NCBI GenBank assembly: GCA_963765205.1
Contig: CAVXVB010000002.1
Location: 198,038-262,037 of the forward strand
Origin: an uncultured Verrucomicrobiae bacterium
GTDB lineage: Bacteria > Verrucomicrobiota > Verrucomicrobiia > Opitutales > JABDGR01
Length of the DNA stretch: 64,000 nucleotides
Reading direction: 5' to 3'
Both the position numbers and the translations under genes were made by a program. The notes under the pieces were generated by a model. The model saw nothing but the letters and a program-made list of their open reading frames with translations. It had not been told where the DNA came from and did no database searches. Shown here piece by piece: positions 1 through 64,000 of the stretch (position 1 is the first letter of the stretch; the number at the start of each line of letters is the position of its first letter).

Positions 1-1
1 G

Positions 2-1888
2 CCCGCCCGCCACGCCACCGCGCCCTGGGTCGCCGCCGAAGTGGATGAAAGCGACGGCACCATTGACCATTTTGCGCCCGAAATCACCGTGGCGGTGAAT
101 TTCGATTGGGATCATGCCGACCGCTACCGCACCGAGGCCGAACTTGAGGCGACTTTCATCAATCTTTTTCGCCGCACGCGCCAACTCGTGCTTTTGCCGC
201 AATGGGATGCACGTCTGCGCCGCTTGGCCGAAACGGCCGGCACGCCCTTCCGCACGTTCGGGCCGGAAGGGGATTTTTCTGTCCGAGCCAGTGGTGACGA
301 TGGCGCGCGCCAGCGCCTGGCCTTGAATGGCGCCTTTGTGAAGTCAGTGGTCGAGGTTCCGCTAGGTGGTGAGTTCAACGCCGCAAACGCCGCCGCCGCC
401 CTCGCCGCCGCGCACACGGCGTTTGGAAGCATTGCGGAGGAGCCGTTTGGCGGCTATCGCGGCGTGTCCCGCCGCCAGGACGTGCTGTTGCGCCGCCCAG
501 GGTTGTCCGTTTACGCCGATTACGCGCACCATCCGACGGAAATTGCCGCACTGCTGCGCAATCTGCGCGCGCATTCGCCGGGCCGCCTGCTGGTCGTGTT
601 TCAGCCGCACCGCTATACGCGCACGAAACAATTCGCGGCGGATTTCGCCGCGGCGCTGGGCGCGGGCGACCACGTGTTCCTCCTGCCGGTTTACGCCGCC
701 AGCGAGCCGCCGCTGCCGGAAGGCGACTCCGCCGCCATCCTCGCCGCCGCACCGACCGGCGAGAATAAATTTTCCCTGCACGATTCTTTCAACGATTTGG
801 AACGCACCCTTCGGGCTGCGCTTGCGAAACATTCTGAAGAGATCACGCTGGCCTTGGTGGGCGCGGGGGACATTGACGAGTTCGCCACGGCATTCGTCCG
901 CCGATTGGAAGATAAATCCTCTCCGCCGCCCGCTTCCGTGATTAATCAAAAGAGCACCCTCGATTGGTTTGACACACTATGTGCGCGCCTAAGTCCAGAC
1001 ACTCTGGCGCAGCGCGATGAGCCGCTCGCCGACAAAACCACGCTTGGGGTGGGTGGCCCGGCCCATTATTATGCCGAGCCGGCCACGATCGAAGACCTCG
1101 CGCAGTTGCTTCGTGCCGCCCGGGCCGCAGGCGTGCAGGTGTTTTGCCTGGGGCGTGGCTCAAATTTAATTGTCACTGACACCGGTTATCCCGGTCTGGT
1201 GCTGCGGCTGAATCATGCGGAATGGAAGAAACTTCGTTTGGAAAGCCCGGATCGGATTTTCGCGGGCGCCGGCGTGCGGCTCAAGGAATTATGCGGCTTT
1301 GCGGCGCGGCATGGCCTCGCGGGGTTGGAATTTCTCGAAGGCATTCCCGGTTCGGTCGGCGGGGCGCTGCGGATGAACGCCGGCGCGATGGGGGGGTGGA
1401 TTTTTGACCTCATTGCCGAGGTGGAATATGTCACTGCGGCCGGTGAAACACGGCGGGCTCCGCGCCATGAATTTCACCCTGGCTACCGCCAATGCCCCGA
1501 ATTGCTCGACGCGGTCGCCATTGGCGCGGTGTTTCACGCGCCTGGGGGTGGCCCGCCGGAGGAGATCCGCCGCCGGATGGAGACTTTTGCGCTCAAGCGC
1601 AAAGCCACCCAGCCGCGGGAGCGCAGCGCGGGCTGCCTGTTCAAAAATCCTCCCGGCGGCCACGCGGGCAAGCTGATTGACGAAATGGGCCTCAAGGGCC
1701 GGCGCGTCGGCGCCATCGAAGTCTCGATCGTTCACGCGAATTTCATTATCAATCATGGCGGCGGCACGGCGGCGGAAGCATTGGCGCTGGCGCGCCAGGT
1801 TCGGGGCGAAGTGTTTGCGCGCAGTGGCATCAAGCTCGAACCCGAGGTGCTGCTACTCGGGGCCAATTGGGAGGAAGTGCTGCAATGA
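2..1888 (+). CDS. murC-murB: MurC C-terminal part fused to MurB; 5' end lies outside the window
   Basis: Frame is open from nt 2. MurC motifs EVDESDG, DWDH, DYAHHPTEI, FQPHRYTRT, then MurB motifs GRGSN, GIPGSVGGALRMNAGA, SAGCLFKNP, HANFIIN, LEPEV. Confidence 0.93.
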   Translation, partial: PARHATAPWVAAEVDESDGTIDHFAPEITVAVNFDWDHADRYRTEAELEATFINLFRRTRQLVLLPQWDARLRRLAETAGTPFRTFGPEGDFSVRASGDDGARQRLALNGAFVKSVVEVPLGGEFNAANAAAALAAAHTAFGSIAEEPFGGYRGVSRRQDVLLRRPGLSVYADYAHHPTEIAALLRNLRAHSPGRLLVVFQPHRYTRTKQFAADFAAALGAGDHVFLLPVYAASEPPLPEGDSAAILAAAPTGENKFSLHDSFNDLERTLRAALAKHSEEITLALVGAGDIDEFATAFVRRLEDKSSPPPASVINQKSTLDWFDTLCARLSPDTLAQRDEPLADKTTLGVGGPAHYYAEPATIEDLAQLLRAARAAGVQVFCLGRGSNLIVTDTGYPGLVLRLNHAEWKKLRLESPDRIFAGAGVRLKELCGFAARHGLAGLEFLEGIPGSVGGALRMNAGAMGGWIFDLIAEVEYVTAAGETRRAPRHEFHPGYRQCPELLDAVAIGAVFHAPGGGPPEEIRRRMETFALKRKATQPRERSAGCLFKNPPGGHAGKLIDEMGLKGRRVGAIEVSIVHANFIINHGGGTAAEALALARQVRGEVFARSGIKLEPEVLLLGANWEEVLQ

Positions 1889-2829
1889 ATCCTCCTGACC
1901 AGACGACGGTGGCCGTGCTCGGCGGCAGCAATTCCGCCGAACGTGCGGTTTCGCTCGTCACGGCGCAGGCCATCGCTGGCGCGCTGAAAGAGGAGGGTTT
2001 TGCCGTGGAATTTTTTGATCTGCCCGGCTGTGTGTTGCCGGACGCGTTGGATCCGGCGCGACACGTCGTTTTTCCCGCGCTGCATGGCGGCTGGGGTGAA
2101 AACGGCGGTGTGCAAGCCGCGCTCGAATCACACGGCTTCGCTTACGCGGGCTGCGGGCCTTATGCCAGCCGCTTGTGCATGGACAAGGTGGAGGCCAAGC
2201 GCGTCCTCGCCGCCGCCGGGCTGCCAGTGTTGCCGCACGTTATCTTCACGGGGGAGCGACCATCCGCCGCCTCGTCGCTTATGACCAAATTGGGTCCGGA
2301 CATTATCATCAAGCCCATCGCTGAAGGCAGCAGTGTCGGCTTGCGCCGCGCGGCTAATCGCCGCGAGCTGGAGGCGGCGCTCGAGGGGTTAAGCCCCGGC
2401 CGGTGGATGGCGGAGCCGTGGGTGCGCGGGCGCGAAGTGTCCGTCGGCGTGCTGGCGGGCCGGGCGCTGGGGTTGGTGGAAATCCGGCCCAAGGACGGCG
2501 CATCCTACGATTTCGAGCACAAATACACCGCCGGAATGACGGAATACTTTTTCCCCGCGCCGCTGGATGCCGCGCTTGCGGAACAAATCCAGTTGGCTGC
2601 GGCCGGTGCATTTGCGGCGTGCGGCTGCCGGGATTTTGCGCGCGTGGACTTCATGTTGCCGCCGGAAGGCGGCTGCGTGATTTTGGAAATCAACACCATG
2701 CCCGGCTGCACGCCCACCAGTTTGCTGCCCAAGAGCGCCTCGTGCTGTGGCTATACTTTCCCGATACTTATCCGGGCCATGCTTGACCCCGCCTTGGGCC
2801 GTTTTGCCGCCGTGGCGGCCGCACTATGA
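1885..2829 (+). CDS. ddl: D-alanine--D-alanine ligase
   Basis: GGSNSAERAVSL, LHGGWGENG, CMDK, EGSSVG, YDFEHKY, RVDF, EINTMPG; ATGA overlap with murB. Confidence 0.95.
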   Translation: MNPPDQTTVAVLGGSNSAERAVSLVTAQAIAGALKEEGFAVEFFDLPGCVLPDALDPARHVVFPALHGGWGENGGVQAALESHGFAYAGCGPYASRLCMDKVEAKRVLAAAGLPVLPHVIFTGERPSAASSLMTKLGPDIIIKPIAEGSSVGLRRAANRRELEAALEGLSPGRWMAEPWVRGREVSVGVLAGRALGLVEIRPKDGASYDFEHKYTAGMTEYFFPAPLDAALAEQIQLAAAGAFAACGCRDFARVDFMLPPEGGCVILEINTMPGCTPTSLLPKSASCCGYTFPILIRAMLDPALGRFAAVAAAL

Positions 2830-3770
2830 AAAAATCCCTCACTGCTGCGGAAGGCTTGCGCACCTGGCAGGACATCGGCCAGCATGCCACCCACCGCGCT
2901 CTCTCGCCTGTGGCGCGGCGCAACCGCCTCATCCACTGGATCGGCTCCGGCCTGATGTTTGCGTTCGCCACGTTGATGTTATTACTCGGCGCCTGGGCCT
3001 TGCGTGGCTCGACGGCCGTGCCCGCGCGCACCCGTGCCAGCCAGCCTTTCGCCGCGCTCGGCCAATTCGAGTTTAAGACAGACGGGGTGCTGACCCAGGA
3101 TTGGGCGATGAATTTCCTCCACTTGCAGCCGGGTGATTCATTGGAGAAGGTGGACGTGTTTGCACTGCGCGCGCGTTTGCTGTCGTTGCTCCAAGTGCGC
3201 GATGCAACGGTCGAGCGCGTGTTGCCGGGCACCTTGCGCGTCAGTGTTGTGGAGCGCAAACCCTGGCTGCGGGTGGCCACCGATGACGGACAGGGCGGCT
3301 ACAAGCTTTACCTCGTGGCGCGCGACGGCACCGTGTTCGCCGGCCAGGACTTTCCCGAGCAAATCCTCAACCAACTGCCCTGGATGTCCGGACTGGCCTT
3401 GCACCGGGCGAAGGACGGCGGCTTCCAGCCGGTGCCGGGCATGGACGAGGTTTCCGATTTGCTCTTTGCCGCGCGTGCGCACGTGCCCACAATCGCCGCG
3501 CAATGGACCGTCGTGGATTTGAGCCAGTTCGATCCGCGCCCGACGACGCCGCTCCATGGATCGGTCATTAAAATCCAATCGGGCAATTTGGGCACCCTGA
3601 CTTTTGCCCCTGCCGATTTTGAAACGCAAATCCACCGGCTGAGTTTCGTGGCTGATCAACTCGCAGCGAAGCCGATGCTTTTGCACGGTCTTGACTTCTC
3701 TCTGTCCAACCAGGTGATTGTACAACCCGTTGTGCCCCCGCCGCCGCTGGCTGCCAGCAGTCTGCATTAA
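2826..3770 (+). CDS. ftsQ: Cell division protein FtsQ/DivIB (POTRA domain)
   Basis: One TM helix, 'VRDATVERVLPGTLRVSVVERKP' POTRA signature, position between ddl and ftsA. Confidence 0.85.
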   Translation: MKKSLTAAEGLRTWQDIGQHATHRALSPVARRNRLIHWIGSGLMFAFATLMLLLGAWALRGSTAVPARTRASQPFAALGQFEFKTDGVLTQDWAMNFLHLQPGDSLEKVDVFALRARLLSLLQVRDATVERVLPGTLRVSVVERKPWLRVATDDGQGGYKLYLVARDGTVFAGQDFPEQILNQLPWMSGLALHRAKDGGFQPVPGMDEVSDLLFAARAHVPTIAAQWTVVDLSQFDPRPTTPLHGSVIKIQSGNLGTLTFAPADFETQIHRLSFVADQLAAKPMLLHGLDFSLSNQVIVQPVVPPPPLAASSLH

Positions 3771-3791
3771 ATCCCTTTGTTTTTCTTCCCG

Positions 3792-5009
3792 ATGAGCAAA
3801 TCCCAAATCGTTGCCGCGCTCGACATCGGCACCTCCAAGGCCGTGGTGCTGGTGGGCGAAATTTTTCGCGGCGACCGGCTGAACATCCTCGGCGTGGGGC
3901 AGGCATCATCGCTCGGCGTGCGCAAGGGGGACATCCTGGATTTCATGGCCGCGTGCAATTGCGCGCACGCCGCATTGCTGGGGGCCGAGCAAAATGCTCG
4001 CGCGCAGGCCGAGGTGGCGTTCCTCGCGCAATCCGGCGCGCACCTCGATGGTTTCGCGCAGCATGCCGAAGTGGCCGTCAGCGCGGCGGACAACCGGGTG
4101 CGCCCGATTGACGTGCAGCGGTTGCTGGCCGAGGCGCGCAAGAAGGAGCTGCCTCCCGGCCGCCTTGCCATCCACCACATCCGCAATTCCTTCAAGCTCG
4201 ACGGCCGCCCGGTCGGCGATCCCATCGGTCAGTTGGGCGAAAAACTGGAACTGGGTTTTTGGACGGTTACGGGTGACGAATCGCACCTCAGCAACGCCAT
4301 CCATCTGGTCAACGGCTACAACGGCCTCGAAGTGAAGGACATCATCGTATCGAGCGTTGCCGCGGCCAACGTCGTCACGCCCGAGATGGATAAAAAAATC
4401 GGCGCCCTCGTGCTCGACATTGGCGCGGGCATCACCGATTACGCGCTCTACCGTGACGGCCACATTGTCAAAACCGGCGTCATCCCCATCGGCGGCGACC
4501 ATTTGACCAACGACCTGAGCCTCGGCCTGCGCATCAGCCGCAAACACGCGGAACGAGTGAAGTTGAGTTTCGGCCAAGCCGAGGTGGACGCGCAGGCCCG
4601 CGCGGAAAAAGTCTGGATGGTCGGCGACAAGAGCGTGGGCGACCGCTATATCCCGCGCCTGGCCATCTGCCAGATTCTCGAAGCGCGCGTCGAAGAACTT
4701 TTTTCCATCGTCAAAAAACACCTTGGCTCGCTCTTGACGCCGGAGGATGTGGCCGGGGGCGTGATCCTCACTGGCGGCACCTCGCGCCTGCCCGCCATCG
4801 AGCGCGTGGCCGAGCGCGTTCTCGGACTGCCCACCCGCCGCCCCGCCGAGCCCGCGTGGCTGACGGAGTCGCTGCGCGGCCCGGAATACAGCGTGGCCGT
4901 GGGCCTGCTGCTCTTTGCGCTCAACGCGCCCCAACGCGAAAACCCTAAATCAGCCGCGCACGGTGGCGACGGGCTGATGAGTCAGATGGCGCGCTGGTTC
5001 GGCACCTGA
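3792..5009 (+). CDS. ftsA: Cell division protein FtsA
   Basis: ALDIGTSK, LDIGAGITD, IGGDHLTNDL, GVILTGG motifs. Confidence 0.95.
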   Translation: MSKSQIVAALDIGTSKAVVLVGEIFRGDRLNILGVGQASSLGVRKGDILDFMAACNCAHAALLGAEQNARAQAEVAFLAQSGAHLDGFAQHAEVAVSAADNRVRPIDVQRLLAEARKKELPPGRLAIHHIRNSFKLDGRPVGDPIGQLGEKLELGFWTVTGDESHLSNAIHLVNGYNGLEVKDIIVSSVAAANVVTPEMDKKIGALVLDIGAGITDYALYRDGHIVKTGVIPIGGDHLTNDLSLGLRISRKHAERVKLSFGQAEVDAQARAEKVWMVGDKSVGDRYIPRLAICQILEARVEELFSIVKKHLGSLLTPEDVAGGVILTGGTSRLPAIERVAERVLGLPTRRPAEPAWLTESLRGPEYSVAVGLLLFALNAPQRENPKSAAHGGDGLMSQMARWFGT

Positions 5010-5037
5010 TTATTTTCCTCCGCAACCTCCCTCCTCT

Positions 5038-6345
5038 ATGAACACCTCCGCCCATACGTCCTCCAGCGCCGACCAAATCCTGTCCGGCCAGATGCCGGAG
5101 GACGGCGTGCGCGTGAAAATCGTCGGCGTTGGCGGCGCGGGCACCAACGCGGTGGACCGGCTGCAGCTCGACCATGTCGGCCTGCGGCTGCGCATCGCCG
5201 CGCTGAACACTGACGCGCAGGCGCTCAATTCCTCGCCCGCGCCGGAAAAATTGCTCATTGGACGCGGGCTGACGCGCGGTGTGGGCACGGGCGGCGAGGC
5301 GGACGTCGGCCGCGCGGCCGCCGAGGCCGACCGCGAGCGCATCACCAAAATTTTCCAGGGCATGGACCTGGTGTTTATCGTGGCCGGGCTGGGCGGGGGC
5401 ACGGGCAGCGGCGCGGCGCCGGTCATCGCGCAAATCGCCACGCAGGCGGGCGCGCTGGTCGTCGCCTTCGTCATGCTGCCGTTCACCAACGAGGGCGGCC
5501 GCCGCCGCCAACTCGCCGACCAGGCCCTCGCCGAATTGCGCCAGACCTGCGACGCCGTCATCCCGCTGCCCAACGATCTGCTCCTGCAACACCTGCCCGA
5601 CGACGCCACGGTGCTCGACGCCTTCGGCCAGGCCGACGCGTGGATTGGCCGCGCCATCCGCTCCATCTCCGCGATTTTGTTCCACACCGGCCTCATCAAC
5701 CTCGACTTCGCCACGCTGCGGCGCACCTTCACGCCCCGCGGCGGCAAGACGCTCTTTGGCCTCGGCCACGGTTCCGGCGAGAATTGCGTGGCCGAGGCGT
5801 TGCACGACCTCATGCTCTGCCCGCTGCTGCACACGCCCGAGTTGTCGCGCCGGGCGGACCGGCTGCTGGTTAACATCGTCGGCGGCCCCGAGCTGAGCCT
5901 GGCGCGCGTCAATGAAATCGTTGCCGTCATCGCCGAAAAATTCGGCAGCCGCGAGCAGACTGTTCTCGGTGCGGTGATTGACGAGCGCTTGATCGGGAAA
6001 CTGGAAATTTGCGTCATCGGCATGACGGAAGTGCGGGCCAAAGGCTCGTCGCTGGCCTCGCTGCGCACCGCCCCACCCGGCCTGCGGGCCGACGCGCCCG
6101 CCCCGGCCCCGAACCAGGCCCCGGCGATTTTCGCCCGGCCCCCGGCCGCCGCCGTGGCCGCGCCGCCCGTGCATGAATCCAAGCTGCGCGGGCACAAGGA
6201 CGGCGGCGCGCCGCAAAACGAATTTCACTTTGTCGGCGAGGACGAGCAGCGAGGCTATTTCGACCAGACCGAGCGCAACTTCTTTGAAGGCGAAGACCTC
6301 GACGTGCCCGCCTATTTGCGGCGGGGGATTAAAATTCAGTTGTGA
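5038..6345 (+). CDS. ftsZ: Cell division protein FtsZ (divergent T7 loop)
   Basis: VGVGGAGTNAV, NTDAQAL, GLGGGTGSG tubulin signature, C-terminal DLDVPAYLRR. Confidence 0.95.
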   Translation: MNTSAHTSSSADQILSGQMPEDGVRVKIVGVGGAGTNAVDRLQLDHVGLRLRIAALNTDAQALNSSPAPEKLLIGRGLTRGVGTGGEADVGRAAAEADRERITKIFQGMDLVFIVAGLGGGTGSGAAPVIAQIATQAGALVVAFVMLPFTNEGGRRRQLADQALAELRQTCDAVIPLPNDLLLQHLPDDATVLDAFGQADAWIGRAIRSISAILFHTGLINLDFATLRRTFTPRGGKTLFGLGHGSGENCVAEALHDLMLCPLLHTPELSRRADRLLVNIVGGPELSLARVNEIVAVIAEKFGSREQTVLGAVIDERLIGKLEICVIGMTEVRAKGSSLASLRTAPPGLRADAPAPAPNQAPAIFARPPAAAVAAPPVHESKLRGHKDGGAPQNEFHFVGEDEQRGYFDQTERNFFEGEDLDVPAYLRRGIKIQL

Positions 6346-6348
6346 GGC

Positions 6349-7398
6349 TCACTTCACCAGCAGCGTCGCCAGCCCCAAGAACAGGCCCATGCTGGCCACG
6401 TTGGTCGCGGTGGTGAGGAAAATGCTTGAGGCGGTGACGGGGTCGGCGCCGAATCGCTTAAGGATCAGGGGCACAACCGCGCCGCAGACACCGCTGATCA
6501 CGCAACTGCCGACCATGGAGAGGAACACCACGAGGCCGAGCATGGGGGCGGTGGACAAATGATGGACGGAGGCGACCCCATACATGGCCAGCCCCGCGAC
6601 CAACCCGATGAGCGTGCCATTCATCAAACCGAGCAGGCCTTCTTTGATGACCTGCGCCTTGATCTTGCCTGTTTTCAGATCACCCAGGATCATTCCGCGC
6701 AGGGTGATCGCCAGCGCCTGGCTGCCGGCGTTGCCCGACTGGTCGGCCAGCACTGGCAGAAAAATGGTGAGAATCAGCAGCCGGTCAATGGTGCCTTGGA
6801 ACAAACCGACCACGGCGGCGGCGGCAAAGGAGGTAAGCAGGTTGACCTGCAGCCAGGGCAGCCGGAGCCGCAGGCTTTTTAACCAGGGCGTGGAGGAACG
6901 GACTTCCTTTTCAACGCCCACCATCGCGCCGGGCTGGGCGGTCAACTCGAACGATCTTTTCTGTTCCGCGACGACGCGCTCGTAGAGATTCTTCGTTTCC
7001 TGATGCAGCAGGCGCACTTCGAGCAGGTTATGAACCCGGAGCAACACCTCGGCCAGGTCGAACGGTTTGCTGACGAAATCTTTCGCCCCGGCTTTCAGCG
7101 CGCGCAGTTTATGCTCCGGTTGGGCCGTCAGCACGATGACCGGCAGATAGCTGTCCTTTTCGATTTCCTTCAACTGTTCCATTACCTGGAATCCGTCCAG
7201 GCTGGGCATCTGCAAATCGAGCAGGATCAAGTCATAATGGTGTTGGCGGTGCAGCGCGCCGACTTGGCCCGAGTCCATTGTGGTCGTGATGGCATCATAG
7301 CCGGCCCCGCGCAGCATCTGCTCGAGCAGTGCGACATTGGCCTGTTGATCGTCAACAATCAGGATTTTGCCGTGCAGGATGTCCGCTGAACTGATCAT
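6349..7398 (-). CDS. Receiver domain fused to an MgtE-type magnesium transporter membrane domain
   Basis: N-terminal REC (ILIVDDQ, LLDLQMP, VLTA, VSKPF); C-terminal MgtE membrane motifs RLPWL, SGNAGSQALAITLRG, GADPVTASSIFLTT. Confidence 0.85.
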   Translation of the reverse strand: MISSADILHGKILIVDDQQANVALLEQMLRGAGYDAITTTMDSGQVGALHRQHHYDLILLDLQMPSLDGFQVMEQLKEIEKDSYLPVIVLTAQPEHKLRALKAGAKDFVSKPFDLAEVLLRVHNLLEVRLLHQETKNLYERVVAEQKRSFELTAQPGAMVGVEKEVRSSTPWLKSLRLRLPWLQVNLLTSFAAAAVVGLFQGTIDRLLILTIFLPVLADQSGNAGSQALAITLRGMILGDLKTGKIKAQVIKEGLLGLMNGTLIGLVAGLAMYGVASVHHLSTAPMLGLVVFLSMVGSCVISGVCGAVVPLILKRFGADPVTASSIFLTTATNVASMGLFLGLATLLVK

Positions 7399-7413
7399 GG
7401 CCTGGGTCCTGTG

Positions 7414-9963
7414 TTAGACAATCGAGCCATGGGTTTTTTCGGCAAATTCCAGGGCGTCGTTCAAGGTTTCACTGAATTCCCGGACCTTAATGGGTTTGGT
7501 GAGGTAGCGAAAGAATCCGACCTCGAGGCCCACTTCAATGTCGCGCAACATCGCGTTGGCGCTGATGGCCACGACAGGGATGTGGGCCGTCGCCTGGTCT
7601 TCGCGCAGGATTTTCAAGGCGTCAATCCCGCTGATGCCGGGCAGGTTGATGTCCATCAGGATCACGTCGGGCTGGCTGGCGCGGGCCAGCTCGATGCCGA
7701 GGGTGCCGTTCACCGCCGTCAACAGCTTGATGTCTGCGCGCTGCGCGATGAGTTGCTCGACGAGCATCATGTTCGCCGGGTTGTCCTCGATATAGAGCAC
7801 GGTGTGCATGCGCGCGTCAATCAGGCCGTGCGGTTGCGCGCCAGTGGCTGGCTCGGTCCTTTCCAGGACCAGGGTGGGCGCCGCGGTCGAGAGCAGTTCA
7901 ATCCAGAACACGCTGCCCGCTCCGACGGTGCTTTCCACGCCGAGGACGCCATCCATCAGTTCGGCCAGTTGTTTGGTGACCACCAAGCCGATGCCGGTGC
8001 CCGCGACGCCGCCGGCCTCCTGGCCGAGGCGGTTGAACGGCTGGAAGAGCTGCGCAAGTTTTTCCGGCGCCAGGCCCGCGCCGGTGTCCCGGACGCTGAT
8101 GCGCGTTCGATCCGGGACGATCGTGGCGCAGTCCACGACCACCGTGCCTTTCTCCTTATTGTATTTGATCGCGTTGGAGAGCAGGTTGATGACAATTTGC
8201 TTCAAACGCGTGCGGTCGGCCCAGACAAAACTGGGCTGGTCGAACCGGGGAAAAGTCATATGAATCCCGCGCTGTTGCGCCTGCGGCTCCATCATGGCCT
8301 GGCATTCGGACATGACGTCGGTGAGCGACACCGGCTCCAGCGACAGGGAGACTTTGCCGGACTCGATGACCGCGAGGTCCAGGATTTCGTTGATCAGTTT
8401 GAGCAGATGCCAGCCCGCCTGGAGGATCTGGGCGATACGCGCTGTCTGGACGGGCGTGGGCAACGGTGTCGCCGTCTCCATCAATTGCGCGAAGCCGAGG
8501 ATTGCATTGAGCGGGCTGCGCAGTTCATGGCTCATGCTCGAGAGGAACCCCGATTTGGCGAGGTTGGCCTTTTCCGCGGTGGACTTGGCGCTCTCCAGCT
8601 CGACGTTGGATTCCTGCAAGGCCTGCTCGAAGCGCTTGCGCTCCGTCACGTCGCGTGCGGCGGCGAACACGCCTTGCAGTCGCCGGTCGCGGTCATAGAA
8701 GGTGGTCGCGTTGTAAGACACCACGGTTTCCTTGTCATCGCGTGCGCGCGCGGTGAGTTCGTAGTCGGTGACCTTTTTCTCGTTTAGCACCAGCTTGATG
8801 GCGGCTTCGGCCCGCTCCGGGTCGGTGAAATAGTTTTTGAACGGCGCGCCGATCAATTCGTCGCGCGTGCAGCCGGTGAGCGCCTCCATCTGCTTGTTGA
8901 CGTCGGTGATGATGCCGAGGGGGTCGGTGGTCATCAGCGCGTCAATGTTGGATTCGATGAGGGAGCGGGTGTAGAACTGCTGGTCGCGCAAGCGCTGATC
9001 CAGCTTCTTCTGCTCTTCTTCGACCTGTTTGCGCGCGGTGTTATCCGTGCCAATCAACAGGTAGCCGATGATGCCGCCCTCATCTCCGCGCAACGCCGTG
9101 ACCGACACGACGGCGGGAAAGCGGCTGCCGTCCTTGCGGATGTAGGTCAATTCGTAGATGTCCTCGATCCCGCGCGAGGCCTTGAAAACCAGCGCCTCGA
9201 AGCCCGGCATGATGGTGGTCGCCAGTTCGACGCTCAACGTTTTGGCCCGCGCAATGAGTTCCTGCGAATCGGAAATATCGGCCGGCGTGATTTTGTTCAG
9301 CACTTCCGCCGCGGTGTAGCCGAGCATGCGTTCGGCGCCGACATTGAACAACTGGATGACGCCCTTTTCATCCGTGGCGATGCTCGAGAAATTGGCGCTG
9401 TTGAAGATGGCGCTCTGCAAGGCCCCGGCCTCGAGCAGCGCCTCTTCCGCGCGCTTGCGGGCGCTGTTGTCGGTGCCGATCAGCAAATAGCCGATGATGC
9501 CGCCCCGCTCGTCGCGCAGCGCCGTGACCGACACGACGGCGGGAAAGCGGCTGCCGTCCTTGCGGATGTAGGTCAATTCGTAAATGTCCTCGATGCCGCG
9601 CGAGGCTTTAAACACCAGAGCTTCGAAGCCTGGTGCAATCGTGGTCCCCAGTTCAAGGCTCAAGGCGGCGGCGCGCGCGATGACTTCCTGCGGGTCGGAA
9701 ATGTCCGCGGGCGTGATTTTGTTCATCACGTCTGCGGCCGTGTAGCCCAGCATGCGCTCGGCGCCGACATTGAAAATCTGAATAACGCCCTTTTCATCGG
9801 TGGCGATGCTCGAGAAATTGGCGCTGTTGAGAATTGCGTTCTGCAAGGCTCCCGTCTTTAGCACCGCCTCCTGGCGGCGGACTTCCGTGATGACCTCCAC
9901 CGTGCCGTCGGCCAGATGTTCGACTTCCGGGGTAAATAATACGGGAATTTTCGTGCGGTTCAT
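7414..9963 (-). CDS. PAS-domain hybrid sensor histidine kinase (3 PAS, HisKA, HATPase, REC)
   Basis: Two near-identical PAS domains plus a third; H-box SHELRSPLN, NLLSNAIKY, DTGAG, GTGIGL; C-terminal REC (ILMDINLP). Start set at MNRTK. Confidence 0.92.
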   Translation of the reverse strand: MNRTKIPVLFTPEVEHLADGTVEVITEVRRQEAVLKTGALQNAILNSANFSSIATDEKGVIQIFNVGAERMLGYTAADVMNKITPADISDPQEVIARAAALSLELGTTIAPGFEALVFKASRGIEDIYELTYIRKDGSRFPAVVSVTALRDERGGIIGYLLIGTDNSARKRAEEALLEAGALQSAIFNSANFSSIATDEKGVIQLFNVGAERMLGYTAAEVLNKITPADISDSQELIARAKTLSVELATTIMPGFEALVFKASRGIEDIYELTYIRKDGSRFPAVVSVTALRGDEGGIIGYLLIGTDNTARKQVEEEQKKLDQRLRDQQFYTRSLIESNIDALMTTDPLGIITDVNKQMEALTGCTRDELIGAPFKNYFTDPERAEAAIKLVLNEKKVTDYELTARARDDKETVVSYNATTFYDRDRRLQGVFAAARDVTERKRFEQALQESNVELESAKSTAEKANLAKSGFLSSMSHELRSPLNAILGFAQLMETATPLPTPVQTARIAQILQAGWHLLKLINEILDLAVIESGKVSLSLEPVSLTDVMSECQAMMEPQAQQRGIHMTFPRFDQPSFVWADRTRLKQIVINLLSNAIKYNKEKGTVVVDCATIVPDRTRISVRDTGAGLAPEKLAQLFQPFNRLGQEAGGVAGTGIGLVVTKQLAELMDGVLGVESTVGAGSVFWIELLSTAAPTLVLERTEPATGAQPHGLIDARMHTVLYIEDNPANMMLVEQLIAQRADIKLLTAVNGTLGIELARASQPDVILMDINLPGISGIDALKILREDQATAHIPVVAISANAMLRDIEVGLEVGFFRYLTKPIKVREFSETLNDALEFAEKTHGSIV

Positions 9964-10250
9964 GGTGGATGGTTTTCTACGAGTGGAGCGGTCGGACGCA
10001 AATTTGGGGCAGGCTGGCAACGGCGAACCGATGTACAACCCGCCCAAGCAAACCGTATTTTACGGCACAGGTTGACAATGCCCGAAAACGCCCGCGCGGG
10101 CTATGGGGTGTAACCCTTCTTAAGCGCAGCTCTGCCGAGGGATTCTCTGCTCGCGGCGGATCCCCTCAGCCGCGAGTCGCGCGATGGTCTGGCCGCCGGA
10201 AAACGCAAGAACGAAGCATCAATTATTACTCGCCAGATCCAGACGCAGTT

Positions 10251-10310
10251 TCGTAGCGCCGCGGTTCGCTCGAATCGCAAAGAAGCGCTGGCTGAAGCTC
10301 AGTGCTACGA
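10251..10310. repeat. Intergenic imperfect palindrome, GTAG-type REP-like
   Basis: TCGTAGCGC (10251) pairs with GTGCTACGA (ends 10310). Confidence 0.35.
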
Positions 10311-10397
10311 TACAAGCAATTTTTCAAAACAAACCACCGTGGCACCCTTTGGAGAAGATGCCATTCATAATCCGCCGGGCGGTCCCGCCACCGTGAT

Positions 10398-11795
10398 TTA
10401 GGTCAGGGACAATTTGCCGGTGCTGTCACCGAGCTGGTCATCCGAGGCGCCCACATGGTCGAGCATGGAGAGCCAGAGGTTGTTGATGGGCGCGCCTGCG
10501 GCATCCATGTGGCGGCCGGTCTTGATGGCATTACCGCCGGCTTTGCCAAGCAGGATCAGCGGCAGGTCATCGTGGTTGTGGCGGTTGCCGTCACTGATGG
10601 CGCCACCGTAGGAGATGAGCGAGTTGTCGAGCAGCGAGCCGTTGCCTTCCTTGATCGAGTCCAGCTTGTCCAGCATATAAACGAACTGCTGCAAGTGGTA
10701 AGCATTGATTTTTTGCAGCAGCGCCATTTTTTCCGGGCTGCCCATGTGGTGGGAGGTGCCGTGGTGCGGAACATTGGCGCCGCCCCAGGGGTAGGACTGG
10801 TTGCTGCCTTCGTCGGCGAAGGGGAAGGTCACGATACGGGTGAGGTCGGCCTGGAAAGCCAGCACCATCATGTCAATCATCAGTTTGATATGCGTGGGGT
10901 ATTCGGTGCTCGAAGTGGAAATGCCCACCTTTTGTTCCAGACTCGAATCGTAGGCCGTCGCGGGCCGCACCGCGCCGGCCGGCAGGGGAGGGGGCGGTTC
11001 GTTGGCGGCACGTTGGAGACGGACTTCAATTTCCCGGACAGAGGTCAAATACTGGTCGAGTTTATCCCGGTCCGTGGCGGTGAGGCCTTTTTGGACGTTG
11101 TTGGCGTCATTAAGGACGAAGTCCAGAATGCTTTTGCTGTCTTTTTCGCGCAAGGCCTTGGCTTCGGGTGTTTCGCCCGGATTGCCGTTGGAGAAAAGGC
11201 GGTCAAAGACGGACTGGGGGTCCACGTCCTTGGCCAGCGGGGTGGTGGGATTGCGCCAGGCGAGATTATGCTCGTAAGCCTTGAGATAGTTGTTGTCTGT
11301 CGCCGCCTTTTTGCCGTCCTCGATCCCGATTTCCAGCGAGGGAAACTTGGTGAAATGGCCGATTTTTTGCGCGGCAATCTGGTCGGCGGAAACGCCGAGA
11401 TGCATGGGCACCGGCGGCTTCCACGGATGCACACCTGTCAGGTAAGCGGCATTGCCGCGGGCATGGTCGCCGCCCCCTTCGCCGTAGGCGTTGGCCTTGT
11501 CGCAGACGAGGTTGCTGATGACCAGCATGCGGTCGCGGTAAGCCTTCATGACGCTGAGGGTGGGCGTAAGTTCATAATCCGCGCCCAAGGTGGCGGGGGT
11601 CCAGTTCTGCATGTCAATGCCGTTAGGGACGTAGATCCAGGCCAGGCGCTTGGGGCCCGCGGCGGCCTTGGCGACGGCGGTGTCGGAGATGGCGGCAAAG
11701 GAGCGGCAGGGCAGGAGGGATTCGAGAAAGGGCAGCGCCATGGCGGTGCCCAGCCCACGCAATACTTTCCGACGGCTGATGGTGTGTGTGATCAT
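10398..11795 (-). CDS. DUF1552 family protein (Tat-like signal)
   Basis: SRRKVLRGLG..LPFLESL, YVPNG, SADQIAA, FPSLEIG, ALQADLTR-like segment, SDGNRHNHDDLP; follows a DUF1592-type gene, the usual arrangement. Confidence 0.9.
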   Translation of the reverse strand: MITHTISRRKVLRGLGTAMALPFLESLLPCRSFAAISDTAVAKAAAGPKRLAWIYVPNGIDMQNWTPATLGADYELTPTLSVMKAYRDRMLVISNLVCDKANAYGEGGGDHARGNAAYLTGVHPWKPPVPMHLGVSADQIAAQKIGHFTKFPSLEIGIEDGKKAATDNNYLKAYEHNLAWRNPTTPLAKDVDPQSVFDRLFSNGNPGETPEAKALREKDSKSILDFVLNDANNVQKGLTATDRDKLDQYLTSVREIEVRLQRAANEPPPPLPAGAVRPATAYDSSLEQKVGISTSSTEYPTHIKLMIDMMVLAFQADLTRIVTFPFADEGSNQSYPWGGANVPHHGTSHHMGSPEKMALLQKINAYHLQQFVYMLDKLDSIKEGNGSLLDNSLISYGGAISDGNRHNHDDLPLILLGKAGGNAIKTGRHMDAAGAPINNLWLSMLDHVGASDDQLGDSTGKLSLT

Positions 11796-14718
11796 GATTG
11801 GTTGTCTCCGGTTGATGATTTTTCTCCTGGTGGATTGCCGCGTCTTTGAAGGAAGGCATCGCTGTGGACGATGGCATGAATCAACGCGGAAAATTTATCA
11901 CCGTTCTTGTGCATGGTCGAGACGATATCGTTGGTGGTGCGGACGTCAAACGGCTCGACATTGCGCCCGAGGGCGTAGGTCAGCATTTTGGTGGCCAGGC
12001 AGCGGCAAAACTGATCTTTGGAGGCCAGCAGGGTTTGTTCCAATTCCTTGGCGCCGTTAAAAGTGGTTCCATCGGGCAGGTGGCCGGAGGCGTCAATGGG
12101 ATCATTATTGATGTCCTTGGTGCGCCAGGCGCCCGTGACATCAAAGTTTTCGAGGCTGAAGCCAATGGCATCCATGCGCTCATGGCAGGAGGCGCACACG
12201 GGATTGGTCCGATGTTGCTCCATTTGCTGGCGCAGCGTGCCCTTGAGTTGTTTTTCGTCGTCGAGGGCGGGAACGTTAGGGGGGGGCGGGGGGGGGCGGA
12301 GTCCAGTAGGTTCTCCAGCACCCATTTGCCGCGCTGCACCGGGGAGGTGCGCGTGTTGTAGGACGTGATGGCGAGGATGCTGGCCTGGGTGATCAGGCCG
12401 CCGCGCGGGGAGTTTTTCGGGAAGGTAACCCGTTGGAACGCATCGGTGAAATTGCCCTCCAGGCCGTAGAGCTTGGCCAGTGGCGCGTTGACAAAGCTGT
12501 AATCGGCATCAATGAAATCAAGCACGCTGCGGTCTTCATCCTTGATGCTGGAGAAAAACATCTGTGTTTCCGTCAGCATCGCCGTCTTTAGTTCAGGGGT
12601 GAAATTGGGAAATTTATCGGAGTCGGGATTGACGTCCTCCACTTTGCGCAATTGCAGCCACTGACCGGCAAAATTGTTCACGAGGGCCTCGGCCTTCGGA
12701 TCCTTGAGCATGCGCGTGACCTGCTCGTCAAGATGGGCATGCAACTGGCCTTTGGCGGCCAGGGCGAACAACTCGTCGTCGGGCATGGTGCTCCACAGGA
12801 AATAGGACAGACGGGAGGCCAGCTCGTAGTCGTTGAGGGTGTGAATGTTATTCGGCTCGCCCGGCTGCGGGTCTTGCTCAATGCGGAACAGGAAATTGGG
12901 GTTGAGCAGCACCGCTTGCAGCGCAACAGTCACGCTTTTTTCAAAAGGACGGTCGGGGGTGTCCACGGAAGTAAAGAGGCCCATGAATTTGTTCACCTCG
13001 TCATCGGTGGCGGGCCGGCGGTAGGCGCGGGTGACAAAGTTGCGGATGATTTTTTCCGCCGCCTGGGTCCTGGTCAAAGTATTGGAGGGGTGCGCGACCA
13101 TCACGCTCTGGTAGCTCTTGGGCATGCGCTCGGGCATCTCGGTGGCGTTGGTGAACTGGGGGCCTTCCACTTTGAGGCTAAGGACGCCGAGGATGGTCGC
13201 GCCGGGGACGACGGGCGTGGGCCCCGGGGGGGGGCCTCCACGACGGCCAGCACCCGCGCCGGCAAAATTTCGACCGGCGGTGCCCCGGGCACCGGCTGGA
13301 GCAGCCGATGAGGCGGCGGCGGGCGCAGCAGCCGGAGCGGCACTGGCCGCAGCATCGCTGCCACCGGCAGAGGCGGCGGGATCGGCAGCGGCAATGGCAC
13401 CGGCAGGAGCGGAGGACGAGATGGAAGCAGGCGCGGCGGAGGGTGTAGGAGCCGTTTGGTCAGCGGCCGGACTGGCCGCACTGGGGCTGGGATTAGCCGC
13501 AGCAGTTGCAGCCGCCGTCACGGCGGCATTGTAATCATCAAGTGTGGCACCATTGCGGAAAGCCAAAGTTATGCTATGCGGGCCAGCCGTGACGTGAATT
13601 TTCGGCGAGGCAACTTCCTGCGGGGCGTTCGCTACGGCCGAGACCTTCAGGGAATACCGGTCGGGATTCTGATCTGCTCCTTGGATGTTGGCATCAACCA
13701 CCGGTATATTGCCATCAAGGTAGAAGAGAACATTAGCGGTAGGCCCGGCGTTGCCACGGCCTCCGCCGTTGCCGCCACCCGCGTAGCCCTTTAGACTAAA
13801 AATGTAATCGCCCTCCACGGGAAAATTGTAATTCACATAAATGTAGCCGGATCGTTGGAAAACGCGGCCGAGTACCACGGGTGGGCCACCTCGGCCGCCG
13901 CGCCCGGCACCGGCATTCTGACCGGCATTCTGGCTGGCCGCAGCCAACGCCGCCGCTGCGGGCACGGGCGGAGCCGCCGGGGCCGGATTGGTTTTGGGAA
14001 TGTCCCCTTCGAGGGCTGTGGCGTCAAATACTTTGCTCGGGGGCGGCACCGTCGGGTCGGTGAACACGGCGGCATCCAAGGATACCTCGGCGGCTTTGAT
14101 ATATTTCTCGAACAGCACGGGTGCAATGTTCAGCGCGTCACCATTGTTGTCGAAACCATCGCCGGCGTCATCCGCCGGGAAGCTGTCCGCGGGATGCAGG
14201 TCAATGGCGAGCAAATCGCGGACGGTATTGTCGTATTCGACGCGGTTGAGGCGGTGGATGGTGACGCGGCCCGGGTCAATGGGTCCGCTGGCATAATAGC
14301 TGGTTGTGTATTTATCCATCCAGGCGACGACCGTGTGATACTCGTCTTCCGTGGGCCGCTTCTCTTCCTTGGGCGGCATTTTGCGGGTGTTAAGCATCTC
14401 CATCGCCTTCGCGATGGTGGGGACGCCTTTGGCCAGCGAGGCATCATCGTGGAACGTATCCAAGCGCACATCCCCTTCGGTGTCATCGGGGCCATGGCAT
14501 TCGTAACAATGCGCGGCCAGAAAGGGCTGAACAGTCTGCTGGAATTCCGCAAAAGTGGGGATCGCGGGTTGCGGCGGCGGGGTCTGCGCCAGCTTGGGAT
14601 TCGAGCACGCCAGCAGCACCAAGGCGGTAAGACTCGAGGCAATGCTGATCCGTTGGAAGGGCCGTTGGGAAAAGCCGGCCGGTTCCTTTGCTTGGTGGGG
14701 TTTACCAAGGTGAAACAT
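11792..14718 (-). CDS. Planctomycete-type cytochrome c / DUF1587-1592-1595-1588-1585 protein, frameshifted in a poly-C run near 12290
   Basis: CYECH, HRLNRVEYDNTVRDL, ELASRLSYFLWS, TSPVQRGKWVLENLL in one frame; PPPNVPAL..HRTNPVCASCH..KMLTYALGR continues in another frame. The junction is G8-C-G9 on the + strand (12279-12296). Confidence 0.88.
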
Positions 14719-14984
14719 AAATATCGCGACAGGGTTAACTAGGGGGCATAGGCTGGCAAACCATTAATGCAAATATTCAGATAGTTTACAAGCCTGATTG
14801 TGGTTGCTAATAGGCGTCATCCAGCCGACTAAAAAAAGCAAAAAATTTTCGACTACACCAGCGCCTTAGGCCCAACTGGTTCTGCTTCGAAAATATCTTG
14901 CGTTTCTTATCTGGCAGGATTGCGATATAGCCCACAACGGCTTCAACCCCAATAAACGGGAACAGTTTCAGTTCTTTCCACCCC

Positions 14985-17090
14985 ATGAAACATTATCTCC
15001 TCGCGGTTTTTTTGGCCGCCCCCATCGCTCTCTACCCCGTCCGGGCCTCCGCCCAGACTCCCATCGCCCCTACCCCGGTCGAACCGTCTTCGGCTCTGCA
15101 AGGCGAAGCCATTCCTGTGCCCGGCCAGCCCGCCCCGGCCGGTCGCCGGGGTGGTGGTGGCCCGACGGCGGCCGCCACCCATAGTTTCACGGCCGACGAA
15201 TTGGCGCAATTGCATGCCAAGCTGGATGAATTGAACGCCGCCATCAAGGCGCTCAAGGATGCCAAAGCCGATGATGATTTGGTGGTGGATGCCGAATCCT
15301 GCGGCTGGATTGTTGAAACCGCCTTGCGCGTCCCGAATAACTTTGGGGCCGATACCCCTGCAACTGCCAACCCTTTCAGCAAGTGCATCGCCAGTCTTGA
15401 TGCGGGCCTGCGCCGCGCCCAGCAGATTAAGGATGGCACGGCGGTGTGGCCCAAAATCACTGGCTCGGTCAAACGGGCCTATCGCTCGGTGGTGGATGGC
15501 ACAGCCCAGCCGTATGAATTGTCCATCCCGGCCTCTTATGACCCGGCCAAACCCATCGCACTTTACGTTTACCTCCACGGCATGAGCCATTATGTCCCTG
15601 ATTTGGGTTGGGATTGGACCGGGGGCAACGACCAGCCTGGCAGTCGGGGCGGCAGCAATAACTACATCAGCATGAACGTCTTCGGACGGGGCAACAACTC
15701 CTTCCGCTGGGCCGGAGAAACGGATGTCATGGAAGCCATCGCCTCCGTGCGCAAGCGCTACAATATTGACCCGGACCGCATTGTGCTGGCCGGTTTTTCG
15801 ATGGGAGGCGCGGGTTCCTGGCAAATTGGCCTGCATAACCCGGATATGTTCTGCGGGCTGGAGATTGACGCCGGCGTCATCGGCAACCGCCTGAACCTGG
15901 ATGGCCTGACCCCCGCGCAAAAAGCCGCGACGGCCACCTACGGCATTATGATTCCGCACGCCGTCAACGTGGTGGACGTTCCCCTCGTGGGCTATGCCGG
16001 GCAAAACGACGCCCAACTGGCCTCCTCGAAGAGCATCTCCGCGCAGCTCGTGCGCGAGGGTTACCACATGCAGGAGGTTTCCCCGCTTTATTCTGTGGGC
16101 ACGGACATCTTCACAGTCTGGCTGGCTTCGCCCGGCCAGGGCCATTCGCACGCCGCCCACGACAATGTGCAGGACACCCTGGGCATAATTAATAATTTCA
16201 CCAACGCCAACATGGTGCGCGGGCGCGTCAACCCGGACCACATTCGCTTCGTCACCTACACCCTGCGCTACAACCACGATTTTTGGCTCACCGTGGACGC
16301 GTTGCAACAGCAGTTTGACCAGGCTCGGGTGGATGCCACGCGCGATGCCGCCAAGGCCAATTATACGATCACGACGCAAAACATCTCGCGCCTCGTGCTC
16401 AACGAAACCGCGGCGGCCAAACAAATTACCATTGATGGCGATACCCTCGCGGTGACGTTTGCGCCCAGCATTACCCTCGCGCGCAATGCCGCCGGCCACT
16501 GGCAAACTGCCAGCGCCACCGCCGACACGGGCCTGCGCAAGCAGCACGACCTGCAAGGCCCCGTCAACGACGCGTTTTTTGACTCATTCCTCTGCGTGAC
16601 GCCCACCGGCACTCCCTTCAACGCCATTGCCGACGAACGCGGTAAACAGGAGCTGACCCGTTTCTCGGCGGCCTTCACGCGCGACTATTGCGGACTCGCC
16701 CGCACCAAGGCCGACACGGACATCACCGCCGACGACATCGCCAACAGCAACCTCGTCCTCTTCGGCGATCCCGCCAGCAATAAAATCCTCGCGAAAATCG
16801 CCGATAAACTCCCCATCAAATGGACCAAGGACAGTATTATCGTCGGCGACCAAACCTACAGCGCCGCCGACCACGTTCCTGTCCTCATTTATCCCAATCC
16901 CCTCAATCCGAAGCACTACATCGTGCTCAACACCGGCCTCATTGCCGGCGGTGGGGGTGGCGGCGGCGCACAAGGCTACGGCGACTTTGCCATCCTTCAA
17001 GTCTCCCAAGACGCCAACGGCCGCATCACCGATAAAGTTGCCCAGGACGGCGTCTTCGACGAATCCTGGAAACTGCCGTCGAAGATGTAA
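14985..17090 (+). CDS. Secreted alpha/beta hydrolase (esterase/peptidase-like)
   Basis: Signal peptide, VYLHG, GFSMGG nucleophile elbow, NLVLFGDP and YPNPLNP C-terminal module. Confidence 0.8.
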   Translation: MKHYLLAVFLAAPIALYPVRASAQTPIAPTPVEPSSALQGEAIPVPGQPAPAGRRGGGGPTAAATHSFTADELAQLHAKLDELNAAIKALKDAKADDDLVVDAESCGWIVETALRVPNNFGADTPATANPFSKCIASLDAGLRRAQQIKDGTAVWPKITGSVKRAYRSVVDGTAQPYELSIPASYDPAKPIALYVYLHGMSHYVPDLGWDWTGGNDQPGSRGGSNNYISMNVFGRGNNSFRWAGETDVMEAIASVRKRYNIDPDRIVLAGFSMGGAGSWQIGLHNPDMFCGLEIDAGVIGNRLNLDGLTPAQKAATATYGIMIPHAVNVVDVPLVGYAGQNDAQLASSKSISAQLVREGYHMQEVSPLYSVGTDIFTVWLASPGQGHSHAAHDNVQDTLGIINNFTNANMVRGRVNPDHIRFVTYTLRYNHDFWLTVDALQQQFDQARVDATRDAAKANYTITTQNISRLVLNETAAAKQITIDGDTLAVTFAPSITLARNAAGHWQTASATADTGLRKQHDLQGPVNDAFFDSFLCVTPTGTPFNAIADERGKQELTRFSAAFTRDYCGLARTKADTDITADDIANSNLVLFGDPASNKILAKIADKLPIKWTKDSIIVGDQTYSAADHVPVLIYPNPLNPKHYIVLNTGLIAGGGGGGGAQGYGDFAILQVSQDANGRITDKVAQDGVFDESWKLPSKM

Positions 17091-17172
17091 TGACAGGAAA
17101 GGTGGCACCACTCCATCGCGGCCGCCCGTCATTTACTGCGAAAGCGAAGACGGGTTCCCCTAACGTCAACCT

Positions 17173-17814
17173 ATGCCATTCCGATACAGAATTTGGCGCA
17201 CGACCCGAGTCTTTTTCGGGTTGGGCGTTTTGCTGGCCGGTGGCGGCGCGCCATTGTCGGCCGCGCCCCCTTCCGCCACGACCCCGCCGGTTGCGAATCA
17301 GCCGGCCGCAGCCCCCCCCGCAGCGCCCACACCCGCGGCCAAGCCGCCCGCCGCGACCCAGCCTGGGGTGTCGCTGTCAGCCACTCCGCCGCCTGCGACT
17401 ACTTCGTCCGCCCCCTCTCCACCTGCCATGCCTCCGCCCGCCGCAGCCGGCAGCCGGGTGCCATATTCGGAATTTGCGGATTTGCAATATTTTCTGTTAA
17501 AGGACACGAACACGGTCGTGATTGAATTTTTCGATGGCAGCGGCATCACGGTTGTCGACATCCAGTGCGAAATGCAGCCGAACGCATCCGCGCCGGTTCT
17601 CCAGGTCCGCATTTTGGGCAACAAAGTTGGCCCGGAATCGAAAAAGTTTGTCTGGGATACTGATGGCAACGCCGTTTACTACTTTGATGTCGGCGCGGTG
17701 GACAAATCAAAGTTACGCGTGGTTTACGATGACGACCAAGGCCCGCACGACGTTCCTGCGGCGGGCATTATTGACCAGCCCTTCGAACCCGAACATCCGA
17801 CCTCCACCAAGTGA
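17173..17814 (+). CDS. Hypothetical secreted protein with Pro/Ala-rich linker
   Basis: Signal-like N-terminus, low-complexity linker, globular C-terminal domain. Confidence 0.65.
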   Translation: MPFRYRIWRTTRVFFGLGVLLAGGGAPLSAAPPSATTPPVANQPAAAPPAAPTPAAKPPAATQPGVSLSATPPPATTSSAPSPPAMPPPAAAGSRVPYSEFADLQYFLLKDTNTVVIEFFDGSGITVVDIQCEMQPNASAPVLQVRILGNKVGPESKKFVWDTDGNAVYYFDVGAVDKSKLRVVYDDDQGPHDVPAAGIIDQPFEPEHPTSTK

Positions 17815-18020
17815 GGCCCTGGGTCGTGGATTTTCCTTCGCCCTCACGATTTTAGCAAGTAGTTGGTCGGTTTGAATTTACAATGCAACCTTTGAGCTGC
17901 CAGGTAGTTGGTTTTGCGCCACCCTACGGCCATCACGAGGGAAGCCGGGATGGCTGACCAGGTTTGGGAAGTTATGGAAGTTGTTGCGTTTCCAGACCCA
18001 AAGAGTGTAGAGAAAGCGTT

Positions 18021-18242
18021 ATGAGTGACAAGCCAAGCGACCTGTTTGATTATGTTTTGGGAGAACGTGCGGTTAATCATGCCCAGAAAAGCGCTTCTTT
18101 CACTCTGGCACTCCTGGCCATGGCGCTTACTGCGCTGGTGTTGATTTTTCTGCCGTCCTGGCCCGCAGTAGCCGGAGTTATGTCCATGAATGGAATGGTG
18201 GCGGTTGTTTGTTTAGCATTGGCAAAAGAAACGCGGAAATGA
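18021..18242 (+). CDS. Small hypothetical membrane protein (2 TM)
   Basis: ATG at 18021 and two hydrophobic helices. Confidence 0.5.
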   Translation: MSDKPSDLFDYVLGERAVNHAQKSASFTLALLAMALTALVLIFLPSWPAVAGVMSMNGMVAVVCLALAKETRK

Positions 18243-18424
18243 GCGGCAAGTTCGTGGGTTCGGCAAGACCAACAACCGCAAACCCCGGGTAAATTGGATG
18301 ACTTGGTTTCAAACTGACTCACTACCTTTACTCTTGAGTTTTAGACCGCCACCGGGAAACATTCCGTTGGCTTAACCAGCATCTCGTTTGAGACCCGCTG
18401 GTAAAGTTTACCCCTGTATTACCC

Positions 18425-19633
18425 ATGAAAATACTACCCCTTGCCCTATCCTTTTCGGCTCTCTTAGTTGCCCCGCTCGCCGGCTTTGCCGCCGACGCCA
18501 CGGCCACTCCTGCGGATGCCACCCCGTCGGCGGTCAGTGCGCCCGCTGCGGTCTCTACAACTTCTGCGGCCTCCGCGGCCGCAACCCCGGCCGCCAGCGG
18601 TGCAGCCCCGCGCGCGGGCGGCCCGCGGGGTCGCGGCGCACCGGCCGCAGCCCCGGTGGCTTTTACGGGGACGCCGGCCACGGGCGCGATCTGGATGCCG
18701 TCGCCGAACCCCAATGCCATTGGCAAGTATCCCTATGGACCGGACTCGGTGGTGCATGACGGTGTGCCGCAGGGGACGTTCGATAAATATGTCAACACGA
18801 GTAAAATCGTCTATCCGGGGGTCATGCGCCGCGTGTGGGTTTATGTGCCCGCGCAATACGACCCGAAGGTGCCCGCATGCCTGATGGTGGTGCAGGACGG
18901 GGTTATGCAGTATGCGGGGCGCGTGGCGGACCGCACGATGGGCATCACGCCGGAATATTGCGTGCCCACGGTGATTGACAACCTGACCGCCCGCCATGAA
19001 TTGCCCGTCATTATTTCCGTGTTCATTGACTCGGGCAGCACAACCCTGGGGGACACGGGCCGGCCCGTGAAGCAGAACCGCAGCATCGAATACGACACGG
19101 TTTCCGACGCCTATTACCAATTCATCAGCCAGGAGATTTTGCCCGATATCGAAAAGAAATACAACATCCGCAAAGACCCCGCGGGCCGGGCCATCATCGG
19201 CATCAGCTCCGGCGCGATCTGCGCGTTCAACGTCGCCTGGAACCACCCGGACCAATTCGGCAAGGTGCTCAGCGACGTGGGCAGCTTCACCAACATTCGT
19301 GGGGGGGACGTTTTCCCGAGCCTCGTACAGGCCGCCGACAAGAAGCCCATCAAAGTGTTTATGTCGGATGGGACGAACGACCAGCGCCGCCCGACCGATC
19401 CGACGCGCGACTGGTATTTGCAAAACAAGCTGATGTATGAGGCCCTGCGCGACAAGGGCTACGAGGTGCGCTACGTGCTCGGCGAAAATGTCCACGGCAG
19501 CGACCTCGGCGGGCCGATTTTTCCGGACTCCGTGCGTTGGCTCTGGAGCGACCAGTTGCCGAAGGCTGCGATCCCGGTGGCCCAACCAGCGGCCGGCAGT
19601 GCGACTACAGCGGCGGTCGCGCCGGCCAAGTAG
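18425..19633 (+). CDS. Secreted esterase, enterochelin esterase (Fes)-like alpha/beta hydrolase
   Basis: Signal peptide, VWVYVPAQY, QDG, NRSIEYD, GISSGA nucleophile motif, GSFTNIRG. Confidence 0.85.
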   Translation: MKILPLALSFSALLVAPLAGFAADATATPADATPSAVSAPAAVSTTSAASAAATPAASGAAPRAGGPRGRGAPAAAPVAFTGTPATGAIWMPSPNPNAIGKYPYGPDSVVHDGVPQGTFDKYVNTSKIVYPGVMRRVWVYVPAQYDPKVPACLMVVQDGVMQYAGRVADRTMGITPEYCVPTVIDNLTARHELPVIISVFIDSGSTTLGDTGRPVKQNRSIEYDTVSDAYYQFISQEILPDIEKKYNIRKDPAGRAIIGISSGAICAFNVAWNHPDQFGKVLSDVGSFTNIRGGDVFPSLVQAADKKPIKVFMSDGTNDQRRPTDPTRDWYLQNKLMYEALRDKGYEVRYVLGENVHGSDLGGPIFPDSVRWLWSDQLPKAAIPVAQPAAGSATTAAVAPAK

Positions 19634-19678
19634 GTTGGCGGAAATATTGGCGGGACGCTTCCTTCAGAGCGCGGGCTA

Positions 19679-20680
19679 GAGCATTTTCAAAAATAGTGTA
19701 GCCATTTTTAGAAAGGTGTGTTATATTGCGGGCGCATGAAAACCATCTCGCTGGATTTACGGGAACGCATCCTGGCCGCGTATGACGCGGACGAGGGCAC
19801 GCGGGAGGAGGTGGCTTGGCGCTTCCGGGTTTCCCTGGGGCTGGTCAAGAAGCTGCTCCAGCAGCGCCGCCGCCTCGGCGACCTGCGCCCCCAGCGCCAC
19901 CGCAGCGGGCGCAAGCCGCGCCTGCGCGAACAACACCGTCAGCGCCTGCGCCGGCTGGTCGCCGAGAAGCCTGACCGCACCTTGCGCGAATTGCGGGAGG
20001 CGTTGGGCCTGGACTGCGCGCTGCCGACGATTCATTATGCCCTGGCCACGCTGGGCCTGACCTATAAAAAAAACGCTGCGCGCCGCCGAGCAAGACCGGC
20101 CCGACCTCGCCCGGCGGCGGCGGCGCTGGCGGCGCCGGCAAGGCGGCTGGGACCCCGCGCGGCTCGTTTTCCTCGATGAAGCCGGCGGCCAAAACCAATA
20201 TGACGCGCCTGCGCGGCCGCGCCCCCCGCGGCCAGCGGCTGCGGGCCAAATGTCCGCACGGGCACTGGCGCACCACCACGATGCTCTCCTCCATCCGGCT
20301 GGACGGTTCGACCGCCTGCCTGACCATCGAGGCGGCCACCGACACGGACGTCTTCCGCGCCTATGTGCGCGCAGTGCTTGCGCCCACCCTGCGCCCCGGC
20401 GATGTGGTGATCATGGACAACCTCAGCCCGCACAAAAACGACCACACCCGCACGCTGATCCGCGCCGCCGGCGCGAGCATCGAGTTCCTGCCCGCCTACT
20501 CGCCCGACCTCAACCCCATCGAAATGATGTGGAGCAAAGTCAAATCCCTGCTGCGCGCCGCCGAGGCCCGCACCGCGCCCGAACTGCTCACCGCCATCGG
20601 CGCGGCCCTGCGCCAGGTCACCGCCCAGGATGCCGCCCATTGGTTGGCCCATTGTGGCTACAGCTTTATCTAAAATGCTC
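19679..20680 (+). mobile_element. IS630-family insertion sequence
   Basis: TA on both sides (19677-78 and 20681-82). Imperfect terminal IRs: GAGCATTTT-CAAAAATAG-TGTAGCCA (left) and GAGCATTTT-AGATAAAGC-TGTAGCCA (right, reverse complement). Confidence 0.93.
19736..20673 (+). pseudogene. IS630 transposase split over three frames
   Basis: HTH part MKTISLDLRERI..TYKK; A8 run at 20066-20073; next frame reads TLRAAEQDRPD..LVFLDE; a second shift near 20185 leads into AKTNMTR..MDNL..LPAYSPDLNPIE. Confidence 0.85.
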
Positions 20681-20692
20681 TAAAGCACCGCG

Positions 20693-21385
20693 CTAGGGAT
20701 TGATCTCCAACCCGCCAGCATTTTTGGCGTCGCCCAGGATTTCCAAATGGACATTTCGCAGTCGAGTGCCGGCGACGAGGCCGATTTCGTTGCTTCCGTT
20801 GGTGTCGAGCGGGCCGCGAATTTCGCCCGTGTAATCGCCGAAGGTAAAGGTGATGTTTTCCGCGGTGGCCACCAGGGAAAACGGGATCCACTGGTGCAAG
20901 GGCGACGGCGGTAGCTGGGCCAGGTGAACAATGCCCATTTGTGCCAGCCCGCCGAGGAGCCGCCGCTTGTCGCGCAGCAAGCGCGAGTCCACTTGATACC
21001 GGTGCAAGCCGTCAACCTGTCGGAGAAACAAGCCCAACCCATCCGGGCGATCCGTGGGGAATTTCTCCGTCGGCGATGGTCCGTCGAGCCAAACTTCGCC
21101 ATTCAACATAAATGATTTGTTCTCCGTCTGATTCAGTTTGATGATCAAATCCTTGGGCGCGACGTAAACGCCCGCCTCCGGGCTGACGGGCTGGGGCGTA
21201 ATGGAGGGCTGGTTTCCTTTCACTGGCCCGATGGCCGGCGGCGGCGGGGTGGCGGGCAGGTTGCTGGGCCGGGGAAGAAGCTCGAAGGGCCAGTTTGCGT
21301 CACCGACGGCACGCAAGTTGGGAGCGGCCAGCGCCGTCCCGGCACCCATCACGAACACAAGCAAGAAGGCGGATTGGCGGGGCAT
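20693..21385 (-). CDS. Hypothetical secreted protein
   Basis: Signal peptide MPRQSAFLLVFVMGAGTALA, long ORF. Confidence 0.6.
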   Translation of the reverse strand: MPRQSAFLLVFVMGAGTALAAPNLRAVGDANWPFELLPRPSNLPATPPPPAIGPVKGNQPSITPQPVSPEAGVYVAPKDLIIKLNQTENKSFMLNGEVWLDGPSPTEKFPTDRPDGLGLFLRQVDGLHRYQVDSRLLRDKRRLLGGLAQMGIVHLAQLPPSPLHQWIPFSLVATAENITFTFGDYTGEIRGPLDTNGSNEIGLVAGTRLRNVHLEILGDAKNAGGLEINP

Positions 21386-21475
21386 GGCAAAAATCCTTCC
21401 ATCTTCCAAAAGGTGGCGACGCAAATTTACTTTTCAGCGGCCCAAAACGCAAGGCAAAGAGCTCGGGCACAGCCT

Positions 21476-24142
21476 TCACTGAGTGGCCAAGGCCGGCGGC
21501 GGGGGCGCGGCCTGGCTCACCGTGTGCATTTGCCGGGGGGCCTCGATGGCTTGTTTGACGTTCAATATTGAATCATGCGAGCCGGTAAACATATCCGAGG
21601 GAAATTTGTAATGGTCGAGGATGCGGCGGAGGATGCCAGGGCCGTCGTAGGTGTTGTAGGCCAGGCCGGCGATGTATTGGAGGCGCAGGTTGCGGTCTTC
21701 ATTGATTTGCGCGCCCGCGAGCCAGTCGCCCAAATCCACCGCGCGGCCGGCATAGGTGCCGAGCAAATCCAGCAAGCTGGGGAAGCCCGCTTCGGCGAGC
21801 GATTGCTTCACCGCCGCATAAGGCGCGCTGTCCAGCCGGGCCTGTAGTTCGTCCACGTTGATTTTGGTCGGCTCGACCTGGGCGAAGAGGACGGCGTCGT
21901 AGCCGTCGCCGGTCACGTCATTGCTCCAGAGAACGCCGTTGGGAAAGACTTTGAAAAACGTGCCGAGGACGCTTTTGGCGGAGGTGTCGTTGCTCTCGTA
22001 AAACGGAATCCACAGGCTCATCACGCCGCCGGGGTTGAGATGCTCCTTGCACATGGTGTAATACTCGACGGTGTTGAGCGCCGCGCAGCCCTTGACCCAC
22101 GGGTCAATCGGGTCCGAGGTGATGACGTCAAATTTCTCTTTGGTGGTGCGGATGAAGTGGCGGCCGTCGTCGTAAACGACCGTGACGGTTTTGTCGCCCA
22201 CCGGCGTGTGGACGATGCGCGGGTTCACGTTCTTGACATTGTCGGCGATGCCGTAGTTTTCCTTGGTGAACATGGGCGTGACGTATTTGGGCACCAGCGG
22301 TTCGATGTCGCAAATCGTGATATTCTTCACGCTTGGGTGCAGCAGGAACGTCCCCGCCGTCACGCCGGCGCCGCAGGCCACCACCAGCACGTTTTCCGGC
22401 GGTTTGACGGTCGTCAGGGCGGAAATATGACCCAACATCCGTTGCAGGCGCATGTCGCGGGGCGCGTTTGAGGCCTGCACTTTGCCCGCGGAATGAAAGC
22501 TGCGGACGCCGGCCGTGGTCATGGTCACCGCCACGGTGCCGTTGAGGCCTTCGCCCGTGTAGGTGCAGAAAATGCTCGAAGACCCATCATTCTGCGGCAC
22601 ATCGGCCTCCGGCGTAATGTCCGGCTCCATTTCGCCTTGGTAGGTCGCGACGAAGCGTCCATAGGCCATGGTGCCCCAGTTGGCGGGGCTGACGGTGTAG
22701 CCCAGCAGCGGCGCGGCCACCAGCGTCAGCACCAGTAACACAGCTGCGCCGAGGGCCGGAATCCGGGCCCGTCCTTGTGCGTCCGCCGGCGTCCATGGTT
22801 TAAAGCGCGCGAGCGCCAGGGGTGCGAGGGAGACGAAGGTGGAGAGCGCGGCAAAGCCGATCAGCAGCCGCTGCGAGGTTTGCGTGCCCCACAGTGGCAC
22901 GGCCGCGATGCTAAAGAACAGCGCACCGGCAATCGCGCCGACGGTATTCGCCGCGTAAACGCCGCCGACGAGTCGGCCCGGGTCCTGCCCCGGCGCGGCC
23001 ACGGCCGCCAGCGCCAGCGGAAAACTCGCGCCCCATAGCATCGCCGCGGGCAATATCGTCCACATGGTCATCACCAAATCCAGTTGAAATATATACCAGG
23101 CGCCATCCAGATGTTCGGACGTGGCCTTCAGGCTGCCCGCCAGCGACGGGTCAATCGGCCAGTGCGGTAGCGAATGGGAGATGTTGAACGAGGCCCACGC
23201 CACGCCCGCGATCAGCAGCATCTGGCACACGCCCAGTGCGACGCGTGGGGGCATCCGCGAACGCGCCGCAAACGAACCCAGGCTGCTCCCGATGCCCAGC
23301 CCGAACAGGAACACCGCCAGGATGATGGAAAAGGTGTAAACCGTCCCGCCCAGGATTAAAGACAGTAAGCGCGTCCAAATCACCTCGGCCCCCAGCGCGG
23401 TCAGGCCCGACAGGCCGATGCTCGTGTAAATGGCCCAGCCGCCGGGCGCGGTGGGCGCGCGGCCCTTGGATAATGGTTCGGGCGGGGGTTGCACATTGTC
23501 GCTGGCCAGCGCGAAGGCCAGCAGGGCGACGATGACGTTGATGGCGGCCGCCACGCAGGTCGCCGTCACCATGTCATGCACGCGCAGCAAATAAAAGCCC
23601 GCCAGTAGGCAGCCGAAGACCGCGCCGGCAATGTTCCCGCCGTAGAAAAAGCCCAGCCACGACACACCGGTGGGGGTCGTTTCCACCCAGCGGGCAATGG
23701 CCGGCAGCGTCGCGCCCATCAGCAACGTCGGTGGCACCAGGCACACCGCAGCCACCAGCCCGCGCGCCACGATGTTCCAATAATCATGCCCGGCCGAGTG
23801 GTCGGAGTAAAAGGCCCCGATGGCCGGCACCAGCCACAATTCGAGCAGGCCCATCAGGCCGACGCCCAATTCGAGGCATGCGTAAACGCGTAAGGGGTGC
23901 CGCCCGCGCCGCACCAGCCGCGACAGGGCGAGGCTCCCGAGGCACATGCCGCCCATAAAGCTGCCCAGCAGCAGGCCCAGCGAAATTGTGGTCAGCCCAA
24001 TCACCAGTTGCAGCATCTGATACCAGACGATTTCGTAAATCAGCGCGGCGCACCCGCTGCCGATGAATAAAATCAGCATGAGCGGCAGGTAGCGGCTGGT
24101 GGTGGACGAGGTGGAGGGGTTGGTCGAGGAGGGGGCGGACAT
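21476..24142 (-). CDS. Fused MFS-like membrane domain / spermidine synthase-like methyltransferase
   Basis: SGCAALIYEIVW, LMGATLP, YAANTVGAI membrane repeats; SAM domain VACGAGVT, DIEP, DDGRHF, FDVITSDP. Confidence 0.9.
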   Translation of the reverse strand: MSAPSSTNPSTSSTTSRYLPLMLILFIGSGCAALIYEIVWYQMLQLVIGLTTISLGLLLGSFMGGMCLGSLALSRLVRRGRHPLRVYACLELGVGLMGLLELWLVPAIGAFYSDHSAGHDYWNIVARGLVAAVCLVPPTLLMGATLPAIARWVETTPTGVSWLGFFYGGNIAGAVFGCLLAGFYLLRVHDMVTATCVAAAINVIVALLAFALASDNVQPPPEPLSKGRAPTAPGGWAIYTSIGLSGLTALGAEVIWTRLLSLILGGTVYTFSIILAVFLFGLGIGSSLGSFAARSRMPPRVALGVCQMLLIAGVAWASFNISHSLPHWPIDPSLAGSLKATSEHLDGAWYIFQLDLVMTMWTILPAAMLWGASFPLALAAVAAPGQDPGRLVGGVYAANTVGAIAGALFFSIAAVPLWGTQTSQRLLIGFAALSTFVSLAPLALARFKPWTPADAQGRARIPALGAAVLLVLTLVAAPLLGYTVSPANWGTMAYGRFVATYQGEMEPDITPEADVPQNDGSSSIFCTYTGEGLNGTVAVTMTTAGVRSFHSAGKVQASNAPRDMRLQRMLGHISALTTVKPPENVLVVACGAGVTAGTFLLHPSVKNITICDIEPLVPKYVTPMFTKENYGIADNVKNVNPRIVHTPVGDKTVTVVYDDGRHFIRTTKEKFDVITSDPIDPWVKGCAALNTVEYYTMCKEHLNPGGVMSLWIPFYESNDTSAKSVLGTFFKVFPNGVLWSNDVTGDGYDAVLFAQVEPTKINVDELQARLDSAPYAAVKQSLAEAGFPSLLDLLGTYAGRAVDLGDWLAGAQINEDRNLRLQYIAGLAYNTYDGPGILRRILDHYKFPSDMFTGSHDSILNVKQAIEAPRQMHTVSQAAPPPPALATQ

Positions 24143-24400
24143 GGGGTAGGGCGGCGATTAAGCCGGAAGAGTGGGGTGGGAGCCAAGTAAAAACAACCGG
24201 CGTTGGGGAGATCGGACTGGACTGTTCAAGCTAAGCCCTTGGAGGGAAGCAATTTGGTTAAATAAACAACAGCCTGCTTTCATTCGGAAAGCAGGCCGCT
24301 CGACTTTTAGAAACCAACCCAACGCCAATAAGTCGCGCGGAATGTGGGCGACGGGTCCGTCTTGCAGTCCTCGGATTTATCCATTATCGCTTTGAAATCG

Positions 24401-25789
24401 ATGGCCACGCAAACAATCTTCCCCCCGGTGGCGCACCTTGGCCGTGGAACCCATGAGTTCCCGGTTGCGGTCGATGTCCCCAAGGCCCAGCGGGAGGACA
24501 ACAAGCTAAAGCCAGCGGATCGGATTGCGCACCAATGGTATCGTTTTGTGTTGTCTTTTCCGCCTCATTTGGTTCGGGACTATGCGGCCAAATTTGAACT
24601 CAATAGCCGTCATCGCGTCTTAGACCCTTTTTGTGGAACCGGGACAACCCCGGTCGAGTGCAAAAAACTCGGCATCAAGTCGGTTGGGTTGGAGGCGAAT
24701 CCTGTGGCTTCATTCGCCAGCCGCACCAAGGTCAATTGGCAGGTGGATTCAGCCGGGCTGATGGATCACGCTGAATCCGTAATCTCAGAAACTCAGGAAC
24801 GCCTGAATAATGAAGGTATCGAAGAGATGACCGATTTGCCGCTTTTTATCAACGGAAAGAACCATGTCCATGCTTTGCGGACAATAAGCGAGGAGGGTAA
24901 CAAACTTCTTTTGGAAAATAGCATCAGCCCTTTGCCGCTACACAAGACGCTCGTATTGCTGGAAGTCCTAGCCGAACGCAACGACGCGCGTTTTTGCGAC
25001 CACGAACGACTCGCCTTGGCTTCGGCGTTGGTCAATGACATCAGTAATCTCCATTTTGGCCCGGAGGTAGGGGTCGGCCCGTCCAAAGTCGACGCACCCG
25101 TGCTTTCGCTTTGGTTGGAGAACGTCCGCAATATGGCCGACGACCTTCGCCAGTTGAAAGGGCTAACACCTCGGGAGTCGATCATCCATGAGGCAGACGC
25201 GCGAGACCTAGCTGGCACACTGGCACCCAACTCGATTGACGCCGTTATCACCTCGCCGCCTTACCCCAACGAAAAAGACTATACTCGCACCACCCGCCTT
25301 GAATCGGTGCTTTTGGGCTTCATCCATTCCAAGAAAGATTTGCAGGCCCTTAAACAAAAGCTGGTGCGATCGAATACCCGAGGTGTTTATCAGGCCGATG
25401 ATGACGACCTTTTGGTGTCAGGACACTTGGAAATACAACGAATCTCCGCAGCCATTGAGAGCCGGCGCATCGAGTTGGGCAAAACTTCGGGATTTGAAAG
25501 GCTCTATGCGCGGGTCACCAAGCTCTATTTCGGCGGCATGGCCCGGCACTTGGCGGATTTGCGCAAGGTGCTTCGACCGGGTGCCCAGCTTGCCTACGTC
25601 GTGGGCGATCAAGCTTCTTACCTGCGCGTGATGATCCGAACCGGTCAATTGTTGGCTGACATCGCGGACTCACTCGGCTACGAAGTGATCAGCCTGGACC
25701 TCTTCCGCACCAGGCTGGCGACGGCCACCCGCGAGCAATTGCGCGAAGAAGTGGTCGTTCTCCGCTGGCCCGGCTCCAAAAAATCCTAA
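24401..25789 (+). CDS. Amino-DNA methyltransferase, likely N4-cytosine, motif I before motif IV (alpha order)
   Basis: VLDPFCGTGTT (motif I) followed by VITSPPY (motif IV); HQWYRFVLSFP N-terminal motif. Confidence 0.88.
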   Translation: MATQTIFPPVAHLGRGTHEFPVAVDVPKAQREDNKLKPADRIAHQWYRFVLSFPPHLVRDYAAKFELNSRHRVLDPFCGTGTTPVECKKLGIKSVGLEANPVASFASRTKVNWQVDSAGLMDHAESVISETQERLNNEGIEEMTDLPLFINGKNHVHALRTISEEGNKLLLENSISPLPLHKTLVLLEVLAERNDARFCDHERLALASALVNDISNLHFGPEVGVGPSKVDAPVLSLWLENVRNMADDLRQLKGLTPRESIIHEADARDLAGTLAPNSIDAVITSPPYPNEKDYTRTTRLESVLLGFIHSKKDLQALKQKLVRSNTRGVYQADDDDLLVSGHLEIQRISAAIESRRIELGKTSGFERLYARVTKLYFGGMARHLADLRKVLRPGAQLAYVVGDQASYLRVMIRTGQLLADIADSLGYEVISLDLFRTRLATATREQLREEVVVLRWPGSKKS

Positions 25790-25795
25790 TCCGCC

Positions 25796-26593
25796 ATGAA
25801 GCTCAAGAACCGATACGCCGCCATCATTGAGCGCATTTTCACCTCCAAATTTAAGGTGGGTCTGCGGGAGGTGGACTTTGCCCGTGAGGAAATTGAGACT
25901 GTGGCGCGCCATCTTCGCATCAAGCTACCCAAGAACCTTGGCGACCTGGTTTACAGCTTTCGCTATCGCGCAAACTTGCCAGAATCCATCCAGAAGGCGG
26001 CCGGCGCAGGCGAAGCATGGATTATTCGGCCCATCGGCAAGGCGCGGTATCGTTTTGTCCTGGCTCCCGATCGTCCCATCCGGCCTAATGCCAATTTGGC
26101 CGTTACCAAGGTTCCCGATGCCACGCCCGGCATTGTTGCCAAATATGCTTTCAACGACGAGCAAGCCTTGTTGGCAAAGTTGCGCTACAACCGCTTGGTG
26201 GACATATTCACTGGAGTAACCTGCTACTCGCTCCAGAACCATTTGCGCACCATGGTGCCGAGCATTGGCCAAGTCGAGACGGATGAGCTTTACGTTGGGC
26301 TGGATAAAAAAGGCGCGCACTACATTTTCCCCATCCAAGCCAAGGGCGGCTCCGACAAACTCAACGTGGTTCAAATGGAGCAAGACTTTGCCGTTTGCGC
26401 GCACAAGTTCCCCCTCCTGATTTGCCGCCCCATTGGCGCGCAGTTTATGGATGATGGCAGTATCGCTCTTTTTGAATTTGAGCAGGCCAGTGGGTCGGTC
26501 GTCATCAGTGCGGAAAAACATTACAAGTTGGTTCCTCCCGAAGAAGTTTCGGAAGCTGATTTAACCAGCTACCGGCAACGGACAACCGAATAA
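25796..26593 (+). CDS. Putative restriction endonuclease (PD-(D/E)xK-like)
   Basis: Starts immediately after the methyltransferase; E-T-D-E..Q-A-K arrangement resembles a PD-(D/E)xK core. Confidence 0.65.
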   Translation: MKLKNRYAAIIERIFTSKFKVGLREVDFAREEIETVARHLRIKLPKNLGDLVYSFRYRANLPESIQKAAGAGEAWIIRPIGKARYRFVLAPDRPIRPNANLAVTKVPDATPGIVAKYAFNDEQALLAKLRYNRLVDIFTGVTCYSLQNHLRTMVPSIGQVETDELYVGLDKKGAHYIFPIQAKGGSDKLNVVQMEQDFAVCAHKFPLLICRPIGAQFMDDGSIALFEFEQASGSVVISAEKHYKLVPPEEVSEADLTSYRQRTTE

Positions 26594-26608
26594 TCGAGTG
26601 AGTTTGAT

Positions 26609-27866
26609 TTAGGCGCCCATCAGCGCCACCCAGGCCAGCAGGCCGGCCAGGGCGGCGAGCGTCACTGGCACGCCCAGGCGGGCGAAGTCGCGGAAGGAAA
26701 TGTTGATCCCCAGGTCGCGCGCTTGCTGGACGACGATGATGTTGGCCACGCTGCCAAGGATGATGAGGCTGCCGCCAAAGCTGTTGGCGAGGGCCAGCAC
26801 ATAGGCCGTGGTCGGATGGGTCACGTCAACCACCTTCACTAGCAGCAACACCGCCGCGGAGTTGTTAATCAGGTTGGACAGCACGGCTGTGACCAGGGCC
26901 AGCATCGTTGGCGAATGGAGATTCAATCCGGCCTGGGCCAGCCACTGCACGGCTTGTTCGCCGTAGCCGGTGGCTTGGAATGCGCCGGTCACCACAAACA
27001 AGCCCATGAACAAGACCAGAATAGACCAGTCCACTTCCTTCAGCAAATCCTCGGTGCGGAATTTTGGACTGGCGAGGTGAATCCCCGCCGCGGTCAGCGC
27101 AATGATTTCCTTGGGGATGGTGGAGAAAAAGAACGCGATAACCAAGGCGAGAATGACCAAGCCTTTGATGGTGTGCACGCGGTTGAACGGTTGGGGCGGA
27201 TCTTGCACGCTGGGTGGAACCGGCGTGGTGGACGCGAGGTGGTGGCGCGACATTACCCATATGATCGCGTAGGCGCAACCAAGGGCAAAGAGTACCCGGG
27301 GTGATGCACCAGAACAAGTAACGTCCGAAACCCAGCCCGGCAACTTGGGCGATCATCATGTCCTGCGGATTGCCGACCAGAGTGGCCGCTGCGCCGATGT
27401 TGCTGGCAATCGCCAGCGCGATCAGAAAAGGAACCGGGTTGAGCTGCCGGCGCACCAAGGCGGTCGCCACGACCGGCGCGAAGACAAAGCAGACAATGTC
27501 GTGATTGAGAATGGCTGACAGGCCCGCCGTTACCAGCATCAGGGTGAACAAAAACTGCTGGGGTTTATCAAGCCGGGATGAAATGCCACCAGCCACCTTG
27601 TCGAAAAAACCCGACAGGCGCAATTGCGCGGAAAGGACAAAAAAGCCAAACAACAGCAGGATGGTGGGCCAATTGATGAAACCAACCACGGTGGTGGTGG
27701 GCACGCCGGAGAAGACCATGACCGCAATCGCGCCGAGCAAGGCGATGCCGGTGCGGTTCAGTTTCAAGCCCGGCACCCGGCCCAGCGCGATGCCAAGGTA
27801 GGTTAGCGCGAAAATCGCCAACACCGTCGGCGCATGGGGATGAGAGGCGAGGGCGGGATAGCTCAT
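26609..27866 (-). CDS. SLC13/ArsB/NhaD-type anion permease, +1 frameshift near 27297
   Basis: LNRTGIALLGA, INWPTILLLFG, ASNIGAAATLVGNPQ in one frame; VDWSILVLFMGLFVV, LSNLINN, GSVANIIV in the next. Junction ACC CCG G[G]TA CTC. Confidence 0.85.
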
Positions 27867-27889
27867 GTCGAGACATCCTACCTTAATGC

Positions 27890-28252
27890 CTACGCCGCTT
27901 CCAACCACTTTCGCGCTGCAGCGGCGTCAGCATGATCGAAGTATCGGCTGGTTGCCTTCGTGAATGGCTTGAAGAAGATGGCCATGCCGTGCTGCCATTG
28001 CTTGTCTCCCACCATCGCCAGTCGTTCAATGTCGGCAAAGTGCTTGAGGTCGAACTTGAGGTCTTCCCAGGCCGCGCCAGCATCCCAGCCGTAGAAGCCG
28101 GTCATGTCAAAGAGCACGCGCAGTTTTCCGTGTAATCGGAGCAGGCGCTCGAACTCAGGCACAAAGTGGGCGTAATCCGCCTTGACCACCTTCCCGGTGA
28201 CCTGGATGACGAGAATCTTTCCGCCACTTTCTTCGCTGAGTTGAATGGGCAT
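27890..28252 (-). CDS. SpoIIAA-like (STAS/SEC14) domain protein
   Basis: GKLRVLFDMTGFYGWDAGAAWEDLKF..IERLAMVGDKQWQ..ARKWL. Confidence 0.88.
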   Translation of the reverse strand: MPIQLSEESGGKILVIQVTGKVVKADYAHFVPEFERLLRLHGKLRVLFDMTGFYGWDAGAAWEDLKFDLKHFADIERLAMVGDKQWQHGMAIFFKPFTKATSRYFDHADAAAARKWLEAA

Positions 28253-28386
28253 GACAAGCTCCTTGGGGCTGGGTTAAGTAGTTGTTTAGCCTTCGACACT
28301 TGCCTCCGCCCGCCTAGGTTAGTTTAGTTCAATCGCGGCATTTTTTCAAGCGATTTTCCGCGGGGGGCAAGTTCCATCGGTCACAG

Positions 28387-28453
28387 CTAGGTGAGCGCAA
28401 ATATCGCCAACACCGTCGGCGCGTTGGGGAGGGGGCAGAGTGGGATCGCTCAT
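28387..28453 (-). pseudogene. Degenerate duplicate of the first ~20 codons of the permease gene
   Basis: GCGCCGACGGTGTTGGCGATATTTGCGCTCACCTAG versus permease GCGCCGACGGTGTTGGCGATTTTCGCGCTAACCTAC; both start ATGAGCnATCCC. Confidence 0.75.
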
Positions 28454-28472
28454 GGCGGGTCGGGGGACTACG

Positions 28473-29342
28473 TCATTTTAACAGAAGCTTGCGGATGGAC
28501 TGCAATTCTTTCCGGTGGCCCGGGTCCGGCTTGGGGTAGCGCATTTTCAGTTCGCCGAGTGCGTCAACGATGACTTGGGAAACGATCAGGCGCGCATTCT
28601 CCTTGTCGTCCGCTGGAACAATGTGCCACGGGGCCGTTTCAGTGCTCGTCGCCGCCAGGCAGGCTTCGTAGGCGCGCTGGTAATCCTGCCACTTCTCCCG
28701 CTCCGCGAAATCGGACCGGCTGAATTTCCAGTTCTTGTCCGGGTCGTCCAGCCGCGCAAGGAAGCGTCGGCGTTGTTCCGCTTTGGACAAATGCAGAAAG
28801 AACTTCAAAATCCGGGTGCCGTTGCGGTGCAGGTGTTTTTCCAGGTGGTTAATCGAGCGAAAGCGATGCGGCCAAAATTTTGCGTCGTCGAGGTCCTCGG
28901 CGGGCAAACCCTGCCGGCGTAGAATTTCCGGATGCACCCGCACAATCAAGACCTCCTCGTAATAGGAGCGGTTGAAAATGCCAATGCGCCCGCGCTCCGG
29001 CAGGCAACGGGTCGTGCGCCAGAGAAAATCATGCTCCAGTTCCTGCGCGCTGGGCTGCTTGAAGCTGAAAACCTCGCAACCCTGGGGATTGACGCCGGAC
29101 ATCACATGCTTGATGGCGCCGTCCTTGCCCGCCGCGTCCATGGCCTGAAAAATGAGCAGCAACGCATGTTGATTTTGCGCGTAGAGCAGGTTTTGCAGCG
29201 CGCTCAGCCGGGCGATGTGATCGGCAAGGATTTTCTTGTAATCCTGCTTCGACCGGTAGCACGGCGGCACGCGCGTGGGCCAATCCTTGAGCCGCACCTC
29301 GTCGCCTGCCCGCACACGGAACCGCTTGATTTTGATTTTCAT
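28473..29342 (-). CDS. ppk2: Polyphosphate kinase 2 family protein
   Basis: [42 protein letters not shown]. Confidence 0.93.
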
Positions 29343-29373
29343 ATAAATTCCTTCCGCGACCGTGCGCGGTGGT

Positions 29374-31932
29374 TTAGGGGGTGGGCTTGTCTTTCCGAAT
29401 CTCCCGCTCTGCCTGCGCCCAGTCTTCTCCCGCATGGCCGTCGCGATGGCCTTCCTGCTCGTAGAGCGCATAGGCGCGCCGGGCGATCTGCGGGGTCAAA
29501 TCGGCCGGGGTTTTCGTTCTGACGGAACCAAAAAACCGATACGCGAGTATTTTCACCCGGTCGTTGAACAAGAACATGGACAGGGAGAGGCCCCACACCA
29601 TGAGCGCCCACGTCCAGCCGATGGGTGGCATGAATAGCCCATACACCGCGATGAACGTGGCGATGAGTTGCGTGCTGATGACGGCGACGAACAGTATCGT
29701 CGCCGGGCGGTGGGACCAGAACGGGCCGCGCGTGCGGGTTTGGAAAATTTTGAAATGTCCCGACACGGACAATTTCAGGTAAATCAGCGTTTGGATGAGG
29801 GGGCGGGCCACATGATAAACGCGTTCCGCGACATAAAACAGGCCAAACGAATCAATTACCCCGACCACCCCCACGACCGAGGCAATCCCCAACACCATTC
29901 GCATGTTCCAGGCTTCGGGCTGCTTCGAATATTGCACATTGTCATAGGCGATGGACAGGATGGCGCCGTCGTTGAGCAAGGCCAGCATCACGATCATCAC
30001 CGCGGTCAAGGGATAAAAGTTAAAAATCAGGATGGACAACGTCATGAACAACAGCACGCCCAGCGTTTCCGCGATGCGGTAGATCGCGTAGCTGTTCATC
30101 CGCTGGAAAATTTTCCGGCTCTCCTTGATGGCGTCAATGATCACCGATAGGCCGGGTTGCAGCAGGACGATGGCCGCCGCCGCGCGCGCGGCGTCCGTCG
30201 CGCCCGACACCGCGATGCCGCAGTCGGCCTTTTTCAAGGCCGGGGCGTCGTTCACGCCATCGCCCGTCATGCCGACGATGTGGCCGTGTTTTTGCAGGAC
30301 ATCCACAATGTGAAATTTGTGTTCCGGGAATACCTCGGCGAAACCGTCCGCGTGCTCGATGGACTCGGTCACTTGCGCCGATTCCTGTTTTTTGGAGTCA
30401 CCCAGGCCGCTGGCATCGAGAATGTTGGTGCCCATCCCCAAATTCCGGGCGGTTTCCCGGGCAATGGCCAGGGCATCGCCCGTCACCATCGTGAATTTCA
30501 CACCCATCTGCCGGGCGGCTTCGATGGTGGACTTGGCATCGTCCCGCGGCGGGTCCGACAGCGGCAAAACGCCCCAAAGCTGCCAGGGGCCATTGGCTTC
30601 CGCGCGGGCCACGCCCAATGAACGAAAACCGCGGGCTGCGAATTCGTTGACGGCGCCCTCCACGGTGGTCTTTACCTGGCTGGCATTGGCTACGAGCGCC
30701 ATAATTACCTGCGGAGCGCCCTTCGACACCTTGAATTCTTTTCCATCCGGGCCTTTGATGGTGGCCTCGGTGCGTTTATGCACGGGGTCGAAGGGCTGGA
30801 AATGGAGCACTTGATAGCCCTTCAATTCATCCTTATTCTTCAGGCCCTCCAGCACGGCCAGGTCAATGGTATCGTTGTTGTCCGCGCGCGAGGCCAGCGC
30901 GGCCGCCAGAATCACTTGCGCGGTGGGGATCTGATTGACGCTGAACGGTTCGCCCAAGCGCAATTTGTTTTGGGTGAGGGTGCCGGTTTTGTCCGCGCAC
31001 AACACATCCATGCCCGCCAATTCCTCGATGGCGACCAAGCGGGTCACGATGGCTTCTTTTTTCGCCAACAGTCGCGCACCGACTGCCATGGTAACGGATA
31101 ACACCGTCGGCATCGCCACGGGAATCGCGGCCACAGTCAGCACCAGGGCAAACTGCAAGGTGGTGAGGATCGGGTCGCCGCGGATGGTGGCAACGGTAAT
31201 AATCAGCACCACCAAGATCACCGCCAAAACGATCAAGTAATTGCCGATCTTCAAAACGGCTTTTTGAAAATGGCTCACCGTGTGGGCGTCCTGCACCAAT
31301 TGCGCCGTCTTGCCGAAATAGGTGTTCGCGCCGGTGGCATAGACCAGCGCGCCGATTTCGCCCTGGCGAAGGATCGAGCCGGAAAACACGGCATCGCCGG
31401 ATTTGCGTTCGGCGGGCAACGATTCCCCCGTCAGCGCGGACTGATCCACCTCGACGGGGTCGCCGTCCAGCAAGCGCGCGTCCGCCGGCACAATATCGCC
31501 GAGGCGCAGGCGGATGACGTTGCCCGGCACCAGCTCCCGCGCCGCCGGGTTGCTCCACTGGCCATCGCGCTTGACCCGGGTCTTGATTGCCAGCTTGGCC
31601 TTGAGGGCCGCGATGGCATTGCCGGCCTCGCGCTCCTCCCAGAATCCGACCCCGGCGTTAGTGATCAGCAACAGGAGAATAATAAAAAAGTCCGGCCAGT
31701 GGCGCACTACGCCTGAGAGAACCACGGCCACTTCAATCATCCACGGAATCGGCCCCCAAAAATAACCGAGGAGTTTAAGCAACAGATTGGCCTTCTTTTC
31801 TGCAAGTTCGTTCGGGCCGTAGTGGGCCAGCCGTTTCTGTGCCTCCGCCTGGGTGAGGCCCTCCGGCGACGATTGCAGTCTTTTTTCCACTTCCGGCAAC
31901 GGCAGCCTTTTCAAATCGTCCGGCGCATTCAT
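29374..31932 (-). CDS. Plasma-membrane-type proton-efflux P-type ATPase (P3A) with DUF2934-like C-terminal tail
   Basis: [59 protein letters not shown]; tail [20 protein letters not shown]. Confidence 0.92.
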
Positions 31933-31971
31933 GGAGAATGATTCCTTGGTGGAGAGAGTCCGCGGCCCCAC

Positions 31972-32208
31972 CTATTTCACCACCAGGTCGGGAGGCTGCG
32001 CGGGTGGTGGGCGGCCCGGTTGCAACACCAACTCAACGGTTAGCACATAGATGGTCATGGCCGCAAATATGAAAATCGCGGCGATCCAGAAACGCCAGTC
32101 ATGGTGCGCCCGCTTCCAATAAGGAGGGTGCGCCTGATGCACCCCTGCGGGGTTCGGGCCGCCGTGGGCGTGGTCATTGGATGGATGATCATTCATGTTT
32201 TTTGCCAT
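31972..32208 (-). CDS. Small membrane protein
   Basis: His-rich N-terminus, PYWKRAHHDWRFW plus a TM helix; co-oriented within the cluster. Confidence 0.6.
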   Translation of the reverse strand: MAKNMNDHPSNDHAHGGPNPAGVHQAHPPYWKRAHHDWRFWIAAIFIFAAMTIYVLTVELVLQPGRPPPAQPPDLVVK

Positions 32209-32267
32209 CTTAGTCGCGATCCGTTTGATTTCGGATTTGCTTTATTACGGCCCGGCACCTCGTCGTC

Positions 32268-33185
32268 TTATGGCTTGGGCGCGGCTTCCTTTTGTTTGTT
32301 GGCGCCGTCCTGGCCCAAGCCCATGGTCAGTGCGGTTAACCCCGCCAGCCCGCCCAGTTGCATGGATTCCACGGCGGTGCTGGGCACGATCACGATCGTG
32401 GCGTTTTCCTTCAAACCCTCATAAAGCATGTTCATGGCCCGCAAATGAAAGGCCACCGGATTGTGTTCGTAGCTTTTGGCGGCCTCGGCAAATTTCTCCG
32501 CCACCTGTCGTTCCGAATCGCCCAGAATCACCCGGGCCTGGCGCTCGCGTTCCGCCTGGGCCTGCATGGACATCGCATCCTCCAGGGCGGAGGGGATCAG
32601 GACATCCTTCACCTCGACGGAAATAACATTGATGCCCCATGGTTCGGTGCGCTCGTCAATTATCTTTTGCAGCAGGCTGCTGATTTTGTCGCGGCCCTCC
32701 AGCATGTCCGAAAGCATGGTCTTGCCGATCACATCGCGCAGGGCGGTTTGCGAAGCCCAACTAATCGCGCTTTGATAGTCAGCTACGTCCAGGGCCGCCT
32801 TCTTCGGGTCCACGACTTTCCAAAACAGCACGGCATCCACATCCACCGGCACGGTGTCTTTGGTCAGGGTTTTTTCCGCCTTGAAGCCGGTCGTGATGAC
32901 CCGGGTGTCTATCCAATAGGGGATGGCATCAATGATGGGATAAATAAAAAAAAGCCCCGGCCCCCGCAGGGATTGAAAGTGGCCGAGCCGTAAGATCACC
33001 GCCCGATCCCATTGATCCGCCACCTGAATGGCTGAGGAGACCGTGAGCGCGATCACAAAAGCGCCGATGCCAATCACGCCGGCGGCCAAGGTGGCCCCGG
33101 CGGAATAGCGGACATAGGCCAAGACGGCGCCCACGCCCAGAATCACAAAGAAAATCAACAGGGCGAACGAACGGTTTTGCTTCAT
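32268..33185 (-). CDS. SPFH/band 7 (slipin/stomatin-like) protein
   Basis: RLG..GPGLFF, LTKDTVPVDVDAV, QTALRDVIG, QAQAERERQAR. Confidence 0.92.
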   Translation of the reverse strand: MKQNRSFALLIFFVILGVGAVLAYVRYSAGATLAAGVIGIGAFVIALTVSSAIQVADQWDRAVILRLGHFQSLRGPGLFFIYPIIDAIPYWIDTRVITTGFKAEKTLTKDTVPVDVDAVLFWKVVDPKKAALDVADYQSAISWASQTALRDVIGKTMLSDMLEGRDKISSLLQKIIDERTEPWGINVISVEVKDVLIPSALEDAMSMQAQAERERQARVILGDSERQVAEKFAEAAKSYEHNPVAFHLRAMNMLYEGLKENATIVIVPSTAVESMQLGGLAGLTALTMGLGQDGANKQKEAAPKP

Positions 33186-33289
33186 GGAAATGATCTCCGG
33201 GTTTTGTGTCCGACAGGAGCAGTTGGCTGCGCGATCCGGCTCGGGTAACGCGACTGTTTAGGGCCGCGGCCAAGCCCATCCGGCAGGCC

Positions 33290-33838
33290 TCAAGCGGCCC
33301 GCTTGAAGGGTTTGGTTTTCTTGCCGGCGGAGCAGGCATCGTCCTCGGCTCCGGCGTTGAGCGCCTCCAGATTGCAGGAGGAGCGCGCCAACTCGATCAG
33401 CGCCTCATTCGCGGCTTTTTCCTCGCCGAGAATCTCCTTCAGCAGCGCCGCCGCCGGTTTGTTCCCGAGCAGCGCCGCCCACTCGCGCAGGCAGCCGTAC
33501 GACGCGATCTCGTAGTGCTCGATCTTTTGCGCTACGGAGATTAGCGCCGCATTGAGGACGGGTGAACCTTTGTTTTCGGTGGCGACCTCGGCGCCTTCGG
33601 CCAGAATCCCCACCGTCGCCTCGCATTTGTTCAGGCTGGGCTTTTCGCCGAATAATTTAAACACCTTTTCCAGCTTCCCGACCTGGCGTTCAGTCTCCAT
33701 CAAATGGGCTTCAATCAAGCTCCGCAAGCGGGCGCAGGTGGCGGCTTTGATCATTTTGGACATCGTGATAACGAGCCGTTTTTCGGAATCGTAGCGATCC
33801 GCCAGTTCGTCGAGGAATAGATTTTTCAGGGTTCTCAT
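33290..33838 (-). CDS. Ferritin-like DUF892/YciF stress protein
   Basis: LFLDELAD.YDSEK, HLMETERQ, AQKIEHYEIASYG, LGEEKAANE. Confidence 0.9.
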   Translation of the reverse strand: MRTLKNLFLDELADRYDSEKRLVITMSKMIKAATCARLRSLIEAHLMETERQVGKLEKVFKLFGEKPSLNKCEATVGILAEGAEVATENKGSPVLNAALISVAQKIEHYEIASYGCLREWAALLGNKPAAALLKEILGEEKAANEALIELARSSCNLEALNAGAEDDACSAGKKTKPFKRAA

Positions 33839-33879
33839 GAGAATATTGTTTTGGGTTGCTAAATGCGGGTTGGCGGAGC

Positions 33880-34083
33880 TTACGGAGCGCAGCAGGCGGA
33901 AGCTTCCTTCACGGCTTTTTGCACCGCCTCGAGCGTTTTGCCAGTGCGCTTTTGGATCCGGCCATAAAGTTCGTCGTGCTTGCCCTCGAAGTATTCGAGA
34001 TCGTTGTCCGTCAATTTGGACCATTTTTCTTTCAGCTTGCCCTTGGCGATGTTCCAGTTGCCTTTAATTACGAGTGTGTTCAT
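33880..34083 (-). CDS. CsbD family stress protein
   Basis: KGNWNIAKGKLKEKWSKLTDNDL..GRIQKRTG. Confidence 0.92.
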   Translation of the reverse strand: MNTLVIKGNWNIAKGKLKEKWSKLTDNDLEYFEGKHDELYGRIQKRTGKTLEAVQKAVKEASACCAP

Positions 34084-34324
34084 GGTGAAGTTGGGGTTGA
34101 TGATTGATTAATTGCCTGGCGGAAATGGTAAAAACGTTCCCGAGTTTCCATTTTTTCGCATGGACGGAAGGTTACGACAGGGCCGGGTTTTCCGCCATAA
34201 GGTGTTACCCTACCGCGGCGGTCGCTGGCGGCCCCGGCTTTGCTCCCGCAGCTTGCCCGATCGCGGGTGCCGCTGTCGCCTTCGTGCCAGCCCGCTGCCG
34301 CCCAGTCCAGGGGAAGAATGCGCG

Positions 34325-35752
34325 TCAGATACTGCCGTGCCGGCTCACCGTGTTGCCGTCGTCGTTTTTCAATTCGCGAAAGACCAGCGCGGACAAAATG
34401 GTCAGCGCGCCTAATACCAGAAAGGCCCGGTGGATGCCGTGAATCATTTCCGCGGGGCTGGCGTGAAAACGGTCGGGAATGAAAAACGCGGTGGCCAGCG
34501 ATGCCGACGCGACACCGAAGCTGACCGCCATCAGTTGCATCGTGCTGGCGATGGTGCTGGCCTTGCTCGTTTCCTCCTCGGTGACATCCGCATACACGAG
34601 CGTGTTCATGCTCGTGTATTGCAAGGAGGTGAAGAAGCCGAAGCAAAACACCTCGAGGACGATGAGCCAGATTGGCGAGCTTGCCCCAATCGTGCCGAAG
34701 AGCATGATGAGCAGGCCGAGCATCACGGTATTGGAAATTAACACATTGCGGTAGCCGAAGCGCCGCAGAATGCCCGGCATGGTCAGCTTCAAGCTCATGG
34801 CGGCGATGGCCTGGGGCATCATCATGAGGCCGGATTGAATCGGCGTGAAGCCCAGGCCGACTTGATAAAGCAGCGGAAAGAGAAACGGAATGCCGCCGAT
34901 GCCGATGCGCGTGATATAGCTGCCGCTGACCGCCGCGCGGAACGTGCGATAGCGAAACAGGGTCAGGCGCAACAGGGGATGCGTGGTTTGGGTCGTGTGC
35001 AGGCCGTAACCGGCGAGCAGCGAAAAAGAAATCGCCAGCAGGCCCAGTATCTCCAGCCCGCTCAGCGTATGTTCGCCGAAGACCTCGAGCACATAGGAAA
35101 GCAGCGCCACGCCGGAGCCAAACAGAATCAGCCCTACAATATCCAGGGGATGCGTGATTTCCTCGCGGTAGTCCGGCAGATGCCGGTAAATCAGATACAG
35201 GCCGAGCAAGCCAATGGAAATGTTGACAAAAAAGATGACGCTCCAATGAAAGTAGGCGACGATCAGGCCGCCCGCAATTGGGCCAAGCATCGGGCCGATC
35301 AAGCCGGGGATGGCCACGAAACTCATCGCGCGGATGAGTTCTGATTTCGCAAACGTCCGCACCATGGTGAGCCGGCCCACCGGCAGCATTAGCGCGCCGC
35401 CGCAACCCTGCAAAATCCGGCACGCCACCAGCACATGGATGTTGCGCGAGATGCCGCACAGAAATGACCCCAGCGTGAAAATCGCAATTGCGGACGAGAA
35501 GGTCCGGCGCGTGCCAAACCGGTCCGCCACCCAGCCACTGATGGGAATGAAAACCGCCAGGCTCAAGGTGTAACTCGCCAGCACCGCCTTCATGCTCAGC
35601 GGGGCCACGTGCAGGGCCTGCGCAATCGTCGGCACGCCCGTGTTCAGAATCGTCGTGTCCAGCGACTCCATGAAAAACGCGACCGCAACCAGCCACGGCA
35701 CCAGCCGCTTGCCGGAGCTGCTTAAGGGAAAGGTGGGTGGGGAGGCCGCCAT
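34325..35752 (-). CDS. DHA2/EmrB-type MFS efflux transporter
   Basis: FFMESLDTTILNT, GWVADRFGTRR, RILQGCGGA, GPMLGP..GG; many TM helices. Confidence 0.92.
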   Translation of the reverse strand: MAASPPTFPLSSSGKRLVPWLVAVAFFMESLDTTILNTGVPTIAQALHVAPLSMKAVLASYTLSLAVFIPISGWVADRFGTRRTFSSAIAIFTLGSFLCGISRNIHVLVACRILQGCGGALMLPVGRLTMVRTFAKSELIRAMSFVAIPGLIGPMLGPIAGGLIVAYFHWSVIFFVNISIGLLGLYLIYRHLPDYREEITHPLDIVGLILFGSGVALLSYVLEVFGEHTLSGLEILGLLAISFSLLAGYGLHTTQTTHPLLRLTLFRYRTFRAAVSGSYITRIGIGGIPFLFPLLYQVGLGFTPIQSGLMMMPQAIAAMSLKLTMPGILRRFGYRNVLISNTVMLGLLIMLFGTIGASSPIWLIVLEVFCFGFFTSLQYTSMNTLVYADVTEEETSKASTIASTMQLMAVSFGVASASLATAFFIPDRFHASPAEMIHGIHRAFLVLGALTILSALVFRELKNDDGNTVSRHGSI

Positions 35753-35760
35753 GGAAGGAC

Positions 35761-36063
35761 TCACTGTTTGAGCTGGCGCTGAATGGTTCGCGGATGCCTG
35801 GCCAGATTAAAAACCGCCGCCACGACCACGAAGTCGCCTTCCAGCACATAGAACGCCCCATAAGGAAATTTACGCATCAAAATACGCCGGTAATCCAAAA
35901 ACACGATTGCTCCTGAGCGAGGTTGGCGTTCGATTTGCATGCAAACCACCTCAAAGGCGCGCAAAAATTCGGCGCCCAAGCCAGTGGCGCGCGCCGCATA
36001 CCAATGATAGGCCTCGGCCAATTGGGTCTTCGCCAGCCGCCGGACGATGGACGGCGGCTTCAT
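35761..36063 (-). CDS. RelE/ParE family toxin
   Basis: AYHWY..GLGAEF..RRILMRKFPY..Y..VAAVF..RHP. Confidence 0.85.
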   Translation of the reverse strand: MKPPSIVRRLAKTQLAEAYHWYAARATGLGAEFLRAFEVVCMQIERQPRSGAIVFLDYRRILMRKFPYGAFYVLEGDFVVVAAVFNLARHPRTIQRQLKQ

Positions 36064-36281
36064 GAACCGCGCAGAATGCGTGTTTTAACGGTTGGCCAAT
36101 CGGAACCCGCGGCCGGGTCTTGGCGAATGGCCTTTCGCTCGGTCCGCAAGAGTTTCCGCTGGGCGGGTGTGAGCGGGAACTCGGCCCCCGTCGCGGCCAA
36201 TTCGTCCCACAAATCCTCCACGAGCTGCAACTTTTCGGCGGCAGACATTTCCGCCACTCCGGCTGGAAGAACGGTAAGCAT
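36060..36281 (-). CDS. Addiction-module antitoxin (TIGR02574-like)
   Basis: MSAAEKLQLVEDLWDEL..LTPAQ..W..VK; overlaps the toxin start. Confidence 0.85.
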   Translation of the reverse strand: MLTVLPAGVAEMSAAEKLQLVEDLWDELAATGAEFPLTPAQRKLLRTERKAIRQDPAAGSDWPTVKTRILRGS

Positions 36282-36397
36282 ACTTTTAGGTTAACGAAAC
36301 AAGCGGCGGAATCAAGTATCCAAGCAAATTTTGGGAATTACTTACAATGTTACCCTTGGCCGTTGGAGGCATTGCGTTCGCGGTCTGCATAAATGGC

Positions 36398-36574
36398 CTA
36401 TGGTTTGCGGGGTTGGGGTGCAGCGGGCTTCGGCTGCGCGAGATTCGTTGCCGGGGCTTGGCTCGCCAGTCGGATGGCCGCTGGTTTCCCGCCACCGCTG
36501 CCCAAGGCAACGGAGGTCAGGATGTTTTGGAAGCTGCCCTTGACGGGCGGGATGATTTTTTGTGGGCGACTCAT
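36398..36574 (-). CDS. 58-aa ORF coupled to the transposase (MSRPQKIIPPVKGSFQNILTSVALG...)
   Basis: ATGA overlap with the transposase stop; ends TAG at 36398; below the ORF-track length cutoff. Confidence 0.5.
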   Translation of the reverse strand: MSRPQKIIPPVKGSFQNILTSVALGSGGGKPAAIRLASQAPATNLAQPKPAAPQPRKP

Positions 36575-37494
36575 GCAGGATTTTGGGTGAGGGTTTTATA
36601 AGGCAACTTTGTGCTTTCCGCAATCCCCGTTACCACGTCGGCAAAAACGCTCTGCATTTTCTCGGCGCGGCGGTTGAACCGGAAGGTGAATTCATCAACG
36701 TAACGCTGTAGGTGCTTGCGACTCATCTTGTGATATACGCCATGATAACCGCGTTTGAACAAGGCCCAGAAGGACTCAATGCCGTTCGTATGCACGTTGC
36801 CCCGGACATATTCGCCGTCGCTATGGTTCACAACGGTATGCCGCACGCCCTTGATGCCCTGATAGGCGCGGTGTTGGTCAGTGTAGAGAGACGCGCCCTT
36901 GGCGACGGTTTCCGTCACCGCGTTTTGCAAGCGGTAGCTGTCCGCGCAAGGAATCACGCTGGCCCGGACTTCCCCATCCCGCGCCTTCGCCCCAAAGATG
37001 ATGGCCTTGCCAACGCCGCCCCGGCCCGCGTGACTGCGCTTGCTGGCGTGCTTGTTTTTCTCCTTGCCGCCGATGTAGGTCTCATCCGCCTCAATGCGCC
37101 CGAAAAGTTGCCCCTTGTTCTGGTTGTGGGCCTTGCGGATGCGATGGGCCATGAACCACGCGGTCTTTTGCGTGACCCCGACGTGCTTGGCGAGTTGCAC
37201 CGAGGAAATGCCCTTGCTGGTTGTGGAGAGCAGATAGACCGCCATAAACCACTTGCGGAGCGGCAGCTTGCTCTCGCCAAAGACGGTGCTGGTGCGGATG
37301 GTGAAGTCCTGCTTGCACCCGGCGCAACGGTAACGCTTGCCGTTGGCAAACAGGTGAATCTTGCCGTGTCCGCAATGGGGGCAGTATTCGCCGTGGGCAA
37401 ACCGGGTGGCGGTGAAGTGGGCGACGCAGGTGGCCTCATCCCGGAAATAATCCGTGAAGTCGGTCAGCGTTTTGAACTCGAATAGGTTATTCAT
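36571..37494 (-). CDS. IS1595 transposase (Zn ribbon, HTH, DDE)
   Basis: CPHCG..CAGC, KGISSVQL, EADETYIGG, YTD, VNH, HTNGIESFW, YVDEF.FRFN. Confidence 0.95.
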   Translation of the reverse strand: MNNLFEFKTLTDFTDYFRDEATCVAHFTATRFAHGEYCPHCGHGKIHLFANGKRYRCAGCKQDFTIRTSTVFGESKLPLRKWFMAVYLLSTTSKGISSVQLAKHVGVTQKTAWFMAHRIRKAHNQNKGQLFGRIEADETYIGGKEKNKHASKRSHAGRGGVGKAIIFGAKARDGEVRASVIPCADSYRLQNAVTETVAKGASLYTDQHRAYQGIKGVRHTVVNHSDGEYVRGNVHTNGIESFWALFKRGYHGVYHKMSRKHLQRYVDEFTFRFNRRAEKMQSVFADVVTGIAESTKLPYKTLTQNPA

Positions 37495-37604
37495 TCTGGT
37501 AGTAGATTACCCCAACTTCTTAGGGTTGTCAAGTGGCAGATTGAAGGTTTTTTGAACTATTTTTGAGGGTTGCCATGAGGGGTAAATGAGTGCCAGATTG
37601 GCGC

Positions 37605-38642
37605 ATGAAGAGAACCATTGTTGTTTTAGGGGTCTTGTTGGCGTTTGGGCAGCTTTATGGGCAGGGCGGTTCCGCTGGCGCAACAGCAGCATCAGAACCC
37701 GTGAAACCCAAAGTAGAGGATGCCAATCCCAGCCAACAGCCATCCCAAAAAGAACAAAGTCCGCCGGGTAGCCCTATTACTTACAATATCAATGGTGGCA
37801 CTTTTACAAACCAACAGGGTTCCCAGCCCATACAAGAACAGGGCGGCAACGAAGTCGGCAACGGGATAAGCACGATTACGAACATTTGCTTGGCCGCTTT
37901 CACCCTCGGACTCGTTTGGTTCGCATATAAACAAACGGGTATTGCGGTAGAGCAGGCCAAGATTTCCATAAAGCAGGGGCAAATTCTCAAAGAGCAAGCC
38001 GATGCAGCTATTTTGCAAGCGCAAATCGCTAAAGACCAACTCGAAATGCTGCATCAGACCAAGGACGTTGCCATGATTACGGGGGCTTGGAGTAGAAAGA
38101 ATACAGAACTGCAATCGAGGGCATACATAACGGTTCAGCTTTCTGCCGTTGAGCCGCTGCCATTTTACATCCAAGTTCTTGAGGGCGGAATTTTTAATTT
38201 CAACTTGAAGGTAAAAAATTCCGGGCAAACGCCCGCCTCTGAAATCAGATATAGCGGGGGTGCTCTTAAGGTATTTGATTTCCCGTTGCCGGATGGATGG
38301 AACGAAATTATGCCCATCAACCATGACATTCCTGGTAGTTATGCCGTTATGGGAGCCGGGGATTTCCTTGAATGGCATGTAGGCAACGGAAGTTTTATTC
38401 CAGAAATCGGCATAGGGCGCGTTGGTATTCAAGACCCAACCGGGCAGAATAAGCGAAAAGAACTTTTTGCCTTTGGGAGGATTGAATATCGGGATATTTT
38501 CGGCCAGAAAAGGTTTACCAATTTTTGCTATGTTTTGTTGCCTCGTGCAGGAGATGGCGCACTCACCCCTCGCGTTGCCAATAAGGGCAACGAAACCGAT
38601 GCTGAGGAGGAATACCGTAGAAGTGCCAAAGCGTCGGGATAA
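37605..38642 (+). CDS. Passenger hypothetical protein (signal, TM helix, coiled coil, beta-rich domain)
   Basis: Inside the IS IRs, visibly AT-richer than host genes; MKRTIVVLGVLL signal, TM ITNICLAAFTLGLVWFAY, heptad run, RAYI..KNSGQTPA. Confidence 0.75.
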   Translation: MKRTIVVLGVLLAFGQLYGQGGSAGATAASEPVKPKVEDANPSQQPSQKEQSPPGSPITYNINGGTFTNQQGSQPIQEQGGNEVGNGISTITNICLAAFTLGLVWFAYKQTGIAVEQAKISIKQGQILKEQADAAILQAQIAKDQLEMLHQTKDVAMITGAWSRKNTELQSRAYITVQLSAVEPLPFYIQVLEGGIFNFNLKVKNSGQTPASEIRYSGGALKVFDFPLPDGWNEIMPINHDIPGSYAVMGAGDFLEWHVGNGSFIPEIGIGRVGIQDPTGQNKRKELFAFGRIEYRDIFGQKRFTNFCYVLLPRAGDGALTPRVANKGNETDAEEEYRRSAKASG

Positions 38643-38753
38643 CCACTGACGGCATCTTAGCCCTTCTGAGGGTTTCTGAGGGTAACTTTGTATATAAGTC
38701 CCCAAATTTTTTTGATTCCCTTGGGGATGGCGAATGTGGCAGACTCCAAGCCT

Positions 38754-39545
38754 ATGCGTTACCCCGCCTGTTTGCTAATACCCTTTGCGCTGTTGGCCAC
38801 GAATGTCCGCGCGGCTTCCTACGGTGCGCCAGCCAAGCTCGACGCTTCGGCGGCCGCTGCTCCAGCTCCCGCTGTGGCCTCCGCCTCGACCCCGGTGCCT
38901 GCAACGAGCGCCGCGCCCGCCCCAGCAGCGACGGCGGCCAGCGACAAACCTGTGCCGGTCACCGCGCCGTTGGACTTGTTCAACGGCAAAGACCTCACCG
39001 GCTGGAGTTACGTGGCCAGTGGCAAACCCGCGGATGTTAACCGGGTCTGCTCCGTCAAGGACGGCGTGCTGGTTTGCACTGGCAGCCCGCAGGGTTATTT
39101 GCTGTTGAACGACGTGCGCGCCGATTATGTATTGCACTTCGAGTGGCGCTGGACCACTTCCAACCCCAAAAACAACAGCGGCGGCCTGATGAATATCACC
39201 GACGGGCCGTTGCAGCAGGGAATCTGGCCCGTTTGTTTCCAAGCGCAGACCAAGACCACCTTTGCCGGCGACATCATTTCGATGTCCTCCGCCGCCTGCG
39301 CAGAAGCGCCCGCGGGCAAGACCGCCAACAAGCAAAAAGACCCAAGCGAAAAGGCCATCGGCGAATGGAACGCCGCCGACGTGGTCGTGCATGGCGACAC
39401 CATTGAATACACCGTCAACGGCGTCCTGCAAAACAAGGTGACCAAGTGCGTGCCCAGTTTCGGCAAAATCGGCTTTCAACTCGAAGGCTATCCCTACGAA
39501 ATGCGCAACATCAAATTGTCACCCTTGCCTGCGGCTGCGCCGTGA
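38754..39545 (+). CDS. DUF1080 (3-keto-disaccharide hydrolase-like) secreted protein
   Basis: LFNGKDLTGW, LHFEWRW, NSG, GEWN, VNG, GKIGFQLEG, RNIKL. Confidence 0.92.
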   Translation: MRYPACLLIPFALLATNVRAASYGAPAKLDASAAAAPAPAVASASTPVPATSAAPAPAATAASDKPVPVTAPLDLFNGKDLTGWSYVASGKPADVNRVCSVKDGVLVCTGSPQGYLLLNDVRADYVLHFEWRWTTSNPKNNSGGLMNITDGPLQQGIWPVCFQAQTKTTFAGDIISMSSAACAEAPAGKTANKQKDPSEKAIGEWNAADVVVHGDTIEYTVNGVLQNKVTKCVPSFGKIGFQLEGYPYEMRNIKLSPLPAAAP

Positions 39546-39671
39546 TGGCAGGGTTAAGCGCATTCCGATGGTAGGCGCAGGCGCCGTTTGGATGGTCGCC
39601 AGCCCGCTGACGGAAGCGGCGTCTGGTGCGTTGGCAAATTTTACGCGTCCGCCCTATGCCGAAGCTGTCCC

Positions 39672-39800
39672 AACGCTCAACTTTTAACGTTTAACGCTCA
39701 ACGCTCAAGTTTAACGGCAACAAGGATTTTCGACCCATTATCCCACTGGACGGGTTTTCTTAATTGAGCGTTAAACGTTAAGTGTTAAACGTTGAGCGTT
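39672..39800. repeat. Inverted pair of 5-unit heptamer arrays (AACGCTC/AACGTTT type) around a short loop
   Basis: Left AACGCTC AACTTTT AACGTTT AACGCTC AACGCTC (39672-39706); right GAGCGTT AAACGTT AAGTGTT AAACGTT GAGCGTT (39766-39800). Confidence 0.9.
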
Positions 39801-39875
39801 TGCTGCATCCACCCAAACCGAAGATGCCCTCTTGGCGAAGCCTGGCTTCCTGGGGTATTTGATGTTCTGCAATAA

Positions 39876-40292
39876 TCAGCTGCACCCCGCCGCGACCGCC
39901 AGCAGCACCCACCCGGCGATGAGGGCCAAGCCCCCCAGCGGCGTCACCGGCCCCAGCCAGGCCGGCCCGCCCAAGGCCAAAAGGTAGAGCGAGCCGGAAA
40001 ACAGGACCATTCCGGCCACCCAACAGCCGGCCGCCCACTGCGCCGGCTTCACCCCCCCGGTCTTGCCGGATGCCGCCCGCGCCTCGACCCAAGCCGCCAG
40101 GGCCAGGAGGGCCACGGCATGGATCAAGTGGTATTTCACCGCCGTGTCCCAAGCCTCGGTCCGGCCCCGCTGCGCCAAATCCCCCGCTAAGGCATGCGCC
40201 CCCAACGCCCCTAAAACCACTCCCAAGGCCCCCAAAATACCGGCCCAAAAGGTGATTTTTTTGTAAAGTGGCAGTTTCTTATTGTCAGTCAT
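39876..40292 (-). CDS. DUF423 (YgdD/TMEM256) membrane protein
   Basis: LGALGAH, YHLIHA, LFSGSLY, GPVTPLGG..GW. Confidence 0.92.
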   Translation of the reverse strand: MTDNKKLPLYKKITFWAGILGALGVVLGALGAHALAGDLAQRGRTEAWDTAVKYHLIHAVALLALAAWVEARAASGKTGGVKPAQWAAGCWVAGMVLFSGSLYLLALGGPAWLGPVTPLGGLALIAGWVLLAVAAGCS

Positions 40293-40627
40293 GGTGTTGC
40301 GAAATTAATGTCCTCTTTTTCGGTAAATGAGGTGTTAGCCAAAAAAGCGGGCCGAATCGAGCAAAAACGTTGATTCTCTGTCCGATATTTATACATTAAG
40401 GTATTACACATGAAATATTTACATAATTTACAAATAATTTAATCAACGTGCATGAAACCTGCTAGAGTTGAATGCTTGGCTGGGAAACGCAATTGTGACA
40501 AAAATGGCAATATGGAAAACAGCTTGCTTTTTTTCCGCATAATCTCATTCTCCGGCCTTAGTGTTCCTTCCACCCGGCTGGGCCGGAGGGAGTGCTTCCT
40601 AAAACCACAACAACCAACTGAATCCAA

Positions 40628-41566
40628 ATGAATAAATCCATCCTTATCGCCGCTCTCTCGTTGTCGCTGCTTCCCAGCGTCCACGCGCAGACGGCCCCCG
40701 CTGCGGCGGCTCCCGCCGCTCCTGCCGCTCCGGCCGGCGACTTGAGCAACCTCTCGGTCAATGGCACCATGGACATGGAGTCCCAGTATATATTCCGCGG
40801 TAAAAAGGTCACGAATGCGGCCTTCCAGCCGAGCGTGAACTTGAACTGGGGCAACCTCGGTGGTGGCACCGCCACGGCTTATGCCTGGACCAGCCAGCCT
40901 CTGTCTGCCCGCTCTGCGGGCGGTCCGGAACAGAACAACGAAATTGACCTGGGCCTGAAGTATGACAACACCATACCCAGCTTCAGCGCTCTCGGTTATG
41001 AAGTTGGCTTCCAAATGTATTGGTATCAGGACGTTCAAAACGGCCCGGTTTCCCCGGATCGTTCGTATGAGTTCCATGTGGCGGTGAATTATGACACGAC
41101 CGACGTGACGAAAAGCCTGGGTTGGGGCAACGGATACAACCTCCAGCCGAGCCTGACGTATTTCCATGACGTCATCCTCGACTCGAACACGTTCCAGTTG
41201 CAGGTCGCTTCCTATACGTTCGATCTGTCCGACTCCGTCGGCCTGAAAGGCGTATCGTTAACCCCGACCCTCACCTTGGGCACGACCAGCGTTGGGCGCG
41301 TCTTGGGCGACCAGTCCCCCTTCGTTGGCGGACCGGGCCAGTCAAACTACAGTGACGGCTGGAACTATTGGGAACTCGACCTCGAGTTGGACTATAAGCC
41401 GAATAATTCCGGCACCACGACGTTCTTCGTTGGCCTCCACTATGCGGGCAACGACGATGGCACGAGCGGTGGCGTTGGCGGCCCGGCTTCCCCCTTCTGG
41501 GATCCGGATGCCCCCGGTGGTGCGAACAACCTCTGGTTCGGCCTCGGCATCAAGTTCAACCAGTAA
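40628..41566 (+). CDS. Putative outer-membrane porin (TorF/TIGR02001-like)
   Basis: Signal peptide, SQYIFRG, NEIDL.L.Y, beta-strand pattern, aromatic residue near the C-terminus. Confidence 0.72.
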   Translation: MNKSILIAALSLSLLPSVHAQTAPAAAAPAAPAAPAGDLSNLSVNGTMDMESQYIFRGKKVTNAAFQPSVNLNWGNLGGGTATAYAWTSQPLSARSAGGPEQNNEIDLGLKYDNTIPSFSALGYEVGFQMYWYQDVQNGPVSPDRSYEFHVAVNYDTTDVTKSLGWGNGYNLQPSLTYFHDVILDSNTFQLQVASYTFDLSDSVGLKGVSLTPTLTLGTTSVGRVLGDQSPFVGGPGQSNYSDGWNYWELDLELDYKPNNSGTTTFFVGLHYAGNDDGTSGGVGGPASPFWDPDAPGGANNLWFGLGIKFNQ

Positions 41567-41624
41567 TCTGATTCGGCATCCCTTGTCGCACGGCCTTTGG
41601 CTGGACGGCTTGAGGATCGCCTGC

Positions 41625-41669
41625 AAGAGCCTGTTGTCCCGCCTCGCGGGGCAACAGGCTCTTTTGTTT
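41625..41669 (+). terminator. Intrinsic terminator
   Basis: AAGAGCCTGTTG...CAACAGGCTCTT followed by TTGTTT. Confidence 0.85.
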
Positions 41670-41897
41670 ACTCCGGGAGAACTTCATCGGGGTCGAGATT
41701 TTCACAACTCCCTGGCCTTTTGGCGGTTTACCCTTGAACGCCGGGGTGGGTTGGCCGGTTCCCGCGGATGCAACAATTTGGAAAAATTTCTTGCTTCCCC
41801 ACGGGATTAGGCTGATTAACTCTGGCAGAGCGCTTCTTTTCGCCATTTTCGGCGGGCGGAGGCAGGACCAGGAACCCCTCCAAACCTGAACTTAACC

Positions 41898-42806
41898 ATG
41901 CACCAATCCTTGCTGAAAAAAACCCTGCTGGCCGTGACTGTGGCCGGCTCGCTCGCCTGCCCGGCCCGCGCGCAATCTTCCACCCCCCTGGGCCAATTGA
42001 CGGGCACCGGCGTTGTGGCCTACGAGTCGCAATACGTCTATCGTGGTAAAAAGATTAGTGACTCCTCCATCCAGCCGACGGCCGAAATCGGCCTGACGCC
42101 CACCGCCGCGCCGAACATGAATGCTTATATCGGGGCATGGAGCAACCAGCCCATCAGCCGCCGCACGGGCGTCGGCCTCGGCGCTGTGGGACCCAACCAA
42201 CCTGATGAAATTGATATCTGGGGCGGCGTCCACTACGACTTGCTGAGCAGTTCGGACGCGCTTAAACTTTCGCTGGACGTGGGCGACATTTATTACTGGT
42301 ATCCGGAAGCGGGCGGCCACTCCCTGCCTACCGCCTACGGTAACAATGCCAGCTACACGGATGAAATCTACGGCGGCCTAACCTGGCACACCCCGTCCAT
42401 CGGCAATGGCCCCGGCCTCAACCCGTCGGTATATTATTATCACGATTGGATCCTCGATGGCGACACCGTGGAACTCTCGCTTTCAACGACGTGGGACCTC
42501 AATGGCCTGTTGGGCTTTTCCGGCTTCTCCATCAAACCGACCATCGTCGGTGGCTGGACGACCGCGACCAAGGCGCTGGGCACCCAATTGCCTCCGGGCA
42601 CGGTCAACTGGCAGAACGGCTACAAGTATTGGAAGGCCGGCTTCGAATTGGACTACAACCTCAGCCCGCTGTCCTACCTCTTCGGCGAACTCAACTACGC
42701 CGGCAATGACGATGGCAAGACCAATGGCTACGCCGGCGGTAATCCGCAATTGGGCGGCACGCCTAACAGCGTCTGGTTCGGCGGCGGCCTGAAGTTCCGT
42801 AAGTAA
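41898..42806 (+). CDS. Putative outer-membrane porin, paralog of 40628-41566
   Basis: ESQYVYRGKK, QP, DEID, YYHD.ILD, YAGNDDG, N.VWFG.GLKF shared with the upstream gene. Confidence 0.72.
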   Translation: MHQSLLKKTLLAVTVAGSLACPARAQSSTPLGQLTGTGVVAYESQYVYRGKKISDSSIQPTAEIGLTPTAAPNMNAYIGAWSNQPISRRTGVGLGAVGPNQPDEIDIWGGVHYDLLSSSDALKLSLDVGDIYYWYPEAGGHSLPTAYGNNASYTDEIYGGLTWHTPSIGNGPGLNPSVYYYHDWILDGDTVELSLSTTWDLNGLLGFSGFSIKPTIVGGWTTATKALGTQLPPGTVNWQNGYKYWKAGFELDYNLSPLSYLFGELNYAGNDDGKTNGYAGGNPQLGGTPNSVWFGGGLKFRK

Positions 42807-42846
42807 GCCACCCATGGCAGTCCGGGACTCCCGTCCTGTTTTTCCT

Positions 42847-42886
42847 GCGCGCCCGCCTCGTTTTCGAGGCGGGCGCGCGTGTTTTT
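42847..42886 (+). terminator. Intrinsic terminator
   Basis: GCGCGCCCGCCTCG-TTTT-CGAGGCGGGCGCGC then GTGTTTTT. Confidence 0.8.
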
Positions 42887-42969
42887 GCCTTCCGCCCAAT
42901 CGCGCGAAATTGCAAATTTGCCTTTGACACCGTCGCGCGACTGTCTATTTTCTTTCCTTTTTCCGCGTT

Positions 42970-43395
42970 ATGAAGACCACTCTCACCAAACCCGGCAACC
43001 ACGCCAAGTGGCATGTCGTGGACGCCAACGGCAAAGTTTTGGGCCGGCTGGCGTCCCAGATCGCGCAGATTCTGCGCGGCAAGCACAAGCCCATTTACAC
43101 GGCGAACGTGGACACGGGTGATTTCGTCGTCGTCGTCAACGCGGCCAAAGTGCGCCTCACCGGCAAGAAGGAAACCAAGAAGGAGTATATGTTCTTCACG
43201 GGCTGGGTGGGCCGGGAGCGCTACCGCAATGTCGCCCACTTTCGCCAGCACCGGCCCGAGTTTTTAATTACGAATGCCGTCAAAGGCATGATGCCCGAAA
43301 ACCGCCTCGCCGACAAGATGATGACCAAGCTCAAAGTCTATCCCGGCGCCGAGCACCCGCACGAAGCCCAACTCCCGCAGCCGCTGGCGTTGTAA
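42970..43395 (+). CDS. rplM: 50S ribosomal protein L13
   Basis: WHVVDA..LGRLAS..LRGKHKP..DTGDFVVVVNA..HPHEAQ. Confidence 0.97.
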   Translation: MKTTLTKPGNHAKWHVVDANGKVLGRLASQIAQILRGKHKPIYTANVDTGDFVVVVNAAKVRLTGKKETKKEYMFFTGWVGRERYRNVAHFRQHRPEFLITNAVKGMMPENRLADKMMTKLKVYPGAEHPHEAQLPQPLAL

Positions 43396-43426
43396 GGACC
43401 CCGTCCCGCCCCCCATCCCTTTTCCG

Positions 43427-43828
43427 ATGATCTCGAAAACCGACAACATTTTCCTCGGCACCGGCCGGCGCAAAAGCGCCACTGCCCGCGTGCGCCTGTT
43501 CCCCGGCACCGGCAAAATCACGGTCAATGACCGCGATATTGCCACGCATTTGAAAGTCGAGCGCTTCGTCAAGATGGCCACGGCCCCGCTGACCATCACC
43601 AGTCTGGCCGGTTCGTATGATGTCGTGGTCGAAGTGTCGGGCGGCGGCAACGTCGGCCAGGCCGGCGCGATTTCGCTTGGCGTGGCGCGCGCGCTGCAAC
43701 GCCTTAATCCCGAACTGCGTTCTCCGATGAAAAAAGCCGGCCTCCTCACCCGGGACGGCCGCGAAAAGGAACGCAAGAAATCGGGCCAGCCCGGCGCGCG
43801 CAAACGCTTCCAGTTCTCGAAGCGTTAA
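43427..43828 (+). CDS. rpsI: 30S ribosomal protein S9
   Basis: GTGRRKSATARV, GGG..GQAGA, ERKK, ARKRFQFSKR. Confidence 0.97.
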   Translation: MISKTDNIFLGTGRRKSATARVRLFPGTGKITVNDRDIATHLKVERFVKMATAPLTITSLAGSYDVVVEVSGGGNVGQAGAISLGVARALQRLNPELRSPMKKAGLLTRDGREKERKKSGQPGARKRFQFSKR

Positions 43829-43855
43829 TTCGGATTCGACTCCGAATCTTTGCCC

Positions 43856-43899
43856 AAGCCCTCCGGCGCGGTCTCCGCCTGGAGGGCTTTTGTTTTTTT
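43856..43899 (+). terminator. Intrinsic terminator after rpsI
   Basis: AAGCCCTCC...GGAGGGCTT followed by a T-tract. Confidence 0.85.
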
Positions 43900-43920
43900 C
43901 ATATTCCTTGCTTGGGGACT

Positions 43921-43955
43921 TTACTTCTTAATTCATAATTCTTAATTTTTACTTC
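43921..43955 (+). repeat. Orphan 5-unit heptamer array just before argC
   Basis: TTACTTC TTAATTC ATAATTC TTAATTT TTACTTC, then CC and the argC ATG. Confidence 0.8.
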
Positions 43956-43957
43956 CC

Positions 43958-44989
43958 ATGAATGTCGGCATCGTTGGCGCCTCCGGCTATTCCGGCGAAG
44001 AACTTGTGCGGCTCTTGGCCCGGCACCCGCGCGCGCGGCTGGCCAGTGTGACGTCGCGCTCGCTCGCGGGCCGGCCCGTTGCCCAAGTCCTGCCGCGTCT
44101 GCGCGGCGTGGTTGCGCCCGATTTCGTGTTTACGCCGAGCGAACCCGCCGCCCTCGCCGCCGACGCGCGGATTGAGACGTATTTCCTCGCGCTGCCGCAC
44201 GGCGTTGCCGCCGAATACGCGCGGCCCTTGCTCGCCGCGGGCAAACGGGTCATTGACCTGAGCGCCGACTTCCGCCTCAGTTCGCCGGCGACGTATCAAG
44301 AGTATTACGGCCACCCGCATCCCGCGCCGGATTTGCTGGGCGAGGCCGTTTACGCCCTGCCGGAAATCATGCGGGACGAGGCATGGAAAAAGAAGCGCCT
44401 GCTCGCCTGCCCAGGCTGCTACCCGACCAGCGTGCTGGTGCCGCTCGTTCCTCTGTTGCGCGCGGGGGTCGTCGCTTCCGCGAACATCGTGGTCAACTCT
44501 TTCAGCGGCGTTTCGGGCGCGGGCAAAAAAGCCGAGGACGACTATTTATTCGTCGAACGCGCGGAGAGCGCGAAGGCCTACGGCATCCCCAAGCACCGGC
44601 ATCTGTCGGAAATCGAGGAACAACTCTCCGCCGCCGCCGGCGCGAAGGTCATTATCCAATTCACGCCGCATCTGGCGCCGATGCGCCGGGGCATCGCCAC
44701 GACCATCATCGCGCGCGCGCTGGCTCCGGACGCTGCGGCCGTTTACACCACCTGGCGCGCAGCCTATGCCGGGCAGCCATTTGTGCAGTTGCTGGCGCCC
44801 GGCACGACGCCCGACACCGCCCATGTCACCGGCACCAACCGCATTGACCTCAGCGCGGCCCACGATCCCCGCACGGGCAATTTCGTGCTCACTTCCGCCG
44901 AAGACAACCTCCTCAAAGGCGCCAGTGGCCAGGCCGTGCAAATCTTAAATCTGATTGCGGGCTGGCCCGTCACGGAGGGCCTCTTGTAA
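43958..44989 (+). CDS. argC: N-acetyl-gamma-glutamyl-phosphate reductase
   Basis: GASGYSG, ALPHG, IDLSADFR, PGCYPT, SGVSGAG, HRH, DNLLKGASGQA. Confidence 0.96.
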   Translation: MNVGIVGASGYSGEELVRLLARHPRARLASVTSRSLAGRPVAQVLPRLRGVVAPDFVFTPSEPAALAADARIETYFLALPHGVAAEYARPLLAAGKRVIDLSADFRLSSPATYQEYYGHPHPAPDLLGEAVYALPEIMRDEAWKKKRLLACPGCYPTSVLVPLVPLLRAGVVASANIVVNSFSGVSGAGKKAEDDYLFVERAESAKAYGIPKHRHLSEIEEQLSAAAGAKVIIQFTPHLAPMRRGIATTIIARALAPDAAAVYTTWRAAYAGQPFVQLLAPGTTPDTAHVTGTNRIDLSAAHDPRTGNFVLTSAEDNLLKGASGQAVQILNLIAGWPVTEGLL

Positions 44990-45006
44990 AACAAAACTAT
45001 TTTTCC

Positions 45007-46230
45007 ATGGTCATTGAATTCATCAACGACTCCGCCGGCGTGGCCGATGCCGCCGGCTTTGCCACCGCTGCGGTCGCCGCCGACATTCGCGAAAAAGGCA
45101 CCTACCGGCTTGACCTCGCGTTGGTGTCCTCCGCCAGGCCCTGCACGGCCGCGGGTGTCTTCACTCGCAACGATGTCAAAGCCGCACCCGTGCGCGTATG
45201 CCGGGAATTGCTGGACACCGGCCAACCGCTACACGGCTTCGTCGCCAACAGCGGCAACGCCAACGCCTGCACGGGCGAGCCAGGCCTCGACGACGCGCGC
45301 GCGATGGCTGCGCGCGCTGCTGTCTCGACGCACCAGCCGCACAATTCATTTTTGGTGTGCTCCACCGGTCGCATCGGCCGCGCGATGCCGATGCCACGCA
45401 TCCTCGCCGGCATTGACCTGGCCGCCGCCGCGCTCGCCGCGACGCCCGCCGAAAGCCGCCGGGCTGCGGAGGCGATTCTCACCTCCGATACACGCCCCAA
45501 AACCTGCACCGCGCGCTTTGCGTGGGAGGGCCGTACGGTCGCCGTCGCCGCGATGGCGAAAGGCGCGGGCATGATTCAGCCGGACATGGCCACGATGCTC
45601 GCGTTCCTCTGCACCGACGTTGCCGCGCCCGCCGCGCTCCTGCGCGAGGTGCTGGCCGCCGCCGTATCGCGCACCTTCAACGCCATCACGGTGGACGGCG
45701 ACATGAGCACCAACGACACTGTGCTGTTGCTGGCTAACGGCGCGTCCGGCGTGGACTTGGCCGCCGTGCCCGCCGCCGCGCGCGCGCTGTTCGCGCAGGC
45801 TGTTGAGCAAGTTTGCGCGTGCCTTGCGGAAAAAATCGTCGGCGACGGCGAAAAAATCTCGAAGGTCGTCGAAGTCCTCGTGCGCGGCGCGCGGGACGAC
45901 GACGCGGCCGAGTGGGTCGCCCGCGCCATCGGCAATTCGTTACTGGTGAAATCCTCCTGGTTTGGCGAAGACCCGAACTGGGGCCGGGTGTTGGACGCCG
46001 CCGGCTACGCGCGGACAGGCCTAATCGAGGAAAAACTCGACATGTTTTATGATGACACGCCGGTGCTCGCACACGGCGCCGCGCAAAACCAGCATCTGGC
46101 GCGCTGGAAAGAGATCGTGCGCCAGCCGCGCTTCCGCATCGTGCTTGATCTGCGCCTCGGCACCGGCGCGTTTCGCCTGCTGGCCAGCGATTTGACCGAC
46201 GGCTACGTCAACTACAACAAAAGCGAATAA
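45007..46230 (+). CDS. argJ: Ornithine acetyltransferase / N-acetylglutamate synthase
   Basis: ANSGNANACTG, STG.IG, KGAGMI.PDMATML, VDGDMSTND, DPNWGR. Confidence 0.96.
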   Translation: MVIEFINDSAGVADAAGFATAAVAADIREKGTYRLDLALVSSARPCTAAGVFTRNDVKAAPVRVCRELLDTGQPLHGFVANSGNANACTGEPGLDDARAMAARAAVSTHQPHNSFLVCSTGRIGRAMPMPRILAGIDLAAAALAATPAESRRAAEAILTSDTRPKTCTARFAWEGRTVAVAAMAKGAGMIQPDMATMLAFLCTDVAAPAALLREVLAAAVSRTFNAITVDGDMSTNDTVLLLANGASGVDLAAVPAAARALFAQAVEQVCACLAEKIVGDGEKISKVVEVLVRGARDDDAAEWVARAIGNSLLVKSSWFGEDPNWGRVLDAAGYARTGLIEEKLDMFYDDTPVLAHGAAQNQHLARWKEIVRQPRFRIVLDLRLGTGAFRLLASDLTDGYVNYNKSE

Positions 46231-46414
46231 CCAAATCGGCGGTGGGTCATATTTTGGTTGGCTGTTGCCTGTTTTTAACAAACCTTCCCCTTGCAACCTT
46301 TCCACCGGAAAACTAATTACTCTCATTCGCCCTTGCGCCACCGCGTGACGGTGGTCATTTTCGAGGCTTCCTCAAAAATTCTTCTTTAACTTCCTTCCAC
46401 CGATTTTTTCCGCA

Positions 46415-47302
46415 ATGATTTCGGACCTCGATCCGACGACCAAGACCAGCGTGCTGCTCGAAGCGTTGCCCTACATCCAGCGCTTTCGCGGCTCGACCTT
46501 TGTCGTCAAATTTGGCGGCGCCTTCATGGACGACCCCGATCCTTCCGCGCGCTTGAGCGGCGCGACGGACCTGGCGTTCCTTGCGGCGGTCGGCATCCAG
46601 GTCGTCGTGGTGCATGGCGGAGGCAAGGCCATCACCCGCGCGATGGAATCCGCCGGCCTTACGCCCGAATTCCGCCACGGGCTGCGCGTGACAGACGCGG
46701 CGGCGATGCGCCTGGTGGATCAGACGCTCAACGGCCCGCTCAATGAGGAAATTTGCAACCTGCTCCGGCAAAAGGGCGGCCATCCGTTCGGCATGAGGGG
46801 CAACGATGTTTTTCTTTGCCAGAAGCATTTCGCGACTGGCGAAAACGGCGGGTCCATTGACCTCGGCTTCGTTGGCGAGGTGAACCACGTCAAGACCAAG
46901 CTCATCAAGAAAGCGCTGGCCGACGGTTTCACGCCGATTCTTTCGCCCGTGGCGGTGGATGAGCAGGATCAGCCCTACAACACGAACGCGGATGTCGCCG
47001 CCGGCGCAGTCGCCAGCGCCTTGCGCGCGCGGCGGCTGGTCTATTTGTGCGATGTGCCGGGGCTGCTCGCCAATCCCAATGACCCGAACAGTTTGATTTC
47101 CACCCTGCGCGCCAGCGAAGTGGCGGACTTGAAGGCCCGCAAAATCATCACCAGCGGTATGTTGCCCAAAGTGGACAGCGCGGTCAAAGCCTTGGACGAA
47201 GGCGTCCACCGCGTGCACTTTGTGGACGGCCGCCAGCCGCACAGCACCCTGCTCGAAATCTTCACCGACCAAGGCATCGGCACCGAAATCATCGGTGGGT
47301 GA
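46415..47302 (+). CDS. argB: Acetylglutamate kinase
   Basis: [42 protein letters not shown]. Confidence 0.96.
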
Positions 47303-47401
47303 GTTTTGGCGCAGGGCTTGCTCACCGCCGACGGGCGGGGCCGCTTTCATAATTTGGTTTGGTTTTTTATTTAACCTGCTTACTTTTTCTTTTTTCCTTT
47401 C

Positions 47402-48604
47402 ATGCCAACCGAGACGACCGATTACAATTCGTATTTGCTGGGCAATTTTGCCCAGCCCGCGCTTACACTCGTGCGCGGGCAGGGTTTGCGCGCGTGGGAT
47501 TCGAACGGGCGCGAGTATCTCGACTTCGCCGCCGGCATCGCAGTAACGGGGTTGGGCCATTGCCACCCGAGGTGGGTCCGGCGTGTGCAGGAACAGGCCG
47601 CCACCCTGACCCAGTGCAGCAACTATTTTCGAAACCTGCCGCAGTTGCACTTGGCAAAAGCATTGGTTGACCGGATCGGCCCCGGCCGCATGTATTTTTG
47701 CAATTCCGGCACGGAAGCCAACGAGACGCTGCTCAAACTGGCGCGACTGCATGGCGGTGTGCGCGAAGGCGGCGTCGAAGGCCGGCGCTACAAAGTCATC
47801 TGCGCGAAAAATGCTTTTCACGGGCGGACGTTCGGCAGCATGGCGGCAACCCCGCAGGATAAAATCCAGGGCGGCTTCCGACCCATGCTCGACGGCTTTG
47901 CCTTCGGCGAACTCAACAACCTCGCGAGTTTTGAGGCGCTCGTTGATGCGCAGACCGCGGCGATTTTCGTGGAGACCATTCAGGGCGAAAGCGGTGTGCA
48001 TGCCTGCACGCCGGAGTTTTTGCGCGGCCTGCGCGCCTTGTGCGACCGCGAGCAGCTCCTGCTTATGATTGATGAAGTCCAGTGCGGCATCGGGCGCACC
48101 GGCAAGTTTCTCGCCTACGAGCACGCCGGCATCAAGGCGGACGCGGTCGGCTTGGCCAAGGGGGTCGGCGGCGGGGTGCCGCTGGCGGCGGTCTGGGTGG
48201 CGGAAAAGTATGCGCCGCTCTTTAAACCCGGCTCGCATGGCACCACCTTTGGCGGCAATCCGCTGGTTTGCGCCGCGGGCCTGGCCGTGCTCGAAGTGAT
48301 GGACCAGGAGAAACTCATCGAGAATGTCAACGCGCTCGCGCCGGATTTTCACAAAAACCTTCAGGGCCTGGCCGCGGAAGTTCCACACTTGCTGACCGAA
48401 GTACGCGGGCAAGGTTTCATGATTGGATTGCAGCTTTCCACCGACCCCACGCCCGTGGTGGCGGCGTTGCGCGAAGCCGGCCTGCTGGTGCCGGCCGCCG
48501 GCGGCAATTCCATCCGCCTGCTGCCCGCGCTGACGGCCACGCCCGCCGACCTCGCAGCCGCGCTCGCCATTTTGCGCCGTGTTTTTCAAAATTGGAAACC
48601 TTAG
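47402..48604 (+). CDS. argD: Acetylornithine aminotransferase
   Basis: DFAAGIAV, NSGTEANE, FHGRT, IQGESG, DEVQCGIGRTG, AKG, HGTTFGGNP. Confidence 0.95.
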   Translation: MPTETTDYNSYLLGNFAQPALTLVRGQGLRAWDSNGREYLDFAAGIAVTGLGHCHPRWVRRVQEQAATLTQCSNYFRNLPQLHLAKALVDRIGPGRMYFCNSGTEANETLLKLARLHGGVREGGVEGRRYKVICAKNAFHGRTFGSMAATPQDKIQGGFRPMLDGFAFGELNNLASFEALVDAQTAAIFVETIQGESGVHACTPEFLRGLRALCDREQLLLMIDEVQCGIGRTGKFLAYEHAGIKADAVGLAKGVGGGVPLAAVWVAEKYAPLFKPGSHGTTFGGNPLVCAAGLAVLEVMDQEKLIENVNALAPDFHKNLQGLAAEVPHLLTEVRGQGFMIGLQLSTDPTPVVAALREAGLLVPAAGGNSIRLLPALTATPADLAAALAILRRVFQNWKP

Positions 48605-48633
48605 CCCCCATCCAACGTTTACCCTCCCTTCCG

Positions 48634-49563
48634 ATGAAACATTTTCTCCAGGAGACCGACATTCCTGCTGACGAACTCGACGGGCTGTTCAGCCACGCCG
48701 CCCGGCTCAAGCAACAACGCGGGCGCTTTGGGGCGGACGCGCTGCGCGGGCAGTCGTGGGGCCTGTTGTTTTTCAAAAAAAGCACGCGCACCCGCGTGTC
48801 CTTCCATGTGGGCGTCGCCGAATTGGGCGGCACGCCGATCACGCTCAACGCGGATGATTTGCAAATTTCGCGCGGTGAGACGGTGGCCGACACCGCGCGG
48901 GTGCTGTCGCGCTACCTGCATGGGTTGGTCATCCGCTGCTTCGACCACCAGTTGCTCGAGGAATTTGCCCGCGCCGGGACCATTCCCATCATCAACGCGC
49001 TCTCCGATTTTCTCCATCCCTGCCAGATTTACTCTGACGTGTTCACACTCGCCGAACGCTGGAGCGAAGGCGGCGACCTCCTCGGCGCGCTCGCGGGGCG
49101 CAAGGTTGTGTTCTTCGGCGACACGGCGTGCAACGTCGCGAACTCCTGGCTGCTGGGCGGCCATCATTTCGACTTGGAAGTCGTGCTCTGCGGGCCGCCG
49201 GGCTTCGAGCCGGGCCTCGAAATCAAGGCGCTCATCAAAAACTCCGGCGGCCATTTTACCTTCACCAGCAATCCCCGGGAAGCGGCGCGGGGCGCGGATG
49301 TGTTATACACCGACGTGTGGGTCTCGATGGGCAAGGAGGCCGAGGAATCCGGCCGATTGTCGGCGCTCAAGCCCTACGCCGTGACGCGGGAATTGCTCGA
49401 CCTCGCCAAACCCGGCGCGCTCTTCATGCACTGCCTGCCCGCGCATCCCGGCCTCGAAGTCACGCAGGAAGTCCTCGACGACCCGCGCAGCATCATTTTC
49501 GACCAGGCGGAAAACCGCTTACATATGCAAAAAGCCATTTTGGAGTGGATTGTGAAGGCATAA
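48634..49563 (+). CDS. argF: Ornithine carbamoyltransferase
   Basis: KKSTRTR, INAL..HPCQ, TDVWVSMG, MHCLPA, DQAENR; start at MKHFL. Confidence 0.95.
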   Translation: MKHFLQETDIPADELDGLFSHAARLKQQRGRFGADALRGQSWGLLFFKKSTRTRVSFHVGVAELGGTPITLNADDLQISRGETVADTARVLSRYLHGLVIRCFDHQLLEEFARAGTIPIINALSDFLHPCQIYSDVFTLAERWSEGGDLLGALAGRKVVFFGDTACNVANSWLLGGHHFDLEVVLCGPPGFEPGLEIKALIKNSGGHFTFTSNPREAARGADVLYTDVWVSMGKEAEESGRLSALKPYAVTRELLDLAKPGALFMHCLPAHPGLEVTQEVLDDPRSIIFDQAENRLHMQKAILEWIVKA

Positions 49564-50030
49564 TGGAAAATGGAAGATGGAAAATGGAAAAATCAAACCA
49601 TCTCTCTCATCTCGTGAAAGAAGAACGCGGCCCTACCGCACGTTCCTATGTCTCCTTTGAGGATATGCCTGTCTGGCAGGATGCCCGGCGGTTGGTTCAG
49701 CGCGTTTACGAGCTGACCAAGCAGGCCGCCTTCGTGCGCGACCGCAGCTTTAGCGACCAGATGCGGCGGGCGGCGCTTTCAGTGATGAATAACATCGCCG
49801 AGGGTTACGAGCGAGGTTCCGAAATCGAATTGGCTCGTTATCTCTAAATTGCCAAGGGTTCCTGCGGAGAGGTGCGCTCCATGTTATACGCCGCCCAAGA
49901 CCTCAAGATGACGACCCCGGAGGCAACCACGGAAATTTATCCGTTATGCGTGGGCGTCTCGCGCCAACTCGCCGGTTTTATCCGTCATCTCGAAGCCAAG
50001 CGCGCAAAAACTTCTCGCGCCAACGGCTAA
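49563..50030 (+). pseudogene. Four-helix-bundle protein (23S-IVP/TIGR02436-like) with an in-frame TAA at 49845
   Basis: SFEDMPVWQ, DQMRRAALSVMNNIAEGYER, then YL*IAKGSCGEVRSMLY continues in frame to TAA at 50028-30. Confidence 0.88.
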
Positions 50031-50086
50031 TTTTGTCCATGTTCGCTGTCTTCCGATTTTTCTATCTTCCATTTTCCATCTTCCAT
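49563..50086. mobile_element. Putative intervening element: four-helix-bundle gene flanked by inverted heptamer arrays
   Basis: Left ATGGAAA ATGGAAG ATGGAAA ATGGAAA (49563-90); right TTTCTAT CTTCCAT TTTCCAT CTTCCAT (50059-86). Fills the argF-argG gap almost exactly. Mobility is inferred, not shown. Confidence 0.6.
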
Positions 50087-50088
50087 TC

Positions 50089-51308
<1,220 letters not shown>

Positions 51309-51327
<19 letters not shown>

Positions 51328-51380
51328 GAGGGGGGGAGGGTAGGAGTCAGGAGACAGGAGTCAGAAATCAGGAGACAGAA
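51309..51380 (+). repeat. Purine-rich heptamer array overlapping the argG stop
   Basis: GGTAGGA GGCAGAA AGTAGGA ... GTCAGGA GACAGGA GTCAGAA ATCAGGA GACAGAA. Confidence 0.85.
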
Positions 51381-51433
51381 GACTCTTGCCCAGAACGTAA
51401 ACTTTCTACACGATACCCTCCCTTCGCTGGTTT

Positions 51434-51524
51434 CAACCTGCAACCTGCAACTTGCAACTTGCAAGGAACAACTCGCACCTTGCAATCTGCACCTTGTAAC
51501 CAACAACTTGCAACCTGCAACTCA
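51434..51524 (+). repeat. 13-unit CAACYTG-type heptamer array ending just before tRNA-Leu
   Basis: CAACCTG x2, CAACTTG x2, CAAGGAA, CAACTCG, CACCTTG, CAATCTG, CACCTTG, TAACCAA, CAACTTG, CAACCTG, CAACTCA in unbroken 7-nt phase. Confidence 0.9.
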
Positions 51525-51529
51525 TTTTC

Positions 51530-51614
51530 GGCCCGATGGCGGAATTGGCAGACGCGCTGGACTCAAAATCCAGTATCCTCTAAAGATGTGTCGGTTCGAC
51601 CCCGACTCGGGCCA
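51530..51614 (+). tRNA. tRNA-Leu (CAA)
   Basis: Acceptor GGCCCGA/TCGGGCC, D-arm GCGGAATTGGCAGACGC, anticodon arm CTGGA-CTCAAAA-TCCAG, long variable arm, GTTCG T-loop; CCA not encoded. Confidence 0.95.
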
Positions 51615-51899
51615 CTTTTCTCGACTTTTGAGATAACATCGGATAGGTTTCTCAAAAGGTTCAAGCAACTCCCCGGACGCATCTCAATTTTTGGGACTTA
51701 CATACCTGACGCATACGAATGGAAATTTTCCATAAATCTAATATAATATCATTATACAACCTCTAATGATTAAAAATCAAATCATATAATCCCTCGCCCA
51801 TCCAGCCGCAAGTTTTAGAGTCTTATCATCAATCATGTTTACCGGAGTTTAGTGGATCATGTCCGCAGGGGTATAACTCTAAATTTGAGAAGGGATAGG

Positions 51900-52115
51900 T
51901 CAAATCCAGCCTTTTGCTGTGAGTTCGCCAATTAAGGTTTTCAAATCTGCGACCGGGAAAAACGGACAAAATCGGCCCCATATCCACTTCCCTAGTCGTT
52001 TGGGTTTCTTGCCTTTGATATAGTAGCCAATGCGGATTTCTTCGCCACCATTATTATCAAATTGCAATTTTTGGGCTGTAAAGAATTTATTATCAGAGTA
52101 TCCCGAACAGCGTGA
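51900..52115 (-). pseudogene. AT-rich start-less gene fragment
   Basis: Open frame ..KFFTAQKLQFDNNGGEEIRIGYYIKGKKPKRLGKWIWGRFCPFFP..KGWI* bounded upstream by TAG, no ATG; protein-like composition. Confidence 0.5.
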
Positions 52116-52253
52116 CTAGCATTGGCGTCTCAGCGGCCCCGCGCGAGAAATTCAGGCCCCCTCGATTTCAATCCGGGGCCGTCGGCAAGCGACGCCCCGC
52201 TTTGCTCATTCGCCAATCGTTGTCGACGCCCCTCGGGTGTTTTCTACGGCTCA

Positions 52254-52297
52254 ACTACAAATGTAGTCTTGACAATCATTCCAGGATTACCATTGTA
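52254..52297 (+). promoter_or_regulatory. BlaI/MecI/CopY operator boxes flanking a TTGACA -35
   Basis: ACTACA-AA-TGTAGT (52254-67) matches TACAnnTGTA; TTGACA at 52269-74; second box TACC-AT-TGTA (52288-97). Confidence 0.85.
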
Positions 52298-52306
52298 GGC
52301 CTCGTC

Positions 52307-52720
52307 ATGAAGCCGGTCTTGCGCATTTCCGACACCGAATGGGAACTCATGCGCGTGCTGTGGGCGCAGCAGCCCCTCACCGCCGCCAAGATCATCGCCC
52401 GCCTGGCCGCCCGCGACCCCACCTGGCATCCCAAGACCGCCCGCACGCTGCTGGCCCGCCTTGTGCAAAAAAGGGCGCTGGGTTACGAGCCGCGCGGCCG
52501 CGCCTTCGCCTATTCCCCGCTCGTCAGCGAGGCCGACTGCATCGCCGCCGCCAGCGAAAGCTTCCTCGACCGCGTCTTCGGCGGCTCCCTCCGCCCGATG
52601 CTCACCCACTTCGTGGAAAGCGAAAAACTCACCCCGCGCGATTTGGACGAACTGCGCGCGCTGCTCGATAAAAAATCGGCCGACCAACGGAAACCCCCAA
52701 CGAGAAAGCGGCTTCCATGA
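52307..52720 (+). CDS. BlaI/MecI/CopY family repressor
   Basis: ISDTEWELMRVLW, WHPKTARTLLARLVQK, FLDRVFGGS..LTHF. Confidence 0.93.
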   Translation: MKPVLRISDTEWELMRVLWAQQPLTAAKIIARLAARDPTWHPKTARTLLARLVQKRALGYEPRGRAFAYSPLVSEADCIAAASESFLDRVFGGSLRPMLTHFVESEKLTPRDLDELRALLDKKSADQRKPPTRKRLP

Positions 52721-55700
52721 CGACGCCCCAATTTTTGTTGGTGCTGGGCCGCAGTTCCGTCGAGGCCGGCGTGCTCACCCTGCTCATCCTGGCCGCGCAG
52801 AAAATTTTCCGCCGCCAACTCGCGCCCCGCTGGCGGTGCGCGCTCTGGCTGCTGGTCGCCGCGCGGCTGTTGGTGCCCGTGTCGGTGAACAGTGTCACCA
52901 GCTTGTTCAACCTCGCGCCCTCTTGGGCCCAGCCGGCCCGGGCTGCGCCGGTTTCGCCGCCACCGACCTCCTCGGCGGCCAGCCCGCGGCCCGCCGCCGG
53001 GACGTTGACCCCCGCGCCGGAGAACGCGCCGGCCCAACCATCGGATAATATCACCAAATATGGCAAAGCACCATCGAAGACCATGACGCCCGGCCCGGTC
53101 GCCCAACCCGCGGCCGCCATCGTTCCCGCCGCTCCCACCGCCACCGCCACTTCCATTACTCCCCTCGCTCCCCTTTCTCCCGTCACTCCCACCACCCCCA
53201 CAACCCCGACGGTGTCCGCGCCCCGCCCCGTGCTCAACTGGCCCCCGCTCCTCTTCGGCCTCTGGCTCGCGGGAACGCTGGTCATCGCTTCTTACCTCCT
53301 GCTCTCGACCCTCGGGCTGGCCCGCCGCTTTCGCCATGGCCGCCGGCTGCGCGATCCCCAAATTGAAGCCCAGTTGCTCGCCGCCGGACGCCAGCTCGGC
53401 CTGGTCGCCGCGCCGTTGCCGGTTTACGAATGCGACCGGCTGCGCAGCCCCGCGCTCTACGGTTGCTGGCGGCCGCGCCTGCTGCTGCCGGCCGGTTTTA
53501 CCACGCGCTTTTCGTCCGCCGAGCTGGGCTACGTTTTCCTCCACGAGCTGGCCCACGTGCGCCGCCGCGACCTGCCCCTCAACTGGCTCTGGGCGCTGCT
53601 CCAGGTCGTGCATTGGTTCAATCCCCTCGTCTGGTTCGCGTCCTACCGCTGGCGCGCCGACCGCGAGCTGGCCTGCGACGCAATGGTTCTCGAAGCCGCC
53701 GGCCCCGCGCACAAGGAAGCCTACGGCCGCACCATCCTGCACATCCTGGAAAGTTTCACCTCCCCAACCCTGGCGCCGGGACTGGTGGGCATCATCGAAG
53801 ATCAGCGCCTCCTGCGCGAACGCATCCGCCAAATCGCCGCCTTTGCCCCTCGCCGCCAATGGCCCCTCCTCACCGTGACGCTGCTGGCCGGCCTCGCCCT
53901 CGTCGGCCTGACCGACGCGCAGGTGGCCTCGCCAACTACGCCAACCACGCCGCCTGTGCCCGCGCAAATTCCCATCACTGCGGCCACCGCACCCACGCCA
54001 CCGCCATCCCCTTTTCCTGCACCTCCGCCTCCACCCGATCCAACTCCCATTACGACGCAACTTCCCTATCCCGGAACCACGCCAGCGGTCTTGGAACCAA
54101 ATCCAGACCCCACGGCCCAAGGCCATCTGGACCAAGCGCAACGTGACTTGACCGTCGCGCAAGGGGATTTGGAAGCAGGGCAAAAAGTGCGGGATCTACA
54201 AGGGAGATACGCTGTATTCCTTAACCAAGCGCGCGCGCATGTGATCAAAGCCCTGGCCGCCGTCAATGATGCCTGCGTCTACGTGAAAGCCCATCCGGAA
54301 ATTAACACCCTCAAAATCGGGCCGACGCCGGAGGGCACTCCAAAAATTTTGTCGTTTGCGATTCCACCCAATCCCAGCCGCGTTCCGAACGAGACGCTGA
54401 TCGCCACGATTGACGACTTGAATAAGGCTCTGGCCCAATTTGTAAATAATCCAAACACCCAAGGCCCGGGGGGCCCCGTGATGGACGAATTGGGCGGCTT
54501 GCGCAAAAGTATCATGGACGAGATTAATTTAGCGGCCAGCGATGTTTTGGGCACCATTCGCGTTGACGCAGAGGTGCCTGGTGGGCGGGGACGAGACGCC
54601 CTCGCGGCCGGGTTGGGGCGGATTGCACAGGTTGGTGCCACCGGCGTTCCTGCCTCAAATCTCAATCCCACGGCGCAGGCGCATTTGGAGGCCACGCAGC
54701 GCGCCTTGGACGCGGCCCAAGCGGGGCTTAACGCGACGGTGGGCAACTTTGGTGGATTCATGGAAAAAGCCTTTGCCGCAGTCACCCAAGCCCAGGCCGA
54801 TGTGACGGAGGCGCTGGCTTATGTTAAAGCGCATCCTGAGATCAATTCCTTGCCGACGGGTCCCGTTTCCGCAGAAGCGTCTGCGGCTGATCCCGTCCAA
54901 TCCTTGCAGAATGTGGCCATCCCCGCTAAACCGGCGAGCGGTTTTCCCTGGATGTGGAGAGCTTGGACTGCTTTGAACACCGCTTTAAGCGATCTGGCCA
55001 ATAATACCGCGACTGATTACCGCGGTCCCATTGTTGGCGACCTGGGCGGCTATCGCGTCAAAATTATTGCCGACATCGGTTTGGCCAGAGCGGATGTGGT
55101 CGCCGCCTTCAACTTCGTCAATGTAAAGAGTGGAACACCCGCCCCACCCGCGCCGATGCCAGCCGCGGCTGCCGAGGCCCTGCGCCAGGGCCGTCTGGCC
55201 GCCGATGCCAAGCAGTGGGACGCCGCGCTGGGTTATTTCGACCAGGCCCGCTTGGCTGCGCCCGATTTGCCCGATCCGCTTTTTGAACTTGGCATGGCCG
55301 AGGCGCAAATGCCGGGCCGCGAGTTGCGCGCCATCGGCTGGCTCCGCGCCTACCTGGCTCTCGCACCCGCCGCGCCCAACGCCGCCGCCGCGCGCACCCA
55401 GATTGACCAGCTTGATGCCGCCGCCGAGAGCCACGCCAATGACTTTGTCGCGCTGCTTAAACAAGTCTCCGCGAAGTTCCCCGCCTCTTATGCTACACCC
55501 GAACTCGCCGATGTTGCGGCGGCCATCACACATGCGAGTGCCGCCCCCGCTGCCTCGCCGCCCGCCGATCTGCCGATTTCCTCCGCCCAACGCGAAAAAG
55601 CGTGGGTGGATTATGTGCAAGACGAGCTAGGCGCGCCGCTGTTCGTGAATTTCCAGCCCACGCTGGCGGACGACCGGGCGCTGTTGAGCACAAATATCAC

Positions 55701-57609
55701 ACCTTCGCCATCGGCCATGTGGCCGGCGACGCCTGCATCGCGGGCCACGGTGACTTCGGGTGGTGCTAACAACCCAGGGTTGACCGTCTTCACGCACATC
55801 CGGGCGCAGGCCGACGAGTGGATTGTCCGGCTCGCTGAGGTCCGCAGCCAGTTGCCCGAGCAGCAGATTGCCCCCCGCCTGCACGCGGAACAGGATCAAC
55901 AGCAGGCCGAAGCCCGGCTCACCGCCTTGGCCGATCTGCGCTCGCACCTCGCCACCGACCTCGGTATCAAACTCGTGGCGATTCCCGCCGGCACGTTTAT
56001 GATGGGCATCCCACCTGACGAGGCCAGCCCTAACAGTAATGCAGCCCCGCAGACCCGCGTGACATTGACCCAAGATTTTTTCCTCGGCTCGACCGACGTG
56101 ACGCAGGGACAGTATGAGGCGATCATGGGAAAAAATCCCAGCCTCTTCCAGGCAGCGGGCCAGGACGCGCCGGTGGAGAGGGTCGAATGGGAAAACGCGA
56201 CCGTGTTTTGCGAAAAGCTGACGGATCGGGAATGCGCCGCCGGGCTGTTGCCGGCTGACTACGCCTTTACTCTGCCGACCGAGGCGCAGTGGGAGTATGC
56301 CTGCCGGGCGGGGACAACCGGGCCGTATGCGGGCGACATTGACGCCATGGCGTGGTATAATAAGAATAGCGGCAACACGACCCACCCGGTGGCCCAGAAG
56401 CAACCGAATGCCTGGGGGCTTTATGATATGTATGGCGACGTGGCGCAGTGGTGTGGGGACTCGCCGTTGACCTATCCGGGCGGCGCCGTGACAGATCCGG
56501 TTGGTCCTGTTCCAGGAACCATGCTTCCACAATACCTCGCCGAGGTGACGAATCCGGCTCGCCGGCCTCAGGTTTACGGTCACGTCGTGCGCGGGGGTAG
56601 TTATCAAGAAGCTCCCTGGGGTTCCGCCAGTCGCCGATTCATCCCCGGCTACTATGGCCGCTGGATTGGCTTCCGCATCGCACTGGTCCATTTAACCGAT
56701 GCGCAGGTTGTGGCCTACACCGCGCAACAGGATCAAAAACAGGCCCAGAGCCGGCTCACCGCCTTGGCCGTCCTGCGCTCGCACCTTGCCGCTGACATCG
56801 GCATCAAGCTCGTGGCGATACCCGCCGGCACATTTATGATGGGCAGCCCGCCGGATGAGACAGGTCGTGATGCTGATGAGGGGCTGCAGACGCGTGTGAC
56901 GCTAACCGGGGATTTTTTCCTCGGGGCCACGGATGTGACGCAGGGACAGTATGAGGCCGTGATGGGCACAAATCCCAGTGCCTTCAAGACGGCGGGCCAA
57001 GACGCGCCCGTGGAAGCCGTCTCATGGCACGATGCAATGAACTTTTGCCAAAAGCTGACGGATCGGGAGTGCGCCGCCGGGCTGTTGCCGGCTGACTACG
57101 CCTTTACTCTGCCGACCGAGGCGCAGTGGGAGTATGCCTGCCGGGCGGAGACAACCGGGCCTTATGCGGGCGATCTCGATGCGATGGCGTGGAATGTCAA
57201 AAATAGCGGACACACGACGCATCCGGTGGGCACCAAGCAACCGAATGCCTGGGGGCTTTATGACATGTATGGGAACGTCAAGCAGTGGTGTGCGGATTCG
57301 CTGGAGACCTATCCGGGTGGAGACGTGACGGACCCGACTGGTCACGTTCCGAACTACACTAACCTCACCCACAGCGGCTACCGCTATGTCGCGCGCGGCG
57401 GCTATTGGGGTGACAGCGGAGGGAGTTCCATCAGTCGCCAACTCTACCCGGGCTTCACCGGCCCCATGATCGGCTTCCGCATCGCCCTGGTCAAGCTGAC
57501 GGACGCGCAAATCGCGGCCTACGCCGCGCAATCTGCGGCCGCACAAATTCCTGCCGCACCACCCGCGCCGGCCAGCAGCCAGAATGCTTCGGCGAATTCC
57601 CCGAAATGA
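52717..57609 (+). CDS. BlaR1/M56 metallopeptidase with large C-terminal region (duplicated helical domain, TPR-like segment, two FGE-sulfatase domains)
   Basis: HELAH, HWFNPLVW, DRELACD; two IPAGTFMMG..LPTEAQWEYACRA..PNAWGLYDMYG..RGG..GFRIAL domains; ATGA overlap with the repressor. Confidence 0.9.
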   Translation: MTTPQFLLVLGRSSVEAGVLTLLILAAQKIFRRQLAPRWRCALWLLVAARLLVPVSVNSVTSLFNLAPSWAQPARAAPVSPPPTSSAASPRPAAGTLTPAPENAPAQPSDNITKYGKAPSKTMTPGPVAQPAAAIVPAAPTATATSITPLAPLSPVTPTTPTTPTVSAPRPVLNWPPLLFGLWLAGTLVIASYLLLSTLGLARRFRHGRRLRDPQIEAQLLAAGRQLGLVAAPLPVYECDRLRSPALYGCWRPRLLLPAGFTTRFSSAELGYVFLHELAHVRRRDLPLNWLWALLQVVHWFNPLVWFASYRWRADRELACDAMVLEAAGPAHKEAYGRTILHILESFTSPTLAPGLVGIIEDQRLLRERIRQIAAFAPRRQWPLLTVTLLAGLALVGLTDAQVASPTTPTTPPVPAQIPITAATAPTPPPSPFPAPPPPPDPTPITTQLPYPGTTPAVLEPNPDPTAQGHLDQAQRDLTVAQGDLEAGQKVRDLQGRYAVFLNQARAHVIKALAAVNDACVYVKAHPEINTLKIGPTPEGTPKILSFAIPPNPSRVPNETLIATIDDLNKALAQFVNNPNTQGPGGPVMDELGGLRKSIMDEINLAASDVLGTIRVDAEVPGGRGRDALAAGLGRIAQVGATGVPASNLNPTAQAHLEATQRALDAAQAGLNATVGNFGGFMEKAFAAVTQAQADVTEALAYVKAHPEINSLPTGPVSAEASAADPVQSLQNVAIPAKPASGFPWMWRAWTALNTALSDLANNTATDYRGPIVGDLGGYRVKIIADIGLARADVVAAFNFVNVKSGTPAPPAPMPAAAAEALRQGRLAADAKQWDAALGYFDQARLAAPDLPDPLFELGMAEAQMPGRELRAIGWLRAYLALAPAAPNAAAARTQIDQLDAAAESHANDFVALLKQVSAKFPASYATPELADVAAAITHASAAPAASPPADLPISSAQREKAWVDYVQDELGAPLFVNFQPTLADDRALLSTNITPSPSAMWPATPASRATVTSGGANNPGLTVFTHIRAQADEWIVRLAEVRSQLPEQQIAPRLHAEQDQQQAEARLTALADLRSHLATDLGIKLVAIPAGTFMMGIPPDEASPNSNAAPQTRVTLTQDFFLGSTDVTQGQYEAIMGKNPSLFQAAGQDAPVERVEWENATVFCEKLTDRECAAGLLPADYAFTLPTEAQWEYACRAGTTGPYAGDIDAMAWYNKNSGNTTHPVAQKQPNAWGLYDMYGDVAQWCGDSPLTYPGGAVTDPVGPVPGTMLPQYLAEVTNPARRPQVYGHVVRGGSYQEAPWGSASRRFIPGYYGRWIGFRIALVHLTDAQVVAYTAQQDQKQAQSRLTALAVLRSHLAADIGIKLVAIPAGTFMMGSPPDETGRDADEGLQTRVTLTGDFFLGATDVTQGQYEAVMGTNPSAFKTAGQDAPVEAVSWHDAMNFCQKLTDRECAAGLLPADYAFTLPTEAQWEYACRAETTGPYAGDLDAMAWNVKNSGHTTHPVGTKQPNAWGLYDMYGNVKQWCADSLETYPGGDVTDPTGHVPNYTNLTHSGYRYVARGGYWGDSGGSSISRQLYPGFTGPMIGFRIALVKLTDAQIAAYAAQSAAAQIPAAPPAPASSQNASANSPK

Positions 57610-57746
57610 CGGCAGTTTCCAGCCCAGGCCAAGGAAGGTGCGTGCGACTGAAAAAATGCGGTCGTCCCAAGAGGCTCGCGGGCCGATTCTATTTGAGTTG
57701 CGGGCCGGGTTCTGTCATCAAACGAGCGCTGTTTGAATAGGCAACA

Positions 57747-58454
57747 ATGGCGACTCCCACTTCCCCAGGTTTTCAAGCGCCGGGCAACCCCTATGTCCGG
57801 CAGGCGCAGCATATCGTGCACTTGTGGCACCGGCGGGAAATGGGCCTGCATATTCGTGGCATCGAGCGATTGGTGCTCATCGCCCATGCGGCCTTGTTGA
57901 TGGTCATGCCCTCCACCGCCTTGCGCTGGCTGGGCTTTTTGGGCGAGCGGCGCGGCTGGCACACTTACCAACCCTTCACGGAAGCCTATGCGGTGGCGAA
58001 ACCCGCCGTGCTGGTTTTCATCCTGGCCGGGGGCTGGGCCGCGCAGAGCTGGGCCTTGTTCCTCGCCGTGCTGCTGACCGTGGATTTGAATGCTTACTTG
58101 TTCGGCGTGGTGCTCTTCAGCAATTTTTGGATCCGGCCCGCGTCGTATCCCCGCTCCGTCATCCTGCTGGCCTTTGACTTGGTGGAATTCATTGCCGCGT
58201 TTGCCGTCATGTATTTGCATGCCAGGTGCCTGAACTTCGCCTCGGGTGAACGGGTCACGGACTGGCTGGATGCGCTCTATTTCAGCACCACGACCACCAC
58301 CACGGTGGGCTTGGGGGACATCGCGCCCGCGACCAGCCTGGGCCGGGCCTTGGTGATGGCGCAAACGCTCTTGGCGATTGGCTTCCTGGTCGTGGTGGTC
58401 TCCCATTTCATCAGCAATGCGGGGCGCAACCTGCCGCCGCGCGAGGAGCGATGA
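57747..58454 (+). CDS. Potassium channel family protein
   Basis: DALYFSTTTTTTVGLGDIAP pore/filter motif plus TM helices. Confidence 0.82.
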   Translation: MATPTSPGFQAPGNPYVRQAQHIVHLWHRREMGLHIRGIERLVLIAHAALLMVMPSTALRWLGFLGERRGWHTYQPFTEAYAVAKPAVLVFILAGGWAAQSWALFLAVLLTVDLNAYLFGVVLFSNFWIRPASYPRSVILLAFDLVEFIAAFAVMYLHARCLNFASGERVTDWLDALYFSTTTTTTVGLGDIAPATSLGRALVMAQTLLAIGFLVVVVSHFISNAGRNLPPREER

Positions 58455-58517
58455 GCAAATAAGCGGAACGAATTCGGGATTGCCTTTGGCGGATTTTCCG
58501 GCCTCACTGACGCGGTC

Positions 58518-59640
58518 ATGAAATTCTCGCCGCGGCTCTTGTGTTCGGCCGGGTTTGGTCTGTATTCTGGTCGCGTTCTCGACCGCTCTTCTGCAAGCCG
58601 CCGAGCCGCCCGCGCCAATATTCCCCATCCCGCCTCCACCGCCGTTGACCTCCCCACCGTCGTCAACATCTTCCCCGGCGCCCGCGCCGGCAGCCACACT
58701 GATGCCCGTATCAGCGCTCGTGCCCCGGACGGTGCCGGGGCTCAACCTTACGCTCCTGCCCATTCCCGCCGGCACCTTCACGATGGGCAGCCCGGCGGAC
58801 GAGCCGGGCCACTATGAACAGGAGTCGCCGCAGACCCAAGTGACGATCTCGAAGCCTTTCTGGTTGGGAAAATTTGTGGTGACGCAAGGCCAGTGGCAGG
58901 CGCTGATGGGCACGGATCTGGTCGAGCAGGCCCGGCGGATGCTGGCGGACGACACGCGTTACACCATGAATCGGAAATTTCAGACCATTCGAGATGCCTT
59001 GGGCTTAAAAAAGGATAGCGATCCGCAAGGCCTGCTTGGCAACCTCGGCGACGACTACCCGATGTATTATGTGAACTGGGCCGAGGCCATGGCGTTTTGC
59101 CGCAAACTGACCGAGCGCGATGCCGGGCAGCTGCCGGAAGGCTACGAATACCGATTGCCCACGGAGGCAGAATGGGAATATGCGTGCCGCGCGGGCACGA
59201 CGGAGGCAACCTACGCGGGCAAAATGGAAATCAAAGGCGCCAAGAACGCACCGGTGCTCGACGCCATCGCGTGGTATGGCGGCAACAGCAGCGAAGGCTA
59301 TACAGGAAAGGGGTGGGACACCCGGGGCTGGACGGAAAAACAATATCCTGGCGGCATAGCCGGTCCCAGGCAGGTAGGCGGCAAGCGGCCCAACGCCTGG
59401 GGACTTTACGATATGCTGGGTAATATTGACGAATGGTGCTATGATTGGGCCGATCCCTTCCCCGGCGGCAGCGTGAAAGATCCGCATGGACCCACTCAAG
59501 GCGCCGACCGGATCAATCGTGGCGGCTCCTGGAGCGACTCCGCCCGCGATGTGCGCGCAGCCAACCGCAACGGGGACGTTCCCACCGTTCGTTACGGCAA
59601 CCTCGGCTTCCGGATTGCGCTCGCCCCCCGTTTGCCCTGA
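58518..59640 (+). CDS. Secreted FGE-sulfatase (SUMF1/CLec-fold) protein; probable +1 frameshift near 58552 within the signal peptide
   Basis: IPAGTFTMGS, LPTEAEWEYACRAG, PNAWGLYDMLGN, RGGSW, GFR. Removing one base in GCCGGGTTTG gives MKFSPRLLCSAGLVCILVAFSTALLQA. Confidence 0.85.
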
Positions 59641-59833
59641 CGGGAACGGAGCCGCGGGCCGTGTGCGTACGGCCGCCGATGGTGCGCGCGGCCTGGTGGG
59701 TGTGGTCACGCCGTCAAGAGGATGGATAATGGTGCTTGCAGCAGGCCCGGCATTAATATAACGGTGTTTGGTTCAACCCTCGTGGTGGCGCCGCCGGGGG
59801 TCATGTCTGGGAGTTATGCACACTTTTGGCGCC

Positions 59834-61972
59834 ATGAATTCTGATACCCCAGCGGGCAATAACCCAATTTCGGAAAAATTTAATGTCGGTACTTCCGGCT
59901 TGATCCCGAGTAATCGTCGCCGCAACCGAGGGTGGAAGCCCGGTCGCGTGCGGCTGGCTATGCTGGTGGCCCTGGCTGGGCTTGGCTGGTTCGCCCTTCC
60001 TGGGGCGCACGCGCAAACGTTATGGACGGGTGCGAGCAGCACGAACTGGTTCGCCGCGGGTAACTGGAATCCCGCGGCTGTGCCGACCAGCGGCACCAGT
60101 GTCGTCATTGACACCAACGGCGGCAACCAGCCGCTGATCTCAAGCGGCAGTGCCACTTCGAGCAATATTACGGTGGGCAATGATTCGTCCAGCGGCTCCG
60201 GCACGATTCTCACGATTCAGGGCGGCAGCAGTCTCATGACCAGTGGCAACGCGTTTCTCGGCAACAATGGCACCTCGAATGGCACGGTTAGCGTCTCGGG
60301 CGCGAATAGCAACTGGACCGTCAACGGCAACATTACTGTGGGCGATAGCGGCTCCGGCAGCTTTTTCGTCTTGAGCGGGGCGCAGGCCAATGTCACCGGT
60401 CTTACAACCCTGGGCGGCTCGGCCGGCGGTTTTGGCTTCATTCATGTGGACGGGGCGAATTCAACCTTGAATCTTGGCGGCGATCTGGACATGGGCGTGG
60501 CCGCCAATAGCACTGTATTGATTTCCAACGGTGGCACCATTCGCAGCACCGAGGGCGAAATGGGGGCGGGCTTTTTCTCCAGTGGCAACACCACGGCCCT
60601 GGCCACGGTGACGGGCGCCAATTCCACGTGGATCATCACGGGAAACAGTGGCTTGATTGTGGGGGAATATACGCCCGCCAATTTAACCATCTCGAACGGC
60701 GGCAATGTCACCAGCCTTGCGATCAACGCGACTTGCTACATCGGTCGAAGTTCCACGTCGAATGGCCCGGCGACCGGCACGGTTATCGTGGATGGCGCGA
60801 ATTCGATTTTGAACCTGGGCAACAACTCCCTGATTGTGGCCAATTCCACCATCGGCAATTTGACCATTTCCAACGGTGGCAATGTCACCTGCGACGGTGT
60901 TTTGATGGGCAATTCCACCGGTGGCAACGGCACGGTGCTCGTGACGGGCAACGGTTCGGTGTGGAACACGGGCGCAAACGCTTCGCTCGTCGTCGGCAAC
61001 ACAGGTGCCGCCAATCTCACCATTGCCAGTGGTGGGCTGGTCAACGCTGCTGACGGCGTTGTTTTAAGTGGCAACGGCGGCTTTGGGCAACTGAACCTCG
61101 ACTCCAACGGCACCTTGCAAATCGGCGGGGCCAATCACCTGGGCTTCGGTTCCGGCAATTACGCGGTCATTTTGGGCGGCGGCGTTTTGCAGGTCGTGGG
61201 CGCGAATTTGACGACTTCCGTCAACGCCACGCTCTCGACGGGCACCAGCTCGACCATCAATACAAATGGCTTTAACGCCACCTGGTCCGGCGCGCTGTCC
61301 GGCGCCGGGTCACTCATTAAATCCGGCCAGGGCAACCTGACGCTCAGTGGCAATGTCAATTACACCGGCAACACCACGGTTTCCGGCGGCAATCTGGTCA
61401 TCGCCGGCACGTTTAATATTCCCAGCGGCGCGACGATGGAAATCACCGGCAATGTCACTGCGCAGGAAATTCTGGTGAGCGCCGGCGGCACCCTGACCGG
61501 CAACGGCGCCATCATTGGCAATGTGGTCAACAATGGCACGGTGTCCCTCAGTTCCGGAACCGGCCAAAAACTGACCATCACCGGCAATTTGACCAACAAT
61601 GGCCTCGTCAGCCTGCTGAACGGCACCGGCGTCTCGGTTTCCGGCACGGCCGTCAACGCCGTGGGCGCGATCTTCGACGACTCGACCGGCGGGTCGGCCA
61701 CTTTCGGCCATCTCACCAATTCCGGCCTCTATTTGGTGGCCAGCGACGTGGAGATCCAGGGTATTCAAGCCTCCGGCAGCAACCTGGTGATCACGATCCA
61801 ATCCTACCCCGGCCACAACTACCAATTGGAAAGTTGCACCAACCTGGTCACGGCCGATTGGGCCGCCGTCGGTTCTCCGCAAGCCGGCACCGGCAACGTG
61901 TTGAGCCTGACCGCCACCAACGCCCTCTCCGGCGCCACGCTTTTGTTCTATCGCGTGTTCGTATCACCGTGA
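59834..61972 (+). CDS. Secreted Gly/Asn/Thr-rich beta-repeat protein (autotransporter-associated/T5SS-like repeats) with C-terminal 'FYRV' domain
   Basis: AHAQ signal, WTG..NW..AGNW, repeated V.G.NS.W/LTISNGG.V units, LIKSGQGNLTLSG..YTG.TTVSGG.L, C-terminal YQLE..NL..W..FYRV. Start uncertain. Confidence 0.8.
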   Translation: MNSDTPAGNNPISEKFNVGTSGLIPSNRRRNRGWKPGRVRLAMLVALAGLGWFALPGAHAQTLWTGASSTNWFAAGNWNPAAVPTSGTSVVIDTNGGNQPLISSGSATSSNITVGNDSSSGSGTILTIQGGSSLMTSGNAFLGNNGTSNGTVSVSGANSNWTVNGNITVGDSGSGSFFVLSGAQANVTGLTTLGGSAGGFGFIHVDGANSTLNLGGDLDMGVAANSTVLISNGGTIRSTEGEMGAGFFSSGNTTALATVTGANSTWIITGNSGLIVGEYTPANLTISNGGNVTSLAINATCYIGRSSTSNGPATGTVIVDGANSILNLGNNSLIVANSTIGNLTISNGGNVTCDGVLMGNSTGGNGTVLVTGNGSVWNTGANASLVVGNTGAANLTIASGGLVNAADGVVLSGNGGFGQLNLDSNGTLQIGGANHLGFGSGNYAVILGGGVLQVVGANLTTSVNATLSTGTSSTINTNGFNATWSGALSGAGSLIKSGQGNLTLSGNVNYTGNTTVSGGNLVIAGTFNIPSGATMEITGNVTAQEILVSAGGTLTGNGAIIGNVVNNGTVSLSSGTGQKLTITGNLTNNGLVSLLNGTGVSVSGTAVNAVGAIFDDSTGGSATFGHLTNSGLYLVASDVEIQGIQASGSNLVITIQSYPGHNYQLESCTNLVTADWAAVGSPQAGTGNVLSLTATNALSGATLLFYRVFVSP

Positions 61973-62258
61973 AGGGTGGCGATTTCCATGTTGGAGTCAC
62001 CCTTTTTTGAGTGGACTCGCCTCCGCGCGCGCGGCAGCATCGGCTAACTGAAAACGGCGGTCAACTCCGCGTCCTCGTCGCTTGGCGGGCCGCCGTGGAA
62101 AGCTGGCTCTGTTGCCGGGGCCTGATCACCGTTTTCCTCCACCCCAAAGTTTTACCCCATCGGCCGCGCAAACACGTCCTTGATTGCCTTGGTCGCAGAG
62201 TTGTCCATGGCCGTCACGGGCTGCGCGCCGCATGGGAAACCGCGGATTATAAATCAAC

Positions 62259-64000
62259 ATGAAAACCACCCTCAAGTTTTCGATCATGCTCGCAATGGCG
62301 TTCACGCTGCCGGTCGCCACGATGTTCGTGGCCAAAGCGGCCGGGGCGGGGAGCATTGGTGCTCCCTCCAGACCGGAAGGCCCCTGTGATGTCTATGCCG
62401 CCGGCGGCTCCCCGTGCGTGGCCGCCCACAGCACCACGCGCGCCCTCTACGCCTCCTACAACGGCCCGCTTTACCAGGTCATGCGCCAGTCCGACGGCAA
62501 GACCTTGGACATCGGCGTCGTCCAACTATCCCCATCGGATGCGGGCGGCTATGCCAACGCGGCCGCGCAGGACGCCTTCTGCGCCAACACTTACTGCTGG
62601 ATCACCACGATTTACGACCAATCCGGCAAGGGCAACAACCTCATCCAGGCGCCGCGCGGCAATTTCAGCGGGCCGGCCATGGGTGGGGCGAACAACCTCC
62701 CGGTCGCCGACTGGGCGCCGGTTACGATCATGGGACACAAGGTCTATGGCGTCTTCATTGCGCCGGGCATGGGCCTGCGCTGGAACGACGCGAAGGGCAC
62801 CGCCGTGGACGACCAGGCGGAGGGGCAGTATTGGGTTGTTAACGGCCAGCACTTCAACAACGGCTGCTGCTATGATTATGGCAACGGCGAGACCGACAGC
62901 CGCGACGACGGCGACGGCACCATGGAAACCGCCTACTTCGGCGACGCCACCAGTTGGTATCACGGCCCCGGTGCGGGCCCGTGGGTTATGACCGACCAGG
63001 AGAACAACCTGGTGGGCTGTGTCACGGATTCACCCACCAACAAACTCTGTGCGACGCTGCCCATCATGAATTCGCGATTCGTGACCGGGATCGCCAAAGG
63101 CGAAGCGCACCATTGGACCTCGATGGGTGGAGACTCCCAAAAGGGCGACCTGCAGGTCATGTTCGACGGCACGCGCGTGCAAAATCCCAACAGCAGCTAC
63201 GACCCGATGCGCAAACAGGGCGGCATCCTCCTCGGCAACGGCGGTGACAACAGCAACGGCTCGCAGGGCACTTTCTACGAGGGCGCGATGACGGCGGCCG
63301 GCACTTTCCCGACGGATGCCACCGACCAGAAGGTGCAGGCCAACGTGGTGGCGGCCAAATACGACGTGGCGCAGGGCAGCCTGGCGCCGGCGTCGGCCAT
63401 CGCCACGCCGCCGGGACTCCAGACTTTCTCGCCAGGCTCCTCGCAGGACACGTCCGTGACGTTCACCAATACCTCGGACGCGCCCGCGACCGGCGTCTCG
63501 TTAAGTATCACTGTGCCCAAGGGGTGGACCTCCGTGGTCTCCGACGGCACTGGGACGGCAAAGACGTTCACGGACCCGGTTGCGCCGGGAGCCACGGTCA
63601 GCGCGACTTTCAAGGTCACGTCGGGGCCGGCCGCCTTCAACGGCGACTTGCTGGCGAATATCTCATGGACGGCGAACGGCGGAAGCAAACCGGGCAAGCG
63701 GCCGAGAAGGTGCGGAATGTCAGCCCGATCAGGATCAATGAATTCGCCATCAGCTCCACGACCCCGGCCGACGCGACCAATTCGTTCATCGAGCTTTACA
63801 ACGCCGGGGCCAGTGAGATTGACCTCTCCAACTGGACGCTGACCCAGCACGCGACCCAGCAGGCCATCTTTTCCTCCGTGAAATTTCCGGCGGGGGCCGA
63901 GCTCGCGGCCAGCGGCTTCTACCTGCTCGGCCTCGCCAACTCCGGGCTGGCGGCCCCCTCGAAAAAGGGCGACACCACCATCCAGGTCCGCAGCACGAAC
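62259..64000 (+). CDS. abfB: GH54 alpha-L-arabinofuranosidase B catalytic domain, NEW3-like and lamin-tail domains; frameshift near 63690, runs off the window
   Basis: GPCDVY..PCVAAHSTTRALY, NGCCYDYGNGE, METAYFG, DQENN, GNGGDNS..GTFYEG; after the shift AAEKVRNVSPIRINEF..FIELYN..IDLSNWTL. Confidence 0.88.

Follow-up and report, generated by a model that had tools for sequence, protein, structure and literature searches.

The outputs of response regulators act on DNA or RNA, as enzymes or by binding proteins, and the locus described here raises the question whether a regulator itself could be an ion pore. The 64,000-nucleotide stretch of DNA that we analyzed (the window) encodes a protein for which the initial annotation, made from the sequence alone, described a complete receiver leading through a helical linker into the membrane domain of the Mg2+ channel MgtE, and proposed that phosphorylation by the neighboring kinase gates the pore directly. 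The architecture was borne out by the open reading frames, Pfam searches and structure models (Table 1). The receiver active site is complete (D16, D17, D61 in the motif LLDLQMP, T91 and K111), and the Pfam MgtE family matches residues 214–342 (E 1.1e-23; 84.2 bits against a cut-off of 27.6). As annotated, the MgtE_N and CBS domains yielded no Pfam match in the fusion protein, the receiver standing in their place; the full-length TIGR00400 score, 84.4, is below the cut-off of 232.75. The co-oriented hybrid kinase with three PAS domains is likewise confirmed by its reading frame and Pfam domains; it lies upstream on the same strand, separated by 15 nt (7399–7413), with the HisKA histidine at His479 (nt 8527–8529), the REC aspartate at Asp771 (nt 7651–7653) and the N/G-box motifs intact, and neither a transmembrane helix nor an Hpt match was found in it. 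A promoter and terminator scan detected 0 promoter-like and 3 terminator-like sites, with no excess over shuffled sequences.

Table 1 Features of the fusion gene and the adjacent kinase gene (positions in the window)
Feature	Position	Strand	Basis or remark
REC-linker-MgtE(TM) fusion gene, 349 aa	6349..7398	(-)	ORF and Pfam, family
Receiver domain, aa 12-122	7033..7365	(-)	Pfam PF00072 Response_reg, E 2.8e-27
Asp61 codon, predicted phospho-acceptor	7216..7218	(-)	
Helical linker, aa 123-160	6919..7032	(-)	Cyclase-derived signaling helix leading into the MgtE plug segment, which is retained; a parallel coiled coil is predicted
Fusion junction, aa 146-152	6943..6963	(-)	Overlap of REC-cyclase-type sibling alignment (1-152) and CBS-MgtE alignment (146-348)
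MgtE membrane (pore) domain, aa 176-349	6352..6873	(-)	PF01769; sequence match to PDB 4U9N/2YVX, E 2.5e-13 / 2.9e-12
Asp219, at Thermus G325 hinge position in TM2	6742..6744	(-)	New pore acid, fusions only; in dimer interface (model)
Asn333, in place of Mg2+ selectivity Asp (Thermus D432), TM5	6400..6402	(-)	
Soluble hybrid histidine kinase, 849 aa	7414..9963	(-)	PAS x3, HisKA, HATPase_c, REC

The fusion belongs to a widespread family. From the union of three sequence collections, 192 full-length REC-MgtE fusions were retained after filtering, and the best 120 database matches, the query itself apart, are all full-length proteins of this architecture, with 65–85% identity. A public contig, which may come from the source sample, spans positions 6528–7492 with 0 differences. 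Together, the family of full-length fusions and the junction-spanning contig rule out a singleton or an assembly chimera at about positions 6930–6980, a possibility that the initial annotation had raised against its own reading. In the phylogenetic tree, 190 fusions group together in a single clade (support 0.90) that lies inside the CBS-TM MgtE; a second, independent fusion, represented by 2 sequences (P0210 and P0314), drew its membrane domain from another MgtE clade (support 0.998) and is likewise joined in the plug segment. The ESM Atlas contains one cluster of 62 such proteins (REC in 100%, MgtE in 87%), the name of which is automatic only. The distribution of the fusion is patchy: a sample of 300 other genomes of the phylum produced 7 strong matches, all CBS-type on inspection. 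An intact allele is on record for a cultured host, Ferrovum myxofaciens, but some Ferrovum records and locus L101 carry truncated alleles, so the gene is dispensable in some lineages. Small-share sequencing runs left the membrane domain without cover and have no bearing on habitat.

Both domains are under purifying selection. The phospho-acceptor D61 and T/S91 are conserved in 192/192 fusions and K111 in 190/192. The NG86 omega values for the membrane domain are 0.11–0.32 for 15 loci compared with the window copy and 0.03–0.28 for 7 other pairs; the pairs took in D/N, D/S and G/N types (residues at positions 219/333, discussed below). With omega far under 1, a decaying pseudo-domain is ruled out.

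By sequence alignment, the fusion is the receiver and signaling helix of a REC-nucleotide-cyclase joined to a CBS-type MgtE within its plug-helix segment, with the helical register maintained. Residues 1–152 share 73% identity with a REC-cyclase-type sibling, and residues 146–348 share 64% identity with a CBS-MgtE, so that the junction falls in the segment between the CBS domains and TM1 of MgtE; excerpts of the relevant papers (PMC4241985, PMC8104411, PMC5882242) describe the MgtE pore as closed from the cytosol by the plug helix. The pore donor is the CBS-TM subfamily (~410 aa, for example, P0124; bioRxiv 10.1101/2025.05.26.656215), members of which, unlike the fusion, still have the CBS pair, along with G/D at the pore positions. 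The donors of the receiver and linker, the REC-class III nucleotide cyclase siblings, share a kinase partner family with the fusion and have solved analogues in PleD, the top sequence and fold match of the receiver, and WspR, which is among the fold matches. In the fusion, by contrast, the output is a membrane pore in place of a cyclase; the helix breaks off at the cyclase signaling helix, from where the MgtE plug segment carries it on. The sibling receivers exchange output domains freely; those behind the same kinase family carry cyclase, GGDEF and DUF1003 domains (Pfam) as well as HD-GYP- and PP2C-like domains (recognized by eye). The remaining receivers in this genome reach at most 41% identity to that of the fusion, which is thus the sole member of the sibling REC family there.

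The linker is 46 residues long in 60 sequences, 53 in 1 and 74 in 129, that is, in steps of 7 and 28, and is 28 residues long in the 2 sequences of the second fusion; as read from these lengths, linkers vary by whole heptads only, with the heptad phase kept. Switches between short and long linkers number 14 on the REC tree and also 14 on the TM tree (120 sequences). Heptad steps occur in the REC-cyclase siblings too, and the linker variants may have been inherited by recombination.

The AlphaFold2 model contains a continuous helix, residues 115–154, running from REC alpha5 in the direction of the membrane domain (mean pLDDT 77.7). Dimer modeling, a check suggested in the initial annotation, predicted a dimer with a score of 0.69 against 0.00 for the best of 3 controls; the mark applied is reached by 20/30 solved one-chain pairs and 1/23 single chains, and the pass may be due in part to likeness to solved MgtE dimers. 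The dimer runs agree in at least 94% of the contacts, with pLDDT of at least 82. The model includes contacts 131–131, 138–138 and 142–142 and places residues 218–220, 329 and 333 within the interface. In this model, the two linkers are predicted to form a parallel coiled coil that extends from the alpha4-beta5-alpha5 face of the receiver into the pore, and the predicted dimer interface includes both residue 219 and residue 333. The membrane part of the low-confidence monomer (pLDDT 66) matches MgtE 8H5E with Z 8.4 (rmsd 5.1, 138 aligned residues), a score that differs by less than 1 Z from those of helical membrane proteins unrelated to it, and a Foldseek search with the full model produced receiver-type matches only, among the matches listed.

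Comparison with Thermus thermophilus MgtE (PDB 2YVX, 2ZY9, 4U9L, 4U9N, 8H5E; TIGR00400) reveals both shared and changed features. The membrane domains are homologous, a homodimer with a central interface is predicted for the fusion as well, and the end of the plug segment and the equivalents of P321, G328 and N329 are retained; the N and CBS domains, however, are replaced by the receiver and coiled coil. In the alignment to the MgtE structures, the selectivity aspartate D432 corresponds to Asn333 and G325 to Asp219; the hinge glycines G325, G328 and G435 become D219, G222 and S336, so that one of the three is kept, and the equivalents of N332 and N424 are Ser. The change of the selectivity Asp to Asn and the Asp at the G325 position were overlooked in the initial annotation. 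Excerpts of the Thermus work (PMC4241985) report that D432N abolishes Mg2+ transport; G325 is a gating hinge of MgtE, and G325A and G435A nearly abolish complementation. Ser at 336 is not specific to fusions, being found in 26/131 unfused relatives.

Across the family, Asp at 333 is kept in 81/192 fusions, with Asn or Ser there in 110/192, whereas 123/131 unfused relatives have Asp at the D432 position. Asp219 is present in 77/192 fusions and in none of the 131 unfused relatives; likewise, CBS-bearing metagenome MgtE loci have G/D at the two pore sites in 51/51 cases. Only 4 of the 77 Asp219 proteins also retain Asp333 (71 D/N vs 4 D/D). Counted directly, the exchange between the two positions is strong (Fisher p 2.6e-9, 120 sequences), but it loses significance once phylogeny is corrected for, with only 2–5 supported independent pairs and rank 127/16290 by corrected mutual information. 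The filter types at 219/333 include G/D, S/D, D/N and G/N, and one operon carries two types in tandem. Asp occupies 219 or 333 in 154/192 fusions, and 37/192 have an acid at neither; G/N fusions are nevertheless conserved (86% mean TM identity; omega 0.10 in one pair), so a charged filter is not always what selection keeps.

A related kinase usually adjoins the fusion, a check that the initial annotation had also proposed. Among 25 metagenome fusion loci, some of the synteny loci being duplicates, it is directly upstream in 15 and one gene away in 2, whereas 4 loci are too short to decide and 4 have none; it is directly upstream in 4/4 relatives and in 4/8 named-genome loci, with 1 more one gene away. 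The kinase PAS pair produced no PDB sequence match. As a candidate general kinase input, kaiC-kaiB was rejected, being directly upstream in a single locus (L006) among the loci collected.

Considered together, these observations suggest, with a probability of about one half in our estimate, a response regulator that has an MgtE-derived membrane pore with a changed filter as its output, likely a homodimeric cation channel gated by the neighboring PAS kinase via phosphorylation of Asp61. His479 would phosphorylate Asp61 either directly or via Asp771 and an Hpt protein encoded elsewhere; phosphorylation would shift the coiled coil, as in the parent REC-cyclase, and this shift would move the plug segment, which is retained, together with the cytoplasmic gate, either opening or closing the pore. 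With Asp219, two negative charges would remain next to the former Mg2+ site, so that the pore would still pass cations, probably without the Mg2+ selectivity of MgtE, and the gate would follow a cytoplasmic PAS signal in place of Mg2+/ATP feedback. The gating idea of the initial annotation thus holds up, given the splice into the gating segment, the heptad phase and the modeled coiled coil, but its ordinary Mg2+ pore is improbable, the D432 equivalent being Asn; therefore, Mg2+ complementation could fail even if gating is real.

The alternative that survives best, although we regard it as unlikely, is that the membrane domain is a non-conducting pseudo-channel, either one that anchors and dimerizes the receiver or one that senses an ion or the state of the membrane and thereby adjusts the receiver, which would serve as a phosphate sink or kinase modulator, the signal then running from pore to receiver. 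Asn333 equals the transport-dead D432N change, Asn or Ser is common at this position in fusions as opposed to unfused relatives, fusions that lack a pore acid stay conserved, and the genome carries an MgtA ATPase (above the cut-off) for Mg2+ uptake. Transporter-like sensor domains are also known in the SLC5/STAC kinases (CbrA, CrbS; PMC9100948), which likewise combine a membrane transport domain with a two-component module; in those proteins, however, the transporter is on the kinase input side, whereas the pore of the fusion occupies the output position of a response regulator. Against this alternative, many fusions retain the canonical Asp, a new acid at a pore-lining position arose in fusions only, and the sibling receivers behind this kinase family all carry output domains; a phosphate sink, in particular, would have no sibling regulator in this genome to compete with.

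Improbable, in our assessment, is the initial annotation's own reading, in which the channel is phosphorylation-gated and still Mg2+-selective in the manner of MgtE, with Asp219 fully replacing D432. The M1 site of MgtE uses the carbonyl of L324, which adjoins G325, so that Asp219 is at about the right depth; the D/N and D/D counts fit such a replacement, and the genome (92% complete) yielded no MgtE-family match besides the fusion and no CorA. Yet MgtE selectivity relies on the exact geometry of D432 around hydrated Mg2+, the residue replaced by Asp219 is a gating hinge, MgtA is present, and a Mg2+ transporter (MgtA) lies near a single locus (L131) among the loci with scanned neighbors. We ascribe a similarly low probability to a conducting pore in which the CBS pair has given way to the receiver and coiled coil acting only as a static clamp, with gating independent of phosphorylation. 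MgtE without the N domain still transports, according to an excerpt of PMC11309985, TM-only MgtE classes exist (bioRxiv 2025.05.26.656215), and some fusion loci have no related kinase nearby, but the invariant phospho-Asp, the intact active site and the usual adjacency of the kinase all argue otherwise. Finally, a fusion that arose neutrally as domains were shuffled in a REC cassette prone to recombination, or an assembly chimera, would fit the free exchange of outputs among sibling receivers, the patchy distribution and the truncated alleles, but is very improbable, being largely refuted by the best 120 matches, the omega values and the 192-member family, along with the junction-spanning contig and the second independent origin.

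The named MgtE classes are N-CBS-TM, CBS-TM, TM, TM-TM and mini-N, with no receiver type (bioRxiv 10.1101/2025.05.26.656215). In the literature searched, mostly titles and starts of abstracts, we found no description of a REC-MgtE fusion; the supplementary tables of the MgtE classification could include such proteins among the TM-only types. A 2010 review of regulator output domains by Galperin is said to include rare REC-transporter fusions, and the architecture class may already have been catalogued.

More tentatively than the channel assignment itself, we propose that the family represents a natural phosphorylation-gated channel that is the response regulator itself, whereby a cytoplasmic PAS signal would alter the flux of ions or the membrane potential with neither transcription nor a second messenger in between, and that the filter charge was moved or removed to give differing ion selectivities on one gating module, with at least two origins. 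If the regulator itself is an ion pore, it would link a phosphorelay directly to the electrophysiology or ion balance of bacteria. The family also provides a natural experiment on two MgtE questions, namely whether pulling the plug helix suffices to gate the pore and whether a shift of the filter carboxylate from TM5 to TM2 is possible and alters selectivity, and the small two-gene unit would suit an engineered kinase-controlled channel.

The fusion gene and the kinase gene are separated by 15 nt. In the fusion protein, Pfam assigned aa 12-122 to a receiver domain (E 2.8e-27) and aa 214-342 to the MgtE membrane domain (E 1.1e-23) and matched neither MgtE_N nor CBS, a result that bears out the initial annotation of a receiver-MgtE fusion stripped of the usual cytosolic domains. 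The neighboring 3-PAS hybrid kinase, also claimed there, is confirmed: it encompasses three PAS domains, HisKA (His479), HATPase_c and a receiver (Asp771), with no hydrophobic helix and no Hpt match. Its tandem PAS region is mostly 80-93% identical across loci of many phyla and has no sequence match in PDB. Assembly chimerism had been raised initially; one public contig, possibly from the source sample, covers positions 6528-7492, across the junction, with 0 differences. In this 4.02 Mb genome (92% complete), no further MgtE-family or CorA match was found; an MgtA ATPase scored above the cut-off, and several Hpt domains are encoded at other sites. None of the other receivers is more than 41% identical to that of the fusion, which leaves the kinase with no other obvious partner.

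Features of the window and of collected loci (L-numbers)
Feature	Sequence	Positions	Strand	Remark
REC-MgtE fusion gene	window	6349-7398	(-)	349 aa
Hybrid kinase gene	window	7414-9963	(-)	849 aa
Kinase tandem PAS region	window	9004-9888	(-)	
Cassette end	window	6345-6349		3 nt from ftsZ stop codon, opposite strand
DUF1592/PSCyt gene	window	11792-14718	(-)	upstream of DUF1552 gene; ORFs 11980-14718 and 11792-12325
ORF resembling N-terminal part of IS630-type transposase (by eye)	window	19718-20179	(+)	
REC-DUF1003	L002	9151-10152		directly behind REC-MgtE
REC-DUF1003	L003	3394-4347		directly behind REC-MgtE
REC-DUF1003	L111	6629-7597		directly behind REC-MgtE
Tandem REC-MgtE paralogues	L115	2002-4310		behind one kinase
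kaiC-kaiB	L006	1939-4051		directly upstream of kinase, one locus

The best 120 matches of the first search were full-length REC+MgtE proteins throughout. Three pooled searches, filtered for near completeness of both domains, yielded 192 fusions, a lower bound from a set skewed to two query proteins; the pool also contained 131 unfused relatives whose membrane domain is complete. Asp61 and Thr/Ser91 of the receiver are present in all 192 fusions and Lys111 in 190. The family is real and conserved, and its sources include Ferrovum, Gallionella, Sulfuricella and Desulfuromonadaceae. Its taxonomic spread is patchy: of 6 genomes from the same genus, 3 encode a close match (74-82%), as does 1 of 3 other genomes from the same family, and a sample of 300 genomes of the phylum produced 7 strong matches, all CBS-type. 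Rare receiver-transporter fusions are reportedly included in Galperin's 2010 review of output domains. Both domains are already annotated on these proteins in public databases, but the family itself is apparently undescribed: a literature search at the level of titles and abstract openings found no publication on a REC-MgtE fusion, the main text of a classification of MgtE from 27,742 genomes (N-CBS-TM, CBS-TM, TM, TM-TM and mini-N; bioRxiv 10.1101/2025.05.26.656215) lists no receiver type, and a term search of an archaeal two-component census (PMC5847659) returned neither MgtE nor transporter.

By hand count, 80 metagenome loci encode the fusion (25), a CBS-type MgtE (51) or a partial gene (4). 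A related kinase lies directly upstream of 15 of the 25 fusions, one receiver gene away from 2 and is absent at 4; at the other 4, the contig ends before its position. It is directly upstream in all four fetched relatives and at 4 of 8 named-genome loci (once with a different domain order), with one more a gene away, one at an edge and two without a kinase found. Among the loci collected, three pairs are duplicates. The same kinase family also precedes siblings, that is, regulators with a near-identical receiver and another output: Pfam identified nucleotide cyclase, GGDEF and DUF1003 domains, and inspection by eye added HD-GYP-, PP2C- and AAA-like ones. The cassette is thus modular, with the pore in its output slot. 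REC-DUF1003, found at three loci, is a second receiver-membrane-domain fusion. Besides the kaiC-kaiB pair tabulated, contig C7 of genome G000 encodes one kaiC and two kaiB-like genes. The stretches fetched for four close relatives contain no ftsZ and no DUF1552 gene, and hence the two-gene unit appears to be mobile. The DUF1592/PSCyt gene may carry a frameshift: it seems continued in a second frame, and the PSCyt3 match extends no further than 54 of 98 positions.

Residues 1-152 of the fusion share 73% identity with a REC-cyclase-type sibling, and residues 146-348 share 64% with a CBS-MgtE of ~410 aa; the alignments overlap at aa 146-152, in the segment linking the CBS pair to the membrane domain. 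In Thermus MgtE, this segment is the plug helix (246-263), the cytosolic seal of the pore (sections of PMC5882242, PMC4241985 and PMC8104411). In the membrane-domain tree, 190 fusions form a single clade (0.90) within the CBS-TM subfamily, whereas the proteins P0210 and P0314 group with N-CBS-TM proteins (0.998) and, judging from their sequences, represent a second, independent origin. Their junction likewise falls within the plug segment, and they share the receiver family, retain the canonical G/D filter and have a linker 18 residues shorter (28 residues, compared with 46 in 60 fusions, 53 in one and 74 in 129). Short and long linkers switched 14 times on the tree of either domain; the long linker also occurs in cyclase siblings, so that part of this pattern was inherited. 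The fusion resembles MgtE in its probable pore fold and REC-cyclases, PleD and WspR in its linker, but its cytosolic part, its residue in place of the filter Asp and two of its three hinge-glycine positions are not those of canonical MgtE.

AlphaFold2 predicts an uninterrupted helix at residues 115-154. The dimer model scored 0.69 (best control, 0.00). Of the solved one-chain pairs, 20 of 30 attain the mark that it passed, as against 1 of 23 single chains, and the pass may reflect likeness to solved MgtE dimers; contact agreement between runs was at least 94% and pLDDT at least 82. At the predicted interface, residues 97-107 and 116-128 of the receiver lead, by way of contacts of 131, 138 and 142 with their own counterparts, into the membrane helices; 218-220, 329 and 333 belong to it as well. 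We propose, with a probability of about 0.5, that the phosphorylated receiver dimer gates a cation pore whose filter has been remodelled. The PAS domains would read a cytoplasmic signal and the kinase would phosphorylate Asp61, shifting the coiled coil of the receiver dimer, and this shift would move the plug and gate the pore. Domain architecture, residues, conservation and synteny are observed and the dimer is a prediction; phosphotransfer, conduction, the ion and the gating direction are what we infer.

Alignment with Thermus MgtE places Asn333 at the position of D432 and Asp219 at that of G325. In that protein no pore acid other than D432 is conserved, D432N and D432A do not transport Mg2+, and the Mg2+ site also uses carbonyls of P321, L324 and A428 (sections of PMC4241985); complementation was nearly lost with G325A and G435A and lost with G328A (sections of PMC8104411). 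The 219/333 types among the 192 fusions are D/N (71), G/D (45), G/N (33), S/D (32), D/D (4), A/N (3), D/S (2) and Y/N (1), with one sequence cut short. The tandem paralogues at L115 combine a D/N pore on a short linker with an S/D pore on a long one, and the pair at L113 is 98% identical; this hints that the pores differ in what they do. At least one acid is retained in 154 fusions. The 37 acid-free ones are as conserved as the remaining groups, the best evidence that some members at least do not pass Mg2+, and it is here that the main rival has to be weighed, a membrane domain acting as a non-conducting anchor or sensor, which we consider less likely than our own reading. Asp333 is found in 123 of the 131 unfused relatives and Asp219 in none. 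The two strongly tend to exclude each other in the first 120 sequences (Fisher p 2.6e-9, raw count), with only 2-5 supported independent pairs on the tree, too few to reach significance; charge relocation from 333 to 219 is a lead, not a result. A channel still Mg2+-selective, rescued by Asp219, is improbable. We give equally little credence to a pore clamped irrespective of phosphorylation, next to an Asp61 present throughout the family. Truncated alleles stand side by side with intact ones in Ferrovum records and at L101. Pairwise dN/dS values of the membrane domain are 0.11-0.32 when 15 loci are compared with the window and 0.03-0.28 in 7 further pairs; a neutral by-product is hardly credible.

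Gating of a cation pore by the phosphorylated receiver thus remains our preferred reading, and the full case, a natural phosphorylation-gated ion channel, is put forward tentatively. If true, phosphorylation-gated conduction would constitute a new class of two-component output.

Follow-up and report, generated by a model that had tools for sequence, protein, structure and literature searches.

We propose that the four-helix-bundle gene standing between argF and argG in this uncultured Verrucomicrobiae bacterium is, together with the complementary heptamer arms that enclose it, an old resident of that junction and the 'home' locus of a family of ATGGAAR repeats dispersed through the genome, organised much as RAYT genes and their REPINs are and without a transposase. 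In this reading, which we hold at a probability of about one half, a ring of the protein would steer the writing of arms and RNase III would cut the stem that they form. The role of home locus is in our judgement likely, and its direction (that is, from home to satellites) is inferred from sequence comparison. Throughout, the window is the whole 64,000-nucleotide stretch that was analysed, G000 the genome that contains it and G001–G009 related genomes; L-numbers are extracted loci, and X1 is a Logan run.

Layout of the cassette

The cassette and its two host genes comprise the following features.

48634..49563, + strand: argF, ornithine carbamoyltransferase, the upstream host gene (NCBIfam, PRK00779, 373 bits, over the cut-off)
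49562..49594, + strand: left arm, four ATGGAAR units and an A-rich inner end, starting within the argF stop
49563..50030, + strand: four-helix-bundle gene (TIGR02436/PF05635, S23p/Avd-like), a pseudogene in a 155-codon frame
49845..49847, + strand: premature TAA at codon 95, open in the L108 and G008 orthologues
50055..50087, + strand: right arm, the reverse complement of the left arm and the entire proximal argG leader
50089..51327, + strand: argG, argininosuccinate synthase, the downstream host gene (NCBIfam, TIGR00032, 461 bits)

An array scan, profile matches and 1,000 shuffles agree with the preliminary description that the gene is enclosed by inverted heptamer arrays between argF and argG. 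The left array (49562–49591) holds 4.3 AATGGAA units and is complementary to the right array (50058–50087), the inverted-repeat score of the arms is 21 (maximum of 12 in the 1,000 shuffles), and a 29-mer of the left arm occurs exactly 11 times in G000. The arms had been said to pair over 21–28 bp in several registers, and we measured 21 nt at 100%, 32 nt at 84% and 33 nt at 88% complementarity, the last with a predicted duplex energy of −37.5 kcal/mol; the fold of the cassette RNA has a z score of −2.8. No RNA family other than tRNA was matched by Rfam between 48500 and 52000, and a consensus promoter scan of the cassette gave no internal promoter. The claim that the cassette has no transposase also stands, given that its gene matches only PF05635 in Pfam.

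Two details of the junctions had to be adjusted. The right array, described as ending 2 nt before the argG ATG, ends at 50087, one base before the ATG at 50089, the figure of 2 nt depending on where the last unit is cut. The argF stop (TAA, 49561–49563) does overlap an ATG at 49563, as stated, but this TAATG overlap is not a conserved source of the start of the gene: the left arm of L108 has three units, with the TAATG-type ATG out of frame and the ATG of the innermost unit in frame. The latter corresponds to 49584 in the window, and this inner ATG is probably the conserved start. A frame of another gene in G000 (C9:223576–224142, − strand; MNGKWKMENGK...) also begins inside an ATGGAAR arm, so starts supplied by an arm are not special to the four-helix gene.

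Long residence at the argF–argG junction

We compared 29 argG loci besides that of the window, from the 30 of 40 genomes with a match (window included). argF lies directly upstream in 17 and is not adjacent in 12. Only one of the 17 (G008) contains the four-helix gene, so that empty argF–argG alleles, the search for which had been proposed, make up the remaining 16. An intact orthologue with 75% identity and the same ATGGAAR unit occupies the same junction in L108, a metagenome contig; the G008 orthologue (48% identity) is flanked by arms of AARATTS units and its arm is non-coding. In G003 a remnant of the right arm survives in front of argG, and argF and argG are separated by other DNA; this gap (L101:2580–2960, L002) is disrupted by an IS-like gene together with a pair of small genes, and a 52-nt sequence is found at both contig ends.

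A tree of 46 proteins of the family is made up largely of clades that each belong to a single junction, and the window, L108 and G008 copies fall into one clade (95/95; four rows, the fourth being a long-branch G003 copy). Copies at new junctions within a junction clade are few (G001 L078, G002 L079, G003 L097 and G001 L084). Because the tree clusters by junction with few copies at new sites, the cassette is, at the level of sequence comparison, an old resident of the argF–argG junction with losses and occasional moves, and the idea of a recent jumper is contradicted by this long residence.

The same data bear on two alternatives. One is a selfish cassette akin to the intervening sequences (IVSs) of 23S rRNA, in which gene and arms move as one into operon junctions, RNase III removes them from the mRNA, and pairs of arms without a gene are deletion remnants; the patchy occupancy and the copies at new junctions speak for such mobility, although movement appears rare, with most copies grouping by junction. 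The other is a dedicated argG switch, suggested earlier, in which translation of the left arm opens a stem hiding the argG leader. Folding gives the 20 nt upstream of the argG start a predicted unpaired probability of 0.16, which becomes 0.45 once a ribosome stands at the argF stop and 0.72 once the left arm is covered, but the peptide encoded by the arm has no run of Arg codons (one Arg in its first 20 codons). We consider a switch specific to argG very unlikely because the same arms stand at dozens of unrelated junctions, the TAATG frame is not conserved, the gene is broken and the allele is empty at 16 of the 17 other argF-adjacent loci.

A recently broken gene with a predicted four-helix fold

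With an X at the stop, the window gene scores 104.4 bits against TIGR02436 (cut-off of 24) and 108.1 bits against PF05635 (cut-off of 33.8), and the intact L108 protein has a TIGR02436/PF05635 family score of 97.6. The in-frame TAA at 49845–49847 recurs with zero differences in two Logan contigs of run X1; we rejected an assembly error on the basis of these identical letters, although X1 may be the source sample. As pN is 0.125 and pS 0.82 against the L108 orthologue, the sequences show purifying selection on the gene before the stop arose. The loss of the intact protein in the window copy is recent.

An AlphaFold model of the gene product (pLDDT of 84.7) has Xcc0516 (2GSC) as its best Foldseek match (E of 3e-5, rmsd of 1.4 for the predicted model), followed by BT0352 (2RLD) and, more weakly, Avd (4DWL and 8UB7). 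Inspection of the protein identified no catalytic motif. When four copies of the L108 protein were predicted together (pLDDT of 83–84), head-to-tail self-association reached 0.61 compared with 0.12 for the best control; repeat runs share at least 95% of their contacts, and 21 of 30 solved pairs but none of 23 single chains attained the mark. The predicted assembly comprises four copies, and the score probably reflects likeness to 2GSC.

Complementary arms accompany the protein family

The homologue set was reduced from 243 raw matches to 217 unique, near-full ones, 183 of which have 260-nt flanks (7 from the same genome, 50 from Opitutales, 57 from metagenomes and 69 from GTDB, the GTDB set being biased in that it was drawn with a single protein of one clade as query). 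The family also occurs in Bacteroides thetaiotaomicron. An inverted repeat between the flanks (score of at least 12) is present at 158 of the 183 homologues and at 6 of 265 ORFs taken as controls from those loci, bearing out the expected enrichment of complementary arrays; among cross-paired flanks 52 of 600 reach this score, and among same-strand comparisons 39 of 183 do. A period of 7 on both sides accompanies 84 homologues (6 of the 265 controls), a period of 8 is seen in 10 and a period of 9 in 18. Both arms are periodic in 138 of the 158; the median copy numbers are 3.7 and 3.9, and in 111 of these 138 the left unit differs from the right one by no more than one base.

As had been claimed, units differ between loci (81 different units), yet a family 'defined by architecture instead of sequence' is only half of the picture, given that the unit follows the protein clade. 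One clade keeps GTTCTTG-type arms across several phyla, a persistence that would suit the selfish cassette. At four loci of this clade (L202, L207, L227 and L257) the unit is flipped relative to the gene, which rules out a fixed arm polarity and, as far as sequences can indicate, suits a protein that would recognise a duplex and not one strand. A universal core of GA every 7 nt was also rejected, GA occurring in only 42 of 138 left-arm units. Separately, a four-helix clade comprising G000:C9:1139043–1139363 and its orthologues (L061–L063, L068 and L096) has period-8 arms in every genome examined.

Dispersed arrays match resident genes

G000 contains 314 period-7 arrays, whereas no other period between 4 and 12 exceeds 85 arrays. 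It has 97 inverted array pairs, 82 of them with 200 nt or less between the arms. It also encodes seven four-helix genes, two of which are broken; six have clear arms, and no two of these six share a unit. The exact unit of a resident gene recurs in 159 of the 314 arrays (null mean of 11, maximum of 17), 225 arrays lie within one base of such a unit (null of 84) and 89 lie farther away.

This match extends to related genomes. The ATGGAAR pattern has 88 matches in G000 and 0 in G008, whereas ATTSAAR has 0 in G000 and 55 in G008, so that the dispersed unit, judged from these sequences, switches together with the unit at the argF–argG junction. For the moxR junction, the G000 unit has 36 matches at home and 5 in G003, and the G003 unit 21 at home and 9 in G000. 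Across seven patterns and ten genomes with the family, at least 10 matches were counted in 12 of 13 cells with the cognate gene, compared with 6 of 57 cells without it, 35 of which are zero; matches overlap and include the 2–4 of the gene itself, the patterns were drawn from the arms of those same genes, the genomes are kin rather than independent samples, and metagenome-assembled genomes break at repeats. Some units are abundant where no cognate gene was found (ATGGAAR with 15 and ATTSAAR with 18 matches in G009, GGATGAR with 24 in G008, and ATGGAAR with 18 and GRAGGTR with 16 in G003), the cys-junction pattern of G008 has only 3 matches despite its cognate gene, and ATGGAAR is the largest array family in G000 although its gene is broken. 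Names of junction genes (atp, gyr, glt, cys, moxR, sufU/hisF and pyrH/frr) were read from translations by inspection.

Units from the same clade in different genomes differ by 1.85 (47 pairs) and units from different clades in the same genome by 3.48 (58 pairs), a difference reached in none of 5,000 permutations of 29 hand-labelled loci that are likewise kin and not independent. From the sequences, each paralogue has a unit of its own, and this unit goes with the clade of the protein. Gene-rich genome samples carry 14 arrays per 400 kb compared with 1 in gene-less samples, 11 of the 14 coming from one genome and two gene-rich genomes having none.

Arm pairs without a gene

Among the arms of at least three units in five families, four units are far more common (157 of 232) than three (54 of 232), and four-unit arms predominate in each family (53/70, 29/46, 21/32, 21/34 and 33/50). 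One to three in-phase bases are conserved past the fourth unit, giving five short in-phase cores over a conserved span of about 30–32 nt; four units and a partial fifth fit a pentamer. This regularity has to be weighed against neutral simple-sequence repeats, that is, arrays that arise when the polymerase slips and are kept uniform by template switching, with the gene as a tolerated passenger. Slippage has been proposed for bacterial heptamers (as cited in the available text of PMC4692102), a few arrays are very long, and units drift concertedly in both arms. However, the excess of four units, the association with one protein family (86% compared with 2% of controls), the dependence of the unit on protein clade and the reciprocal genome-wide switch all go against slippage as the explanation, and we regard it as disfavoured and improbable.

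The spacers of gene-less pairs have a non-periodic match elsewhere in only 4 of 74 cases, and outside arm sequence the 21 ATGGAAR spacers have no match to one another or to the interior of the gene. We therefore rejected gene-less pairs as deletion products or as MITE copies, which would share internal sequence, and because the spacers are unrelated, whole units are not simply copied. Identical arms are no proof of copying either, because only two letters are free per unit. Joints in X1 with only 19–39 letters between arms had been candidate excisions and proved to be gene-less elements of other loci, two of them matching C8 and C9 spacers. The spacer of one pair (near 138004 of G000:C8) holds another repeat, a palindromic one, that is matched 77 times in the genome.

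On the basis of crude gene calls made in this analysis, the 82 gene-less pairs occupy 48 co-directional, 10 divergent and 5 convergent gaps, with 19 unresolved or at an edge (background of 399, 97 and 93 gaps, respectively). The divergent share of resolved pairs (10 of 63) equals the background share, which speaks against strict targeting of mRNA alone within the limits of these calls. Arms start a median of 4 nt past a stop codon, and lie just before a start codon more often than after a stop (92 compared with 50; 17 unresolved).

For the IVS-type selfish cassette, this placement close behind stop codons is favourable, and so is a design shared with the Coxiella IVS (a 28-bp stem, three heptamers and a degenerate one, and RNase III cutting, according to the part of PMC4990558 available); the unrelated spacers and the pairs in divergent gaps, where one transcript need not span both arms, are not, and overall we find this alternative doubtful.

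Arms at the same junction vary between relatives. Between atpA and atpG they are of ATGGAAR in G000, of AATTAAG type in G001 (with the gene), G003 and G004, of ATTCAAA in G008 and absent in G007; between pyrH and frr they are of ATGGAAR in G000, of GGATGAR in G006 and G008, of AATTAAG type in G001 and G003 and absent in G004. This variation weighs on a third alternative, a host-beneficial post-transcriptional regulon in which a TRAP-like ring binds arms at many leaders and junctions and tunes processing or translation, the arms arising by slippage and strand switching and being kept by selection. The fixed arm length and the purifying selection on the gene would be expected of such a regulon, as would the excess of arms before start codons, which MacGregor reports also for TAACTGA (PMC4679880, in the part available), and Avd binds flipped-out RNA bases between its protomers (according to the available part of 10.1101/2023.10.23.563531). 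No function, however, is common to the target junctions, arm families differ or arms are missing between close relatives, two of the seven G000 genes are broken, and the family has no match in 96 of the 201 genomes from the order. We judge a regulon unlikely.

Within the window, three other loci had been credited with period-7 arms; only one is an inverted pair, the other two are not, and none encloses a gene. The pair (39672–39800) has AACGYTY-type heptamer arms and lies in a convergent gap. A single arm of the AATTAAG family (pyrimidine strand) at 43921–43955 precedes the argC start directly, past a hairpin that resembles a terminator and follows rpsI. Two non-complementary arrays, of AGGAGWC (51342–51383) and CAACYTG (51434–51522), stand between argG and a tRNA gene (51530–51614); the gap 3′ of argG also contains arms, of other families, in G003 and G008.

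Candidate enzymes

No match to the reverse transcriptase family PF00078 was found in G000 (92% complete). The five Y1_Tnp (PF01797) matches in this genome have palindromes of their own or no arms and none has heptamers, and we therefore rejected a RAYT as mobiliser. A gene for RNase III (rnc) is present. One Y1 transposase-like domain (G000:C9:1167743–1168000) lies in frame within a 1230-aa frame that by inspection resembles alanyl-tRNA synthetase. A frameshifted GxxExxY gene (G000:C8:182464–182733, − strand) is framed by inverted period-9 arms, with 45 arrays of that 9-mer in the genome, and is a second gene family with the home-plus-satellite design.

Relation to known systems

The 23S rRNA IVSs of Coxiella burnetii and Leptospira resemble the cassette: in the available text of PMC4990558, that of Coxiella has an S23p ORF, a terminal stem of about 28 bp, three heptamers and a degenerate fourth in its 5′ arm and cleavage by RNase III, and decay of the ORF is tolerated. 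This likeness in protein family and terminal stem had been recognised from the outset. The window cassette shares the long complementary termini but lies in a protein-coding operon, outside any rRNA gene, and differs in its dozens of gene-less pairs and its several paralogues with their own units, and cleavage of its stem is, by analogy, predicted. The part of PMC4990558 available does not link the heptamers to dispersed repeats.

REPINs are inverted pairs with diverse spacers, and their RAYT is single-copy and vertically inherited (PMC8049555); REPtrons and TIRtrons have also been described (PMC3733652), both sources being available in part. The window gene shares with RAYTs vertical inheritance with few relocations, flanks of its own repeat and dispersed intergenic inverted pairs that match this repeat and enclose highly diverse spacers. 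In contrast to RAYTs it encodes no HUH/Y1 transposase, its arms are tandem heptamers rather than palindromic, GTAG/CGTC-tagged REPs, and the Y1 genes of G000 have flanks other than heptamers. The locus is thus an IVS-type cassette outside rRNA, RAYT–REPIN-like in organisation and not a member of that system.

Cyanobacterial STRRs are bacterial heptamer arrays. Others are GGGAATC in Xanthomonas, mostly of four units, GGGGAYT in Nostoc (PMC4692102) and TAACTGA in Beggiatoaceae (PMC4679880); within the text available of these papers, arrays are, as here, intergenic, mostly of four units and often in inverted pairs or just before starts, and the words 'four helix' do not occur. In comparison, the unit families of this genome appear, from their sequences, tied to resident four-helix genes.

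Homology of PF05635 to Avd is described in the available part of PMC10053308, and the Avd pentamer contacts an RNA stem-loop with all five protomers (10.1101/2023.10.23.563531, also in part). Modelling gives the window protein the same fold as the Avd of diversity-generating retroelements (4DWL and 8UB7; TM to target of 0.86 for 4DWL), at 14–16% identity and, unlike in those elements, with arg genes as neighbours and no reverse transcriptase, template repeat or variable repeat beside it. Our literature search, with most subscription papers and supplements outside its scope, returned no paper that ties the TIGR02436/S23p family to dispersed heptamer arrays.

Proposed mechanism and implications

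Returning to the reading of the locus as an old resident and home of the ATGGAAR family, we envision the following steps. The protein would form a five-membered ring, like Xcc0516 and Avd, that recognises its own arm, with the four units and partial fifth presenting five in-phase cores, one per subunit. Such a ring may steer templated, probably DNA-level writing or rewriting of arms into intergenic gaps through host enzymes, to which we turn because neither a reverse transcriptase nor a Y1 transposase with heptamer flanks was found in G000 and because whole units are not duplicated. Once co-transcribed, the arms would pair as a stem of about 30 bp, which RNase III would cleave as it does the IVS of Coxiella; by this analogy, cutting of the mRNA stem is likely to be a side effect. 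A ribosome ending argF would partly open the stem, and the insert may thereby be tolerable.

More tentatively, and at less than even odds, TIGR02436 proteins in general could be the specificity factors of a transposase-free propagation of repeats, in which a five-fold ring reads the five cores of its own arm and directs the writing of four units. Heptamer arrays (STRR, GGGAATC and TAACTGA) would then be satellites of resident four-helix genes, and the 23S rRNA IVS a home cassette that landed in rRNA.

To these known systems the present locus adds the rule of one unit per paralogue, the reciprocal switch of unit at an orthologous junction and the fixed length of the arms. Although the window locus is a broken member, it has value as a natural experiment, with another unit at the G008 junction and an intact twin in L108. 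It links three puzzles, namely the orphan S23p/TIGR02436 family, the protein-coding intervening sequences of rRNA and the excess of heptamers in bacteria, and if a ring protein does select or write a programmable 7-base repeat, this would represent a new nucleic-acid recognition code and a new route by which short repeats spread.
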